Assembly (NCBI GenBank): GCA_029260165.1
Contig: JAJDDT010000097.1
Location: 11,099-75,098, forward strand
DNA: 64,000 bases
Source: Phycisphaerae bacterium
GTDB lineage: Bacteria > Planctomycetota > Phycisphaerae > UBA1845
Reading direction: 5' to 3'
A program made the position numbers and the translations under genes. Under the pieces are notes generated by a model that had not been told where the DNA came from, ran no database searches, and was given only the letters and a program-made list of their open reading frames with translations. Shown in pieces: positions 1 to 64,000 of the stretch (positions within the stretch are counted from its first letter, which is position 1; each line of letters opens with the position of its first letter).

Positions 1-2130
1 TTCGTCCATGATGACGAGGGAGCGGTCGGTGGCGTTGTTGAGGATGCTGGCGGCTTCGGTCATTTCGACCATGAAGGTGCTCTTGTCGCGGGTGATTTCG
101 TCGGCGGCTCCGACGCGGGCGAAGATGCGATCGACGACGCCCATGTTCATTGATTGTGCGGGGACGTACGAACCCATCTGTGCGAGGAGGGTCATGTGTG
201 CGATCTGTCGCATGTAGGTGCTTTTGCCGGCCATGTTGGGTCCGGTGATGATCCAGAGACGTCGATCGGTTTGCAGATCGGTGTCGTTGGGGACGAAGGC
301 GTCGGCCAGTCTCTGTTCGAGGACGGGGTGCCTGCCTTCGAGAATGTTCATGTCCTGCGAATCATCGATGACCGGGCGGACGTAGCGACGCTCGACGGCG
401 AGTTCTGCCAGACCCTCGACAGCGTCGATACGCGAGATGGCGTCAGCCACGCGTTGAAGGGGTTCAACGTGGCCGGCGACCTCGTCGCGCAATTCGGCGA
501 ACAGTTTTGTTTCGAGTGCAAGGGCTTTTTCCTCGGCGGTGAGGACCCTGGTTTCGTATTCCTTGAGTTCATCGGTGATGTATCGTTCAGCCGCCTTGAT
601 GGTTTGTTTGCGGACGTAGTTGGCGGGAACCCGATCGCGGTAGGTGTTGCTGATTTCGATGTAGAACCCGAAAACGCGGTTGTAGGCGACGCGGAGTGAG
701 GGGATGCCGGTTAGTTCGGATTGTCGTTTCTGGTAGTCGGCGAGCCATTCCTGTCCGTTGCGTCGCAGGTTTCGAAGTTCGTCGAGTTCGGGGTTGAAAC
801 CGGAAGCGATGACACCACCGTCCTTGAGGGTGGCGGGGGCGTCTTCGGCGATGGCGCGATGGAGCAGATTGGCCAACTCGTCGAAACCGGTGAGCGATTC
901 GCGCCATCGTTGGATCAACGGCGGGTCGAGCGGTTCGAGTTTGTCGCGAAGCGCCGGCAGACTCGAAAGCGTGATAGCTAGTCCGACAAGATCGCGCGGT
1001 GACGCGCGGTTGAGGGCGACACGTGCGGTGATGCGTTCGACATCGCAGCAGTTGCGAAGCCAATCCCGCACATGCTCGCGAACGGGTTCGTTTTCGACCA
1101 TGGCTGCGACGGCGTCCTGGCGATTGACGATGGCATCAATGTCGACCATCGGCAGACAAAGCCAGTGTCGCAGGCGTCGGGCACCCATCGGATGGACCGT
1201 GCGGTCGATGGCGGCGAGAAGGCTGCCGTCGCGCTGACCGGAGCGCAGGGTGCGTTCGATTTCGAGAGATCGCCATGTGTTGTGGTCGATGAGCAGCGTG
1301 TCGGATCGGCGTTGACGTTCGATGCGAGTGATGTGGGTGAGCGCGGTTTTCTGCGTTTCAGCCAGATAGCGGATAATCGCACCGGCTGCGCGGACGGAGG
1401 CATCGCAGTCACCAATGCCGAAACCGTCGAGGGTGGTAACGTCGAAATGTTCGTGCAGGGTGCGGAGTGCGTCGTGTTGGCCGAAATCGTAGGGGCTTCT
1501 GCGGGCGATCGACGTGTCGCAGAGTGTTTTCAATTCCAGGGCGACATTCGCAGCCGCGGACGATGGTTCGTCGTCGATGAGGATTTCAGCCGGTCGGATG
1601 CGGACGAGTTCGTCGACGATACCTTCGGTCATTTCGTCAAACACGCGGAATCGCCCGCTGGCTAGCTCGATGGTGGCGAGTCCGAAGCTGTTCTTGCCCC
1701 GGGCGATGGCAGCCAGCACGTTGTCGGTGCGTTCGTCGAGGAGTGTTTCATCGGTAAGGGTGCCTGCGGTGACGATGCGGACGATGTCGCGTTTGACGAC
1801 ACCCTTTGCGAGTTTGGCGTCCTCGATTTGTTCGGAGACGGCGACCTTGTAGCCCGCGTGGACGAGTTTGTTGAGGTAGGAGTCGAGAGCGTGGTATGGG
1901 ATGCCTGCGAGCGGGATCGGGTTTTCGCCTTTGCTGCGCGTGGTCAGGGCGATGCCGAGGACGCGTGAGGCCGTCTTTGCATCCTCGTAAAACATTTCGT
2001 AGAAATCGCCCATGCGGAACAGAAGGATGGCGTCACCGGCGCGGGTCTTGTGCTCCTGATACTGGCGCATCGCGGGGGTGAGTTTGTCTTGATTGGTTGG
2101 GTTTGAGGTTTTGGGATTTCTGACAACCAT
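1..2130 (-). CDS. mutS: DNA mismatch repair protein MutS (3' end runs off the window)
   Basis: Manual translation from ATG at 2130: ...LTPAMRQYQEHK...ILLFRMGDFYEMFYEDA; near the window edge ITGPNMAGKSTY (Walker A), STFMVEM and VIMDE (Walker B). Not in the ORF track because it lacks a stop in the window. Confidence 0.97.
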   Translation of the reverse strand, partial: MVVRNPKTSNPTNQDKLTPAMRQYQEHKTRAGDAILLFRMGDFYEMFYEDAKTASRVLGIALTTRSKGENPIPLAGIPYHALDSYLNKLVHAGYKVAVSEQIEDAKLAKGVVKRDIVRIVTAGTLTDETLLDERTDNVLAAIARGKNSFGLATIELASGRFRVFDEMTEGIVDELVRIRPAEILIDDEPSSAAANVALELKTLCDTSIARRSPYDFGQHDALRTLHEHFDVTTLDGFGIGDCDASVRAAGAIIRYLAETQKTALTHITRIERQRRSDTLLIDHNTWRSLEIERTLRSGQRDGSLLAAIDRTVHPMGARRLRHWLCLPMVDIDAIVNRQDAVAAMVENEPVREHVRDWLRNCCDVERITARVALNRASPRDLVGLAITLSSLPALRDKLEPLDPPLIQRWRESLTGFDELANLLHRAIAEDAPATLKDGGVIASGFNPELDELRNLRRNGQEWLADYQKRQSELTGIPSLRVAYNRVFGFYIEISNTYRDRVPANYVRKQTIKAAERYITDELKEYETRVLTAEEKALALETKLFAELRDEVAGHVEPLQRVADAISRIDAVEGLAELAVERRYVRPVIDDSQDMNILEGRHPVLEQRLADAFVPNDTDLQTDRRLWIITGPNMAGKSTYMRQIAHMTLLAQMGSYVPAQSMNMGVVDRIFARVGAADEITRDKSTFMVEMTEAASILNNATDRSLVIMDE

Positions 2131-2168
2131 GTTCGTTCGCGTTTGGCTAATCCAATGAAGCGGTCATC

Positions 2169-3092
2169 CTAACGCCGTCTGCGCTTTCGTGCCTCATTCA
2201 GGGCGAGGGCAGCCTGATTTTTGAAGGCCTGTCGCAAATCGGGGTCATCCGGGCGGAGGCTGGCGAGCATGTGCGCGGTGAGAAACCACACCGAAGCAGC
2301 ACCAATCGTCGATTCACCGTGTTCGTCTGCCTGCATATCTATTTCGATCACCCGTCGCATGGCTGACAGCGCTTTGACAGCCAATCGGTCACGTTCAAGC
2401 TGTCCGGGCACGACGTGACCCTCGTCAGAATCACCGGGACGGGGGAACCAGGGCACGGCTGACATCGCGCTGGCCAGTTCTTCCCGGGCTTTCATGGCGT
2501 CGGCGGTGCCCGTGACTGCGAACAGCGGGACGGTCGTTGACATCGCGAGACAAAGCAGCATCAGTCGGACAGGCCAATTGTTTGCGAATTGCGAGAAACG
2601 CCTGACGCCCTGTTTGGGTGAATGATCCGAACGATGCCATGGACCCGCGACCAGCACCCACGAAGCCACGCCGAACAAAAGGTAATTGGCGTTGACCAGT
2701 GTGCTGGTTGCGACGTTGACGAACTCGTTTTGTTGGAGATAGGGCGATTCGTGGATCGTGATGGTGCAGGCGGTCAACAGGCTGTGGCCCGTGTAGACCG
2801 CGAGAACGCGAACGATGCGTCCCGGCCAACCGATCCAATACGACGCGAGAATCAGCCCGAATTCGGGCACGAACATGGTGGCGTGCCAGAACAGGCGGGT
2901 TTCGTCGCAAAACATGTACGGCGACGGGCGACCGACCAGACTGTGCAGATATTTGGTCAGCCGAACGGCGATGTCGGCGTTGAGGGTAAAGGTGAACCGC
3001 CAGACCACCCCCGCCACGACCATCAGAAGAATGGCACGGGGCAGAAACCGTTTCAATGACCAGACGGGTCTCACCGGCATGACGTCGGTCAT
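2169..3092 (-). CDS. Multi-pass membrane protein, probably exosortase H-associated
   Basis: Likely start MTDVMPV at 3092 overlaps the exosortase stop (ATGA); several hydrophobic segments followed by a helical C-terminal domain. Confidence 0.6.
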   Translation of the reverse strand: MTDVMPVRPVWSLKRFLPRAILLMVVAGVVWRFTFTLNADIAVRLTKYLHSLVGRPSPYMFCDETRLFWHATMFVPEFGLILASYWIGWPGRIVRVLAVYTGHSLLTACTITIHESPYLQQNEFVNVATSTLVNANYLLFGVASWVLVAGPWHRSDHSPKQGVRRFSQFANNWPVRLMLLCLAMSTTVPLFAVTGTADAMKAREELASAMSAVPWFPRPGDSDEGHVVPGQLERDRLAVKALSAMRRVIEIDMQADEHGESTIGAASVWFLTAHMLASLRPDDPDLRQAFKNQAALALNEARKRRRR

Positions 3093-3709
3093 CCGTGCAC
3101 CGCAGCCCGTTCGCGTTTGGTTGCCCAGACCGCCCACGCCAGCCACATCGGTGCGATGCAGGAAATGAGAAACCACTGCATCAGGACAAGATGGGCGAAG
3201 TTGAAAAGCCTGGCGGACCAGCCGGCGACCAGTGCGAGGACGACGAGGCGGAAGATGTTGAGAATGGCCACCCCGAAAAATCCAACCAGAATACCGACTC
3301 CGCGATCCCTCCAGCGGGCGGGATAGGCGATCGTGGCAGAACAGAAAAGCGCGGTGGCGTAGAGCGCGGTACATTCGAGACTGACGATCAGACTGGTATC
3401 GCCGCTGAGCATTTGATGCCCCGCGCGTTTGATGGAGTCGTCGAAAATCTGCGCGATCCAACCGGCGATCGCAGCGATGGTGGTTTGAAGCGGCATGCCC
3501 CAGCCAATGTGAGTGAGGTAGGCTTCACCGAACCCAAGCACAAGCGCCATCGCGACGAGTTTGACAACGAAAAGCGTTGCGACACGGCTCGGGTCTGGTT
3601 CCACCGGCGATGACGGTGTCTCGGATTCCTGCCCGAGGGCGGTGGCGGGAGGCATTCCGCCTTCACCCGGACAATCGGTCTCCTTTGGTTCAATCCGCGG
3701 GTCGCCCAT
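3089..3709 (-). CDS. xrtH: Exosortase/archaeosortase family protein, exosortase H type
   Basis: Catalytic Cys/Arg/His pattern: VSLECTAL, LNIFRL, FAHLVLMQ in a multi-TM protein; IPTL-like tails on two proteins in the window. Confidence 0.82.
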   Translation of the reverse strand: MGDPRIEPKETDCPGEGGMPPATALGQESETPSSPVEPDPSRVATLFVVKLVAMALVLGFGEAYLTHIGWGMPLQTTIAAIAGWIAQIFDDSIKRAGHQMLSGDTSLIVSLECTALYATALFCSATIAYPARWRDRGVGILVGFFGVAILNIFRLVVLALVAGWSARLFNFAHLVLMQWFLISCIAPMWLAWAVWATKRERAAVHG

Positions 3710-3834
3710 GCCGACGGAACCTACCCCTCGTCGCAGCGTCTGGCAACATCCTCGGCCAGGTGATCCATGGGTGGACGCCCCACCGTTTCAGAACCTGTCG
3801 GATTTCATCGTGTCACCGGGTTTTCGCCGGATCG

Positions 3835-4629
3835 TCATTCGTCCTCTTTTTCGGGTTGTTCGCGAAGCTTGGCAGCCGCTTCGGTATCACCGGTTTTTTC
3901 CAGAATGCCTGCCAAAGCGTCGCGGACCTCTTCGCGGAGTTCCGACTTGTCCTTGTCCACCAGTGTCGACCAGGCACGGGACAGGTGATCCTTCGCTTCG
4001 TTGTACGGACCGGTTTCCGCCATGGCTTTCCCAACGACGAGATTGGACCGGACCCACCCCATTCTCAATCGCAGGCGACCGTGAATCTCGATGGCTTGTT
4101 TGCCTGCCTGGCTGGCTTCGTCGTGTCGACCGAGCTTGAGAAGCGATTGGGCAACCCCAAGTTGGTACATGGCTGCCCCCCACGCGTCCCCGAGTTGTGC
4201 AGCCGCCATTCGGGCCTCCTGATACAATGCCAACGCCGCCTGTGAATCCTCCAGTTTTCGGGCCTCCTTGTACTTGCCCTGACCCTCGCGAAACTCCTTT
4301 TGCTCCTGGGGACTCCAGCTTCCAAACGCAGCCGCATAGCTGCTGAAAAGTTCATCGCCGAAAGCCTTGTCGGCGTGTTCGGCAAATTTCAGGCCCGTGC
4401 GGTAGCTCTCACGGGCTTTTTCGACGTCACCCCCCTCTTCGATGATCTTCAAACCACCCTCAAGGTATTGATCGACGAACCCGAGAGTTTCGGACGGATA
4501 GCGACGGAGCGTCTGCACGATCCACCTGTCGTCACCGTTTTTGAGCATGGTTTCCATCCGTTTGACATCCAGGCCGTCGTCGGCGGTGATGGTGGAAAGC
4601 ATGACGATTTGCATAACGGTCGTGAGCAT
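3835..4629 (-). CDS. Tetratricopeptide-repeat-like helical protein
   Basis: TPR-like motifs LGVAQSLLKLGRHDEASQ and VGKAMAETGPYNEAKDHL; short hydrophobic N-terminus. Confidence 0.65.
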   Translation of the reverse strand: MLTTVMQIVMLSTITADDGLDVKRMETMLKNGDDRWIVQTLRRYPSETLGFVDQYLEGGLKIIEEGGDVEKARESYRTGLKFAEHADKAFGDELFSSYAAAFGSWSPQEQKEFREGQGKYKEARKLEDSQAALALYQEARMAAAQLGDAWGAAMYQLGVAQSLLKLGRHDEASQAGKQAIEIHGRLRLRMGWVRSNLVVGKAMAETGPYNEAKDHLSRAWSTLVDKDKSELREEVRDALAGILEKTGDTEAAAKLREQPEKEDE

Positions 4630-5122
4630 GGTGTTTTTCCTGAATGAAGAGGTCCGGTTTGTCGTCTTTTAGCCCGAGGGTGGGCACTGTAGCGAATCCG
4701 GGGAACATCGTCCATTTGCCCGGTCCGGGTGTGTGGACCGGGGTGTGTGACAAAATCGGTGGGTGCAAAAAACCGTAGGGCACGTTGTTCCGCGTGAGCA
4801 GAACGTTGACCTGCCGTTCCATCGCGGCAGGTGAACCTCGCGGCGTGGCCGCGAGAACCACCTGCCCTACGCCGAGCCGCCAAAACCGTCATGCACCCCG
4901 TGGGCGGGTCTTTCCGGTGCGAACACGTCATCGCGAACCCAAAAGCAGGAAGATTTTTCTTGACCTGCCGGGAAATCTGGAATAATGGACTGGTCTCGTA
5001 AGTTTTGAACGCTGAGGCGTTTAGCGGCTTACCGGGTCGGTACCGCTTGAAAAGTCCGACAGGGTTTTCACCATAGAGCGGGCGGGATGTAAATTCTTGT
5101 AACTTCGAAAGGATCAATCACG

Positions 5123-5344
5123 ATGAATCTGAGGAAAATGGCATTTGGTTCGTTGCGTGCCGTGGCGGTGGCTGGTTTGGTTGGCGGCTCGGCGTTGATG
5201 ACGCTGTCGCAGACCGGCTGTGCGTCGAATGACGGCTGCAAGTGCATGAAGACCGCCGGCGATCAAAAATGCGGTGGTGACAAAAAGTGTGGCGGCGACA
5301 AGAAATGCGGTGGTGACAAGAAGTGTGGCGGCGACAAAAAGTAA
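5123..5344 (+). CDS. Cys-repeat RiPP precursor peptide (MNIO substrate), possible lipoprotein
   Basis: 73 aa; signal peptide ending LSQTGC; C-terminus GDQKCG-GDKKCG-GDKKCG-GDKKCG-GDKK; AAGGA upstream; directly 5' of a DUF692 gene. Confidence 0.88.
   Translation: MNLRKMAFGSLRAVAVAGLVGGSALMTLSQTGCASNDGCKCMKTAGDQKCGGDKKCGGDKKCGGDKKCGGDKK
5258..5341 (+). repeat. 18-bp coding tandem repeat (4.7 units, GDKKCG)
   Basis: Units ggcgatcaaaaatgcggt / ggtgacaaaaagtgtggc / ggcgacaagaaatgcggt / ggtgacaagaagtgtggc / ggcgacaaaaag; differences almost all synonymous. Confidence 0.95.
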
Positions 5345-5380
5345 GGCGGATCGTCGCGTAAGGCTGATTTGAAAAACCAA

Positions 5381-5418
5381 CACGGGTCATCGCGGTGAAC
5401 AAACCGTGATGACCCGTG
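5381..5418 (+). promoter_or_regulatory. 16-bp stem-loop between precursor and maturase genes
   Basis: CACGGGTCATCGCGGT-gaacaa-ACCGTGATGACCCGTG; fully paired with one G-U on the + RNA; no clear U-tract. Confidence 0.7.
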
Positions 5419-5513
5419 CCATTTGCGTTACCATCGCCTGACGGCGTTGCGTTGCCCACGTTGAATCGCCGGCGTTGAACCTTCTGAAATGGTCGTGGCC
5501 TGGGAGTGCTGTC

Positions 5514-6368
5514 GTGGATCAACGGAAGACGAATTATGGACTCCCCGCACTGGGTGCGGGAATCGGCCTGCGCCGACCGCATTTTGACGAGATCATCGAG
5601 ACGAATCCGCCGGTGCGCTGGTTTGAGATCATTCCGGAGAATTTCCTCAACCGTGGCGGATACATGGCAGACTGTTTGCGGAAAATCAGCGAAAAATACA
5701 CACTCGTCGCCCACGGTATTTCGGTCTCAATCGGCAGCACAGACCCGTTCGACATGGGGCATCTCAAACGTCTCCGCGCGTTTTGTGACTCCATCAACAG
5801 TCCCTGGTTCAGCGATCATCTCTGCTTCACAATGGTCGATCACGTCAATCTCAACGACCTGATCCCCCTGCCTTTCACGCGTGATGCGATCAACAATGTC
5901 GTCGAGCGTGTAAAGATCGTGCAGGACATCATGGAACGACCCTTCCTCCTCGAAAACGTGACGTACTACATGACGGTCTCGAAATCACAGATGTCCGAAG
6001 CAGAGTTTATCACGACCATTCTGGAGGAGGCTGACTGCGGTTTGCTTCTGGACGTGTCGAATGTTGTGCTCAACGCGAAGATGCACGAATACGATCCGAT
6101 CGCGTTTCTCGACTCGATTCCGCTTGATCGCGTCGGGCAGATGCACCTGGCTGGTTTTGAGGAGAAGGACGACTTGCTGCTCGACACGCATGGCAAACCG
6201 GTGTCGGACGAAACGTGGGACCTGTTCCGCGCGGTGATTGAGCGGGTCGGACCTTCGTCGCCACTGGTCGAGTGGGACGTAGCCATCCCGACGCTGGACC
6301 GCCTGATGCGTGAGGCGGAGATGGCCCAGACAAAAATGGACGAGGTGTGTGCCTCGCGCGCTTCCTGA
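5514..6368 (+). CDS. DUF692 family multinuclear non-heme iron-dependent oxidative enzyme (MNIO)
   Basis: Motifs GIGLR, WFEIIPENF, HGISVSIG, SDHLCF, DLIPLPFT, LLENVTYY, LLLDVSN, HLAG, DTHG, VEWD. GTG start at 5514 with GGGAG RBS preferred over TTG at 5475. Confidence 0.95.
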   Translation: MDQRKTNYGLPALGAGIGLRRPHFDEIIETNPPVRWFEIIPENFLNRGGYMADCLRKISEKYTLVAHGISVSIGSTDPFDMGHLKRLRAFCDSINSPWFSDHLCFTMVDHVNLNDLIPLPFTRDAINNVVERVKIVQDIMERPFLLENVTYYMTVSKSQMSEAEFITTILEEADCGLLLDVSNVVLNAKMHEYDPIAFLDSIPLDRVGQMHLAGFEEKDDLLLDTHGKPVSDETWDLFRAVIERVGPSSPLVEWDVAIPTLDRLMREAEMAQTKMDEVCASRAS

Positions 6369-6394
6369 TGCTTCCTGATACGGGTTGATCGGTC

Positions 6395-7321
6395 ATGACG
6401 CTGAACAACGTTCTTTCCGCGGTTCGCACGCTGATTCTCGACGAGGAGGCGCCCACCGGTTCGATCGACGAGCGACATGCTGCCCTTCGCCTGCGTTTTC
6501 CCGAGTTGGCTGACGCGGAAATCGCCGACCTGGCCACCATTCCTCCCCGGCGTCTCAACGTGTATACGGATCTCGTGTTCGCCGGTGAACGTGAGCTGCT
6601 GAGGTGGGTTTATCCGGTGACGTTTGCGGTGTTGCATCGGTTGTCGCCCGCGGCTGACGATGATCCCTGGTTTGGTGAGGCGGATTTCGATCTGGTTCGC
6701 GCGATCCACCGTTTTCGAGCGTGGAAGATCGGTTCGACGCGCATGCTCGCGCAAAACATGGCTGACTTCGTGTCGCAGCATCGCCGGGATTGGGTGGATC
6801 GCTGGGGCGGACTGATCGCGCTGATCGATTGCGAGCGGGTCGAGACGGATGTGTTTTATGCCCCCGATGTCGATCATCAGCCCATGGATTTGCCCTCGCT
6901 GGCGGACCTTTCCGTGGATGAATTGATGGCCCTTGAGGTCGCGCAGCCCAGTTTCGTCGCTCTTCGATCGTTTTCGCACGACGTCCTGACGGTTCAGGGG
7001 TATTGGCGTGAACATGAGAAACTACCCGACGACCTGCCGCCCGCCTCACGAACAGACTGCTGTTGTAGTCGCAATCCGCACACACTGGATGCACAATGGA
7101 CGCGGTTGCCACCTGCGGGACTCGCGACCCTGCAGATGATGGAACCCGATCGACCGTATACCGTCGAATCGTTGGCGGAGGTGTACGTCGACGCCTCCTC
7201 CGATGCGGAGCGGTCCGATGAGCCGGCGCTGTTTGCATCATTCTTTGATTTCCTGACGTCGGCGGGTGCGGTGGGTGTACTGCTCGATGCGCGGAATTCA
7301 CGCGCCGACCGTCATGGGTGA
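6395..7321 (+). CDS. MNIO partner protein (DUF2063/HvfC-like)
   Basis: RRLNVYTDLVF...LRWVYPVT N-terminal motif and position directly after DUF692. Confidence 0.78.
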   Translation: MTLNNVLSAVRTLILDEEAPTGSIDERHAALRLRFPELADAEIADLATIPPRRLNVYTDLVFAGERELLRWVYPVTFAVLHRLSPAADDDPWFGEADFDLVRAIHRFRAWKIGSTRMLAQNMADFVSQHRRDWVDRWGGLIALIDCERVETDVFYAPDVDHQPMDLPSLADLSVDELMALEVAQPSFVALRSFSHDVLTVQGYWREHEKLPDDLPPASRTDCCCSRNPHTLDAQWTRLPPAGLATLQMMEPDRPYTVESLAEVYVDASSDAERSDEPALFASFFDFLTSAGAVGVLLDARNSRADRHG

Positions 7322-8683
7322 CGATGCTTCGTCACATCGTCCGAACTTCCGGCGCTCTTCCCGTCCGCTTGTCAGACGATTCAATATCCCGGTCAGTTGC
7401 CCTGTTTGCGATTTTCGCGTGTATTTCCGGAGTCGATCCCGATTGACGCCACCCGGGTTCCGGTCATTGCACCAGTCGTTGTAAACGGCTGCCACTGCAT
7501 CGGCGATTTCGACGCGATTCGGCGACACCGTCACACCGGACCCGCAATCATCGAGAACGCGCGCGACGGCGGACGAGACGGAACCGACGTGAATGATCGG
7601 TCTGCCCGCGAGTTGATACTCGAATATCTTGGCGGGAACGACGGAATCACAGTTCCTGCCCGTCGTCAGATTCCCCGATATCAGACAGTTGGATGCAACC
7701 ATCTCGCGAATCGCGTCGGCATGTGAAACATAACCCGTTGCACAAATTTGAATATTCGCATTCAAAACCCGGCGACGCATGTCATCCGGCACCCACCCAA
7801 CGATCCTGAATTCTGTTGACACATCACCACCGATGCGTTTTTGAAAGTCTGTCAATCCGTCAACAATGGCAGGTGCCTCAGCCGTGCGAACAAAACTGCC
7901 GACAAACGACACGATGAACCTGTTTTCGTCAATTCCCCGTTGCGAACGAACGACATTGCGATGCACCCCGACAAAATCTGACTCATCCGCGCCATTGTAA
8001 ATGGTTGCGAATTTGTCGCGCTGATCGGAAACATGTCCCGCCAGAATGTCGGTCTGTTCGACGGATACACCGACGACGGCGTCAGCTGCGCGAAGAAAGG
8101 CGTCTTCCATCCTCCGCATCCGCCGGCGATGCCACACCGTTGGAGGCGCAAAATCGTAGTTGTCCGTCCACAGGTCGCGAAAGTCCGCCACCCACGGCAC
8201 ACCCGTCGCGCTTTTCAACTGCCACGCAAGCCAGTGATTGGAAGCGGGCGAATGCGTCGAGTAGATTCCATCGATGTTCTCAGTCCGAACAATATTGAGC
8301 AGTTCAGGAAGCGAGCTTTTCGCCCACGCAATCAACCGATCCGGACAGGACCAATAGCGAAGCGCGTCGTTGAGACGTTGAAATCGCCAATGATTGAACC
8401 GCGCGATCCCTCGACCGCGCGGTTCGACAAATTCGTGCACGCGACGATCCAGATGCTTCGGCAACTCATCGAGCAATGCCTCGTCCCGAGGCAAATCAGT
8501 CGACGCCGGCGCGCACCACACCGTCGGCGTCCATCCAAAATCAGGCAGGTATTTGGCAAACCTGGCCGACCGCTGCACACCCGGCCCACCGGTCGGCGGA
8601 AACGCGTGGGCAATCATGAGAACCCGACGTGACAATCCACCCCGTCGAACAACAGCACCCCGCGATCCTTGCATCCCCATCAT
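7298..8683 (-). CDS. Glycosyltransferase family 4
   Basis: AHAFPPTGGPGVQR, PWVADFRDLW, IYNGAD, PAKIFEY motifs; start uncertain (8683, 8635 or 8617). Confidence 0.88.
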   Translation of the reverse strand: MMGMQGSRGAVVRRGGLSRRVLMIAHAFPPTGGPGVQRSARFAKYLPDFGWTPTVWCAPASTDLPRDEALLDELPKHLDRRVHEFVEPRGRGIARFNHWRFQRLNDALRYWSCPDRLIAWAKSSLPELLNIVRTENIDGIYSTHSPASNHWLAWQLKSATGVPWVADFRDLWTDNYDFAPPTVWHRRRMRRMEDAFLRAADAVVGVSVEQTDILAGHVSDQRDKFATIYNGADESDFVGVHRNVVRSQRGIDENRFIVSFVGSFVRTAEAPAIVDGLTDFQKRIGGDVSTEFRIVGWVPDDMRRRVLNANIQICATGYVSHADAIREMVASNCLISGNLTTGRNCDSVVPAKIFEYQLAGRPIIHVGSVSSAVARVLDDCGSGVTVSPNRVEIADAVAAVYNDWCNDRNPGGVNRDRLRKYTRKSQTGQLTGILNRLTSGREERRKFGRCDEASSPMTVGA

Positions 8684-8714
8684 ATCGCTCGGCTGCCCAC
8701 CATGATTCGAAACG

Positions 8715-9467
8715 TCAGTCCAATCCCAACATGGTTCGCGTATCCGGTCCGCAGCAGCACAGCGTGTCCAGAACAGACAGTCCCGACACGAAATCACCAA
8801 AGGGCTGCTCGTATGTCGGCATGTCGAATGTCGCATATTGCAATTCAATATCACCTGCGTCGAACAATTCCGCGGACATGTACTTGCGCGCACCCTGCCC
8901 CGACAGGTATCGCCGACCCCCGACGCGCTGCACGATCTCGACGAGGCGTTGGGTCGATGTCGCGTCGATATCAAGCGACGACGAACGAATCATCGGCGTC
9001 CTGATCTCAAGATAGGCGCATATACGAACGATCGCGTCCATACCGACATCCGCGAGTGATAACCCTTCCGCCGTCGCCCGACGCAGAACCGGATCAACAA
9101 TCCGGTCGCAAACCTCATCAAAATACCGACACCGCCCATAGCACTGCTGAAGCGTGCGGCGGTGTTTCGTGGTCCAGTGCTGGTCGTAGTCGATCACTAT
9201 CTCATTGATTGGCGAATGATAATTGCCCTTGTTAAGCGTTGGAACGGTGAGCCACGACACACCATGGGCCGATTTGACTCGATTGCGATGAATGAATCCC
9301 CGCCTGGTGAATTGCACATCATCGAGGATGACGAACAAATCGCAGGTTGCCACCTTGTGAAAAAACCCGAGCCAACCGAAATAGTTAGGCTGATGGATCG
9401 CGACCGTTTCCGGAGCGGCGACCGCTGTTTCACGCGATGGCATCTGCAAGCCGGCTGCCAACGTCAT
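8715..9467 (-). CDS. WbqC family protein
   Basis: IHQPNYFGWLGFFHK, LDDVQF, WLTVP, YLSG, LSVLDTL motifs. Confidence 0.92.
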   Translation of the reverse strand: MTLAAGLQMPSRETAVAAPETVAIHQPNYFGWLGFFHKVATCDLFVILDDVQFTRRGFIHRNRVKSAHGVSWLTVPTLNKGNYHSPINEIVIDYDQHWTTKHRRTLQQCYGRCRYFDEVCDRIVDPVLRRATAEGLSLADVGMDAIVRICAYLEIRTPMIRSSSLDIDATSTQRLVEIVQRVGGRRYLSGQGARKYMSAELFDAGDIELQYATFDMPTYEQPFGDFVSGLSVLDTLCCCGPDTRTMLGLD

Positions 9468-9473
9468 AATCGG

Positions 9474-10127
9474 TCAGCTCTTGTGAATGAGGACCGTGAA
9501 GTCATTGCTGCGGTAGTCGTGTTTGAGGGCAAACGGATAGCCGTAGTTCTCGATATGTACAACGACTTCTGACGGCTCCCAATAGTACACGTCCGGGTTG
9601 CTGTTGCCGCTGAGCCTGCTGACGAAATTCATGGCAACGCCCTTGCTCGCCGCCTCGACCATGCGGTCAATCGTTGCAAAAGTTCGTTCGACGGTGTTGG
9701 GCGTCTTGAGATTGAAGATGCCCGATTCAAAAACGAAATCAAACTGCCCGGCGTCAAACGGCTCTTCAAGAATGTCGCGAGACTCGAACGTGACATCCGG
9801 ATATTTCTCGCGAGCAGCCTCGAGCATGTCCGAATTAATGTCGATTCCCCTGTAATCCGCACAGCAAACACCTCGGTTCGACAGATACGCGGAAAAATCC
9901 CCCAACCCGCAACCAACATCCAGAATCGTCGCGTCATTCAGATCACCGACGCGCATCAAAACCTCAAACCGCTGCTCCTGCGAAAACCGGCTGTTCCACA
10001 CAACCCGCGCGTCGTTCGTTCCATATTCGCGCAGCAGCCTGGAATGATAATTGATGATGATTTCATCGGACGGGGATGCAACAGGTTCTGCCAGGGTCAC
10101 TTCCATTCTCCTTTTTCCTGCGGTCAC
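9474..10127 (-). CDS. Class I SAM-dependent methyltransferase
   Basis: ILDVGCGLG, YRGIDI, FDFVFESGIFN. Confidence 0.9.
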   Translation of the reverse strand: MTAGKRRMEVTLAEPVASPSDEIIINYHSRLLREYGTNDARVVWNSRFSQEQRFEVLMRVGDLNDATILDVGCGLGDFSAYLSNRGVCCADYRGIDINSDMLEAAREKYPDVTFESRDILEEPFDAGQFDFVFESGIFNLKTPNTVERTFATIDRMVEAASKGVAMNFVSRLSGNSNPDVYYWEPSEVVVHIENYGYPFALKHDYRSNDFTVLIHKS

Positions 10128-10130
10128 GCG

Positions 10131-10778
10131 TTAGTGATAGACAGTTCGAATAACGTCAAACGCCTCGGCAAATTCCGTGCCGATCGCAACGCCACGGGTC
10201 CGGGCCAACCCGCGCGTAAAACTCTCCGCCATGTAGGGTCCGTCCCGCTGTGATTCATAATGCGACAATGCACACACCTTTCGTTCGATGTGCCGCTCCT
10301 CAAGTGCAACAAACGCCGTCGTGCGAAACGCGATATTGTTCCACGGCATTTCGTACGCATAGATCGTCGTCCGCTTGAACGCGCGAAGACCCTCATTGGC
10401 AACGGTCGAATGATCCTGATGCAGATCGTCGGTCGCAGGCTGAAAAACCAGGTCCGGTTTCAGTTCCGCATTCAATCTCACCAGATCATCAAGAATCTCC
10501 TGCCGATACATCGCCAGCCTCCGAACCGGATAGCGGAAAATCAGCAGGTTTTCCCGCGGTATCGACAGCTCTTCAATCGCCTTGCACGCCTCCACCTCGC
10601 GAACCCCCCTGGGCCAACCGGGCGGCAGCGAGTCTTCGCACAGGCTGAATGTCGCGACGTACACGCTCGCGCCCTCTTCGGTCAGCCTCGCAATCGTCGC
10701 CCCACACCCCAACTCCGCATCATCCGGGTGCGGTGCGAGAACGAGAATGTTGCGCGGTTTGTCCAGCCTCACGAGCAA
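10131..10778 (-). CDS. PIG-L/LmbE family N-deacetylase
   Basis: APHPDDAELGCG, DLHQDH, HYESQ, AEAF motifs. Confidence 0.93.
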   Translation of the reverse strand: MLVRLDKPRNILVLAPHPDDAELGCGATIARLTEEGASVYVATFSLCEDSLPPGWPRGVREVEACKAIEELSIPRENLLIFRYPVRRLAMYRQEILDDLVRLNAELKPDLVFQPATDDLHQDHSTVANEGLRAFKRTTIYAYEMPWNNIAFRTTAFVALEERHIERKVCALSHYESQRDGPYMAESFTRGLARTRGVAIGTEFAEAFDVIRTVYH

Positions 10779-10883
10779 CCTCCGTTATCGGACCTGTCTC
10801 TCCCAATACCGATAACCTCCCCAATATGTCGGCAGAGACGCCAAACAAGTTGACGAGCAATCCGACACCACACCAGTGCGCAC

Positions 10884-10929
10884 AAAAAAGCCGGCCCGCG
10901 ACGGGTTCGAAAACCCGACACAGGCCGAC
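10884..10929 (-). terminator. Intrinsic terminator after the giant Cys-rich gene
   Basis: Minus strand GTCGGCCTGTGTCGGGTTTTCGAACCCGTCGCGGGCCGGC hairpin followed by TTTTTT. Confidence 0.78.
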
Positions 10930-10990
10930 TCAGACCACGCGTAAGGTGTGATCCGCCCGGAACGGACGGATCACACGGTTTTTCCAGTCA

Positions 10991-13900
10991 TTAGCGGCGC
11001 GAACGCTCCGACGCCACGATGAGCACCACAGCATCCTTGCCTGCGTCCGCCGACACCCGAACACTACCGTCGGTCCACAGACCGACATGCTCGGTGGAAG
11101 GCGCAATATTGACGATACCTGTCGCATTCGCAGGTACACGGAACGTAAACGTTCCGACGTACGAGCGTTTGCCCGCAGGTATCTCAACACCGCTGCCGTA
11201 CAACGCACCACCAACGCGTCCCAGCTCCGCATCCAACGCCGGGAAGCTGTACAAGCCCGCGAAGATGTAGTCACGACGCTCCGACTCCACCCTGACCGAC
11301 TCGATCGCCACCCGTGTCGACGACTTGCCGACCATCCGGGCGTTCAGACCAAACTCGAAGCCGACCACACCGGACGCGTCCGTAACATAGACATCCACCA
11401 CAACGTCGTCGCCTGACCTGACCGCACGCTGACGCGGAACGATCACGAAGCGGGCGTTATCGTTGTTACCAATCGACGATTTGACGTCGCCAACCGCGGG
11501 CAGCTCGACACCGGAAGCAGCCGCAGGTCCGCAGGCACCTGCCGCAGGAGGAGGCGACGCATCGCAACCACCACCCAGCGGCGGAATCGGACAATTGAAC
11601 GGATTCGCACCACCAAACGCATCCACAATCGCAAGGATATCATCCGTACTGATCGGGATTCCGTTCGGACCCTTGCAGTTGGCCGGTGTCACATCCGAGC
11701 AGCCAGCCGCCGTGCTGTTCCAAATGTCAGCATTCGGGCAGGCACAGTAATTACCAAACCCGCTCACCGCACAGAGGATGTCGTCCGTTCCCACGAATGC
11801 CGAGAAGGACGAGCATGTATTGCCGTGGCGACGCACGCACGACACACACTGATTATTCTCGCAATAGGTGTAATCGCAAACATCAGGCGGCGTGCCGGCG
11901 GCAATACCGTCGGTGTAGCAATCGCAGTCTCGCACGCACGTCGGTCCACCACACAATCCAGGCGTGCAGTCCGAACCGCTACCCTGAGGCGTACCACCCA
12001 GATCGCGGCAACAGCAGGGATCCAGAAGATCACAGGTGCCATCGGGCAGGCAGCAGGCTTCCAGAGCACACTGCACCGTCACCGTCGCGCTGTAGTTCAG
12101 ACCACTGACAATCGCCAGCGTGTCACGCAAATACACCTGCAACCGGTTCGTGCCCGTGTTGACCGTCACCGGAGCAGGGCCGAGCACCGTCTGCGCTCCG
12201 AATCCACCACCGGAGAAGCCGGGAACAGGCAACCCGTTCATGTACACACCGATCGGATTCGGGCCGGCCCCCGGATCACCAATCCGGTCGTCCGCAGCGA
12301 ATGCAAACTCGATGCGGGCAGCCAGTGGATCCGGACAGCAAACCTCGAACTCGTGACAGAACAACGCCGACGTCGGCGAACGCGACGGATCACGACCGAT
12401 CCACTTCGCCGACGGGTCAGCCGGCAGCAAGCCAAAGCTGCCGGGCAGCCAGGCTGCGATCGGATTGATAATCCGCGCGGGCGGACCCGCACACGCAGCC
12501 CCGAAGTCAGCCGCCGTAAACGCAGCCGCTGACAACGGCGATGCACCAGGACCGCTGAGCATGGTGATCTCAGCATCAGGCGCACCGGTCAGACCGTTGC
12601 CGCTACGCAACGCGATCACGGTTCCCGCATCGTCCAGTTCGCAATCGCAGATATCGTCGATGCCGTTGTTATTCGAATCACCCTGACACGACGTACCAGC
12701 ACCCTGGAAGTCGCCCGCAAGCGCCTCGCAACAGGTCGAGTCAGCCGCGATGCACGCATCATTGACGCCGTCCAGGTCGCGATCGACACAGCAGGCACCA
12801 GATACGCCACAGTTCGTGCCCGCACCGGCAAACATACCACCGAGCGTATTGCACTCTGTCAGCGTGATGACCGAACAACTCTCCGCCAACATATCACCAT
12901 CGGCGTCGAAACAGCACGCACCAACAACCGGCGGATCGGCACAATCACACGTCAGCACCGCACCTTCGAGGTTCGGACTAACCGTGACAGCATTCGAACC
13001 GAGCGACACACCGTTGGCATGAACAAGACACTCGCCCTGTTGCGGCGGCGTACAACCACCCGGACAGAACACCACGTCCACGTCAATTCCGATCGGGCCG
13101 CAGTCGTCCTGCGGTTCCGCACACTCGCACTGCGTCACCACCGGCACACCGCCAACGACGGTAACGAACTTCGGTCTGCACCGACCATTCGTCGTACCGT
13201 CCGACACGCAATCCGTCGCCTGCAAGGCAGCACACGGATCAACAGCCGGGTCGGTCGTCAGCGGACACACAGGCTGACAATCGCAACACACAGTCACAGC
13301 CCCCGTCAGCGGATCGAATGACCGTGACTGAATGCACGTCTCACCCGGCAGACAGAAACCTTCACACGTCGGCGACAACGGTGGCACCAGCGTGCTCGGA
13401 ACCGGATGACACTCATTAGGCTCGCGACAGTCGCAATCCACCACACGCGCACCAAAGACCGGGTGCTGCTCGATGCAGCGCGGCACGCAAACATCGTTCG
13501 GATCAGGACAAACGATCGGCTCACACGCACTGTTGTCCGGCAGTGGTTCGCACTGCGTCGGATCAGGCACGCACTCGCAACAGATCGTTCGTTCACCTGT
13601 CATCGAGTTGACCGAAATCGTCTCCCGACAGGTCTCACCCGGCGGACAGTTGTCCACACAGAATGGCTGCGTACCATCGACCGGAACCTCAACGAAACAG
13701 TCCTGGTCCGTCAGACAATCACAATCGACCGCCTCGGTCCCGGCTCCAGGAAGGAAATCAACGCATTTGGGCCTACACTGTTCACCAGCAACCGGACAAC
13801 CAAGGTTGTTGCAGAACGGCGTACCCGGTACCGGCTCACAGGCCGGCGCGGGCTCGCAGTCACAACAAAGCGTCTGCTCACCAGTCACAGGATCAATCGT

Positions 13901-16900
13901 CACCGATTCGACGCACGTCTCACCTGCCGGACAGGCACCCACGCAACTCAACGATCCATCCGCAGCAACTTCAGGATGACAATCGTTATCATTGCGGCAT
14001 TCGCAATCGACGATACGCACCTGACCCGTCAGCGGATCCACCGCCAGACAGCGCGGATCACAATTCTCCGTCGCAACCGGGCAGTTGAACGGCGCACATG
14101 CCAGACCACCCGGCAACGGACCACAGTCCGGTTGCGGACAAATGGTATTCGTACAATCCGAACCGGCACCCGCAGGTGTCCCGCCCAGATCACGACAACA
14201 GCACGGATCGAGATTGTCACACGTCCCATCCGGGAAGCAGCAAGCCTCCGGTCGACATTCGTACTCAATCGTCGCCGAGAAGATAGCCGCACTGGCGACA
14301 CTGAACTGGTCGCGCAGATAAACGTGCAAGGAGTTGGAACCCGAATTCAACGCAATCGGTGTGATCGGGAACACGGTCTGCGTTCCAAATCCACCACCCG
14401 TGTGACCCGCAACGGGGACACCGTTGATAAACACGCCGATCGGATTCGGCCCACCGGCAGGATCACCGAGGCGATCATCACCGGCAAACGCAAATTCAAT
14501 CGTCGCGCTCGATAGCGACGCATCCGGACAACACACCTTGAATTCGTAGCAGTACAACTGCGACGCCGGCGACAGGAACTGATTCTTCGCAATCCACTGC
14601 GCGAACGGATCCGCCGGCAGAATACCACCACTCCCCGGCAGATAAACCGCCAACGGATTGACGATGTCTGCAGGTGGACGCTTGCACGCCTTGCGGAAGA
14701 ACTGCGTCGTAAACGCCGACCCCGACAACGGAGCACTACCCGAACCATTCAACGCGCTTATGTTCGCATCCAGTCCGCCGACAGTACCGTTACCGCTGCG
14801 CAGAATCAGACGACGCGTCGTCAACTGATCGCAATCGCACGAGTCGTCAATATTGTTGCCGTTCATGTCACCCATGCAGACAGAACCAGCCCCATTGAAC
14901 GTCCCGTTGAGATCCTCGCAACACGTCGAATCCATCACATCGCAACTCTCAGCCACACCGTCGCCATCCGTGTCGTAACAACACGAACCAACGACACCGC
15001 AGATCGTGCCGACACCATGGAACGTACCACCACGATCAGAACACTCCGTCGGCGTGAAGATGGCGCAACTCTCGCTGACACCATCCCCATCCGCATCGAA
15101 GCAACACGCACCGATCGCAGGAGGTTCATCGACGCATTCGCACTTGACCTCGCTGTCCGTTGGAACGGCTGCGGCGTTGATCGAACTGACACCCTGCGCA
15201 ACACCATCCAGCGTGATCTCGCAGTTCGCACCAGGAGGACAATCCCCCTCGCAGAACAATTCGAGGCCAACCGCGCCCGGAACCTGCCGGACCTGAACCG
15301 GATCACACGGCGCAACATCCGGATAACAATCGCACACCGTCGCCGTGATTGTCGGACCCGCAGGACCACTGCCAACCTTGACGCACTGAGGCAGACAAAC
15401 ATCCGCCTGCGCATCAGGCAGACACTGGGTCGGCTGCAACATCGCGCAAAGCGTCGAATTGTCAGGCTCCGGACAAACCGGACCCGGATCACCGCTGCAA
15501 CCGCACTTGACCTCGTCACCCGCATTCAGCAGATTCGAGAAGATGTTGGTCACACCCTGCGGAATGGTATTGATGTGAATCTGACAGATTTGCCCCGGAG
15601 GACAATCCTGTCCGTTACAACTCAGATTAAAGTCCGACGTGCCAATGATCGGAAACAGCGAGACCGGACCGCACGTCGGCGTTGGATCGTCGCAAACACA
15701 TGTCTCAGCCGTCGGCTGCGCACCACCGGCACCATCGTCGACCATCCGCACGCACGTCGGCACGCAAAAATCGCCCGCCGCTCCGTTCAAACACTCCGTC
15801 GGCTGCAACGCGGCGCAGATTGTCTGACCCGGCGGCTGCGGACACGTCGGCGGAGGAGGATCGTCAGCGCAGAAACACTTGAACTCCTCGTCAATCGGTG
15901 GATTGGAAACACTGAGAAGACTCATTCCGGTATCTGTGAAGATACCGCTGAATCCCCGATGAACCGTACACGTCTGCCCAGGCGGACAGGTGCCGTTACA
16001 CACAAACCGATACTCATTCGGCACCGTCTCAAAGACCTCGATCGGACCACACGGACCATCGACGTCCACGCAGTCGCAAAGCTGCGCACCTGCATCGGTA
16101 CCACCCATACCGTCGGACAGAATGATCACGCACAGCGGTTCGCACTGCACACCGTTACCATCAACGATGCAATCGGTCGCCTGACGCGACGCACAAATCG
16201 TCGCACCAGCAGGCTCCGGACAAAGCACAGGGGGAACGTCAACACATGTACAACAGACATCCACCAGTCCCGTCAACGGATCAACGGGCGTCTCGGTTCG
16301 CTCGCACTGCTGCCCAGCCGGACAGTTGTCCACACAAACAGGATCAACCGGACCAAAGGCCGCGAAACAGGTGTTGTTCTGATCAACACAATCGCAGTCC
16401 ACAACCGTCTGCGTTCCGTCGATCGGATTAAACCGAATGCACCTCGGCAGACACGCGTCAATACCAAACGGATCAGGACACAGGAACGATTCGCACGCGG
16501 TTCCACCAATATTCGGAACACACTCAGGCTCGCACAAATCGGCAATCAGATTCCCGTCCGCATCAACACAGGTCGTACCATCACCCTGATAAACACCCCC
16601 ACGCGACGCACAATCACCAACCGTGGTAACAATGCAATCGAGCGGAAGACCCGCAACACAGCAGGCACCCGTGGGCTGAGGTTCAATAAGCTGACACCAC
16701 AACGAAATGGCATCAACATCGTCATCGAACGGCACCGTCGTCAGCGGGAAGCTGAATCCCGTCAAGAACGATGCGTAGACCATCTTGGGATCAAGACCGC
16801 CCGACTCATCACCGGGCGTGCACGGATCATCCTCGTCAACGCTGAACAGCACCGCGAAGACCGGTACGGGAGTCCCCGGATCAGGCAACCAGGTGAACTC

Positions 16901-19138
16901 AAACGCATCGATATCGGTATCCGGCGAAATACCAAGGTGAATCTCGTCAATCACCTTGACCGAACCGATTCCAATCCGCTCATAGATGCTCCCAGGATCC
17001 AGACCGAAATGCGCCTCATGGTCCGGACTGAAGAACCAGATCGGACATGAACCATTAGCCCCAATCGAATCAACGAAGTCGAGCGAATCGACGTCGTCGT
17101 CCTCGGACTCATCACCCGGAATCGCACCCGGATTCGGTGCGAGGCTCAAATGCACACCGACCTCATCCGCGAACGGCACGATCGGACCAAACCCAAGAGG
17201 TGGGAATCCCGGAGCCAACCCCACCGACAACACCTCATCAAACCCGAGCGTTGTACCGTAGGTCAAACCGGCTGGCGAAGGTACCGTCACAGGCACGTCA
17301 CCAACATCCCAACCCGGTGCAAGATCGTCATCATACGAAATCGCCATAAACCTCGGCTCGTAAATGCAGATCGACAAAAGATCAGTCTGCGGGATAGGCC
17401 CGAACAGCGGTGCAGCAGGATCGATCACGCCGATCAGTGAAACATCAAGCTGATCATGGCCATCAAGATCGAAATAATCACCGTAACAGCCCTCACAGCC
17501 GCCTCCAATGGGACAGCCACCAAGCCCCGGAATAGCACCCGTCGTGCCCAAAAGGTCAGGCGGATCCGGGAACGGATCGAAACCAAAGGTAAACAGCGTC
17601 ACATCGTCCTTGAACCCGTCGCGACCGCCCGGAACAATCGGCGGCGTAACAGGCGGACCAATCCACACATACACATCACCCGGATCAAACCCTTCGTTCC
17701 CATCCGGAGTCGGATCGCTCAATTCCGTGTCACCACCGATGTCAACCGAGAACTCAATCTGGAACGTCTTGTTTCCAGGGAGAACCGTGTGCTGCGATCC
17801 GTCAGGCTCCTCCTCCGTCAATGGCGGAGGCTTCGGGAAGAAATTCGGACCCGCACCTGGCACCCCACCCGTCGGTGACTCAAAACACCACGGATGCGGG
17901 GTCAGCGTATTCTCAAGAACAATCGGACCAGGCACCGGCAACACCAGCTCCGGGCCGCCACCAACCTGAATGAAACTGATCCGGGGATGCACGTTCAGTT
18001 GCGACGTAAACGTACCACCCTCCAACGCGTTTCGCGTAATCGTCATCTGGCCCGTCGATGGCTGATTCGGATCAACCGTGACAAACACATCAAAGAAAAC
18101 GTCACCAACCGGAATCGGCTGAATGCTCGTCAGTTGAAGCTCAATCAACTCGATCGGAACCGTCGCAGACGAGGGAATACCCGGAAGCGACGCAGGACCC
18201 AACCGACGTACGATGGTATCCACATCGCTTGACCCCGGATCCAGGGGCACACCCTGCAGCGGGACGTCGCCCGAAAACGGTAGCGACCCAGGCCCAAAGA
18301 ATCCTGCCGGAATCGGCGGAATCCCCAACTCAGGACCACCCGTATTACCACCGAAGACCAGCTTCGTCGGCTGAACCGTGGTCCACAAATCGTCGCCGGT
18401 CTGAACCGTCTGGTCGATCGGATCACCCGCCTGCATCCGAATCGTCCCCTGCGTGGTACCGGACAGACCCGCCAGGGGACTGCCGCCCCCCGGGCCGATG
18501 AACTCAATCTGATACGCAATATCGAAGAAACTATCAACGTTGAAATCACCCGAAGGAAGACGCGTCAGCGTCGTATTCCCCGGACTTGGCAGCCCGTTGG
18601 CAACCCCCGCCGTGATGCGAAGAAGGTCGAAATCAGGATCTCCAAAAATGGCACCCTGAAGCTGAACCATCTCGGTCGGAAACGACTGCACCGCATCACC
18701 AGGCGTGCGCGGATCCGTATGAGTCTGGCAGACGACCGGCTGAAGCTGGATGTTCCGCTGGAACGTCGCCAAATCACCCGTGCCCCGAATACCAAGCTGA
18801 AGCGTTGAAAGAAACTGCTCGTTCTCACCTCCCAGCCCGTCCGGCACGCCGCAATGGGTCGGGTCACCCTCGCAGATAAAATCAAGGTGGATCGTATCGA
18901 GGATGATCTCCGTATTGGGAGGCAACCCGTTGATGATCATGTGCACGTCTTGCGGACTGAGATACGGACATCCCGGCGGCGGTAAGTTCACCGTCCCCGT
19001 TCCATCATCCACCACCACGCACGGGTCGCCCAACGCGCCCGCAGAAAAAACCGCAAGAAAACCCGCGGCCAACATAACACAACAACTGCGACGACACCCT
19101 CGGCGCCGTCGGCTTCCCGACGTACTCGGCTCACCCAT
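10991..19138 (-). CDS. Giant secreted Cys-rich modular protein (~2,715 aa) with GACC repeats, two lectin-like domains, C-terminal dockerin-like and cohesin-like modules
   Basis: ATG at 19138 with GGAG RBS; signal peptide MLAAGFLAVFSAGALG; seven (G/E)(A/S)CC modules; many CDC...CPxGxxC modules; twin TDDIL..V..FG repeats; final all-beta domain. Confidence 0.85.
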   Translation of the reverse strand: MGEPSTSGSRRRRGCRRSCCVMLAAGFLAVFSAGALGDPCVVVDDGTGTVNLPPPGCPYLSPQDVHMIINGLPPNTEIILDTIHLDFICEGDPTHCGVPDGLGGENEQFLSTLQLGIRGTGDLATFQRNIQLQPVVCQTHTDPRTPGDAVQSFPTEMVQLQGAIFGDPDFDLLRITAGVANGLPSPGNTTLTRLPSGDFNVDSFFDIAYQIEFIGPGGGSPLAGLSGTTQGTIRMQAGDPIDQTVQTGDDLWTTVQPTKLVFGGNTGGPELGIPPIPAGFFGPGSLPFSGDVPLQGVPLDPGSSDVDTIVRRLGPASLPGIPSSATVPIELIELQLTSIQPIPVGDVFFDVFVTVDPNQPSTGQMTITRNALEGGTFTSQLNVHPRISFIQVGGGPELVLPVPGPIVLENTLTPHPWCFESPTGGVPGAGPNFFPKPPPLTEEEPDGSQHTVLPGNKTFQIEFSVDIGGDTELSDPTPDGNEGFDPGDVYVWIGPPVTPPIVPGGRDGFKDDVTLFTFGFDPFPDPPDLLGTTGAIPGLGGCPIGGGCEGCYGDYFDLDGHDQLDVSLIGVIDPAAPLFGPIPQTDLLSICIYEPRFMAISYDDDLAPGWDVGDVPVTVPSPAGLTYGTTLGFDEVLSVGLAPGFPPLGFGPIVPFADEVGVHLSLAPNPGAIPGDESEDDDVDSLDFVDSIGANGSCPIWFFSPDHEAHFGLDPGSIYERIGIGSVKVIDEIHLGISPDTDIDAFEFTWLPDPGTPVPVFAVLFSVDEDDPCTPGDESGGLDPKMVYASFLTGFSFPLTTVPFDDDVDAISLWCQLIEPQPTGACCVAGLPLDCIVTTVGDCASRGGVYQGDGTTCVDADGNLIADLCEPECVPNIGGTACESFLCPDPFGIDACLPRCIRFNPIDGTQTVVDCDCVDQNNTCFAAFGPVDPVCVDNCPAGQQCERTETPVDPLTGLVDVCCTCVDVPPVLCPEPAGATICASRQATDCIVDGNGVQCEPLCVIILSDGMGGTDAGAQLCDCVDVDGPCGPIEVFETVPNEYRFVCNGTCPPGQTCTVHRGFSGIFTDTGMSLLSVSNPPIDEEFKCFCADDPPPPTCPQPPGQTICAALQPTECLNGAAGDFCVPTCVRMVDDGAGGAQPTAETCVCDDPTPTCGPVSLFPIIGTSDFNLSCNGQDCPPGQICQIHINTIPQGVTNIFSNLLNAGDEVKCGCSGDPGPVCPEPDNSTLCAMLQPTQCLPDAQADVCLPQCVKVGSGPAGPTITATVCDCYPDVAPCDPVQVRQVPGAVGLELFCEGDCPPGANCEITLDGVAQGVSSINAAAVPTDSEVKCECVDEPPAIGACCFDADGDGVSESCAIFTPTECSDRGGTFHGVGTICGVVGSCCYDTDGDGVAESCDVMDSTCCEDLNGTFNGAGSVCMGDMNGNNIDDSCDCDQLTTRRLILRSGNGTVGGLDANISALNGSGSAPLSGSAFTTQFFRKACKRPPADIVNPLAVYLPGSGGILPADPFAQWIAKNQFLSPASQLYCYEFKVCCPDASLSSATIEFAFAGDDRLGDPAGGPNPIGVFINGVPVAGHTGGGFGTQTVFPITPIALNSGSNSLHVYLRDQFSVASAAIFSATIEYECRPEACCFPDGTCDNLDPCCCRDLGGTPAGAGSDCTNTICPQPDCGPLPGGLACAPFNCPVATENCDPRCLAVDPLTGQVRIVDCECRNDNDCHPEVAADGSLSCVGACPAGETCVESVTIDPVTGEQTLCCDCEPAPACEPVPGTPFCNNLGCPVAGEQCRPKCVDFLPGAGTEAVDCDCLTDQDCFVEVPVDGTQPFCVDNCPPGETCRETISVNSMTGERTICCECVPDPTQCEPLPDNSACEPIVCPDPNDVCVPRCIEQHPVFGARVVDCDCREPNECHPVPSTLVPPLSPTCEGFCLPGETCIQSRSFDPLTGAVTVCCDCQPVCPLTTDPAVDPCAALQATDCVSDGTTNGRCRPKFVTVVGGVPVVTQCECAEPQDDCGPIGIDVDVVFCPGGCTPPQQGECLVHANGVSLGSNAVTVSPNLEGAVLTCDCADPPVVGACCFDADGDMLAESCSVITLTECNTLGGMFAGAGTNCGVSGACCVDRDLDGVNDACIAADSTCCEALAGDFQGAGTSCQGDSNNNGIDDICDCELDDAGTVIALRSGNGLTGAPDAEITMLSGPGASPLSAAAFTAADFGAACAGPPARIINPIAAWLPGSFGLLPADPSAKWIGRDPSRSPTSALFCHEFEVCCPDPLAARIEFAFAADDRIGDPGAGPNPIGVYMNGLPVPGFSGGGFGAQTVLGPAPVTVNTGTNRLQVYLRDTLAIVSGLNYSATVTVQCALEACCLPDGTCDLLDPCCCRDLGGTPQGSGSDCTPGLCGGPTCVRDCDCYTDGIAAGTPPDVCDYTYCENNQCVSCVRRHGNTCSSFSAFVGTDDILCAVSGFGNYCACPNADIWNSTAAGCSDVTPANCKGPNGIPISTDDILAIVDAFGGANPFNCPIPPLGGGCDASPPPAAGACGPAAASGVELPAVGDVKSSIGNNDNARFVIVPRQRAVRSGDDVVVDVYVTDASGVVGFEFGLNARMVGKSSTRVAIESVRVESERRDYIFAGLYSFPALDAELGRVGGALYGSGVEIPAGKRSYVGTFTFRVPANATGIVNIAPSTEHVGLWTDGSVRVSADAGKDAVVLIVASERSRR

Positions 19139-19625
19139 GACTTTTCTCCGTTCTATGCCCCGTTTCGACCTGCTGTCCCAGCCACACAACGCAACCAACG
19201 TCCTGCCCAACGAACGATGCAAAATTTGTTCCGGAACCTTGCTGATTTCGTTCGTACAGAAATGCGGCGGACTCGTTTTCCGCGTTGGCGACGTGGACCT
19301 GTGAAATGGCGACTTGTCGCCCGTGTTCCTAAGTGCCATTGTAGTAGTTCACCCTCACAAGATAAAGCAAAAACACAATCCCCGCGCGCCCACAATGGAC
19401 CCGCGCATACGAACTACGGCCCCACCACGAGAATTCTGTCACCCCATGTGACAAATCATCCGAGGCAAACCAGCAATAAAACTCGGTAAGGTAAATCGCG
19501 AATGGAACTGTGATTCTGGTGAAATTGCGGCGACTTTGAAGCCGGGAACACCCGTTCAAAAAACGAGGGCGATTGCCGGCATCAGCCCAAAAGGCATTGC
19601 CAAACGAGCAGCAGCGAACGCTGAA

Positions 19626-20720
19626 TCAGAGATTCTGCAGCCGCTGCTCCTTGTCGTACGTCTGCAAACCGGCGATCAGTTCGCCCAATTCGCCCTGCAT
19701 CAGCTTGTCCAGGCTGTACAAATCCAGCCCGATCCGGTGATCCGTGCAGCGATTCTGCGGGAAGTTGTACGTGCGAATCCGCTGCGATCGGTCCCCGCTG
19801 CCAATCAGGGACTTCCTGGCAGCCGCACGCTCCGAATCCGCAGCCGAGCGAAAATGATCGTACAACCGCACCGTCATGATCCGCCTCGCCTTCGCACGAT
19901 TCTTGTGCTGCGACTTCTCATCGCGCATCGACACCGTGATCCCCGTCTCGTTGTGCACCAGACGAATCGCCGACGACACCTTGTTGACATTCTGACCCCC
20001 CGGACCACCCGCCCGCGAGACAAACTCCTCCGTTTCCAGATCCCAGTTGATCTGAATATCGATCTCCTCAGGCTCCGGAAGCACCGCCACGGTCGCAGCC
20101 GACGTGTGCACCCGACCCTGCGATTCGGTCTCCGGCACACGCTGAACGCGATGACCGCCCGATTCATACCCCAGATGCGAGTAGACGCCATTCCCCCTGA
20201 TCGTCATCGTGAGTTCCTTGAACCCCCCCATGTCCGAACCCGACTGATCCATCACCTCGACCTTGAACCTTTGTTTCTCGCAATAACGCAAATACATCTC
20301 GTAAAGATCGCGACAAAACAACGCAGCCTCCGCCCCACCGGTCCCCGCGCGAATCTCCACGATCACCGACGAAATGGCTGCATCGTCGGAGGTCACAACC
20401 TTCTCCTTGAGACCCTCAAGCTGTTCGGTGTATCGTCGGCGAAGATCGCCAATCTCCGACTCAGCCAACTCCTTCATCTCCGGATCCTGATCCGGGTCCG
20501 CCAGAATCTCCGCAGCTTCGTCCAGCTCTTGCTTTGTCTTTTTCGTCTCAAGATAGGGTTCGACCAACCGACGCAGCTTGCCCGCCTCCCTGGCCAGCGC
20601 GATGCTTTGGGTGGGATCGGACGCGACGGCAGGGTCGATCATCTCGGTATTGATCTCTTCACACCGATCCGCCAACTCCTGCAGTTTCGCGAGCAACCGA
20701 TCGTCTACTGATTCACTCAT
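19626..20720 (-). CDS. prfA: Peptide chain release factor 1
   Basis: EIRAGTGG, ESGGHRVQRVPETE, GRVHTS, GPGGQNVNK, RIRTYNFPQNR. Confidence 0.98.
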   Translation of the reverse strand: MSESVDDRLLAKLQELADRCEEINTEMIDPAVASDPTQSIALAREAGKLRRLVEPYLETKKTKQELDEAAEILADPDQDPEMKELAESEIGDLRRRYTEQLEGLKEKVVTSDDAAISSVIVEIRAGTGGAEAALFCRDLYEMYLRYCEKQRFKVEVMDQSGSDMGGFKELTMTIRGNGVYSHLGYESGGHRVQRVPETESQGRVHTSAATVAVLPEPEEIDIQINWDLETEEFVSRAGGPGGQNVNKVSSAIRLVHNETGITVSMRDEKSQHKNRAKARRIMTVRLYDHFRSAADSERAAARKSLIGSGDRSQRIRTYNFPQNRCTDHRIGLDLYSLDKLMQGELGELIAGLQTYDKEQRLQNL

Positions 20721-20774
20721 CAAACCTCTCCCACGTCACGCCCAACACCGAATGATTCCGAAAACCGCGCAATG

Positions 20775-20820
20775 AAAAACCACGTCGCTCCGCCCGAATC
20801 AGGACGCAAAACGGCGTGGT
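20775..20820 (-). terminator. Possible weak terminator between rpmE and prfA
   Basis: Minus strand ACCACGCCG...CGACGTGGT followed by TTTT; large loop. Confidence 0.35.
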
Positions 20821-20836
20821 ATTGCTGGTGAAAAAG

Positions 20837-21127
20837 CTACTTGCGCGACTTGCTGTCTTTCTTTTTGCCATCGCCTCCGGCGAAATACTTCCCGCCGAAC
20901 TTGTTCTGGAACCGCTGCACGCGACCCAGCGTATCGACGAACTTCTGCTGGCCTGTGAAGAACGGGTGCGACGCGCTGGAAATATCCAGCCTGACCACCG
21001 GATATTCCTTGCCCTCATACTCGATCGTGTCCTTTGGCTTCACGGTCGAGCGGGTCAGAAACATGTGCTTGGCCCCAACGTCGTAGAACACAACGTCGTG
21101 GTATTCGGGATGGATGCCTTTTTTCAT
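20837..21127 (-). CDS. rpmE2: 50S ribosomal protein L31 type B (no zinc-binding Cys)
   Basis: MKKGIHPEY...[27 protein letters not shown]; no cysteines. Confidence 0.96.
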
Positions 21128-21283
21128 GGGTGCAAATCCTCTTTCCGGATCAAATCAAGACCGGGAAGTCTACCGTCTTCGGCCACCATTGCAACCCCCC
21201 TACTACCATTCCCCCGCCCTGTTGACTATCATGCCGAACGACGATTTCCGGAACGCGACAAAAACAGCAGGAATCACACAACC

Positions 21284-22786
21284 ATGGCCATCCGCGTTTA
21301 CAACACGCTTACGAGGCAAAAAGAACCATTCGAGCCGCTGAACCCGCCCAGGGTCGGTATTTACCTTTGCGGGCCGACGGTTTACAAGCCGTCGCACATA
21401 GGGCACGCCGTCGGACCGATCATTTTTGACTGTGTGAAGCGATACCTTCAATTTCGAGGGTATGACGTCACGCTCGTGATCAACGTCACTGACGTGGACG
21501 ACAAACTCATCATCGAGGCAGATGCCCAAAACACGACGGTCCCCGAATTGGCGGAGCGGATTCTGGGCAGCTATCTGGACGCGATGAACCAGCTCGGTAT
21601 CGATTCGATCGACCTGATGCCGAAGGCTTCGGAGCACATCGGGGACATCTGTGACAACATTCAGAAACTGATCGACAACGACGTTGCGTATGTTTCGGGG
21701 CAGGACGTTTATTTCGACGTCACGCGCGACGACGACTACGGCAAGCTTTCCAGCCGCAAGGTCGAAGACCAGACCGAACACCGGGACGTTGTCGGCGAAA
21801 CGAAGCGCAACCCCAGCGATTTTGCGCTCTGGAAGGCAGCCAAACCCGACGAGCCTGATTCGGTCATCTACGATTCCCCGTGGGGACGGGGCAGACCCGG
21901 TTGGCATATTGAATGTTCCGCGATGAGCACGCGTTATCTCGGGGACACGTTTGACATCCACGGTGGTGGGATGGATCTGATTTTCCCACACCATGAAAAT
22001 GAGATTGCGCAGGCGGAGTCTGCGACGAACAAGACGTTCGTCAAGTACTGGCTTCATCACGGATTGACGCGATTCAATACGAAGAAGATCAGCAAATCCG
22101 ACGCGGACATGCAGGAAGCGCTGAAAAAAATGACGCTTTCGCACCTGCTGACGGAATTCACCGGGGAGCAACTTCGCTATTTTGTTATCAGTACGCATTA
22201 TCGACGACCTATTGAGTTTTCCGACGCGGAACTCGATGCGAAAAAGAAAGGGTTGGCGACGTTCCACCGGTTGTTCGAGCGCATCGAGCGTGTCACGCAA
22301 ACGGACCTGTTTTCCCAACCGGCGGACTCCGAAGACGAATGGAAATCGGCTGAAAAATGCGACGCCGACTTCGCCGGGGAGGTTGACGCGTTTGCCATGC
22401 GTTTCGTCGAGATGATGGACGACGACTTCAACACGGCTGGCGCGATCGCGACGCTTTTCGATTTTGCGAATCGTGCGAACCGCTTCATCGAGGAAAACAA
22501 GCTCGAAACCGAGGACAACGTACGGGCCAGGGAAACCGCCATCGCGGCTACGCGGGAACTGATGCGCATGGGCCAGCTTCTGGGGTTGTTCCGAAAGCGC
22601 GCGGAGGTGTCTGCCGTCGGTGACGACGAACTTGTCGGTAAACTGATGGGGATTCTCATCGACGCCCGCGCCCAATCCCGAAAGGCGAAACAATTCGACA
22701 TAGCTGACAGCATCCGCGACCAACTCACGGACGCGGGCGTCGCGCTGGAAGACCGCCCCGACGGGACGCTTTGGCGGATCGAATAG
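21284..22786 (+). CDS. cysS: Cysteine--tRNA ligase
   Basis: Start MAIRVYNTL; [48 protein letters not shown]. Confidence 0.98.
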
Positions 22787-23050
22787 GCTGCCCTGTCGAG
22801 GGTTGCGGCGATGAGATAGATGATGAGGGCGGCGGCGAGGTAGAGGTAGACGGCGATTGTGGTGGGGATGGTTGGGGTTGTCTGGCTGTGTCGTGTTTGC
22901 GTTGTGGGTTGCCTGGTCATGGTCATTTCCTCCACCCTAAAGAACGTTGCAGGCGATCGGAGAAAAATTTTTGTTCGATCACCTGCATGCGCGCCGTGGA
23001 GGGTGTTTTTATCGGACTGCGTGGTCGTGTCGGTTTGGTGTGCGGTGATT

Positions 23051-23167
23051 TGACGGGAATGCGAAACGACGTCCGTTTGCAATTGCGCCGCCCACAAGGG
23101 GCGACGCTACAGAATGGGCATCTGTAAGGCATTACGATCGTACCCGCCGATTCTGTCATGCACCCTG
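23051..23167 (+). repeat. REP/REPIN-like dispersed repeat, family A
   Basis: TGACGGGAATGCGAAACGACGTCCGTTTGCAA...CCCACAAGGGGCGACGCTACAGAATGGG...; homologous to 29751-29828, 57315-57453, 62691-62823. Confidence 0.9.
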
Positions 23168-23265
23168 CGATGATTCAGGCGTCGCTTTACTGTTTCATCC
23201 GACGGGTACAACTGCTAGAATGCGGCTGGGTTTGTGTGGGGAAAGTGTCAATCTCTGGGTGGCTC

Positions 23266-25170
23266 ATGATCGATTCATTCTGGTGCAGGGTTGTTGTCCG
23301 GGCGGTCCCGGTCGTTCTGGTCTTTGCGCTTTTTTCGGGTGCGGGGTCGGTTCTGTTCGAGGACGTCACTGTGATGGCTGGCCTGAATACGGCGCATACG
23401 GTTCCGGGTTCCGGGTCGGTCTTTTTCTGTGATGAGGAAGTCCGCATGTCGGCGGGGGCTGCGGCTGTCGATGTGAATCTCGACGGCTGGACGGATTTGT
23501 ATGTGACGAGGATCGGGTCATCGAATCTGCTCTACATTAACAACGGTGACGGCACGTTTTCCGAGCGGGCTGCGGCTGCGGGTGTCGCTCTTGTGGCGAA
23601 CAGTTCGGGGGTCGCGTTTGCGGACGTGGATAACGACGGGGACGATGATTTGTATGTGCAGACGATCCTCGGACTGCGAAAACACCTGTATATCAACGAC
23701 GGTACGGGGTCGTTTTCGGAGGAGGCCCTTGCCCGTGGGGTGGGGGTTCCGATTTCCAGTACGCGTGGGACCAGCGCTACGTTTGGCGATTATGAAAACG
23801 ATGGCGATCTCGATCTGCATGTGCTTGAGTGGTCGAACATCTCTGCGCAGAATCTTCTTTTTCAAAACGACGGCAGCGGGCAATTCGCCGACGTCACGAT
23901 CGCCGCCGGGTTGTCGCTGTCGGGTACGTTTGGTTTTGCAAATGCCTTTGCGGATATCAACAGCGACGGTTTTTCCGATCTTCTGATTGCGGCTGACTTT
24001 GGTACGAGCCGCCTTTTTCAGAACCGTGGAAACGGGGGGTTTGCCGACATTACGATGTCGGGTTCGGTTGGTACCGACGAGAACGGTATGGGTTCTGCGG
24101 TTGGCGACTATGACGGAGACGGTGATCTGGACTGGTTCGTTACTTCTATTTTCGATTCCAACCAAACGTGCGATACGATGCCTTGTAACTGGGGAAACAC
24201 GGGCAATCGGCTTTACCGAAATGATTCGGGTGGGACGACGTTTTCCGACGTCACGGACCTTGCGGGCGTGCGTGACGGAGCCTGGGGTTGGGGGGCGTCC
24301 TTTTTCGACTACGACAACGACGGCGACCTTGACCTTGGTATGACCAATGGTGTTGTGTTTCCGTGCATTGCCTTTGACGATGCATTCAACGCGGACCCGC
24401 TGCGACTGTGGGACAACGACGGTACGGGGGTAATGACGGAGGTGAGCGGTGTCGCGGGATTTACGAACACCGGGTCCGGGAAGGGGTTCGTCGTTTTCGA
24501 TTACGACAACGACGGGGATCTCGACGTTTTCATTGCCAATAACGGCGACATGCCTGTTCTTTACAGGAACAACGGTGGGAACACGAACAACTGGCTTCGG
24601 GTTGACGTGATCGGGGAGATATCGAACCGAATGGGTCTCGGGGCGCGTGTCAGGGTTCGCGTCAATCCGACTGATTCATTCCAGCTTCGCGAAGTCAATG
24701 CGAACAGCAACTACATGTCGCAGAATGAAACCACCGCGCATTTCGGGGTCGGTCCCGGCGTGACGTCGATCGATCTTGTCCGCGTTGAGTGGCCTGCTTC
24801 GGGGTTTGTTCAGGAGTTCAGGAACGTTTTGCCGAACCAGACCCTGGTTGTTCAGGAGGGGAACAGTATTGATCTCGACGGGATTGTCGATGGTGCGGAC
24901 GGGTCAGCGATTGCGACGTGTCTGACCGGACCGGACGTTGAATCGATTCCGATCGGTTGCGGGTTTGCGGACCTCGACGCCGACGGCGACGTTGACTGCG
25001 TTGACTGGCAAACGTTTCAATCGCTCTGGACCGAACCCCTGCCGCCACCGACCATTTTTGAATGCGATGGCGGTATTCCGACAACTTCGGAGTGGGGTCT
25101 GGTCCTGATTGCGTTGGGACTTGCCACGGCGGGTACGCTTGTTTTTCGGCGACTGCCCTGCCCTCAATGA
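23266..25170 (+). CDS. CRTAC1/ASPIC-UnbV family FG-GAP repeat protein with dockerin-like and IPTL-type sorting tail
   Basis: Repeated DxDxDGDxDL loops; LYRN..NNWLRV..GLGARV..HFGVG (ASPIC/UnbV); tail IPTTSEWGLVLIALGLATAGTLVFRR. Confidence 0.9.
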   Translation: MIDSFWCRVVVRAVPVVLVFALFSGAGSVLFEDVTVMAGLNTAHTVPGSGSVFFCDEEVRMSAGAAAVDVNLDGWTDLYVTRIGSSNLLYINNGDGTFSERAAAAGVALVANSSGVAFADVDNDGDDDLYVQTILGLRKHLYINDGTGSFSEEALARGVGVPISSTRGTSATFGDYENDGDLDLHVLEWSNISAQNLLFQNDGSGQFADVTIAAGLSLSGTFGFANAFADINSDGFSDLLIAADFGTSRLFQNRGNGGFADITMSGSVGTDENGMGSAVGDYDGDGDLDWFVTSIFDSNQTCDTMPCNWGNTGNRLYRNDSGGTTFSDVTDLAGVRDGAWGWGASFFDYDNDGDLDLGMTNGVVFPCIAFDDAFNADPLRLWDNDGTGVMTEVSGVAGFTNTGSGKGFVVFDYDNDGDLDVFIANNGDMPVLYRNNGGNTNNWLRVDVIGEISNRMGLGARVRVRVNPTDSFQLREVNANSNYMSQNETTAHFGVGPGVTSIDLVRVEWPASGFVQEFRNVLPNQTLVVQEGNSIDLDGIVDGADGSAIATCLTGPDVESIPIGCGFADLDADGDVDCVDWQTFQSLWTEPLPPPTIFECDGGIPTTSEWGLVLIALGLATAGTLVFRRLPCPQ

Positions 25171-25254
25171 GACGATCCGCCCGTCGTCGCACAAAATCCG
25201 GAGCGGATTCATGTTCAACGCAGTGATTGGCCTGCTGACGTTTTATTGTTCTCA

Positions 25255-25280
25255 CGTCACCCACGAGGGGTGACGCTACA
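25255..25280. repeat. Single REP-like palindrome, family A
   Basis: CGTCACCCACGAGGGGTGACGCTACA between convergent genes. Confidence 0.85.
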
Positions 25281-25308
25281 TCAGAACCTGGAAACAAGCT
25301 GAAGACGA

Positions 25309-25773
25309 CTACTTTGCTTTGCCGACGTGTTTTTCCATGGACAACGTTTTGGTCACGATCATCCATTTTCCGTCCGACTTCAGCAGGGTCAGGAAATCGG
25401 TGTAGGTGTTTTGGGGAAACCTGATTGTTGCCTTGACCGAGGCGGCGGTTCCGACGACGTCGACGGCGACGATTTTCATTTCCGGATTCATTTTGGCGGT
25501 CACGTCGGGCGGGAGCATTTTGAGGCCTTTGTACCATTTGGACACGTTGTATTTCTCGATTTTCCCTCGATCGTCGATCCGAAAAATGTCGCAATCGGGA
25601 TGAAACGATTTTGCAAGCATGTCGAAATCGGTCTTGACGAACCCCTTGAAATAGCCATCCACGACGGAGCGAACGGCTTTTCCGTCGTCACTGCCTGTCC
25701 CGGTTATTGGTTGGGCAAGCACGATCGCGGCTGGCACGACCAACATCAAACTCACCCATCGTCGAATCTTCAC
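25309..25773 (-). CDS. Secreted NTF2-like (putative lumazine-binding) protein
   Basis: GTG start with GGAGG RBS; signal peptide; FHPD, VDVVGTAASVK, YTDFLTLLK.DGKWMIVTK. Confidence 0.85.
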   Translation of the reverse strand: MKIRRWVSLMLVVPAAIVLAQPITGTGSDDGKAVRSVVDGYFKGFVKTDFDMLAKSFHPDCDIFRIDDRGKIEKYNVSKWYKGLKMLPPDVTAKMNPEMKIVAVDVVGTAASVKATIRFPQNTYTDFLTLLKSDGKWMIVTKTLSMEKHVGKAK

Positions 25774-25840
25774 GGTGTCCTCCTTCATGGTTGTCTTCGC
25801 GTTTTCAAACGGACAGCCCGCCGCTTGCGGGTCGGTGGAA

Positions 25841-27226
25841 CTATTGTCCGGAAACTGCTTCTGAAAGGCAAATGTCCACGCAATCGGCGAGAAAATCACA
25901 ATCGTCTCTGGTCAGACACATCGGTGGCTTGATCCGAATCACATTGCCATACAAGCCACCCTTGCCCAGCAGCAGCCCGCGCTTCTTGGCGTTTTCCACC
26001 ACGTTGGCGGTCTCTGCGACGGCAGGCTCTTTGCTCACTCGATCTTTCACCAGTTCGACGCCGAGCATCAGTCCCATCCCGCGGACCTCGCCGATCAGGG
26101 TATGTTTGTCCATCAGGGCGGTCAGCTTGTCCTTCAAATATCCGCCAACCTCTTTCGCATTCTGTTGAATTTTTTCCTCGTCGATGATTTCCAACACGCT
26201 CAACCCCTGAAGCACCGATACCGGATTTCCACCAAACGTGTTGAAATGCAGGCGTTTGGCCATGTGTTTGCCGATTTCCGGTCGGGTTGTGCACGCCCCC
26301 AGCGGTGCGCCATTTCCAATTCCCTTGGCCATCGTCACCATGTCGGGCACGACGCCCCAATTCTCAAATCCCCAGTAGTGGTCGCCGGTTCTGCCGAACC
26401 CGGTTTGTACCTCGTCGGCGATACACAGCCCGCCATATTTGCGAACGATGTCGTACACGATTCCGAAATACTCCGGTGGTGGGGTTACCGTGCCGCCCAC
26501 GCCCTGAATGGGTTCGGCGATCATGGCTGCGATCTCGCCGCTGGTTTCGTATCGAATCACATCCTCGACGCTCTTGGCGCACTTCAAATCGCAGGATGGA
26601 TACTCGAGACCAAACGGGCATCGATAACAATAGGCCGGCGGAAGATGTTTGATGCCCGGGGCACTCATCACGGGATACTTCCACGTTCCGACGGCGGTCA
26701 AACTCATGGCCTGATGCGACCCGCCGTGATAGCCGTTGCGAAGGGTTAGCACATCATGACGTCCGGTGTGCAGCCTCGCCATGTGGATGGCCAACTCATT
26801 TGAATCGGTCCCTGCGTTGGTTACATAGGTCGATTTCAGATTGCTTCCGTCGGGCATCCTCTCGGCGAGCGCTTTGCAAAATTCGATCACGTTGGGGTGG
26901 AGGTAAATCGTCGTGGTGTGGACGAGCTTTCCCACCTGCTCGCGTACGCGCTCGGTGATCTTCGGATGACAATGCCCGACGGACACCGTCACGATGCCGG
27001 CAATTGCATCCAGATATTGCTTGCCCTTTTCGTCCCACAGATATTGCATGTGCCCTTCAACGATCGCGATGGGATCCTTGTAGTACATCAGCATGCCGGG
27101 GTTTACATATTCCCTGCGTAATGCGAGCATCTCGTCGCGCGACGGTCCGTCGTAGGCGACCGGCTTGTGATCACACACGGGCAGGGGTATTCGCTTTTCA
27201 CTTGTTCCGGTCGATGACATTGTCAT
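25841..27226 (-). CDS. Class III PLP aminotransferase (AGXT2/beta-alanine aminotransferase-like)
   Basis: YLDAIAGIVTVSVGHCHP, AEPIQGVGG, DEVQTGFGRTG, MAKGIGNG, NTFGGNP. Confidence 0.92.
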   Translation of the reverse strand: MTMSSTGTSEKRIPLPVCDHKPVAYDGPSRDEMLALRREYVNPGMLMYYKDPIAIVEGHMQYLWDEKGKQYLDAIAGIVTVSVGHCHPKITERVREQVGKLVHTTTIYLHPNVIEFCKALAERMPDGSNLKSTYVTNAGTDSNELAIHMARLHTGRHDVLTLRNGYHGGSHQAMSLTAVGTWKYPVMSAPGIKHLPPAYCYRCPFGLEYPSCDLKCAKSVEDVIRYETSGEIAAMIAEPIQGVGGTVTPPPEYFGIVYDIVRKYGGLCIADEVQTGFGRTGDHYWGFENWGVVPDMVTMAKGIGNGAPLGACTTRPEIGKHMAKRLHFNTFGGNPVSVLQGLSVLEIIDEEKIQQNAKEVGGYLKDKLTALMDKHTLIGEVRGMGLMLGVELVKDRVSKEPAVAETANVVENAKKRGLLLGKGGLYGNVIRIKPPMCLTRDDCDFLADCVDICLSEAVSGQ

Positions 27227-28689
27227 CCCTCCTTCGTTGCATGATCCTCATGTATAAACGGTGCTTCAGGCTCACCGGCATGTTCCGTTGACAAACCACG
27301 TTCGGCGGGCGTCCCCGCAATCACATTATCCAACACAATTCCAATCAACGCAGCCACCGCCATCCCTGTCCTGCCGACCGAATCGATCGTTGTTCTCAAT
27401 CCTTCCGGTAACCCATCCAGCAAGGCTGCTGCTCCGGGGGTGTAGGTTGTGTAGCCTTCAAAATAGGCGGGCACTGACAATCCCATGAACAAGCTGAAAC
27501 CTGCGATGAACAGATTCCGATCGCTCGACAGGTCCGCCTTGGCGAGCTGTTGAATTCCGACGGCGGCGATCAGGCCGAACAATGCACAATACAACCCGCC
27601 GACGACAGGTCCGGGTATCGTGGCTGCGAACGCTCCGAATTTCGCAAAAATCCCCAGCAGGACCAGCAACACACCCGCTACCTGCACGACGTATCGAGAG
27701 GCGACCTTGGTCAACCCCACCAGTCCGATATTTTCCGAATAGGACGTTGAACTGAAACCTCCCAACATCCCCGTCAGCAAACAACCAATTCCCTCGCAAC
27801 CAATTCCCCGGGAAATTTGCTTTTCAGTCGGCTCGCCACCACCAGCCATGTACGAACATGCGTGGTAATCCCCAAACGACTCGATCATCGACGCCAGGAA
27901 CCCCGCGAACACAGCCACGATGAACCCCATTTTGAACGTCGGTACGCCCCAGGGCAGGATCAGTTCGGCTGGATTTGCCCTTAACCATGGTGACGATTTG
28001 ACGCTCTCCAGACTTACAAATGAAGGATGTCCCTTTTCAAACACGCCCATCCACGAACAGAATCCCGCGACCGCACAGGCCACCACCACGGCGGACAGGA
28101 TTGGAAAAATCCGAAAAAACCGGGACCGTCGGGACAGCACGAGTGAAAACACAATCACCAGCAGTATCGTCAGCCCTGAGATGGGCCAGTGTGTTCCCGC
28201 CTTGGGCGCCCCGTGCTGAAACAACGCCAACCCGATCAGCATGATGACCGGTCCGATCACGACGGGCGACAGGAATCGTCGCAAATATCCCATCAATCCC
28301 GAAAACCCGATCACGATCTCAATCACGGCCCCGACGATGATCGACCCTGCGATCATCGCCATCATCCCGGCTGGGTCGAGACCGTTTTCCTTTCCAAAAC
28401 CAATGATCGCGATGAAGGCTGCCAGGAACGAAAAGGACACCCCCTGGATAATCGGCAGCCGCGATCCGAACGTCGCCTGCACAATCGTCGCCAACCCGGA
28501 ACACAACATCACGGAACTGATCAGGGTCGCAATCTGCTCCGGCGACATGCCCATCATCGGACCGAGCAACAACGGCACCGCGACGGTTGAACCAAACATT
28601 GTCAGCACATGCTGCAGCGCAAGTATGACCGCCTTGCCCAGCGGTGGCCTGCTGTCCAACGGATACAAAATGTCCGACGCTTTCGCCAT
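27223..28689 (-). CDS. NCS2 family nucleobase permease (uracil/xanthine)
   Basis: LQHVLTMFG, GSRLPIIQG, ESFGD, SYSENIGLVGLTKVASR signature. Confidence 0.94.
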   Translation of the reverse strand: MAKASDILYPLDSRPPLGKAVILALQHVLTMFGSTVAVPLLLGPMMGMSPEQIATLISSVMLCSGLATIVQATFGSRLPIIQGVSFSFLAAFIAIIGFGKENGLDPAGMMAMIAGSIIVGAVIEIVIGFSGLMGYLRRFLSPVVIGPVIMLIGLALFQHGAPKAGTHWPISGLTILLVIVFSLVLSRRSRFFRIFPILSAVVVACAVAGFCSWMGVFEKGHPSFVSLESVKSSPWLRANPAELILPWGVPTFKMGFIVAVFAGFLASMIESFGDYHACSYMAGGGEPTEKQISRGIGCEGIGCLLTGMLGGFSSTSYSENIGLVGLTKVASRYVVQVAGVLLVLLGIFAKFGAFAATIPGPVVGGLYCALFGLIAAVGIQQLAKADLSSDRNLFIAGFSLFMGLSVPAYFEGYTTYTPGAAALLDGLPEGLRTTIDSVGRTGMAVAALIGIVLDNVIAGTPAERGLSTEHAGEPEAPFIHEDHATKEG

Positions 28690-28704
28690 CAACCCGGACG
28701 CCCG

Positions 28705-29574
28705 CTATTCTGCCACGATTTCTTCATACGCGTCGGGTCTGCGATCACGGAAGAATTGCCATGTATTGCGTACCTCGCGAATCAAATCCAGATTCATGTC
28801 CGTCACGACGATCGCGTCCTCGTCGCGAGACCCTTCCGCGACGATCTTCCCGCGTGGATCGCAAAAATAGCTCGTTCCGTAGAAATGGCCTATGTTCCAC
28901 GGTGCCTCGGTCCCCGGGCGATTGATCGCACCCACATAATACTGGTTGGCCACGGCGTGTGCGGGCTGTTCCAGTTTCCATAAATACTCGCTCAACCCGG
29001 CCACTGTGGCTGACGGGTTGAACAATATCTCCGCGCCGTTCAGTCCCAGACAGCGCGCGCCTTCGGGGAAATGGCGATCGTAGCAGATATAGACGGCCAC
29101 CTTTCCAACACGCGTGTTAAACACCGGGTACCCGGTGTTGCCCGGGCGAAAATAAAACTTCTCCCAGAATCCCGGTGCGCAGTGCGGAATATGCGTTTTG
29201 CGATACTTGCCAAGGTAGGTTCCATCCGCGTCGATGACGGCGGCGGTGTTGTAGTAGACGCCTGTCATGTCCTCCTCGTAAACAGGAATGACCATGACCA
29301 TCTCGTGTTTTTTGGCCAGCTCGCACATCAACTGCGTCGTCGGACCGTCGGGCACGCGTTCGGTCAGCGAGTACCACTTCGCATCCTGCTCTGCACAGAA
29401 ATAGGGTCCATAGAAAAGCTCCTGCAGACAGATCACCTGCACGCCCTGATTCGCGGCGTCTGCGATCATGGCTACATGCTTGTCGATCATCGACTTCTTG
29501 ATCTTTTCCACCGGCGACGTCGCAGGCTCGCACAACGTCGCCTGAATCAATCCACCCCGCACGATCCGGTCCAT
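28705..29574 (-). CDS. Beta-ureidopropionase (nitrilase family)
   Basis: CLQELF, KYRKTHIP, FWEKFYFRPG, ICYDRHFPE, NPSAT; AAGGAG RBS before ATG 29574. Confidence 0.9.
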   Translation of the reverse strand: MDRIVRGGLIQATLCEPATSPVEKIKKSMIDKHVAMIADAANQGVQVICLQELFYGPYFCAEQDAKWYSLTERVPDGPTTQLMCELAKKHEMVMVIPVYEEDMTGVYYNTAAVIDADGTYLGKYRKTHIPHCAPGFWEKFYFRPGNTGYPVFNTRVGKVAVYICYDRHFPEGARCLGLNGAEILFNPSATVAGLSEYLWKLEQPAHAVANQYYVGAINRPGTEAPWNIGHFYGTSYFCDPRGKIVAEGSRDEDAIVVTDMNLDLIREVRNTWQFFRDRRPDAYEEIVAE

Positions 29575-29699
29575 GCCAAACTCCTTCGCAGCTATGCAAA
29601 ACCCGACAAATTCCAAGCGCACCAGCATAACCCAACCAACCCATCAGGCAATAAGAGCCTTCTCCGGGGCGGGTGCGAGCCACCCGGTCGAGCGTGATG

Positions 29700-29744
29700 A
29701 TTCGACTCCCCCAGGAAGCTTCCCGCTGAAGCGATGGGCCACCC
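29700..29744. repeat. Degenerate half copy of repeat family B
   Basis: ATTCGACTCCCCCA...GCTGAAGCGATGGGCCACCC resembles 39361-39396. Confidence 0.7.
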
Positions 29745-29750
29745 ACCCGG

Positions 29751-29828
29751 CGCCCCTTTTGGGGCGACGGCGCGATTTCAAACGGACATCGTTTCGCGTT
29801 CCCGTCACCCACAAGGGGTGACGCTACA
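29751..29828 (-). repeat. REP/REPIN-like dispersed repeat, family A
   Basis: CGCCCCTTTTGGGGCGACG...CGTCACCCACAAGGGGTGACGCTACA inverted pair with the shared spacer. Confidence 0.88.
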
Positions 29829-29970
29829 GAACAGGCACCCGGCCACGCGGTCGTTTCGGTTTGGGGGTGGTGCGGAATGGTACTGCAATTTAAGCTTTCC
29901 GCTGGTGGGCGGTGTTGGTCATTGTTGATGCCCCGGGGTTTTCGCGTTTATTGAGATGGGAGGTGCACAG

Positions 29971-31263
29971 ATGGCGGTGATGCAGAATCCGGTGATTGTT
30001 GTTCCGGGGATTATGGGGACGACGTTGCATGACGCGTATCCGCTGAAGACGGTGGATTTGTGGACGATGGTGTTGCACAAGGATTATGGTCGGGTGTCGA
30101 TGCATCCGGATAATTTGAAGTATGAGGCGGTGGAGCCTGCGCGGGTTTATGCGGGTCGGTTGTTCTCGATTTACAACGATCTGGTTGAGGCATTGCGTCA
30201 TGACTTAAGCGAGCGTGCTGATGAGCCTACGCCGGTGTTTGCGTTTCCGTATGATTGGCGTCGTGATGTTCATGAGACGGGAAAGGAGTTGGCGGGGTTT
30301 GTGGAGGAGGTTTTGGCGCGGACGAAACTGCTGCGACATTATTCGGGTTTTGAGAAGGTGAACAAGGTTGATCTTGTCGGGCATTCGATGGGGGGGATGG
30401 TGATTTGCGAGTATCTGGATCAGTTTGGGGACAGGAAACGTGTGGGGAAGGTGGCGACGATGGGGACGCCTTATCTAGGTTCGATGGAGGCGGTGGTGAA
30501 GTTGACGACGGGGTTGGGGAATTTGTCGGGTGAGCGTCCGAGTGAGCGGGAGCGGGAGACGGCGCGATCGACGCCCGCGGTTTATCAACTGTTGCCTTCC
30601 TATGACCTTGCTGCCTACAGGACGAAGGAAGGTATGGATATGGCGGTCAGTTTGTTTGATGTGAAGAACTGGCAGCCGAGCATTCTGGAGAGTCTGGCGG
30701 AGTATGTACGATTGCATTCGGTGGAGGTGATTCGGTCGAAGAAGGGTCGGTTGAAACGGGCGGGGGAGATTTTGTCGGGACTGTTGTCGGTTGCGAAGAA
30801 TCATCGTGGGCGTGTGAACAGTCTGAAACTTGCGAAGGGGAAAAACGGGTTGTCGAACGGGGATTGGTTGGCGGTGGTGGGTGTTGGTGAGCCGACGCGT
30901 CAGGAGGTGCAGGTAAAGACGGTTGGCAGGCGGATTCGGTTTGACATTGGGGATGATCCCACGGTGGATGATGAGGCGTTGAGTGGTGACGGGACGGTGC
31001 CGTTGCGTGGTGCGCTTCCGCCTTTTTTGGGGCAGGAGAAAGTGGTGGCGGTGGATCGTGGCGGGTTTGGGATGTTTGAGGTCGGGGACAGGTTGTTGCT
31101 GCGTGCGGCGGGGTTGCATGCGATGTTGCCGACGATGAACCTGGTGCAGCGGCTGGTAATCGGTCACTTGCGGAAGCGATTTCGTCCGAGTCTCAAGGGT
31201 GCCCGACCTGTGCCCGGGGTGACGAGGAAGAAGTGGTCGCCGCCGATTTCGGGGTTGGGGTGA
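29971..31263 (+). CDS. Alpha/beta-hydrolase, lipase/acyltransferase (LCAT-like)
   Basis: VPGIMGT, FPYDWRR, VGHSMGG, GTPYLGS, GDGTVP; GGAGG RBS. Confidence 0.88.
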   Translation: MAVMQNPVIVVPGIMGTTLHDAYPLKTVDLWTMVLHKDYGRVSMHPDNLKYEAVEPARVYAGRLFSIYNDLVEALRHDLSERADEPTPVFAFPYDWRRDVHETGKELAGFVEEVLARTKLLRHYSGFEKVNKVDLVGHSMGGMVICEYLDQFGDRKRVGKVATMGTPYLGSMEAVVKLTTGLGNLSGERPSERERETARSTPAVYQLLPSYDLAAYRTKEGMDMAVSLFDVKNWQPSILESLAEYVRLHSVEVIRSKKGRLKRAGEILSGLLSVAKNHRGRVNSLKLAKGKNGLSNGDWLAVVGVGEPTRQEVQVKTVGRRIRFDIGDDPTVDDEALSGDGTVPLRGALPPFLGQEKVVAVDRGGFGMFEVGDRLLLRAAGLHAMLPTMNLVQRLVIGHLRKRFRPSLKGARPVPGVTRKKWSPPISGLG

Positions 31264-31337
31264 TGGTGTGGTATGCGGGTGGCGGGACGTTCAGCCTCGG
31301 CAGGTGACAGGCCGACGGTGGTCGCCGGCGCGGTGTG

Positions 31338-32735
31338 CTACATGACCGAGAAGTAGTTTTCGATGGCTGCGTCGAGATTTTCCCTTGTCGCGGTGGTGGG
31401 GTTCCCGTGGTACATGGCGGTGTTGCGTATCTGCAGGAGGATGTCCCGCGGCTGGCAGCAGCGGAAGGGTCGGTCGATGGCTTTGTAGTGGTGCTCGACG
31501 AGGTAGTCGAGCGATTCCTGGTCGATATCGACGCCGACGATCGGGCTCATGATCTTGAACAGTTTTCGGAATTCTTCCTCGGTCGGATCAATCACGTTGA
31601 TTTTGTATGGGATTCGGCGGAGGAAGGCTTCGTCGACGAGGTCTTTGGGCTCGAGATTGGTTGAGAAAATGATGAGCTGGTCAAACGGCATCTGGATTTT
31701 CTTGCCGTTGGCGAGCGTCAGGAAATCGTATCGCTTTTCGAGCGGGACAATCCATCGGTTGAGCAATTCGAGTGGTTCCATGCGTTGTCGGCCGAAGTCG
31801 TCGATGACGAGGGTGCCTGTGTTGCTGCGGAGCTGGAGAGAAGGTTCGGTGATTTTCGTCTGGTGGTTGTAAATGAGATCGAGTGCGTCCATGGTCAATT
31901 CACCACCTGCGACGATGGTTGGTCGTTCGATTTCGATCCAGCGGGCGTCCATGACGGTTGATTTTTGCGAGGCGTTTTTCGGTTTTTTGATGGCGACGTG
32001 GTTTTCCGGGTCGTAGAACGTGATGAGTTCGCCGCCGACGGTGATGGCGTATGGGACCCAGACGTTGCCGCCGAAGCTGGCGGTGATGCGTTCGGCGATG
32101 CTGGTTTTTCCGTTGCCGGGATAGCCGTAGAGGAACAAGCCTCTGCCGGAATTGATGGCGGGTCCGAGTCGTTTGAACATGGTTTCGTTGATCAGGAGGT
32201 CGCTGAAGGCGCGTTTGAGGTCTTCGAGCTGCGGCTTTTCCCTGGTGATGCTCTGGGCGTCGACGGAGGCAATGTAGTCTTCGAGGGTGACAGGGGATTT
32301 TCCGGTGTAGGCGCATTCGTTCACATAGCCTCGTGCGCGGGATCTGCCCTCCTCGGTCAGGGCGTATTCGAAATCCCCCATGGCGGTACTGTCTTTGTAG
32401 AAGACGAACTGTCGTGATTTGAGTTGGCTGAGGAGTTCGATGATCGGTTTTGGAGGCAGGCCTACTGCGGTTGCGATGTCACGACCCGGTGCCTGGCCGA
32501 CGGAAAGCAGGTATTTGAACACGAGGGCTTCGACCATGGTGTCGGTGAGGCCTGTCTGGTCGATCGATTCGATGGGGGGTGGCCTGAAGGAGCCGTCGTC
32601 GATGGACGGCTCGGATTCGACAATCCGGGGGATCTCCGGTTCGACCTCGGGGGTGTGTTTTGAGCTGAGTTCCTTCTTGAGGGCGTTTTTGAGCGCGGCC
32701 AGATTGGGTTTCTTGGCGGAGATCATCGCTGTCAT
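31338..32735 (-). CDS. AAA+ family ATPase with N-terminal winged-helix-like domain
   Basis: GYPGNGKT, LVIDDFGRQ, FSTNL, AFLRRI; N-terminal GRDIATAVGL...YALTEEGR. Confidence 0.88.
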   Translation of the reverse strand: MTAMISAKKPNLAALKNALKKELSSKHTPEVEPEIPRIVESEPSIDDGSFRPPPIESIDQTGLTDTMVEALVFKYLLSVGQAPGRDIATAVGLPPKPIIELLSQLKSRQFVFYKDSTAMGDFEYALTEEGRSRARGYVNECAYTGKSPVTLEDYIASVDAQSITREKPQLEDLKRAFSDLLINETMFKRLGPAINSGRGLFLYGYPGNGKTSIAERITASFGGNVWVPYAITVGGELITFYDPENHVAIKKPKNASQKSTVMDARWIEIERPTIVAGGELTMDALDLIYNHQTKITEPSLQLRSNTGTLVIDDFGRQRMEPLELLNRWIVPLEKRYDFLTLANGKKIQMPFDQLIIFSTNLEPKDLVDEAFLRRIPYKINVIDPTEEEFRKLFKIMSPIVGVDIDQESLDYLVEHHYKAIDRPFRCCQPRDILLQIRNTAMYHGNPTTATRENLDAAIENYFSVM

Positions 32736-32979
32736 TCCTTGATTTGGACCGTTATGCTCGGCGGCACCGGGTCCACCGCTGTCATGCGTATCGGCTATGG
32801 AGAACGTACGATTTGGTGGCGGTTTCGGGTGTCTACTGGTCCGACGGTTTTATCGTCGTTTTTTCGGACGGCTTGTCGAATGGCGGCGTTGGTGATAAAA
32901 GTCCGGGGGGTATTAGCGGACGATTGGAATCAGGGGCAGGTGCGGACCTGCCTGTTGGGTGGGCGATGGAATTTTATCC

Positions 32980-33750
32980 ATGGTGAGTAAGGAAGTGATC
33001 AAAAAAGAAACGCCGCAGCCGGGGTCGACATCGGGTCCTGTCGCGGGTGCTGCGCCTGCTGCTGGTACGGCCCCTGTTGCGGGTACTGCTCCTGCTGCGG
33101 GTGCCGCTCCGGTCAAGCGTGGTCCTGGTGCCAAGGAAATTCCACCGATGGAGTGGAAGCTTATCGGGATGTCCGCGGGGACGCCGGTGGTTCTCCTGAA
33201 GTGCATCGATCGGGAAGACGCGGAGGCGCAGATGAAGCGTCTCGAGACAGAGTGCTACTACGACGAATTGCAGATTTTCGCGATTGATGCGCCGGTAAGG
33301 ATGTCTGCGGTTCAGGCGAAGGAACGTCAGAAGCTGTTTGACACGGCGTTTGCGGAGAAGCCCGCCCCCAAAAAACCAAAGACCGGCAAGAAAGCAAAGA
33401 CAGCTGAGCAACCGATGGTGATCGTCGCCAAGGCGAAAACACCACGAGGCAAAAAGGTGGAAGAGGTCGAGGCCACTGCGAAGTCGGGTGCGAAAGCGAC
33501 CAAAAAGGAAGCCGCGTCGAAGAAGACCGCCAAGCCCAAAACGTCAAAGGCCAGGTCGTCGAAATCGACCCCGACCAAAGCCAAAGCTGCCCCCAAGGCA
33601 AAAGTAAAGGCAAAGGCAAAGGCAAAGGCAAAACCGAAAGCGGCGGCAACGGCCAAAAAGAAGGCGAAAGCCGGGAAAACAGCGAAGAAGGCTGCTTCAA
33701 GAGCCACCAAAGCGAAAAAAGTCGGCAGGAAATCGAAGAAGAAAAAGTAG
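32980..33750 (+). CDS. Protein with histone H1-like Lys/Ala-rich C-terminal tail
   Basis: C-terminal half dominated by K/A (AKAKAKAKPKAAATAKKKAK); N-terminal P(V/A)AG(A/T)A tandem repeat; small central globular segment. Confidence 0.75.
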   Translation: MVSKEVIKKETPQPGSTSGPVAGAAPAAGTAPVAGTAPAAGAAPVKRGPGAKEIPPMEWKLIGMSAGTPVVLLKCIDREDAEAQMKRLETECYYDELQIFAIDAPVRMSAVQAKERQKLFDTAFAEKPAPKKPKTGKKAKTAEQPMVIVAKAKTPRGKKVEEVEATAKSGAKATKKEAASKKTAKPKTSKARSSKSTPTKAKAAPKAKVKAKAKAKAKPKAAATAKKKAKAGKTAKKAASRATKAKKVGRKSKKKK

Positions 33751-33825
33751 AACGCGGCGCAATTCAGCAGCCGCGTCCCCATGCCTCCAATGAGTTGAAT
33801 CCATCCGACGGAGATCGACCACATC

Positions 33826-34935
33826 ATGGCAAGATCCAACAGGAAAACGCCGCCCCCCGAGATCAAGGAGCGGATTTCACGCATCCGCCGTGCGATGTCC
33901 AGGGCGAAATTACCCGCGTTTCTGATCACCAGTCATATGGACACGTTTTACGCGACGGGGTTCACGGGCGAGGACTCCGCGATCCTTGTTCTGCCTCGAG
34001 CGGTTCATGTGATCAGCGACGGGCGATTCGACGAGGCGATCGATAACGAGGTTCCCTGGGCGACCAAACATCTTCGCAAGGGGGTGTTGTCCGCCGAAAT
34101 CGGCAACGTTTGCAGGAAACTGGGGTTGAAGCGTGTGGGTATTCAGCCTGAGGGTATGTCTCTTGCGACGCATCAGGCCATCAAAAAGGCAATTCGGCCC
34201 TGTCGCCCTGTCGATGCCCCGCCGATTACGGCGACGCTCCGCGAGATAAAATCACAGCAGGAACTCACAATTTTGCGCAAATCGATTCGCATCGCTGAAG
34301 AGGCCATGAAAGCGACCCTTGCGACGATCGAGCCTGGGATGAAGGAGATTGAGGCGGCAGCTCGGCTGGAGTTTGAGATGCGCCATCGCGGTGCTTCGGG
34401 GGTCGCGTTTGGGACGATATGTGCCACAGACGGCAATGCAGCCCATCCGCATGCCCATGCCGGAAACCGGAAATTCAGGAAGTCGTGCATGATTTTATTC
34501 GACTGGGGTGCACGGTTTGGGTTCTACTGCAGCGACTTGACCCGTGTGTATTTCATCGGTAAGATTCCGCCGCGCATCGGGGATGTGTACGAGATCGTTC
34601 TGGAGGCTCAGTTGGCCGCCATTGATGCGATCCGCCCGGGTCGGCGTTGTTGTGACATTGACGCGGTTGCGCGAAATGTCATCACGAGGGCAGGTTACGG
34701 TGAGCAGTTCACCCATGGGCTTGGCCACGGACTGGGGCTGGATGTGCATGAGGCTCCATCGCTCAGTTGGCGATCTGACAAGCCGTTGAAAGAGGGCATG
34801 TTGGTCACCGTGGAACCCGGTATTTATCTGCCCGGTGTCGGTGGTGTGCGGATTGAGGATGATGTGCTGGTGACCTCTCGCGGTGCGAAGGTGCTGACAT
34901 CTATCGGCAAGGATTTGGACCAGGCAATTCTGTGA
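33826..34935 (+). CDS. Xaa-Pro aminopeptidase (peptidase M24)
   Basis: DGRF, DWGA...YCSDLTR, HGLGHGLGLDVHE, TVEPGIY, GVRIEDD. Confidence 0.95.
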   Translation: MARSNRKTPPPEIKERISRIRRAMSRAKLPAFLITSHMDTFYATGFTGEDSAILVLPRAVHVISDGRFDEAIDNEVPWATKHLRKGVLSAEIGNVCRKLGLKRVGIQPEGMSLATHQAIKKAIRPCRPVDAPPITATLREIKSQQELTILRKSIRIAEEAMKATLATIEPGMKEIEAAARLEFEMRHRGASGVAFGTICATDGNAAHPHAHAGNRKFRKSCMILFDWGARFGFYCSDLTRVYFIGKIPPRIGDVYEIVLEAQLAAIDAIRPGRRCCDIDAVARNVITRAGYGEQFTHGLGHGLGLDVHEAPSLSWRSDKPLKEGMLVTVEPGIYLPGVGGVRIEDDVLVTSRGAKVLTSIGKDLDQAIL

Positions 34936-34979
34936 TCCGTCGGCGAATCCGGCGATCGTATTCATAGGCAATTCACGGC

Positions 34980-35462
34980 GTGGAAATTGACAAGGTCAAA
35001 GAACTCGTGCGGTTGATGGTCGACAATGAGTTGTCGAGCATCTCGATCCGCAATGGTGGTGAGGAAATCACGCTTCGGCGCCCGGGCAAGGCAGAAGTCG
35101 GACCGGCCGTCGTGGAGCATGTTGTGGCAGCGCCGATTCTACCTGTGACGGGTGGGGGTGGGGTTGAGCCTCAACCTGCCGCCGGGGTTGAGGCTGCTGC
35201 GGAAGCGGATGCCGATGCGGATCTCATTCCGATTCGCTCGCCCATGGTGGGAACTTATTATTCGTCCGCCAACCCGGATGCATCGTCGTTTGTGCAAGTC
35301 GGTGACAAGATCCGCGCGGATTCGGTTGTTTGCATCATCGAAGCGATGAAGGTGTTCAATGAAATTCGGGCGGAGGTTGTGGGTGTGATCGAACGCATTC
35401 TGGTCGGCAACGAGGAAGCGATCGAATATGGCCAACCGTTGTTTCTCGTCCGTGCGAACTGA
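34980..35462 (+). CDS. accB: Acetyl-CoA carboxylase biotin carboxyl carrier protein
   Basis: SPMVGTYY, IIEAMKVFNEI biotinylation motif. Confidence 0.97.
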   Translation: MEIDKVKELVRLMVDNELSSISIRNGGEEITLRRPGKAEVGPAVVEHVVAAPILPVTGGGGVEPQPAAGVEAAAEADADADLIPIRSPMVGTYYSSANPDASSFVQVGDKIRADSVVCIIEAMKVFNEIRAEVVGVIERILVGNEEAIEYGQPLFLVRAN

Positions 35463-35492
35463 TTTCCCGGTGCAGATCGTCAACCCAGCAAA

Positions 35493-36839
35493 ATGTTCAA
35501 ACGAGTCCTGATAGCCAATCGCGGGGAGATTGCCCTCCGCATTCTTCGTGCCTGTCACGAACTGAATGTTGAGGCTGTCTGCGTTTATTCTGAAGAGGAT
35601 CGGGACGCTTCCTATGTGGCGATGGCGGACCGGGCCATCTGCATCGGACCGGCTGCTGCCAAAGACAGCTATCTCAAGAGCGACCGAATCATTGCGGCGG
35701 CGGAGGTCGCGAATGCGGATGCGATTCATCCGGGATATGGATTCCTTGCGGAAAACGCCGCATTTGCGGACAAATGTCGCGAGTCCAACATTGAGTTTGT
35801 CGGTCCCACTTCCGACTCGATGAGAAAACTGGGCGACAAAGCCACGGCGATTCAAATCGCGAGATCGGCGAAGGTTCCGACGATTTCGGGTAGTGATGGT
35901 GCTCTTGAGAATTCGCGTGAGGCTGCGACGGTCGCCAAAAAACTGGGTTATCCGGTAATGCTCAAGGCGAGTGCGGGGGGCGGTGGTCGCGGGATGCGCA
36001 TCGCGCACAATGCCAAAGAGTTGCAGGAAGCCTTCGCATCGGCACAACAGGAGGCCGGGGCTGCGTTCAATGATTCGACCATCTATCTGGAGCGGTACCT
36101 TGAGCATCCGCGACATGTCGAGGTGCAGATTCTTGCGGACAATCATGGTCACATCGTTCACCTGCACGAACGCGACTGTTCGGTGCAGCGTCGATATCAA
36201 AAGCTGATCGAGGAGTCTCCGTCTCCGGGGCTTGATGCGCGGACGCGGACGGATTTGCTCAAGGCGGCTGTTCGACTCGCCAAGGTCGGTGGATTTACCA
36301 ATGCGGGGACCGTTGAGTTTCTCGTGGAGGGGAAACGCAGTTTCTATTTTATCGAGGCGAACACGCGTATTCAGGTCGAACATCCCGTGACGGAAATGGT
36401 GACGGGGATTGATTTGATCAAGGCGCAATTACGCATCGCCGCCAATGAGCCGTTGCCGTTTACGCAGCGGGATATCAAGTCGACTGGAGCCGCCATCGAG
36501 TGCCGTATCAACGCGGAAGACCCGGACAACGGATTCATGCCCTCGGCTGGTGGTATTAAGACATTTCGCCCGCCGGGTGGGTTTGGTGTTCGTGTCGATA
36601 CGCATGTTCATGACGGGTATAGAATTTCCCCACGGTACGATTCGATGATCGCCAAGCTGCTCGTGCATCAGAAAACGCGCGAAGACGCTATCGACACGAT
36701 GCTGCGGTGTTTGCGTGAGTTTTCGATCGCGCCCAACAAGACGACCATCCCGCTGCATCAGAAGATTTTCGCGATGGAGGCGTTTCGCAAGGGAGAGGTT
36801 GACACCGGATTTGTCGCGCGGCACCTCGAAGGCATGTAA
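35493..36839 (+). CDS. accC: Acetyl-CoA carboxylase biotin carboxylase
   Basis: ANRGEIA, HPGYGFLAEN, GGGGRGM, ERDCSVQRR, RIQVEHPVTE, YDSMIAKL. Confidence 0.98.
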   Translation: MFKRVLIANRGEIALRILRACHELNVEAVCVYSEEDRDASYVAMADRAICIGPAAAKDSYLKSDRIIAAAEVANADAIHPGYGFLAENAAFADKCRESNIEFVGPTSDSMRKLGDKATAIQIARSAKVPTISGSDGALENSREAATVAKKLGYPVMLKASAGGGGRGMRIAHNAKELQEAFASAQQEAGAAFNDSTIYLERYLEHPRHVEVQILADNHGHIVHLHERDCSVQRRYQKLIEESPSPGLDARTRTDLLKAAVRLAKVGGFTNAGTVEFLVEGKRSFYFIEANTRIQVEHPVTEMVTGIDLIKAQLRIAANEPLPFTQRDIKSTGAAIECRINAEDPDNGFMPSAGGIKTFRPPGGFGVRVDTHVHDGYRISPRYDSMIAKLLVHQKTREDAIDTMLRCLREFSIAPNKTTIPLHQKIFAMEAFRKGEVDTGFVARHLEGM

Positions 36840-36899
36840 CGGTTCGCAACCGCTCCAAACCACTCGATGATGATTCTCCGCAAGCGACGATCGCGATCA

Positions 36900-37763
36900 T
36901 TACGGCGCGTTCTTGCTCCGTCCCCAATCATTGAGTCGTCGATCGAATGGAATCCGGTGGACGCTGTATCCGACGGCGGTGTTCAGCCATTGACGGCGAA
37001 CGGTACTGGCGAGATAGGCGACGACATCGTGCAGAGTGGCTGACGCCGCGCCGGTGCGCTGCCTGTAGTAGTCGATGAAATCCGACCTGCGATCAAGAAT
37101 CACCGGGCTGACCATCAACCACTGCTCAACATGATCGATCGTGACCATCGCGTGGTTGTCCATCGCCCGCTGTGCGATCCGTCTCAGTTGATCCTCCAGT
37201 CCTGTCGGACGCAGCGGCGTCCCCTGGATCGCGGGCGATCCAATGGCTGCATCGCACAAAGCCAACAGCACCCTTGCGTCACCCCCGGCTGCGTCCCACG
37301 CCAACGTGCGAACCTCCGCAAGCGTGCGTTTCCTGCCGTCGATGATCGTACGGAACCGATGGTCGGGGACACCGATGTCGTGGCCATGCATGCTTTGGGG
37401 AGCGTCTGAAAGCAGAACGGCTTTCAACATAAGCGCGTTGTAGACGTTTACATAGTAGCAGGTTTTCTCATTTCGCGTCGGGAACGATTCGGGTGTTGTT
37501 TCAGGCCCCGCGTCTGCGACCATCGACAGGTAGTCGTCCAGTGGTTGGCGGTGTCCGGTCAGGTGATCGTAACGCACCAGATCATCGGTGACGTTTTCGC
37601 GGAGGACCGTCGCCCATGCGAAGTCGTTGTATCGCACAGGACCATCTTTCGATTGATCCTTTTCGATGACGATGTCCGTGTGATGCTCGCCACACCCCAC
37701 GAACGTCACCGCCATCGTGACGCCGCATAATATCCCGACCAGCAGTTTCGATTTCACGTTCAT
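36900..37763 (-). CDS. DUF547-like lipoprotein
   Basis: Lipobox FVGC; VRY..L...LDDYL, YYVNVYNA, DARV..ALC, FDRRLND. Confidence 0.78.
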   Translation of the reverse strand: MNVKSKLLVGILCGVTMAVTFVGCGEHHTDIVIEKDQSKDGPVRYNDFAWATVLRENVTDDLVRYDHLTGHRQPLDDYLSMVADAGPETTPESFPTRNEKTCYYVNVYNALMLKAVLLSDAPQSMHGHDIGVPDHRFRTIIDGRKRTLAEVRTLAWDAAGGDARVLLALCDAAIGSPAIQGTPLRPTGLEDQLRRIAQRAMDNHAMVTIDHVEQWLMVSPVILDRRSDFIDYYRQRTGAASATLHDVVAYLASTVRRQWLNTAVGYSVHRIPFDRRLNDWGRSKNAP

Positions 37764-39007
37764 ACCAGTGGATTAATCAGCAGCCCGGTTGCGATTTTCG
37801 GATAGAAATAGGTGCTCTTTTGCGGCATGACATCACCCGATTCGCTGACGGTCCGCATTTCCGCCATGGTCGGTGCTTTGCAAAGAATGGCCAACCCGTT
37901 TTCGTCTGCGGCGATCTTTCGAGCCTTCGCCTCCGATTTGATGTAGCGGATATTGGGATCGCCATCGAGTTTCGGCGTCAGCAGCTCCTCGAGCAACAAC
38001 CTGTGCAGATAGGCCAGGTCGAGATTTCGCCATGCTTCTGATTTGTTCGGTTCAAGCGAACCTAACTTGTCACGCCGGCTGAATCGAACCGGGTTGTTCA
38101 CACCATCCGCACCGACGACGACCAGGTCAGCCTCGGATTCACCACATGCCTCGCACCCGCTCTCCCACGCAGCCAACAGATCGCCAGCCGTCAACCCGCC
38201 TGTTTCAACCAACACGCGATGAGTCGGAAGGATCAGATTCCCCGGATCGTCCATGCTCGCCAACGCAATCAGGACGAATCGCGCCGGATGATCCTCTGGT
38301 AACGAACCCCTGGCCTGCTCGATGGCCCATTCACAATAATTCAGTGACGTGGTGTATCGATGATGACCGTCGGCGATGTAGACATTCTCCGATGCGAGCG
38401 TTTCCTGTAGTTTTGAAATAATCGCATCGTCGGAAATGATCCAAAACCGATTCTCCACGCCCCCCATCGTCGCCGCCGCGTCAGGCGATCCAGCCACCAC
38501 GGACGCAACAGCCTCACCTGTCGCGTTCTGCGGATCACGAAACAACCCGAAAACCGGCGACAGATTGCTCGACGTCGCCTTCATCAACGCCAATCGATCC
38601 TCTTTCGGACCGCCGAATGTTGACTCATGCGGCAGCACCTTGCCGACGGAAAACGGCTCCAGTCGCAAACGCGCGAAAATTATCGGACGCGTGTAGGTCG
38701 TACCGTCGTGGGTGAACGTCTGATGGTAGACGTACATCGCCGGCTGATTCTCGCGCACCAGCGTTCCGTCCGCCTTCCATGCGTCGAACGTCCGCGCTGC
38801 CTGTTCGTAGCACTCGGCTGGTCCCAGCGCTTTGGGCGGCATGTGCGGCAGGTCGATGGCGACGATATTGCGGTCGTCCTGTTTCAGCAGTCGGGCCTTG
38901 TCCGCCTCGTTGAGCACGTCGTACGGCGGGGCAATCCGTCCGGACACGTCTCCGCCCAACGCCTGGAAATCATATCGATACGCCCGAAATGGTGCGATTT
39001 CAGCCAC
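37760..39007 (-). CDS. DUF1015 family protein
   Basis: APPYDV, PHEST, IADGHHRY, ILPTHR, MPQKSTYFYPK. Confidence 0.93.
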   Translation of the reverse strand: MAEIAPFRAYRYDFQALGGDVSGRIAPPYDVLNEADKARLLKQDDRNIVAIDLPHMPPKALGPAECYEQAARTFDAWKADGTLVRENQPAMYVYHQTFTHDGTTYTRPIIFARLRLEPFSVGKVLPHESTFGGPKEDRLALMKATSSNLSPVFGLFRDPQNATGEAVASVVAGSPDAAATMGGVENRFWIISDDAIISKLQETLASENVYIADGHHRYTTSLNYCEWAIEQARGSLPEDHPARFVLIALASMDDPGNLILPTHRVLVETGGLTAGDLLAAWESGCEACGESEADLVVVGADGVNNPVRFSRRDKLGSLEPNKSEAWRNLDLAYLHRLLLEELLTPKLDGDPNIRYIKSEAKARKIAADENGLAILCKAPTMAEMRTVSESGDVMPQKSTYFYPKIATGLLINPLV

Positions 39008-39170
39008 GATTACGTCCTTTCCACAATGAACTCAGCCAAGTCGCTCACCATATAACCCCCCCAACCGACGATCGCAACCAATTCCAACGCCCCGCCTGGG
39101 ATTTCGCAACGATTACACCGCCCCGCTGCCGATAATTCCGATAAGCCGACTGCGCGTCGGCGATGGCAAG

Positions 39171-39234
39171 GGACTACCCGGATTCCGAACTTACGGAGCC
39201 TGTCGCATGGAAACAACGCTCGATCTCGCCACGG
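39171..39234 (+). repeat. Direct duplication of the queC-like RBS and first codons (second copy 39421-39483)
   Basis: GGACTACCCGGATTCCGA(A)CTTACGGAGCCTG(T/C)CGCATGGAAACAACGCTC..TCTCGCCACGG occurs twice, 250 bp apart. Confidence 0.95.
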
Positions 39235-39321
39235 ATAATGGGTGGCCCACTGATGATGGGTGACCCCACGGATGATGGGTGACCCCACGGATGATGGGTG
39301 ACCCCACGGATGATGGGTGGC
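39229..39321. repeat. 18-19 bp tandem repeat, 5 units
   Basis: CCACGGATGATGGGTGACC and variants head-to-tail, no spacers. Confidence 0.95.
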
Positions 39322-39396
39322 CCACCTCTTTAGAGGTGGGGGACTCGATTTGAGTTCCGGATTCGACTCCCCCACGGCTAAAGCCATGGGCCACCC
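39315..39396 (-). repeat. 82-bp REPIN/MITE-like element, family B
   Basis: Terminal inverted repeats GGGTGGCCCA/TGGGCCACCC; reverse complement nearly identical to 49664-49745. Confidence 0.92.
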
Positions 39397-39455
39397 AACC
39401 ATCAAACGACGGATAACGAAGGACTACCCGGATTCCGACTTACGGAGCCTGCCGC

Positions 39456-40103
39456 ATGGAAACAACGCTCATTCTCGCCACGGGTGGGATTAACAGCACG
39501 GTGGCGATCTCACGTCTGGTCAGCGAATTCCGCGTCCATGTGCTGCACGTCGATCATGGTCAACCCGCCGCCGCCAAACAGCATGAATCCGTCCAGCGCA
39601 TCGCCGACGCGATGGCGTGCGAGCTGCACACGATTGAGATCGGCAGCGGTACGAACGGATTTGAACCACCGCAGGACGGACGCCGCGCACCGGGAACCAT
39701 GTTGGCCATCCTCGCCCACGCACAGCACCTCGCCCTGAAAAACAATATACCGCAACTCGTCCTCGGGACGTCGCAGATGTGCAACGAAAAGGACACGGAA
39801 ACCGAGCACGGGCATGGCGATCCCGACATGAAACATGTGTTCCTTCACGCAGCCACGATCGCGATGGAATTGAATCTGCCATCCAAACGAAAGCTGGACG
39901 TCGAACTACCCTTCATCGATGTCAGCCGCACCGATATCGTGAAGCTCGGACAACGCATCGGCACGCCGTTCCACTTGACGTGGTCCTGCGACGAACCGAC
40001 CGCAGAACCGTGCGGCCAATGTCGTTCGTGCAATTCACGCTCCGCCGCGTTCCAGGAAACCGGCATACCAGACCCGCTTTTCGCAACCGCGGCGTCGGCG
40101 TAG
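39456..40103 (+). CDS. QueC-like (7-cyano-7-deazaguanine synthase family) protein, divergent
   Basis: LATGGINS PP-loop variant, DHGQ, PF..SRTDIV, TWSC...PCGQCRSC..R..AF...G..DP. Confidence 0.8.
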   Translation: METTLILATGGINSTVAISRLVSEFRVHVLHVDHGQPAAAKQHESVQRIADAMACELHTIEIGSGTNGFEPPQDGRRAPGTMLAILAHAQHLALKNNIPQLVLGTSQMCNEKDTETEHGHGDPDMKHVFLHAATIAMELNLPSKRKLDVELPFIDVSRTDIVKLGQRIGTPFHLTWSCDEPTAEPCGQCRSCNSRSAAFQETGIPDPLFATAASA

Positions 40104-40105
40104 TA

Positions 40106-40843
40106 TCAGTTCATGAAGTAATACCAGAATCGCGCAATTGGATGATATGAGCGCCTTCCCGGCTTCGTTGGTCCCGGATCGTATTCGAAGCCGACATTCT
40201 CCCATCCAAAATTTCCCGTATCAAAAATAACGGTCTTTCGCCCGGATATTCCCGTGCGTAGCTCTGAGAAATAAACAAAGTAGAGCCCGACCCACCTTCG
40301 TTGGACTGACATCCCTGATAGTTGATCCTTGACCGCCTGCTCGAATGCCGTCTGGCTCAGACGAAATCTTACCGTCAATGGCCAGGGTCGAGGCAAGAAA
40401 CAGGACACCGAAATCATGAAACAAACCGGCAGAGTCAACCATCGTCGGGACCAGAATCTTGTACTCCATACCGGGTTGGCCTTGCGAAAGAATCCCGCTT
40501 TCAAACACCGATAGAATTTCGCGACCCAGATCAACCCCAAAAAGGCGCAAACCGTGCTGGAGACCAGCTCATAGCCAAGTGCCGCAAGAATGCCAAGCCC
40601 GAATGGTCCACTTCTAACAAACGCAAGGACCAATGCAGCGACAACCGCCAGCCAATTCCCTACGCGAGTCGGCTCGGACCACAGCACTCGACCCAATCCG
40701 CCCCTTGATTGCAAAAGGACCGTCGCAGGATCGTTCGGATCAAATCGCCGGCCACATTCCGGGCATCGCGGTTCGGTCAGATCGCGCAGGAGATAATGGC
40801 AATCGAGACAGCGCGGGTACTCTTTTTCAATGGGTGGTATCAC
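40106..40843 (-). CDS. Membrane protein with N-terminal zinc ribbon
   Basis: CLDCHYLLRDLTEPRCPECG followed by about three hydrophobic segments. Confidence 0.75.
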   Translation of the reverse strand: MIPPIEKEYPRCLDCHYLLRDLTEPRCPECGRRFDPNDPATVLLQSRGGLGRVLWSEPTRVGNWLAVVAALVLAFVRSGPFGLGILAALGYELVSSTVCAFLGLIWVAKFYRCLKAGFFRKANPVWSTRFWSRRWLTLPVCFMISVSCFLPRPWPLTVRFRLSQTAFEQAVKDQLSGMSVQRRWVGLYFVYFSELRTGISGRKTVIFDTGNFGWENVGFEYDPGPTKPGRRSYHPIARFWYYFMN

Positions 40844-41294
40844 GAGCTTTCACCATGGCCCCACATTCCGGACACCTGCCCGACTCGTTACCGGTCAGGT
40901 CGTATCCGCATTTCTGACATTCCCAGGGACGCCGCTTTCGAGCACGATACCAGACAACGCCGGTCGGCATCAGACACGCCGCAAACACCGCCCACGATGG
41001 CACCACGACCCCCGTTGTCGCGCCATTTCGCAGGCGGATCATATCGAACCAGTAATTCGATCGCCAATACATGATCGACTGCTCATGGTCCCACCCGGGT
41101 TTGACACCTCGATAGATTTTGCCGTTCCAAATGACGACGATCCGTCCGCTGCCACCCTGCACGATCCACTGCCTGTCAGCACTGCCCCAGCGCACGCGAT
41201 GCATCAGGCTCGCCAGCGAACCAAACGCGATCGCCAGCATCAGGATGACGCCAACCCAAAGCAGAACCCGTCGCACGCGTACCACACCATCCAT
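40827..41294 (-). CDS. Membrane protein with C-terminal zinc ribbon
   Basis: Two TM segments then CQKCGYDLTGNESGRCPECG; start uncertain. Confidence 0.75.
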   Translation of the reverse strand: MDGVVRVRRVLLWVGVILMLAIAFGSLASLMHRVRWGSADRQWIVQGGSGRIVVIWNGKIYRGVKPGWDHEQSIMYWRSNYWFDMIRLRNGATTGVVVPSWAVFAACLMPTGVVWYRARKRRPWECQKCGYDLTGNESGRCPECGAMVKARDTTH

Positions 41295-41400
41295 CGCAAC
41301 AATCAACCTCAATTTCACGCAACACGCCCGACATGTTACCATGCGGAGACGAATATCCTACGAATCGAATCACAATACAGCCTAGGGACCGGCCAGAACC

Positions 41401-42441
41401 ATGCCTCAAACGATCGACCTACGCAGCGATACGGTGACAAAACCTTCGACCGCCATGCTGGAAGCCATGACCACCGCCGAGGTCGGCGACGACGTCCTCG
41501 GCGACGACCCCACGGTCATCAAGCTCCAGGAGCGGATGGCCAGGCTGTTTGGAAAAGAAGCCGCCCTGTACGTCCCGTCCGGCTCGATGGCCAACCAGAC
41601 CGCGATCAAATCCCAGACCGAATCGGGCGACGAGATCATCACCCATCAGGACAATCACATCTACCATTACGAAGGCGGCGCACCGGCTGGACTGTCGGGC
41701 TGCTCGATGCGACTCCTTACCGGCGACAACGGGCAATTCACCGCCAAGGACGTCGAAGCCGCCATCCGTCCGACCGATTCGCACTTTCCGCAGTCCAGGC
41801 TCGTCGTGATCGAAAACACGCACAACCGCGGCGGCGGATCCGTCTGGTCGCTGGACCGGATCAGGGAAATCCACGGCGTCGCCCGCGAGCACGATCTACG
41901 CCTCCATCTCGACGGTGCCCGCATCTGGAACGCGTGCGCGGTCTCGGGATTACCACCCGCCGACTACGCCCAATATTTCGACAGCGTCTCCGCCTGTTTC
42001 TCCAAAGGCCTTGGCGCCCCCGTCGGGTCAGCCGTCATGGGCGACCACGATCTGATCCGCCGCTGCCATCGCTACCGAAAAATGTTCGGCGGTGGGATGC
42101 GCCAGACTGGCATCCTCGCCGCCGCCGCCCTTTTCGCATTAGACAACAACGTCGATCGGCTCAAAACCGATCACGCCAACGCCGGGAAACTGGCCCGGTC
42201 ACTGGGTGAAATGCCCCACCTCCGGATCGACCCCAAATCCGTCGAATCCAATATCCTGTACTTCGATTTGGACGCTAACTACATGTCGGCAAAGGAATTA
42301 TGTGACAAGATGGACTCAGCCGGGGTACGCATGCTGGCTATCGGACCCTACCGCGTCCGCGCCGTGACCCATCTGGACGTATCAAGCAACGACATCGACC
42401 ACGCCATCGAGATTATTGGCAGGATCGTCCGCGCGAGATGA
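41401..42441 (+). CDS. ltaE: Low-specificity L-threonine aldolase
   Basis: DLRSDTVT, VGDDV..DPT, SGSMANQ, ENTHN, HLDGARIWNA, SKGLGAPVGS, GGGMRQ. Confidence 0.96.
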   Translation: MPQTIDLRSDTVTKPSTAMLEAMTTAEVGDDVLGDDPTVIKLQERMARLFGKEAALYVPSGSMANQTAIKSQTESGDEIITHQDNHIYHYEGGAPAGLSGCSMRLLTGDNGQFTAKDVEAAIRPTDSHFPQSRLVVIENTHNRGGGSVWSLDRIREIHGVAREHDLRLHLDGARIWNACAVSGLPPADYAQYFDSVSACFSKGLGAPVGSAVMGDHDLIRRCHRYRKMFGGGMRQTGILAAAALFALDNNVDRLKTDHANAGKLARSLGEMPHLRIDPKSVESNILYFDLDANYMSAKELCDKMDSAGVRMLAIGPYRVRAVTHLDVSSNDIDHAIEIIGRIVRAR

Positions 42442-42554
42442 CAGACGTCCACACGATTTCAAAAAGGTGTTTAACCAACGCATCGAATCTGCTATTCTGG
42501 CTATCGAATGGAACGGAATACATGAACTGACAATTCAACGGAAGGGGTAGGAAG

Positions 42555-45086
42555 ATGTTGGCGAGCCACGTACAACACCTTAAGACACCGACTGTCCTGC
42601 GGGGGATGCTCGTCGCAATCGCGGCGATTGGCGGACTTGCGCAGCCGGTCATTGCTCAACACTCAGTTGCTCGGGAATGGAACGAGGAGCTTCTCGACGC
42701 AATTCGAAACGATCTCGCGCGACCAACGATTCATGCGCGAAATCTTTACCACGTCTCCGCTGCGATGTGGGATGGCTGGACCGCGTACGCAGGGCCCGGC
42801 CCTGTTCCGATTTTCCACAGCGAATCCGCCACTGCGGTGGACATTCAAGCCGCTCGCGACGAAACAATCAGCTACGCAGCCTACCGTCTGCTGAAATCAC
42901 GATTCGCCAACTCCGTCGGCGCTGCCACCTCGCTGCCCTCATTCGACGCAAGGATGGTTGCGCTCGGATATGACATGAACTTCACCGACACCATCATGAA
43001 CACGCCCGCGTCGCTGGGCAACCGCATCGCGGAGACGATCATCTCGTTTGGTCTGACTGACGGCGCTAACGAAGCCAATGATTACATCAACCAGTTTTAT
43101 CAACCCACCAACCCGCCGCTGCTTCCCGCGCTACCGGGCAATCCCGACATCGTCGACGTGAACCGATGGCAACCGTTGGCGTTGCAGTTTTTCGTTGACC
43201 AGGCGGGCAACGTCATCCTTGGTGGATACCCGGAGTTTCTCGGGCCTGAGTGGGGACAGGTCACGCCGTTCTCGTTGTCTTCAAACGACCTGACGATCTA
43301 CAACCGCGACAGTTTTGACTATTGGGTGTACCACGATCCCGGACCGCCACCCTTTTTTGGGGGTGTCGATGATGACTACTACCGGTGGGGATTTGAAATG
43401 GTCGCGGTGTGGTCCTCCCATCTCGATCCCTCGGATGGCGTGATGTGGGACATTTCGCCGGCGTCCATCGGCAACGCACCGCTTCCGAATGCGGGCGACT
43501 ACGAACAATTTTACGACTTCGAAAACGGTGGCGACTGGGGAACGGGCTACACGGTCAATCCAGTTACCGGACAACCGTATACGCCACAACTGGTTCCGAG
43601 GGCAGACTACGCTCGAATTCTGGCTGAGTTCTGGGCGGATGGTCCGGATTCCGAGACGCCTCCAGGCCATTGGTTCACCCTCGCAAACTACGTTTCGGAT
43701 CATCCCCTCACCAAAAAGCGGATCGGCGGTCAGGGTGTGGTCATCGATGACCTCGAGTGGGACGTCAAGCTTTATCTCGCTCTCGGCGGCGCGATGCACG
43801 ACGTCGCGATTAGCGCGTGGGGTGTCAAGGGCTGGTACGACTATATTCGCCCCGTGTCCGCGATTCGATACCTGGCTGATCAGGGACAGTGCACGGACCC
43901 GCTGCTCCCGTCGTTTGATCCGAACGGCATCCATCTGCAGCCCGGTTACATCGAGGTGATAACGTCGGCCACGACCGCTTCCGGAGGCCAACACGAACAC
44001 CTCGTCGGGCTTGAAGGCAAAATTGCCCTTAACGCATGGCGTGGTCCGGATTACATCGCCAACCCCGCCAGCGATGAAGCGGGCGTGGGATGGATACTCG
44101 CCGAAAACTGGTGGCCTTATCAACGACCGAGTTTTGTCACGCCGCCGTTCGCCGGATACGTCTCCGGACACAGCACCTACAGTCGCGCAGCCGCCATCAT
44201 CATGACCAATTTCACCGGGTCGGAGTATTTCCCCGGCGGGCTTGGCGAGTTCCAGGCACCGCAAAATCAATTCCTCGTTTTCGAGGATGGACCGAGCATG
44301 AATGTCACGCTCCAATGGGCGAAATACAACGACGCCTCCGATCAATGCAGCCTGTCGCGAATCTGGGGTGGTATTCATCCGCCGGCGGACGATCTTCCAG
44401 GACGCATCATGGGGCAACAAATGGGTGAGGATGCGTACGCGTTCGCCCAGTCGATTTTTGGATCGGTCTGCGGCAACGGCGTGCCTGAAGACGGCGAGGA
44501 ATGCGATGACGGAGTCGCCAACTCCGACACGACCCCCGACGCCTGTCGCATAGATTGCACGAACCCGATCTGCGGAGACGACGTGCAGGATTCGGGCGAA
44601 GAGTGCGACAACGGTGCGGGTAATGCGAACGCGCCGAATTTGTGTCGCACGAGTTGCCAGCTGCCGACCTGCCTGGACGGAATCGTCGACAACGGCGAAC
44701 AGTGTGACGACGGCGTCGAATCCGCTAATTGCGACGACGATTGCACACCGGCGGTCTGCGGTGACGGAGTCGCGAATCAAGCGGCGGGCGAAGCGTGCGA
44801 CGACGCCGGTGCATCAACGACGTGCGATCTGGATTGCACGGCTGCGGTGTGCGGCGATGGGACGCTCAATCTTGTCTCCGGCGAGGAGTGCGACGACGGG
44901 AACACAAACGACGACGATGGCTGTTCTGCCATCTGCACGCTCGACGGCGCCGCACCGATACCTGCCGTTTCCGGTTGGGGCATGATGCTGTTGTTGGCGG
45001 GCCTGGCGACCGGGATCATGATTCGTTTCGGAGGATTGGCTCGCGTTTCAGTTCGCGTCGAATCGGACGCGCACAACCAGCGATAG
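42555..45086 (+). CDS. Vanadium-dependent haloperoxidase/PAP2-like protein with Myxococcus-type Cys-rich repeats and IPTL-type tail
   Basis: Signal peptide; K.WYDYIRP, PPFAGYVSGHS, SRIWGGIH; five CGxG....EECDDG repeats; tail IPAVSGWGMMLLLAGL. Confidence 0.88.
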   Translation: MLASHVQHLKTPTVLRGMLVAIAAIGGLAQPVIAQHSVAREWNEELLDAIRNDLARPTIHARNLYHVSAAMWDGWTAYAGPGPVPIFHSESATAVDIQAARDETISYAAYRLLKSRFANSVGAATSLPSFDARMVALGYDMNFTDTIMNTPASLGNRIAETIISFGLTDGANEANDYINQFYQPTNPPLLPALPGNPDIVDVNRWQPLALQFFVDQAGNVILGGYPEFLGPEWGQVTPFSLSSNDLTIYNRDSFDYWVYHDPGPPPFFGGVDDDYYRWGFEMVAVWSSHLDPSDGVMWDISPASIGNAPLPNAGDYEQFYDFENGGDWGTGYTVNPVTGQPYTPQLVPRADYARILAEFWADGPDSETPPGHWFTLANYVSDHPLTKKRIGGQGVVIDDLEWDVKLYLALGGAMHDVAISAWGVKGWYDYIRPVSAIRYLADQGQCTDPLLPSFDPNGIHLQPGYIEVITSATTASGGQHEHLVGLEGKIALNAWRGPDYIANPASDEAGVGWILAENWWPYQRPSFVTPPFAGYVSGHSTYSRAAAIIMTNFTGSEYFPGGLGEFQAPQNQFLVFEDGPSMNVTLQWAKYNDASDQCSLSRIWGGIHPPADDLPGRIMGQQMGEDAYAFAQSIFGSVCGNGVPEDGEECDDGVANSDTTPDACRIDCTNPICGDDVQDSGEECDNGAGNANAPNLCRTSCQLPTCLDGIVDNGEQCDDGVESANCDDDCTPAVCGDGVANQAAGEACDDAGASTTCDLDCTAAVCGDGTLNLVSGEECDDGNTNDDDGCSAICTLDGAAPIPAVSGWGMMLLLAGLATGIMIRFGGLARVSVRVESDAHNQR

Positions 45087-45174
45087 CCAGCCGCAAAATT
45101 CAATAACCATTCGCGAGTCGCCGGGCGAATCGTTCCCCGGCGGCTCGCTGTTTTTCGACGCAATCGTACCTTCG

Positions 45175-46593
45175 TCACGCATTCACCAACTGCTGAGTCT
45201 TTGCCCCAATCAACTCGGACTTCTCTACGTCTGACTGCCCCCTCATCCGTCCGATGATTTCATCCGCCCGATGACGCCAGGTGTGGTGCTCCAGTGCATG
45301 TTGTCGCGCTGCATCGGCCTTCTCTCTTATCTCCACCGGGGCGCTCAGAAGATCGGCGACGAGACGTTTTGCCTCTGCCGGATGATCAAACACGACGACC
45401 TGGTCGCCTGGGAATAACTCATGAATCCCTTCCCTGTACGCTTGCAGCAGACACGCCCCGGACAGCGTAATCTCGTACGGTTTCAGGTTCAGCCCCACGT
45501 CGTCCTGCCATCGCATGACATTCAGTCCGAAATGTGCGCGACTGTAAGCCCTTGCCTGATCGTCGTAATCGAGCTTCCCGAGGCGCTCCCAATCTCCAGG
45601 CCAAGCCTCGAACACGTCGGACAAACCAAACGTCGCGCACCGAAAATGCCTGCTCAAACCGGCAAATGTGAACGCTCTTTCCCACTGATGAATTGTTCGT
45701 AACTTCATTGTGAACTCAACGCATCGCGTCGGGTCTTTCAGCAAGGCGAGAACGGACGGTGACAATAGCGGATTCTTTTTTGTAACGGACTGGAGCTGTT
45801 CGAGGACGGGTCGGTTTCGATTGGCAAGGTGGACGTCGATCACGGAGTCTACAAACGTCGATGCATCTGCATGCGCACAGATCGGTGACGCTATGTCGCA
45901 CAACCCCGCATGGATTTTCCCGGCTTCGTCCCTCGTGATGCGGTTCATATCAGGCTCGTCACGTTCCAGTTCGTCCAACATGACATCCGATGGCTCGGTG
46001 TTGTCAGCGCCAACACCAAAAACGATATCGAAATCCTTGCATGGATAATCGTGCGGGTGAAAACGCCCGGGATCGGCGGCGTGGCCTACATCAAGAACAT
46101 TTTGAAAGCCGAAAAGCCCCGCAATTTCCTGGCGTGTCCCAAGGTTGTTGACCCAATGGTATCGATTCGGACTATTCCAAAGCCATGAGGGTGTCGTCAT
46201 GACGGACCCAGAATGCGCCCACTGCGGTGCATCGAGCCAATACATGAGCAACGGCAGACCAAGGGTGTCAAAGAGATTTCGGTTGAGGTGCGATTCCAGA
46301 TAGGCCGGTCCGTTGCCCCACATTGAAAAACAAAAATCGATGTTGTTTGCGATGGCGAATGATTGAACGATCGCCGCATGCGTGTCGGCGATATGATATC
46401 CGGCAGTTTCGTCCGGAGCGTTGTCCCACTTCTCCTTGTACGCCGCCAACTGAAAGAGAAACGGTCGGTGACCCGCCTCGCAAAATCCGTCGATCACATC
46501 ACGGTAGATGTCGGACGTGTTGACACCGTTGTGAACCAGAAAAAGAATGTTGAGAGGGGTGTCTGCCGTTCGTTTGGTCGCGTTACAGTCCAT
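45175..46593 (-). CDS. Glycosyltransferase (CgeB-like, GT-B)
   Basis: WLDAP, HAADP..F.P, Y......LN, KPYEI...GA, HTW.HRA motifs. Confidence 0.8.
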   Translation of the reverse strand: MDCNATKRTADTPLNILFLVHNGVNTSDIYRDVIDGFCEAGHRPFLFQLAAYKEKWDNAPDETAGYHIADTHAAIVQSFAIANNIDFCFSMWGNGPAYLESHLNRNLFDTLGLPLLMYWLDAPQWAHSGSVMTTPSWLWNSPNRYHWVNNLGTRQEIAGLFGFQNVLDVGHAADPGRFHPHDYPCKDFDIVFGVGADNTEPSDVMLDELERDEPDMNRITRDEAGKIHAGLCDIASPICAHADASTFVDSVIDVHLANRNRPVLEQLQSVTKKNPLLSPSVLALLKDPTRCVEFTMKLRTIHQWERAFTFAGLSRHFRCATFGLSDVFEAWPGDWERLGKLDYDDQARAYSRAHFGLNVMRWQDDVGLNLKPYEITLSGACLLQAYREGIHELFPGDQVVVFDHPAEAKRLVADLLSAPVEIREKADAARQHALEHHTWRHRADEIIGRMRGQSDVEKSELIGAKTQQLVNA

Positions 46594-46657
46594 GCATGTA
46601 CGTCGGACAAACGTCGATCCGGAATCGAGCGAATCGCACGAAATCCCCTCCAGTGGC

Positions 46658-48424
46658 CTACGAAACCGTGGGCAGGAGGCAGACGTCCTGGACGGAATGT
46701 GTCGTCAGCCGCGCAATGGGAAGGACCGCGGACGGTGTGTCCGGGGTGGAGGTTTTCCAGACGAACAGGCGATCGCGTGCTTCGTTGGTAGCGACGATGA
46801 GATCGGCCGCGACTTCGACCCGGCGTAGCGTCTGCCCACCCGCTTCAAATCGACTGATGAACGAATCGTCAATGATGCGTGCAAAGACCGCCGACGACGT
46901 GTCGGTGTAAAACAACCGCTCGATACCATCAAAATCCACCATGAACACCGATTCGCACGAGCGTCGACGTCCCGTGTGGATCACCGTTGGATCGCCCGGG
47001 CGGTCGAGCGACCAGGCGACGACTTCCCCCTCCGCGTTCCCGGCGTAGACATTGCGATCCGTGACACAAACAGCCGTGATGATCGACCTTGATCCCACGA
47101 AAGGCTCCAGATTGGCGCCCTCATCACCGGCGAGCATGCGATAGACGACGTGATCCGCTGAAAAGTAGACACCCGTCGGATGGAACCGGGCACACCGTAC
47201 CGCCTTGGCAGGGTCTGTGACCTCCCGACAAAGACGCCTGGCTGGTTCGTCCGCACGACGGTCCCAAACCAGCAAACCAAGCTCCGAATGCGTCGCGTAG
47301 AGTTGGTCACCCGCAATGGCGACTGAATTCACACCGCCACGAACCTCGCCGACCTCATCCGCCCGATAGGATATCATCTCCCCGCCAAGGTCGGCCGCCA
47401 GCTCGTAAACCCCCACGGACGCACCGATGCACAGTCGTTGTGCACCGTTCGCATCGAGGTAGGTCTGCACGGATCGGATCGGACCTATGTCACCCGCCAC
47501 AGTGATGCGATCTTTCGGCGTATCAGACGAACCGGGTTCAAACGAGAGAAGTTCATCGCCCGAACCGACGATGATGCGATCCGTGGCAAGTGCATTATCG
47601 CATGTTGCAAACAACGCTTCATACAGATGACATCGCTCGGTCTCATCAAACTGCTGAACGAGCGTCGCAAGCGAATCTGACGGCGAAGCCTCCGCCCGCT
47701 CGCGAAGCTGTTCCAACAGGGTCGCAACCCGTTCGGAATTGCTCCGTTCCGCCTGTGCACGCGCTTGTTCGACGCGATCCTTCGCTGAGATTTGTTCACG
47801 CCTGCGCTTCAATTCAGCACGAGTTCGCAACGACTGCCGATACATCGGCGCGTCGATCTGAATGTGAATCTGAGCGTCGATGTGAACCCCCGCACCAAAC
47901 GCCGCGGGTTTGAGCGACTCAAACAGTTCCCCCCCAATCGTCTCGGCATTTTCGGCGTCTATGAGAACACCCACACCCCTCCCGTCCGCCGCACCAGCCA
48001 ACCCCAACGCGATCTGCGGACGAAAATAGTCCGCGACCGTGGAATGATTGGCTGTGTTCGCACTTCCAATTACCCGGTTCCGAAATCCCACCAACTCCGC
48101 AGCCTCCGGAATCAGGTGCACGCGAAGCTCAACGTCAGCATGACACTGATAGTGATCTATCGAATGAACGGCGACGTTGGTGTATTTGAGCGAGAACGTT
48201 CCGGTTCGCACCCAGATGACCTCGGCCACCTCGTCCGACGTAAGGTCCGACCCTGCCGAGCACAAAACGCGATCACCGGTTTTTCGAATGACCACCGCGC
48301 ATTGACCGACCGGCACACGATACGACCGATTCCAGAACCCAAACAAATCCTCCGGATCGACCAGCGCTGCGAGGGCATCCTCGTTCGTGAAAAACGCTTT
48401 GACATCGAATGAATTCGTGGACAT
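46658..48424 (-). CDS. SPFH/Band-7-like domain + coiled coil + beta-propeller protein
   Basis: N-terminal RVPVGQCAVVI...VIWVRTG...HSIDH...DVELRV pattern, charged coiled-coil, WD40-like blades (GSRSIITAVCV...VYAGNAEGEVVAW). Start 48424 avoids overlap with the ATPase. Confidence 0.65.
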   Translation of the reverse strand: MSTNSFDVKAFFTNEDALAALVDPEDLFGFWNRSYRVPVGQCAVVIRKTGDRVLCSAGSDLTSDEVAEVIWVRTGTFSLKYTNVAVHSIDHYQCHADVELRVHLIPEAAELVGFRNRVIGSANTANHSTVADYFRPQIALGLAGAADGRGVGVLIDAENAETIGGELFESLKPAAFGAGVHIDAQIHIQIDAPMYRQSLRTRAELKRRREQISAKDRVEQARAQAERSNSERVATLLEQLRERAEASPSDSLATLVQQFDETERCHLYEALFATCDNALATDRIIVGSGDELLSFEPGSSDTPKDRITVAGDIGPIRSVQTYLDANGAQRLCIGASVGVYELAADLGGEMISYRADEVGEVRGGVNSVAIAGDQLYATHSELGLLVWDRRADEPARRLCREVTDPAKAVRCARFHPTGVYFSADHVVYRMLAGDEGANLEPFVGSRSIITAVCVTDRNVYAGNAEGEVVAWSLDRPGDPTVIHTGRRRSCESVFMVDFDGIERLFYTDTSSAVFARIIDDSFISRFEAGGQTLRRVEVAADLIVATNEARDRLFVWKTSTPDTPSAVLPIARLTTHSVQDVCLLPTVS

Positions 48425-48458
48425 CACAGGCTGCTCTTCGATCGGTATCCGGCCAATT

Positions 48459-49580
48459 TCATGATCCGTCCCCACCAAACGATTCGTATTTGACAAGCGA
48501 AGATTTCTCCACCGACGGCGGAATCACCGCGATCACGCTTTCAAGGTCCTGCATGTTTATCGGACGTGGATCTCGACCGCCAATCGCGTCGGTAAACGGA
48601 ATCGCCGCTGCACGCTGAATGATGTTTCGAATATCAGCACCACTGTAACCCTCTAATTTGTCGCACAACTCACCAAAATCGAGGTCCTCGTCTGCGGGCC
48701 TGTCACCAAAATGAATCTCCAACAATCGAAATCGAGCCGTCGCATCCGGCAGGCCAACGTACACCCTCGTATCCAAACGCCCCGGACGGAGCATGGCTTC
48801 GTCGAGCATCCACGGCTTGTTGGTGGCTCCGATAAAAAGCAACGCCCGATCCGAATCCCGATCAAACCCCTCCAACTCCTGCAAAATCTGAGGCACCACG
48901 CGTTGCATGACCGTCGACGACCCACTGCGGCGCTTCGGCACCAGCGCTTCGCACTCGTCGATGAAAATCACCGACATCGGTTCCTGCCTTGCCGCGTCGA
49001 AGAGCTTGCGAATGTTCTGCTCCGCCTCGCCGACCCACTTGCTCATGATTTGTGCGGGGCTGATGACGAAATAGGTCGCGTTCAGCTCGAACGCGATCGC
49101 CCTGGCCATCATCGTTTTGCCCGTTCCCGGTGGACCATACAGCAGCACACCGCCCCCGAGACCGATCCCGTATCGTTTCGCCAATTCCGGGTGCGACAAT
49201 GGATAGATCATCTTGACGCGGATTTCGTGCTTCACGTCCTCAAGACCGGCGATGTCGTCGAAACCAATATTCGGTTTCTCGCGAACAATCCATTCGGACG
49301 CGTCGCTGCTGTTCTCATCTTCCCTTTCGGATTGAGCACGTCGTCCACCCGACCGTGGCGACACATGCAACCGCTCGCAATCTTTGGCCAACTCGATCAA
49401 TTCCGCGGCCAATTCCTCGTGCTGCCGCCTCGCCTCGTCCGACTTCGTTTCTTCCGCCAGCGAAACCAAACACTCAGCCGCATCAATCAAGTACGCCTTC
49501 GCCGTCAGGTACTCGCCCTTCTGATAGGCAGCCACCCCCCTGGACTTGAGTCGGTCAAATGTGGAAAACGAAACTGACAT
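48459..49580 (-). CDS. Vps4/CdvC-like AAA ATPase with N-terminal MIT-like three-helix domain
   Basis: EKPNIGFDDIAGL, GPPGTGKT, SKWVGEAE, IFIDE, GATNKPW.LD, RPGRLD, GYSGADI, C-terminal PSV....VKYESF; single AAA cassette, 373 aa. Confidence 0.85.
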   Translation of the reverse strand: MSVSFSTFDRLKSRGVAAYQKGEYLTAKAYLIDAAECLVSLAEETKSDEARRQHEELAAELIELAKDCERLHVSPRSGGRRAQSEREDENSSDASEWIVREKPNIGFDDIAGLEDVKHEIRVKMIYPLSHPELAKRYGIGLGGGVLLYGPPGTGKTMMARAIAFELNATYFVISPAQIMSKWVGEAEQNIRKLFDAARQEPMSVIFIDECEALVPKRRSGSSTVMQRVVPQILQELEGFDRDSDRALLFIGATNKPWMLDEAMLRPGRLDTRVYVGLPDATARFRLLEIHFGDRPADEDLDFGELCDKLEGYSGADIRNIIQRAAAIPFTDAIGGRDPRPINMQDLESVIAVIPPSVEKSSLVKYESFGGDGS

Positions 49581-49663
49581 CAGAACTATGGGGACAATCC
49601 CTATTAATATGCTAAATCAACAGCAACGCAAAATAGTGCTTTGCTACTCGTCATTCGATGATT

Positions 49664-49745
49664 GGGTGGCCCATGGCTTCAGCCGTGGGGGAGTCGAATT
49701 CGGAATTTCCTTCGAGTCCCCCACCTCTAAAGAGGTGGGCCACCC
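49664..49745 (+). repeat. 82-bp REPIN/MITE-like element, family B
   Basis: GGGTGGCCCATGGCTTCAGCCGTGGG...CCCACCTCTAAAGAGGTGGGCCACCC. Confidence 0.92.
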
Positions 49746-49836
49746 ATATGCCATCGATGCATCAAACCATCTTCCATGACACACTGGAACGACGCCCCAA
49801 AAGGACAACCAAATCGATCCTACGGGTGGTCAATCA

Positions 49837-58822: not shown

Positions 58823-59530
58823 CTAATCGGTGTCGAGGTCTTTTGTGATTTGGCCGTCTTTCAACGAAACGCAACGATGGGCATACGAAGCCGACTGTGC
58901 ATCGTGCGTGACCATGACGATTGTCTGCCCCTGGTCATTCAAGCCAGCCAAAAGATCAAGTATCCCTTTGCCGGTTCTGCGATCAAGGTTACCTGTAGGT
59001 TCATCGGCGAGCAAGAGCCTTGGGCTGTTCACCAATGCTCGTGCAATGGCGGCACGTTGACGCTCACCACCGGAAAGTTCTGTGGGACGGTGACTTGCGC
59101 GATTCTTCAGCCCGACAAGATCGACAATTTCATACGCTTTTTCACGCGCTTTGCCCTTCAAGGAAGGCCAACTCAAGACCCCCTCGGCCACCATGCGCGG
59201 CAGGAGGACATTCTCCAGAACGGTCAGTTCAGGCAACAAATGGTAAAATTGAAAAATGAACCCAATCTGCAAACAGCGAATTCGCTCACGCTCGCGATTT
59301 GACAGCGAGAAAAGATCAACGCCGTCGTAGACAACCGAACCTGCGTCCGGAATATCCAGTGCCCCGAGAATATGCATCAACGTACTCTTCCCGGAACCGC
59401 TCGCACCCCGAATGGCGAGGAATTCACCTGCGTTGATGGACACCGACACCCCGTGCAGCACTTCAAGTGTCGCTTTACCCATCTGGTAGCGTTTTTGGAC
59501 GTTGTTGGCGCGAAGCAGGACTTTACTCAT
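58823..59530 (-). CDS. lolD: LolD-like ABC transporter ATP-binding protein
   Basis: GASGSGKST, GFIFQFYHLL, LSGGERQR, ADEPTGNLD. Confidence 0.9.
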   Translation of the reverse strand: MSKVLLRANNVQKRYQMGKATLEVLHGVSVSINAGEFLAIRGASGSGKSTLMHILGALDIPDAGSVVYDGVDLFSLSNRERERIRCLQIGFIFQFYHLLPELTVLENVLLPRMVAEGVLSWPSLKGKAREKAYEIVDLVGLKNRASHRPTELSGGERQRAAIARALVNSPRLLLADEPTGNLDRRTGKGILDLLAGLNDQGQTIVMVTHDAQSASYAHRCVSLKDGQITKDLDTD

Positions 59531-61100
59531 AACGGAGCGCTTTCACAGGCCAAACCCGTCCGGCGATGATGGCGGGAATCAGCGCGCCGATGCCTGACGC
59601 GACGATGGCGATCGCGCAGATGACCAGCACCTCGTCGAGTTTGACGACATTTGGAATGCTGTCGAACGAGTAAACGTCCGGACTCCAGACGCGTAAATCC
59701 TTGTCGAGGCTGACGAGCCAGTTCTGAATGTCGTTGATGTACCAGACAAAAACGGCACCGGACACCGCCCCGAGGATGGCCCCCAGAACCCCGACGGCGA
59801 TCCCGAAACTGACGAAAATCATGGCCACGCCTTGTGCGGAGGCACCAATACTCTTGATGATTCCGATATCCCGCGTTTTCTGAACAACGATCATCCAGAA
59901 AATACACCCGATCAGGACGACGGCGACGAGGCTGATGACGCCGAACAACGCGGTAACGAGAATTCGTTCCTTCTCGACCGCGGCGATGAACTGAATCTGC
60001 ATTTCCTCCCACGTCTGAACGTCGACCATTTGCATCAGGCGATAGTCAAATCGGCTGACACGGTCCGATAACAAATCCCGGAATTTTTCCCACTCGGTTC
60101 CGATGCGTTTTCGCCCCTCAACGATGTCGACGCCGGGCTTGAGGCTGATGAGCAGTTGGGACGCACGAGCGGGTGTTTTCCCGCCGTCTTCGAGGAGTTG
60201 CGGAGACATCAGCAGCCAGTCCTGAAGACGCTTGAAATCGACATAGCAACAGACGTCGTCGATTTCAAACACGCGTGTTCGAGAATCGTCGGCCAATCGC
60301 GTCACGACCGTCGTGGCTCCTTCGATACCGACCTTGCCGCTAAGCGTCAGCGGCAGAATAGTCAGGATCATCTTGTCGCCACGTCGGTAGACACGATCGT
60401 AGGCTCCGGTTTCCGGAATACGCTCGTTGATGATGTTGCAACCAACGATGACACCGGGGGCTTTGTCTCGTTCATTTCCGAAATAGCCCGGCTCGCCGTC
60501 GAAATTGACGTCAAACGTTCCGGGGCCTGGAAACCTTCTGTTTGGCAGTCGTTTCCATTCCTTCAGTTGCTCGTCATCGGGATGTGCAAGCGAGTATTTC
60601 TTCAGCGCTGCCTCGTGATCCAGCGGCAGGATGGGTGTGTCCAACTCGTCGAAACCGATGAATGGCTTGTACTGTTCGCCGAGAGTTGTGGTCCCCCTGT
60701 AATACTTGTCATAGAACAGGCTGTTGCCGAAATCGTTGACCGCGCGGTACTCGTCGAGTCGAATCCCGACGATGCGTACGGGTTTGGTGAACGAACTGGA
60801 TTCGACGCGGAGGATTCCGTAGTTGTAGATAACCGGGGTGGCGGTCTCGACGATGTCGGGCATCGTTTCGTGGAGACGTTCGATGAAATCCTGATAGTAC
60901 GGGAATCCCTGAAGTGTCTTGTTGTCGATGACGATGTCGCTGAGCAGGCCTCGGGAACGCTCCTTGAGCGTGTCGAGAAACCCACCCATCACCGACCCGA
61001 CGATGATGACCATCGCAACGCAAAGCCACACGCTGATGACCGCAAAAACAGCGATGCGCCGCTTGCGCAGGTATCGCAGAGTCAGGAACAGTTTGTACAT
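59523..61100 (-). CDS. LolC/E (FtsX-like) ABC transporter permease
   Basis: LRYLR...SVMGGF, KTRDIGIIKSIGAS, P..ALRYE; adjacent to lolD. Confidence 0.9.
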   Translation of the reverse strand: MYKLFLTLRYLRKRRIAVFAVISVWLCVAMVIIVGSVMGGFLDTLKERSRGLLSDIVIDNKTLQGFPYYQDFIERLHETMPDIVETATPVIYNYGILRVESSSFTKPVRIVGIRLDEYRAVNDFGNSLFYDKYYRGTTTLGEQYKPFIGFDELDTPILPLDHEAALKKYSLAHPDDEQLKEWKRLPNRRFPGPGTFDVNFDGEPGYFGNERDKAPGVIVGCNIINERIPETGAYDRVYRRGDKMILTILPLTLSGKVGIEGATTVVTRLADDSRTRVFEIDDVCCYVDFKRLQDWLLMSPQLLEDGGKTPARASQLLISLKPGVDIVEGRKRIGTEWEKFRDLLSDRVSRFDYRLMQMVDVQTWEEMQIQFIAAVEKERILVTALFGVISLVAVVLIGCIFWMIVVQKTRDIGIIKSIGASAQGVAMIFVSFGIAVGVLGAILGAVSGAVFVWYINDIQNWLVSLDKDLRVWSPDVYSFDSIPNVVKLDEVLVICAIAIVASGIGALIPAIIAGRVWPVKALRYE

Positions 61101-61106
61101 ATGTGG

Positions 61107-62585
61107 TCAGCCCTCCGTGGCCTGACGCGGACGTTGCAGCGGAAACAAGATAACATCGCGAATGCTCTGGCTGTTGGTCAGGAGCATGACAAGCCTGTCG
61201 AGTCCGACACCAAGACCGCCCGCAGGTGGCATACCATATTCGAGAGCGAGAATGAAATCCTCGTCCATGACCGCCATCGTTTCGTCTTTTTTCTCACCAG
61301 CCAGACTGCTGCGGAGGTTTTCCTCCTGGACAATCGGGTCGTTCAATTCGGTGTAGGCGTTTCCGAGTTCCATGCCGTTGACGAACGCTTCAAATCGCAG
61401 AGCGATGTCGGGGTTTTCCGGATGACGTCGTGTCAACGGACAGATGGCGGCTGGGTAGTCGTACACGAAGGTGGGCTGGATCAGTTTGTCCTCCACGGTG
61501 GCTTCAAAAACCTCGTTGGTGACGACGGCGTCGTCCATTTTTTCGTGTTTGATGCCAAGCTCATCCGCTTTCCTGCGGATACCGTCCACGTCGGCCATGT
61601 CAACACCAGCATGTTCGCGAAGCAGGTCCGCATATTTGTGTCTGGCCCAGGGAATCGTGTAATCGATTTCCCTGTCGCCGAAGGGCCGTTTCAGGTTTCC
61701 GTCGAGTCGTTCGATCGCCAGCGCGGTCATGCCCTCGACGCGCTCCATCATGACGTTGTAATCCGCGTAGGCTTCGTACAGCTCAACCATGGTGAATTCG
61801 GGGTTGTGTCTGGTGCTGATCCCTTCGTTGCGGAAGTTGCGACTCACCTCGAAAACGCGTTCCATCCCCCCCACGAGCAGTCGTTTGAGATACAGTTCAG
61901 GGCTGATGCGCAGGAACAGGTTGATGTCCAGCGCGTTATGATGCGTCGTGAAGGGTTTGGCAGCCGCCCCACCGTAGATGGGTTGGAGCGCGGGTGTTTC
62001 AACCTCGATGTAGTCGCAACCGATCAAATAGTCGCGAACCGCCTGGATGATCGTGCTGCGCTGGATGAACGTTTCGCGCACGTCCGGGTTGCTGAATAAA
62101 TCAACGTAGCGATGGCGGTAGCGAAGCTCGACGTCGGTCAGGCCATGCCATTTGGACGGTGGTGGTTGAATGGTTTTGCTGAGAATGGTGACGTTGTCCG
62201 CCCACAGGGTCAGTTCATCGGTTTTGGTTTTTCCGAGATCGCCGTCCGCCCCGATGATGTCGCCGAGGTCGAGCAGTTTCAGCGCAGGCCACTGTTCTTT
62301 CAGCTTTTTTTTGGACAGACCGAACTGGAGATCGCCGGATTGATCGCGAATGGTGAGAAAAATGAGATTCCCCATGACACGCTGCAGGACGATTCTGCCG
62401 GCGACGCGTGCGCGTTCACCTTCGCGGATTTCGCCGGTGTCGATATTGAGGGATTTGGCGCGTTCACGAATCGAACCCGTGGATTCAACATCGTCGAATC
62501 GTCCGCCGTGGGGATCGACACCCATCTCGCGGAGTTTTTCAACCTTGGTGATGCGTTCCTGTCTTAGTTCCTCTTCGTAGGTCAT
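61107..62585 (-). CDS. lysS: Lysine--tRNA ligase (class II)
   Basis: RYRHRYVDL, GGAAAKPF, LRISPELYLKRL, FRNEG...HNPEFT, YGMPPAGGLG.G.DRL. Confidence 0.98.
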   Translation of the reverse strand: MTYEEELRQERITKVEKLREMGVDPHGGRFDDVESTGSIRERAKSLNIDTGEIREGERARVAGRIVLQRVMGNLIFLTIRDQSGDLQFGLSKKKLKEQWPALKLLDLGDIIGADGDLGKTKTDELTLWADNVTILSKTIQPPPSKWHGLTDVELRYRHRYVDLFSNPDVRETFIQRSTIIQAVRDYLIGCDYIEVETPALQPIYGGAAAKPFTTHHNALDINLFLRISPELYLKRLLVGGMERVFEVSRNFRNEGISTRHNPEFTMVELYEAYADYNVMMERVEGMTALAIERLDGNLKRPFGDREIDYTIPWARHKYADLLREHAGVDMADVDGIRRKADELGIKHEKMDDAVVTNEVFEATVEDKLIQPTFVYDYPAAICPLTRRHPENPDIALRFEAFVNGMELGNAYTELNDPIVQEENLRSSLAGEKKDETMAVMDEDFILALEYGMPPAGGLGVGLDRLVMLLTNSQSIRDVILFPLQRPRQATEG

Positions 62586-62690
62586 GATTTCTGCGTTTTT
62601 CGAAGGATGGTTGTTGATTTCTGACCGCGTGGCGGGATGGTAGCAGCATCGCCGTTTGGCGGCAAACGGGGAGTTGCCCGCCCCGCTCAT

Positions 62691-62823
62691 TAGCGCCACT
62701 TATCGTGGGTGACGGGAATGCGAATCGACGTCCGTTTGCAACCGCGCCGCCCACAAGGGGCGACGCTACAGAATGGGTGCCTGCAGGACATCACGATCGT
62801 GCCCACCGATTCTGTCACGCCCT
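62691..62823 (+). repeat. REP/REPIN-like dispersed repeat, family A
   Basis: GTGGGTGACGGGAATGCGAATCGACGTCCGTTTGCAACCGCGCCGCCCACAAGGGGCGACGCTACA... in the lysS/serA intergenic region. Confidence 0.9.
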
Positions 62824-62939
62824 CAACGGTCGAGATATGTGGCTTGTGCTGTTGACGATATTCGCGCATGGGCCGACGATGGCGGTGCGTTGGACGGGGC
62901 GGCGGGGTTGGTGGCTCACTGTTCAGAAAGGTCATGACC

Positions 62940-64000
62940 ATGAAGGTTCTCATCGCGGACAAATTTCAGGAATGGGGCATCGGCTCCCTGAAGGAAGCGG
63001 GTTTCGACGTAACGTGCGATCCGCAATTGCAGGACGACGGGTTACGCGATGCGGCCAGAGAATTCGGCCCGGAAGTGCTGATCGTTCGCAGCACGAAGGT
63101 CCAATCGTCGGTGTTTGAAGCAGCCGACCGCCTGGCGCTCGTGGTTCGTGCGGGGGCTGGTTACAACACGATTGATGTCGGGGCAGCCTCGGATCGGGCG
63201 ATATTCGTAGCCAACTGTCCCGGGAAAAATGCCGTCGCCGTCGCGGAGCTGACGTTCGCGCTGATCCTGTCGCTGGATCGGCGAATCGTCGAAAACGTCG
63301 TCGATCTCCGGAACGGCCAATGGAACAAGAAAGAGTACGGCAAAGCCCGTGGACTGAAAGGACGGACGCTCGGTATCCTGGGGATGGGCATGATCGGACA
63401 GGCCGTGATAGCACGGGCCATGGCGCTCGAAATGAATGTGGCTGCGTGGAGCCGATCGCTGACACCGGAGCAGGCTGAAGCGTTGGGAATCGAGTATTGC
63501 GAATCGCCGGAAGCGGTCGCGGGGGTTTGCGACATTTTGTCCGTTCACGTCGCAGCCACGCCGGAGACGAAGGGTCTGGTCGGTGGCAGCGTTCTTGGAA
63601 AACTGAAACCGGGAAGCTTCGTTATCAACACAGCCCGTGCGGACGTGATGGACTACGACGCTTTGAAAAAGGCCGTTCGGGACAAGGGACTGCGTGTCGG
63701 GGTCGATGTTTTTCCCAACGAGCCGGGCAGCGGCGCGGGCGAATTCGCGCCCGACATCATGAAAGCGGATGGCGTGATCTACGGTTCGCACCACATCGGA
63801 GCCTCGACGGATCAGTCGCAGGACGCCATCGCGAGTGAGGCGGTCCGGATCGTCAAGCATTTCGACGCAACAGGCCGGGTGCTCAATTGCGTCAATCTGC
63901 GAGCCAGTGCAGAGGGTGGGTGCAATCTGACTGTTCGACACGTCAACGCTCCCGGGGTGTTGGCTCATACCCTCAGCGAGCTGCGCTTGGCCGGCCTGAA
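62940..64000 (+). CDS. serA: D-3-phosphoglycerate dehydrogenase-like protein (runs off the window)
   Basis: Manual translation MKVLIADKF...IVRS...RAGAGYNTID...NCPGKNAVAVAEL...LGILGMGMIG...INTARA...HIGAST. Confidence 0.85.
   Translation, partial: MKVLIADKFQEWGIGSLKEAGFDVTCDPQLQDDGLRDAAREFGPEVLIVRSTKVQSSVFEAADRLALVVRAGAGYNTIDVGAASDRAIFVANCPGKNAVAVAELTFALILSLDRRIVENVVDLRNGQWNKKEYGKARGLKGRTLGILGMGMIGQAVIARAMALEMNVAAWSRSLTPEQAEALGIEYCESPEAVAGVCDILSVHVAATPETKGLVGGSVLGKLKPGSFVINTARADVMDYDALKKAVRDKGLRVGVDVFPNEPGSGAGEFAPDIMKADGVIYGSHHIGASTDQSQDAIASEAVRIVKHFDATGRVLNCVNLRASAEGGCNLTVRHVNAPGVLAHTLSELRLAGL

Follow-up and report, generated by a model that had tools for sequence, protein, structure and literature searches.

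A single-cassette AAA ATPase with a Vps4/CdvC-like layout is paired with a Snf7-like protein in Planctomycetota

Analysis of a 64,000-nt stretch of Phycisphaerae DNA (the window) revealed a 373-aa ATPase with the domain architecture of Vps4/CdvC and intact catalytic residues. The ATPase belongs to a separate clade of AAA proteins, and its gene lies next to one encoding a Snf7-like protein, H208, in a pairing that is conserved across Planctomycetota. The ATPase probably remodels ESCRT-III and represents a lineage that lies next to Vps4. Gene context provides the strongest evidence for this ESCRT-III-type reading. The features of the cluster are listed in Table 1.

Table 1. Features of the ATPase gene cluster in the window
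Feature	Position	Strand	Basis
Single-AAA ATPase, 373 aa	48459..49580	minus	ORF list: one ORF at exact coordinates, ATG start
ATPase, N-terminal three-helix, MIT-like domain, residues 5-73	49362..49568	minus	AF2 model
ATPase, acidic, Ser-rich disordered linker, residues 74-97	49290..49361	minus	pLDDT and ortholog alignment
ATPase, Walker A, GPPGTGKT, residues 149-156	49113..49136	minus	(Nearly) invariant, 31 orthologs
ATPase, pore loop 1, KWVGE, residues 181-185	49026..49040	minus	K181, W182, V183, G184 invariant, 31 orthologs
ATPase, sensor 1 and second region of homology (SRH), ATNKPW...LRPGRLD, residues 252-270	48771..48827	minus	Invariant positions in orthologs
ATPase, C-terminal helix with PSV...KYESF motif, residues 355-373	48462..48518	minus	AF2 helix at 359-371
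SPFH (Band-7), coiled-coil, WD40-type beta-propeller protein, directly after ATPase	46658..48418	minus	Band_7 and PDB profile
H208, 202-aa Snf7/ESCRT-III-like protein, upstream of ATPase	49837..50445	minus	AF2, Foldseek, Pfam on orthologs
H208, acidic tail motif SDDEIDRLIDAEA, residues 161-173	49927..49965	minus	Conservation; candidate docking peptide
PspC-domain membrane protein, 64 aa	50470..50664	minus	Pfam PspC (PF04024) 86.3 bits, cut-off 25
H203, 203-aa helical protein	50678..51289	minus	In 59/69 related loci
483-aa protein, N-terminal part and C-terminal helical part	51311..52762	minus	In 56/69 related loci
483-aa protein, tail TSDEEMAILKEFE, residues 429-441	51440-51478	minus	Resembles H208 acidic tail motif
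78-aa ORF, by eye Zn-ribbon and TM segment	52732..52968	minus	Weakly conserved: 8/69 loci (tblastn)
Ser/Thr protein kinase with C-terminal double zinc ribbon, first gene of cluster	52993..54036	minus	Pkinase E 5.6e-39, DZR E 2.8e-6

Architecture of the ATPase

A homology search with the ATPase yielded E ≤ 1e-10 for 7937 of 8000 scored candidates. The best 120 family members had lengths of 367-433 aa and identities of 66-100%; those with names were from Phycisphaerae/Planctomycetota. Because the ORF is conserved in this family and in orthologs it is genuine, and a pseudogene or chance ORF was excluded on the same grounds. The gene is single-copy in the genome. Promoter and terminator counts in a scan of positions 45000-54400 were no higher than in shuffled controls.

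A single Pfam AAA match was identified (residues 145-276, E 7.9e-40), together with AAA_lid_3 at residues 299-347, and the AlphaFold2 (AF2) model (mean pLDDT 81.7) contained one AAA fold. Sensor 1, Walker A and B and a pore loop 1 of the aromatic type were all present in this one cassette. An earlier sequence-only reading of this DNA had quoted the motifs RGVAAYQKGEYLTAKAYLIDAAECL, EKPNIGFDDIAGL, SKWVGE, ATNKPW, LRPGRLD, GYSGADI and PSVEKSSLVKYESF, and each was found in the translation of 48459..49580. Alignment of 31 orthologs revealed invariant residues at G149/P151/G152/G154/K155/T156, K181-W182-V183-G184, D208-E209, T253-N254, R265-P266-G267-R268 and D270. Identification as FtsH or PAN was rejected, with the protease and OB domains both absent.

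The Vps4/CdvC-like layout that had been proposed, comprising a three-helix N-domain, a linker, a single AAA domain and a C-terminal helix, was borne out by alignment to CdvC and by the AF2 model. The N-domain helices were predicted at residues 5-20, 24-44 and 48-73, in blocks at pLDDT 85-90; linker residues 75-96 fell below pLDDT 50, and among the 31 orthologs the linker was variable both in sequence and in length. The suggested match of the N-terminus to the MIT profile was not obtained, with Pfam MIT (PF04212) giving no match on the ATPase protein, on residues 1-113 even at E ≤ 10, or at the locus in a genome scan. Comparison of the N-domain with eight CdvC/Vps4 N-domains (MIT) by hhalign gave a probability of 42% (E 2.6e-4), with columns 15-56 paired in register with columns 18-59 of the MIT domains. 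When the N-domain profile was searched against the PDB, most matches were TPR repeats and TPR ranked first. The sole long single-stretch match was 2mpk_A (E 0.057), which we take to be an MIT domain chain.

At the C-terminus, Pfam Vps4_C (PF09336) scored 18.6 bits, under its 21.3-bit cut-off. The same model exceeded the cut-off in two relatives, with 29.3 bits for P0226 and 27.7 bits for P0229, and was precomputed for 39 of the best 120 family members. The last 38 aa of the ATPase alone matched NCBIfam CdvC only (15.9 bits, E 0.0047).

Affinity to Vps4/CdvC and Cdc48

A rival explanation, which we regard as unlikely, is that the ATPase is a generic Cdc48/VAT-D2-type unfoldase with a short TPR-like helical N-domain. 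It would then pull out or unfold clients of another kind, such as damaged membrane proteins, substrates of the kinase or the SPFH-propeller protein, and H208 would be functionally unrelated or only co-regulated. The TPR repeats that ranked first for the N-domain profile fit this explanation; the presence of one AAA cassette and the absence of a CDC48_N-type domain do not. Profile scores pointed in both directions. The NCBIfam CdvC model (NF041006) scored 240.6 bits and aligned across the N- and C-terminal extensions of the ATPase (residues 15-367 against model positions 18-363 of 370), which speaks against a generic unfoldase. This score did not reach the equivalog cut-off of 650 bits (a metagenomic CdvC, L219, scored 675.4 bits) and was comparable to the 239-248 bits of eukaryote-type Vps4-like references. 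For Cdc48/p97/VAT, the model TIGR01243 scored 227.1 bits against a cut-off of 802.65. On the AAA core alone (residues 98-335) the CDC48 model scored highest (225.9 bits), followed by PAN (214.4 bits) and CdvC (207.3 bits), and the best per-domain PDB match was Cdc48 D2 (195 bits); both results favour the unfoldase. Judged by its sequence, the AAA core by itself is not diagnostic of Vps4.

Structural comparison of the ATPase using VIA revealed M. sedula Vps4 as the best match (Z 29.4), at 40% identity and an rmsd of 2.5 over 266 residues; structural similarity to Cdc48/p97 D2 was equal (Z 28.4). Identity to the ATPase in this comparison was highest for archaeal Vps4 chains (40-42%) and was 35-37% for p97 D2. 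Multi-AAA proteins dominated the ranking of a whole-library search because domain scores add up, and a plasmid tblastn search identified only Cdc48-like or unnamed ATPases (33-43% identity). One of the 10 two-domain references, P0161, was labelled VAT end to end by NCBIfam (773 bits).

The motifs described as typical of Vps4 were all present, and the PSV...YE.F tail was common to 4/4 CdvC references (and to 2/18 two-domain Cdc48-like proteins), but SKWVGE, ATNKPW and GYSGADI proved generic to Cdc48-like D2 domains. SKWVGE was carried by 37 of the 150 best library matches, 30 of which were multi-AAA Cdc48-like proteins, and the fetched CdvC references had SKWLGE at the pore loop. The observation that the arginine region reads LRPGRLD, not RRF, was upheld: it was invariant in 31/31 orthologs, and the CdvC/Vps4/katanin-like references lacked PG. 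At the SRH, the four CdvC references read AF[LI]RRFQKRI and the Vps4-/katanin-like references A.RRR[FL]EKRI, and these references carry RR[FL] by construction because they were retrieved with the RR[FL] pattern. The RPGR-type SRH of the ATPase, together with a pore loop common in D2 domains, is what an unfoldase of the Cdc48 type would predict.

In a maximum-likelihood (ML) tree, the ATPase family and a set of single and tandem AAA proteins formed their own clade (clade X; support 100/99). Clade X was sister to CdvC plus the meiotic group (Vps4/katanin; 96/86), itself supported at 97/89, and separate from Cdc48-like D1 and D2 (99/96), a separation that counts against the unfoldase explanation. 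AU tests rejected neither a tree joining clade X with Cdc48-like proteins (p-AU 0.404), a grouping that the unfoldase explanation would need, nor one joining it with CdvC (p-AU 0.509). The deep branching proposed from the sequence stands insofar as the ATPase falls outside both CdvC/Vps4/meiotic and Cdc48 D1/D2 in the ML tree, but the AU tests do not distinguish Vps4, Cdc48 or CdvC as its sister group.

The single-cassette members of clade X (P0207, P0220, P0226 and P0229) were 46-50% identical to the ATPase over the full length, including the N-domain. Tandem forms were P0128, P0130, P0136, P0150, P0202 and P0230, and some relatives had a second, degenerate AAA cassette. Members had an RPGR-type SRH and mostly SKWVGE, and the relatives came from metagenome or viral sources. 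On viral contigs, clade X members L079-L081 were each preceded by a 196-197-aa protein, and a profile of these proteins matched Loki ESCRT-III (E 6.1e-5), Heimdall ESCRT-IIIB (E 0.039) and yeast Snf7 (E 0.14). The viral contigs thereby provide a second case, independent of the first, in which clade X ATPases accompany Snf7 proteins that can be detected by sequence, and this argues against a generic unfoldase. HMMs of H208, H203 and the 483-aa protein had no matches among the ORFs of eight viral loci. A viral-contig search for Vps4 references returned mostly FtsH-like and ARC-like proteins; MIT and Vps4_C were found in none of 21 scanned viral-contig proteins, and the RR[FL] pattern in none of the viral stretches.

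The Snf7-like protein and the gene cluster

Across 69 related loci the recurring gene order was kinase, 483-aa protein, H203, (PspC), H208, ATPase and SPFH-propeller protein, with the kinase upstream in the same order in 53. For 32 of these loci, some of them truncated by contig ends, the fetched sequence yielded no ATPase. In the 37 loci with the ATPase, the SPFH-propeller gene followed it in 32; this is the tightest local linkage, and it favours an unfoldase. Among 400 other Planctomycetota genomes sampled, H208 was detected in 74, the ATPase in 52 and both in 49. The two genes were within 2 kb on one strand, H208 first, in 35 of these 49, and this adjacency in distant genomes is again evidence against an unfoldase with an unrelated neighbour. 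In distant sampled genomes identity was 33-48% for H208 and 44-56% for the ATPase. Of the 74 genomes with H208, 25 gave no ATPase at E ≤ 1e-60, and a single family accounted for 20 of these 25.

H208 appears to be Snf7-like. Its orthologs use the ATG at 50445 and not the TTG at 50463 as the start. The AF2 model (mean pLDDT 72.5) had helices at residues 7-49, 52-110, 116-148 and 162-201, and the top three Foldseek matches were all CdvB, the first being S. islandicus CdvB (E 8.2e-3; nothing at E ≤ 0.001). CHMP2A/3, CdvB2, CHMP1B and Asgard ESCRT-IIIB followed, with many ESCRT-III chains in the top 50. The VIA-wide top match was Asgard ESCRT-IIIB, in register (Z 9.3, rmsd 3.1 over 111 residues), and Snf7 gave Z 8.9; helical proteins need a Z of about 13, and both values are within the noise range. 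Pfam Snf7 (PF03357) matched 24 of 39 H208 orthologs weakly, the best at E 0.0038 and none reaching the 27.3-bit cut-off, and the runner-up family, CodY, only 10 of 39. Snf7 was also recorded for 13% of members of the Atlas neighbour clusters of H208.

Sequence searches with H208 itself stayed within its own family. No Snf7 Pfam match was obtained on the window's own H208, and a whole-genome PF03357 scan found nothing; the same scan stays under the cut-off in Sulfolobus too. A homology search with the H208 alignment found the close family only (3778 at E ≤ 0.001), its profile had 0 matches among PDB sequences at E ≤ 10, and none of its 120 listed homologs had a Pfam tag. By hhalign, H208 against H203 gave a probability of 6% and H208 against the viral Snf7-like proteins 0.5%.

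Three helical neighbours had been named for binding tests with the ATPase. Evidence for an ESCRT-III nature was obtained for H208, which appears Snf7-like and is conserved as a pair with the ATPase, but H203 and the 483-aa protein gave no reliable signal. Pfam Snf7 matched 0 of 38 H203 orthologs, and Snf7 was recorded for 16% of members of the Atlas neighbour cluster of H203 (score 0.93). Orthologs of the 483-aa protein had no consistent Pfam family (Snf7 in only 3 of 36, best E 0.41), and a PDB profile search with this protein gave nothing significant. The acidic tail motif of H208 is a putative docking site for the ATPase; D166 and I169 were invariant in orthologs, and D162 and E164 nearly so. 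Complex prediction of the ATPase N-domain (residues 1-78) with the H208 tail (residues 150-202) gave 0.30 and 0.28 against a mark of 0.32, a result that points neither way.

The remaining genes bear on two further explanations. Band_7 was matched in 10 of 25 SPFH-propeller orthologs (best E 2.2e-9), and the profile of residues ~316-500 matched designed propellers (E 1.9e-19) and Aip1 (E 5.7e-6) in the PDB. The PspC protein inside the cluster and the kinase at its head are suggestive of a Psp-like envelope-stress signalling module, in which the ATPase would mainly regulate a helical effector instead of acting as a mechanical disassemblase, with control as in PspF-PspA or LiaFSR-type circuits under the PspC sensor and Ser/Thr kinase. 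A whole-genome search (100% complete) for PspA/IM30 (PF04012) gave a best E of 0.82, on a different contig, and since the genome has no canonical PspA the helical proteins could take its role. The accessible parts of Ravi 2024 (PMC11237479) and Makarova 2024 (PMC10936438) also report SPFH/PspA-family associations. We give this explanation only a slim chance: the ATPase is a translocase of the classic clade, its aromatic pore loop is intact, and it carries neither a DNA-binding nor a sigma-54 domain. PspC was present in only 26 of the 69 loci, while what is conserved as the core is H208 together with the ATPase. The explanation also overlaps with ESCRT-III remodelling instead of excluding it.

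The cluster was patchy across the phylum (75 of 401 sampled genomes), which argues against a universal role. Patchiness, a weak match of the ATPase to IteA, an anti-phage ATPase in NCBIfam (115.3 bits; cut-off 510), and clade X relatives on viral contigs would also suit an anti-phage or conflict system, in which the kinase, AAA ATPase and membrane effectors cause membrane damage or abortive infection. This we consider very improbable. The ATPase gene is single-copy, gene order was constant across orthologs at 33-56% identity, and Pfam revealed no effector domain of the nuclease, TIR, Sir2 or a similar kind among the genes of the cluster. Moreover, some families were positive throughout (for example 11/11 in family f28), so the cluster looks like a vertically inherited housekeeping module.

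Proposed function and comparison with known systems

For docking, polymerisation, substrate identity and cellular process we infer the following model of ESCRT-III remodelling. The ATPase would be a protein translocase of the classic AAA+ hexamer type, active and built on the Vps4/CdvC domain plan. Its lineage, clade X, would comprise prokaryotic and viral members, branch next to CdvC/Vps4/katanin and not within it, and retain the RPGR arginine-finger region as the ancestral form. The substrates would probably be the ESCRT-III-like proteins whose genes lie immediately upstream, H208 at the least. The helical proteins may polymerise on the cytoplasmic membrane; the PspC-domain protein and the Ser/Thr kinase could act as triggers, and the SPFH-propeller protein could organise the process. 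The N-domain of the ATPase would dock on the acidic C-terminal tail helices of the helical proteins, and the ring would thread their subunits through the pore, thereby remodelling or recycling the polymers in membrane repair or scission.

FtsZ was not found in the genome. To our knowledge, Planctomycetes lack FtsZ and their division machinery is unexplained, which makes the cluster a concrete candidate for division. Which protein drives division in these FtsZ-less organisms is a question raised in the available text of PMC6952346. In a bolder version that we consider improbable, the cluster encodes a true ESCRT-III/Vps4-type machine of bacteria, passed on by vertical descent within part of Planctomycetota, that serves membrane scission and possibly the FtsZ-independent binary fission of Phycisphaerae-like cells. 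If the ATPase line had split from Vps4/CdvC before the RR-type arginine region arose, as this version holds, the partnership of polymer and disassemblase would be older than archaeal ESCRT.

Recent reviews, in the sections available, describe bacteria as lacking a Vps4-type motor paired with ESCRT-III-like proteins. According to the available part of a 2025 review (PMC7619361), a Vps4-like ATPase appears absent in bacteria and PspA polymers are hence regulated otherwise. A conserved pair of a Snf7-like protein and an MIT-like-AAA protein, present in a free-living phylum of bacteria and with relatives encoded on viral contigs, would be a testable bacterial counterpart. It would bear on the time of origin of the polymer/disassemblase partnership. 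With Vps4 architecture and a Cdc48-type arginine region, the ATPase would represent an intermediate form for the proposed Cdc48-to-Vps4 transition.

We found no published description of the H208-ATPase system. The nearest precedent is Ravi et al. 2024 (mSystems, PMC11237479); Planctomycet* does not occur in its main text, and its supplements (Text S2.2, Table S3) may list such loci. The portions available describe the coupling of a classic AAA+ ATPase with a gene of the PspA/Snf7 superfamily, interpreted as ATP-dependent membrane remodelling analogous to Snf7-Vps4, also with band-7/SPFH and beta-propeller partners. The ATPase described there has two AAA domains, of which the N-terminal one lacks activity, in operons with ABC transporter and PBPB-OmpA genes; in what are called 'Vps4-like transfers' a TPR+6TM gene takes the place of snf7. 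Compared with the systems in those portions, the ATPase of the window has one cassette and an MIT-like N-domain, and its partner is a soluble Snf7-like protein.

The ATPase resembles archaeal CdvC and eukaryotic Vps4 in length class (373 aa against a 370-position CdvC model), in the order of its parts (helical N-domain, linker, one AAA domain and a C-terminal helix with PSV...YE.[WF]) and in its KW.GE pore loop. It also shares its highest structural Z and identity with crenarchaeal Vps4 chains, and its gene adjoins an ESCRT-III-like gene. It differs from CdvC/Vps4 in its SRH (LRPGRLD versus RR[FL]), its position outside the CdvC+meiotic clade in the ML tree, the absence of a beta-domain insertion from its model and of a Pfam MIT match, its bacterial host, and a cluster that has PspC, SPFH-propeller and kinase genes, not CdvA or ESCRT-I/II-like genes. 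With the D2 domains of Cdc48/p97/VAT it shares the RPGR-type arginine region, the SKWVGE-type pore loop and the best HMM score on the core; unlike these proteins, it has one cassette instead of two, and its N-terminus is helical, without the double-psi-barrel N-domain (Pfam).

Architecture and affiliation of the ATPase

The ATPase gene proposed in the sequence-only reading was borne out: the ORF starts with ATG, encodes 373 amino acids and contains all quoted strings in its translation. Pfam identified one AAA domain (residues 145-276, E = 7.9e-40), an AAA lid (299-347) and a Vps4_C match below threshold (339-368, 18.6 bits against a cut-off of 21.3). Homologues at E ≤ 1e-10 made up 7937 of 8000 scored candidates; among the best 120, which have lengths of 367-433 aa and identities of 66-100%, the named members were Phycisphaerae/Planctomycetota 'ATP-binding protein' entries. 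Walker A, Walker B, sensor 1, the KWVG pore loop and R265-P266-G267-R268 were invariant in 31 aligned orthologs, and from its sequence the protein is predicted to be an active enzyme rather than a relic. The sole other classic AAA gene in the genome (100% complete, 119 contigs) was FtsH-like (36% identity). An 'ATP-binding protein' on a haloarchaeal plasmid (Haladaptatus salinisoli, NZ_CP085333.1:31726-32700) showed 32.8% identity over ATPase residues 16-346 (89% of the query), so that the N-domain lies within the match.

The best full-length model was NCBIfam CdvC (240.6 bits, residues 15-367 against positions 18-363 of 370), far under the 650-bit equivalog cut-off; CDC48 (227.1 bits) and PAN (217) matched the AAA part only. 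Searched alone, the core (98-335) ranked CDC48 (225.9 bits) above PAN (214.4) and CdvC (207.3), the last 38 residues matched CdvC solely (15.9 bits, E = 0.0047) and the first 97 residues gave no relevant match. The 'Vps4-ness' of the protein therefore lies in its layout and termini, not in its motor core. Reference sequences were retrieved from metagenome contigs with a degenerate RR[FL].KR.Y pattern. NCBIfam assigned four of them to CdvC (L219, 675 bits, above the cut-off; L162, 584; L213, 554; L170, 497), and eukaryote-type Vps4-like ORFs scored 239-248 bits on this model, comparable to the window ATPase. The CdvC references carry SKWLGE, AF[LI]RRFQKRI and a terminal ...PSV....K.YE.W. The proposed mixture of signatures held in part: the PSV...KYESF tail is common to CdvC, but the LRPGRLD region is absent from the CdvC references. 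SKWVGE failed as a mark of Vps4, being present in 37 of the 150 best matches of a 50%-identity library, 30 of these 37 in multi-AAA proteins with RPGR[FL]D. A PS[VL]...Y[EQ].F tail also terminates 2 of 18 two-domain proteins.

An AlphaFold2 model from a 31-sequence alignment (mean pLDDT 81.7) revealed three N-terminal helices (5-20, 24-44 and 48-73; pLDDT 85-90), a disordered linker (75-96), large and small AAA subdomains and a final helix (359-371), with no beta-domain insertion. Foldseek ranked p97 D2 top (E = 5.6e-24) and M. sedula Vps4 next (E = 2e-22), the latter leading in target TM-score (0.84) and in rmsd (2.9). VIA-align, run on Foldseek's top 1000, placed M. sedula Vps4 top (Z 29.4, rmsd 2.5 over 266 residues, 40% identity), followed by p97 D2 (28.4), katanin (28.2), FIGL-1 (28.0) and spastin (27.9), and by the Vps4 chains of A. 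hospitalis (27.9, 42% identity), yeast (27.8) and S. solfataricus (27.4, 41%). The top scores lie within about 2 Z units. The fold by itself cannot decide the affiliation of the ATPase; crenarchaeal Vps4 had the highest sequence identity in this comparison.

The N-domain had been read as an MIT domain. Three helices were predicted, but Pfam MIT (PF04212) matched neither the whole ATPase nor residues 1-113 at E ≤ 10, a whole-genome scan gave no MIT match at the locus, and a precomputed MIT tag was present in none of the best 120 family members listed (Vps4_C, 39 of 120). With a profile built on residues 1-80, most PDB matches were to consensus TPR proteins, at an E of about 0.003 that adds up repeated partial matches; the one long single-stretch match was 2mpk_A 'chitin synthase 1' (13-66 against 12-65, E = 0.057), which we take to be an MIT domain. 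Comparison with eight CdvC/Vps4-like N-domains by hhalign gave 42% probability (E = 2.6e-4, columns 15-56 against 18-59) in a register identical to that of the CdvC HMM alignment. The relative P0226 (46% identical) matched MIT at E = 0.008 and Vps4_C above the cut-off. We therefore describe the N-domain as three-helix and MIT/TPR-like, a candidate rather than a confirmed MIT domain.

Phylogenetic position of the AAA domain

The maximum-likelihood tree suggested in the sequence-only reading was built with IQ-TREE (LG+C20+F+G4 by PMSF, UFBoot and SH-aLRT) from 74 rows and 280 columns, with domains extracted by a family HMM. The rows comprised nine family members, four nearest single-cassette relatives, six tandem relatives, three viral-contig proteins, both domains of P0134 and of P0135, the separate D1 and D2 domains of ten two-domain Cdc48-like proteins, one ARC-like protein, the four CdvC references, 16 RR[FL]-type references (Vps4-like and katanin-like) and five FtsH as outgroup. 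The meiotic references had been selected on a motif, those of Cdc48-like type on their similarity to the query; P0161 (773 bits end to end) was the sole two-domain reference verified as VAT-like. For a shorter run with fewer long branches, 32 of the 106 rows of a first quick tree were removed (second cassettes that are degenerate, an ARC-like protein, and redundant entries from the meiotic, Cdc48-like, FtsH and family groups).

The Cdc48-like D1, D2 and ARC rows formed one clade (99/96) and the CdvC and meiotic rows another (97/89). A 28-row clade (clade X, 100/99) united the ATPase's own family and its close relatives with the tandem forms, P0134/P0135 and the viral proteins, and was recovered as sister of CdvC plus meiotic (96/86). 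Constraining clade X with the Cdc48-like rows cost 4.08 lnL (p-AU 0.404), and constraining it with CdvC alone came 0.86 lnL above the free search (p-AU 0.509); neither alternative was rejected, and these low costs temper the sister placement. In a sampling that leaves out PAN/Rpt, NSF, PEX and Bcs1, the sequences thus firmly separate clade X from both canonical Vps4/CdvC and canonical Cdc48 D1/D2, and the tree leans towards the Vps4 side.

Six relatives (P0128, P0130, P0136, P0150, P0202 and P0230) share the N-domain and first cassette and carry a second, often degenerate, AAA cassette. Within each of P0130, P0134 and P0135 the two cassettes are most closely related to one another, suggesting that they arose by a recent internal duplication.

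The gene cluster and its helical proteins

The ATPase is followed, with an overlap at its end, by an SPFH/Band-7, coiled-coil and WD40-type propeller fusion, for which Band_7 was matched in 10 of 25 orthologs (best E = 2.2e-9) and propellers in the PDB down to E = 1.9e-19. The glycosyltransferase-like gene next downstream occurred in 0 of 69 related loci and is therefore no part of the system. By eye, the H208-ATPase gap contains a short, GC-rich inverted repeat without a T-run (CCACCTC...GAGGTGG), which the terminator scan did not list. The convergent 843-aa ORF has, also by eye, a signal-like N-terminus and a C-terminal Cys-rich run of CGDG/CDDG-type repeats, with a hydrophobic segment at the very end.

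Features of the ATPase cluster and of the viral loci, with occurrence in 69 related loci (tblastn)
Feature	Position	Strand	Description	Loci
Gene 1, kinase	52993-54036	minus	Ser/Thr kinase with double zinc ribbon	53/69
Gene 2		minus	78-aa ORF between kinase and 483-aa protein	
Gene 3		minus	483-aa protein	56/69
Tail motif, 483-aa protein	51440-51478	minus		
Gene 4, H203		minus	203-aa helical protein	59/69
Gene 5, PspC		minus	64-aa PspC-domain protein, 86.3 bits	26/69
Gene 6, H208	orthologs begin at ATG 50445	minus	202-aa helical protein	
Tail motif, H208	49927-49965	minus		
H208-ATPase gap			256 nt	
Inverted repeat	49721-49744	minus	within the gap	
ATPase	48459-49580	minus	single-AAA protein	37/69
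SPFH-propeller protein	46658-48418	minus	fusion, gene after ATPase	32/69
843-aa ORF	42555-45086	plus	convergent with cluster	
Viral locus L079	1745-3837		IMG/VR contig	
Viral locus L080	2330-3966		IMG/VR contig	
Viral locus L081	849-2491		IMG/VR contig	

Of the three helical proteins mentioned in the sequence-only reading, H208 is the best-supported ESCRT-III candidate. Its model (pLDDT 72.5) has helices at 7-49, 52-110, 116-148 and 162-201. Foldseek gave no match at E ≤ 0.001; the three best were S. islandicus CdvB (E = 8.2e-3), and much of the top 50 consisted of CHMP2A/3, Loki CHMP4-7, CdvB2, CHMP1B, Asgard ESCRT-IIIB, Vipp1 and Snf7. Across 48,161 chains VIA placed Asgard ESCRT-IIIB top (Z 9.3, rmsd 3.1 over 111 residues, in register), followed by Snf7, Shrub, CHMP4B, CHMP2A/3, PspA and CHMP1B (Z 8.0-8.9), values of a size common among helical proteins. 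Weak Pfam Snf7 matches were found in 24 of 39 H208 orthologs (best E = 0.0038; runner-up family in only 10), and Snf7-tagged clusters were among its Atlas neighbours. For the other two proteins, Pfam Snf7 was matched in 0 of 38 H203 orthologs, an Atlas lead being the sole Snf7 pointer, and the 483-aa protein had no consistent family match. A conserved acidic motif recurs in the tails of H208 (SDDEIDRLIDAE) and the 483-aa protein (TSDEEMAILKEFE), in both cases beyond a variable linker; it is a plausible candidate for the peptide on which the ATPase N-domain would dock.

Conservation of the pairing and known systems

The 69 related loci, found in species-representative genomes with H208 as probe, were mostly titled as Phycisphaerae, Tepidisphaerales or Planctomycetota (two as other taxa), and many are cut by contig ends. 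We also surveyed 400 further Planctomycetota genomes, sampled evenly. H208 homologues were present in 74 (33-48% identity), ATPase orthologues (E ≤ 1e-75) in 52 and both together in 49. H208 came first with the ATPase within 2 kb on one strand in 35 of these 49 (gaps mostly 32-641 nt); one pair lay 40 kb apart and 13 were on different contigs. Three genomes had the ATPase without H208, and 25 had H208 without an ATPase at E ≤ 1e-60. Twenty of the latter belong to family f60 (e.g. G061, G131 and G168), in which either the ATPase was lost or another partner is in use.

On the three viral contigs a small TM ORF, a 196-197-aa protein and a clade X MIT-like AAA ATPase follow in this order, with phage-like structural genes (by eye) downstream. 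A three-sequence profile of the 196-197-aa proteins matched Loki Vps20/32/60-like (E = 6.1e-5, 24-175 against 14-167), Heimdall ESCRT-IIIB (E = 0.039) and yeast Snf7 (E = 0.14), and the two genes could be a viral ESCRT-III/Vps4-like pair. Clade X ATPases thus stand beside Snf7-type genes in two unrelated settings.

The proposed role as an ESCRT-III disassemblase is partly supported. We read the protein as an ATPase that has the Vps4 architecture but belongs to its own lineage, whose core is of Cdc48 type and which is genetically coupled to a Snf7-like protein; its likeliest function, which we favour with some reserve, would be to use ATP to remodel ESCRT-III-like polymers on the membrane.

The window genome, scored 100% complete, gave no FtsZ match (TIGR00065) at E ≤ 0.001 and nothing better than E 0.82 for PspA/IM30; one passage of PMC6952346 has FtsZ missing in all planctomycetes and poses the driver of Phycisphaerae division as a question. 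A statement in a 2025 review has a Vps4-like ATPase apparently absent from bacteria (PMC7619361), and Snf7-type proteins are assigned to archaea and eukaryotes in part of Liu 2021 (PMC8281802). No description of an ESCRT-III/Vps4-like system in Planctomycetota was found by full-text literature search, although supplements may list such loci, and Planctomycet* does not occur in the main text of Ravi 2024 (PMC11237479). That paper describes 'Vps4-like transfers' with snf7 replaced by a TPR+6TM gene, as well as bacterial neighbourhoods of PspA/Snf7 in which a two-cassette AAA+ ATPase occurs alongside band-7 and propeller partners. In the neighbourhoods described there, the band-7 and propeller-AAA partners of PspA are separate, whereas here SPFH and propeller are fused.
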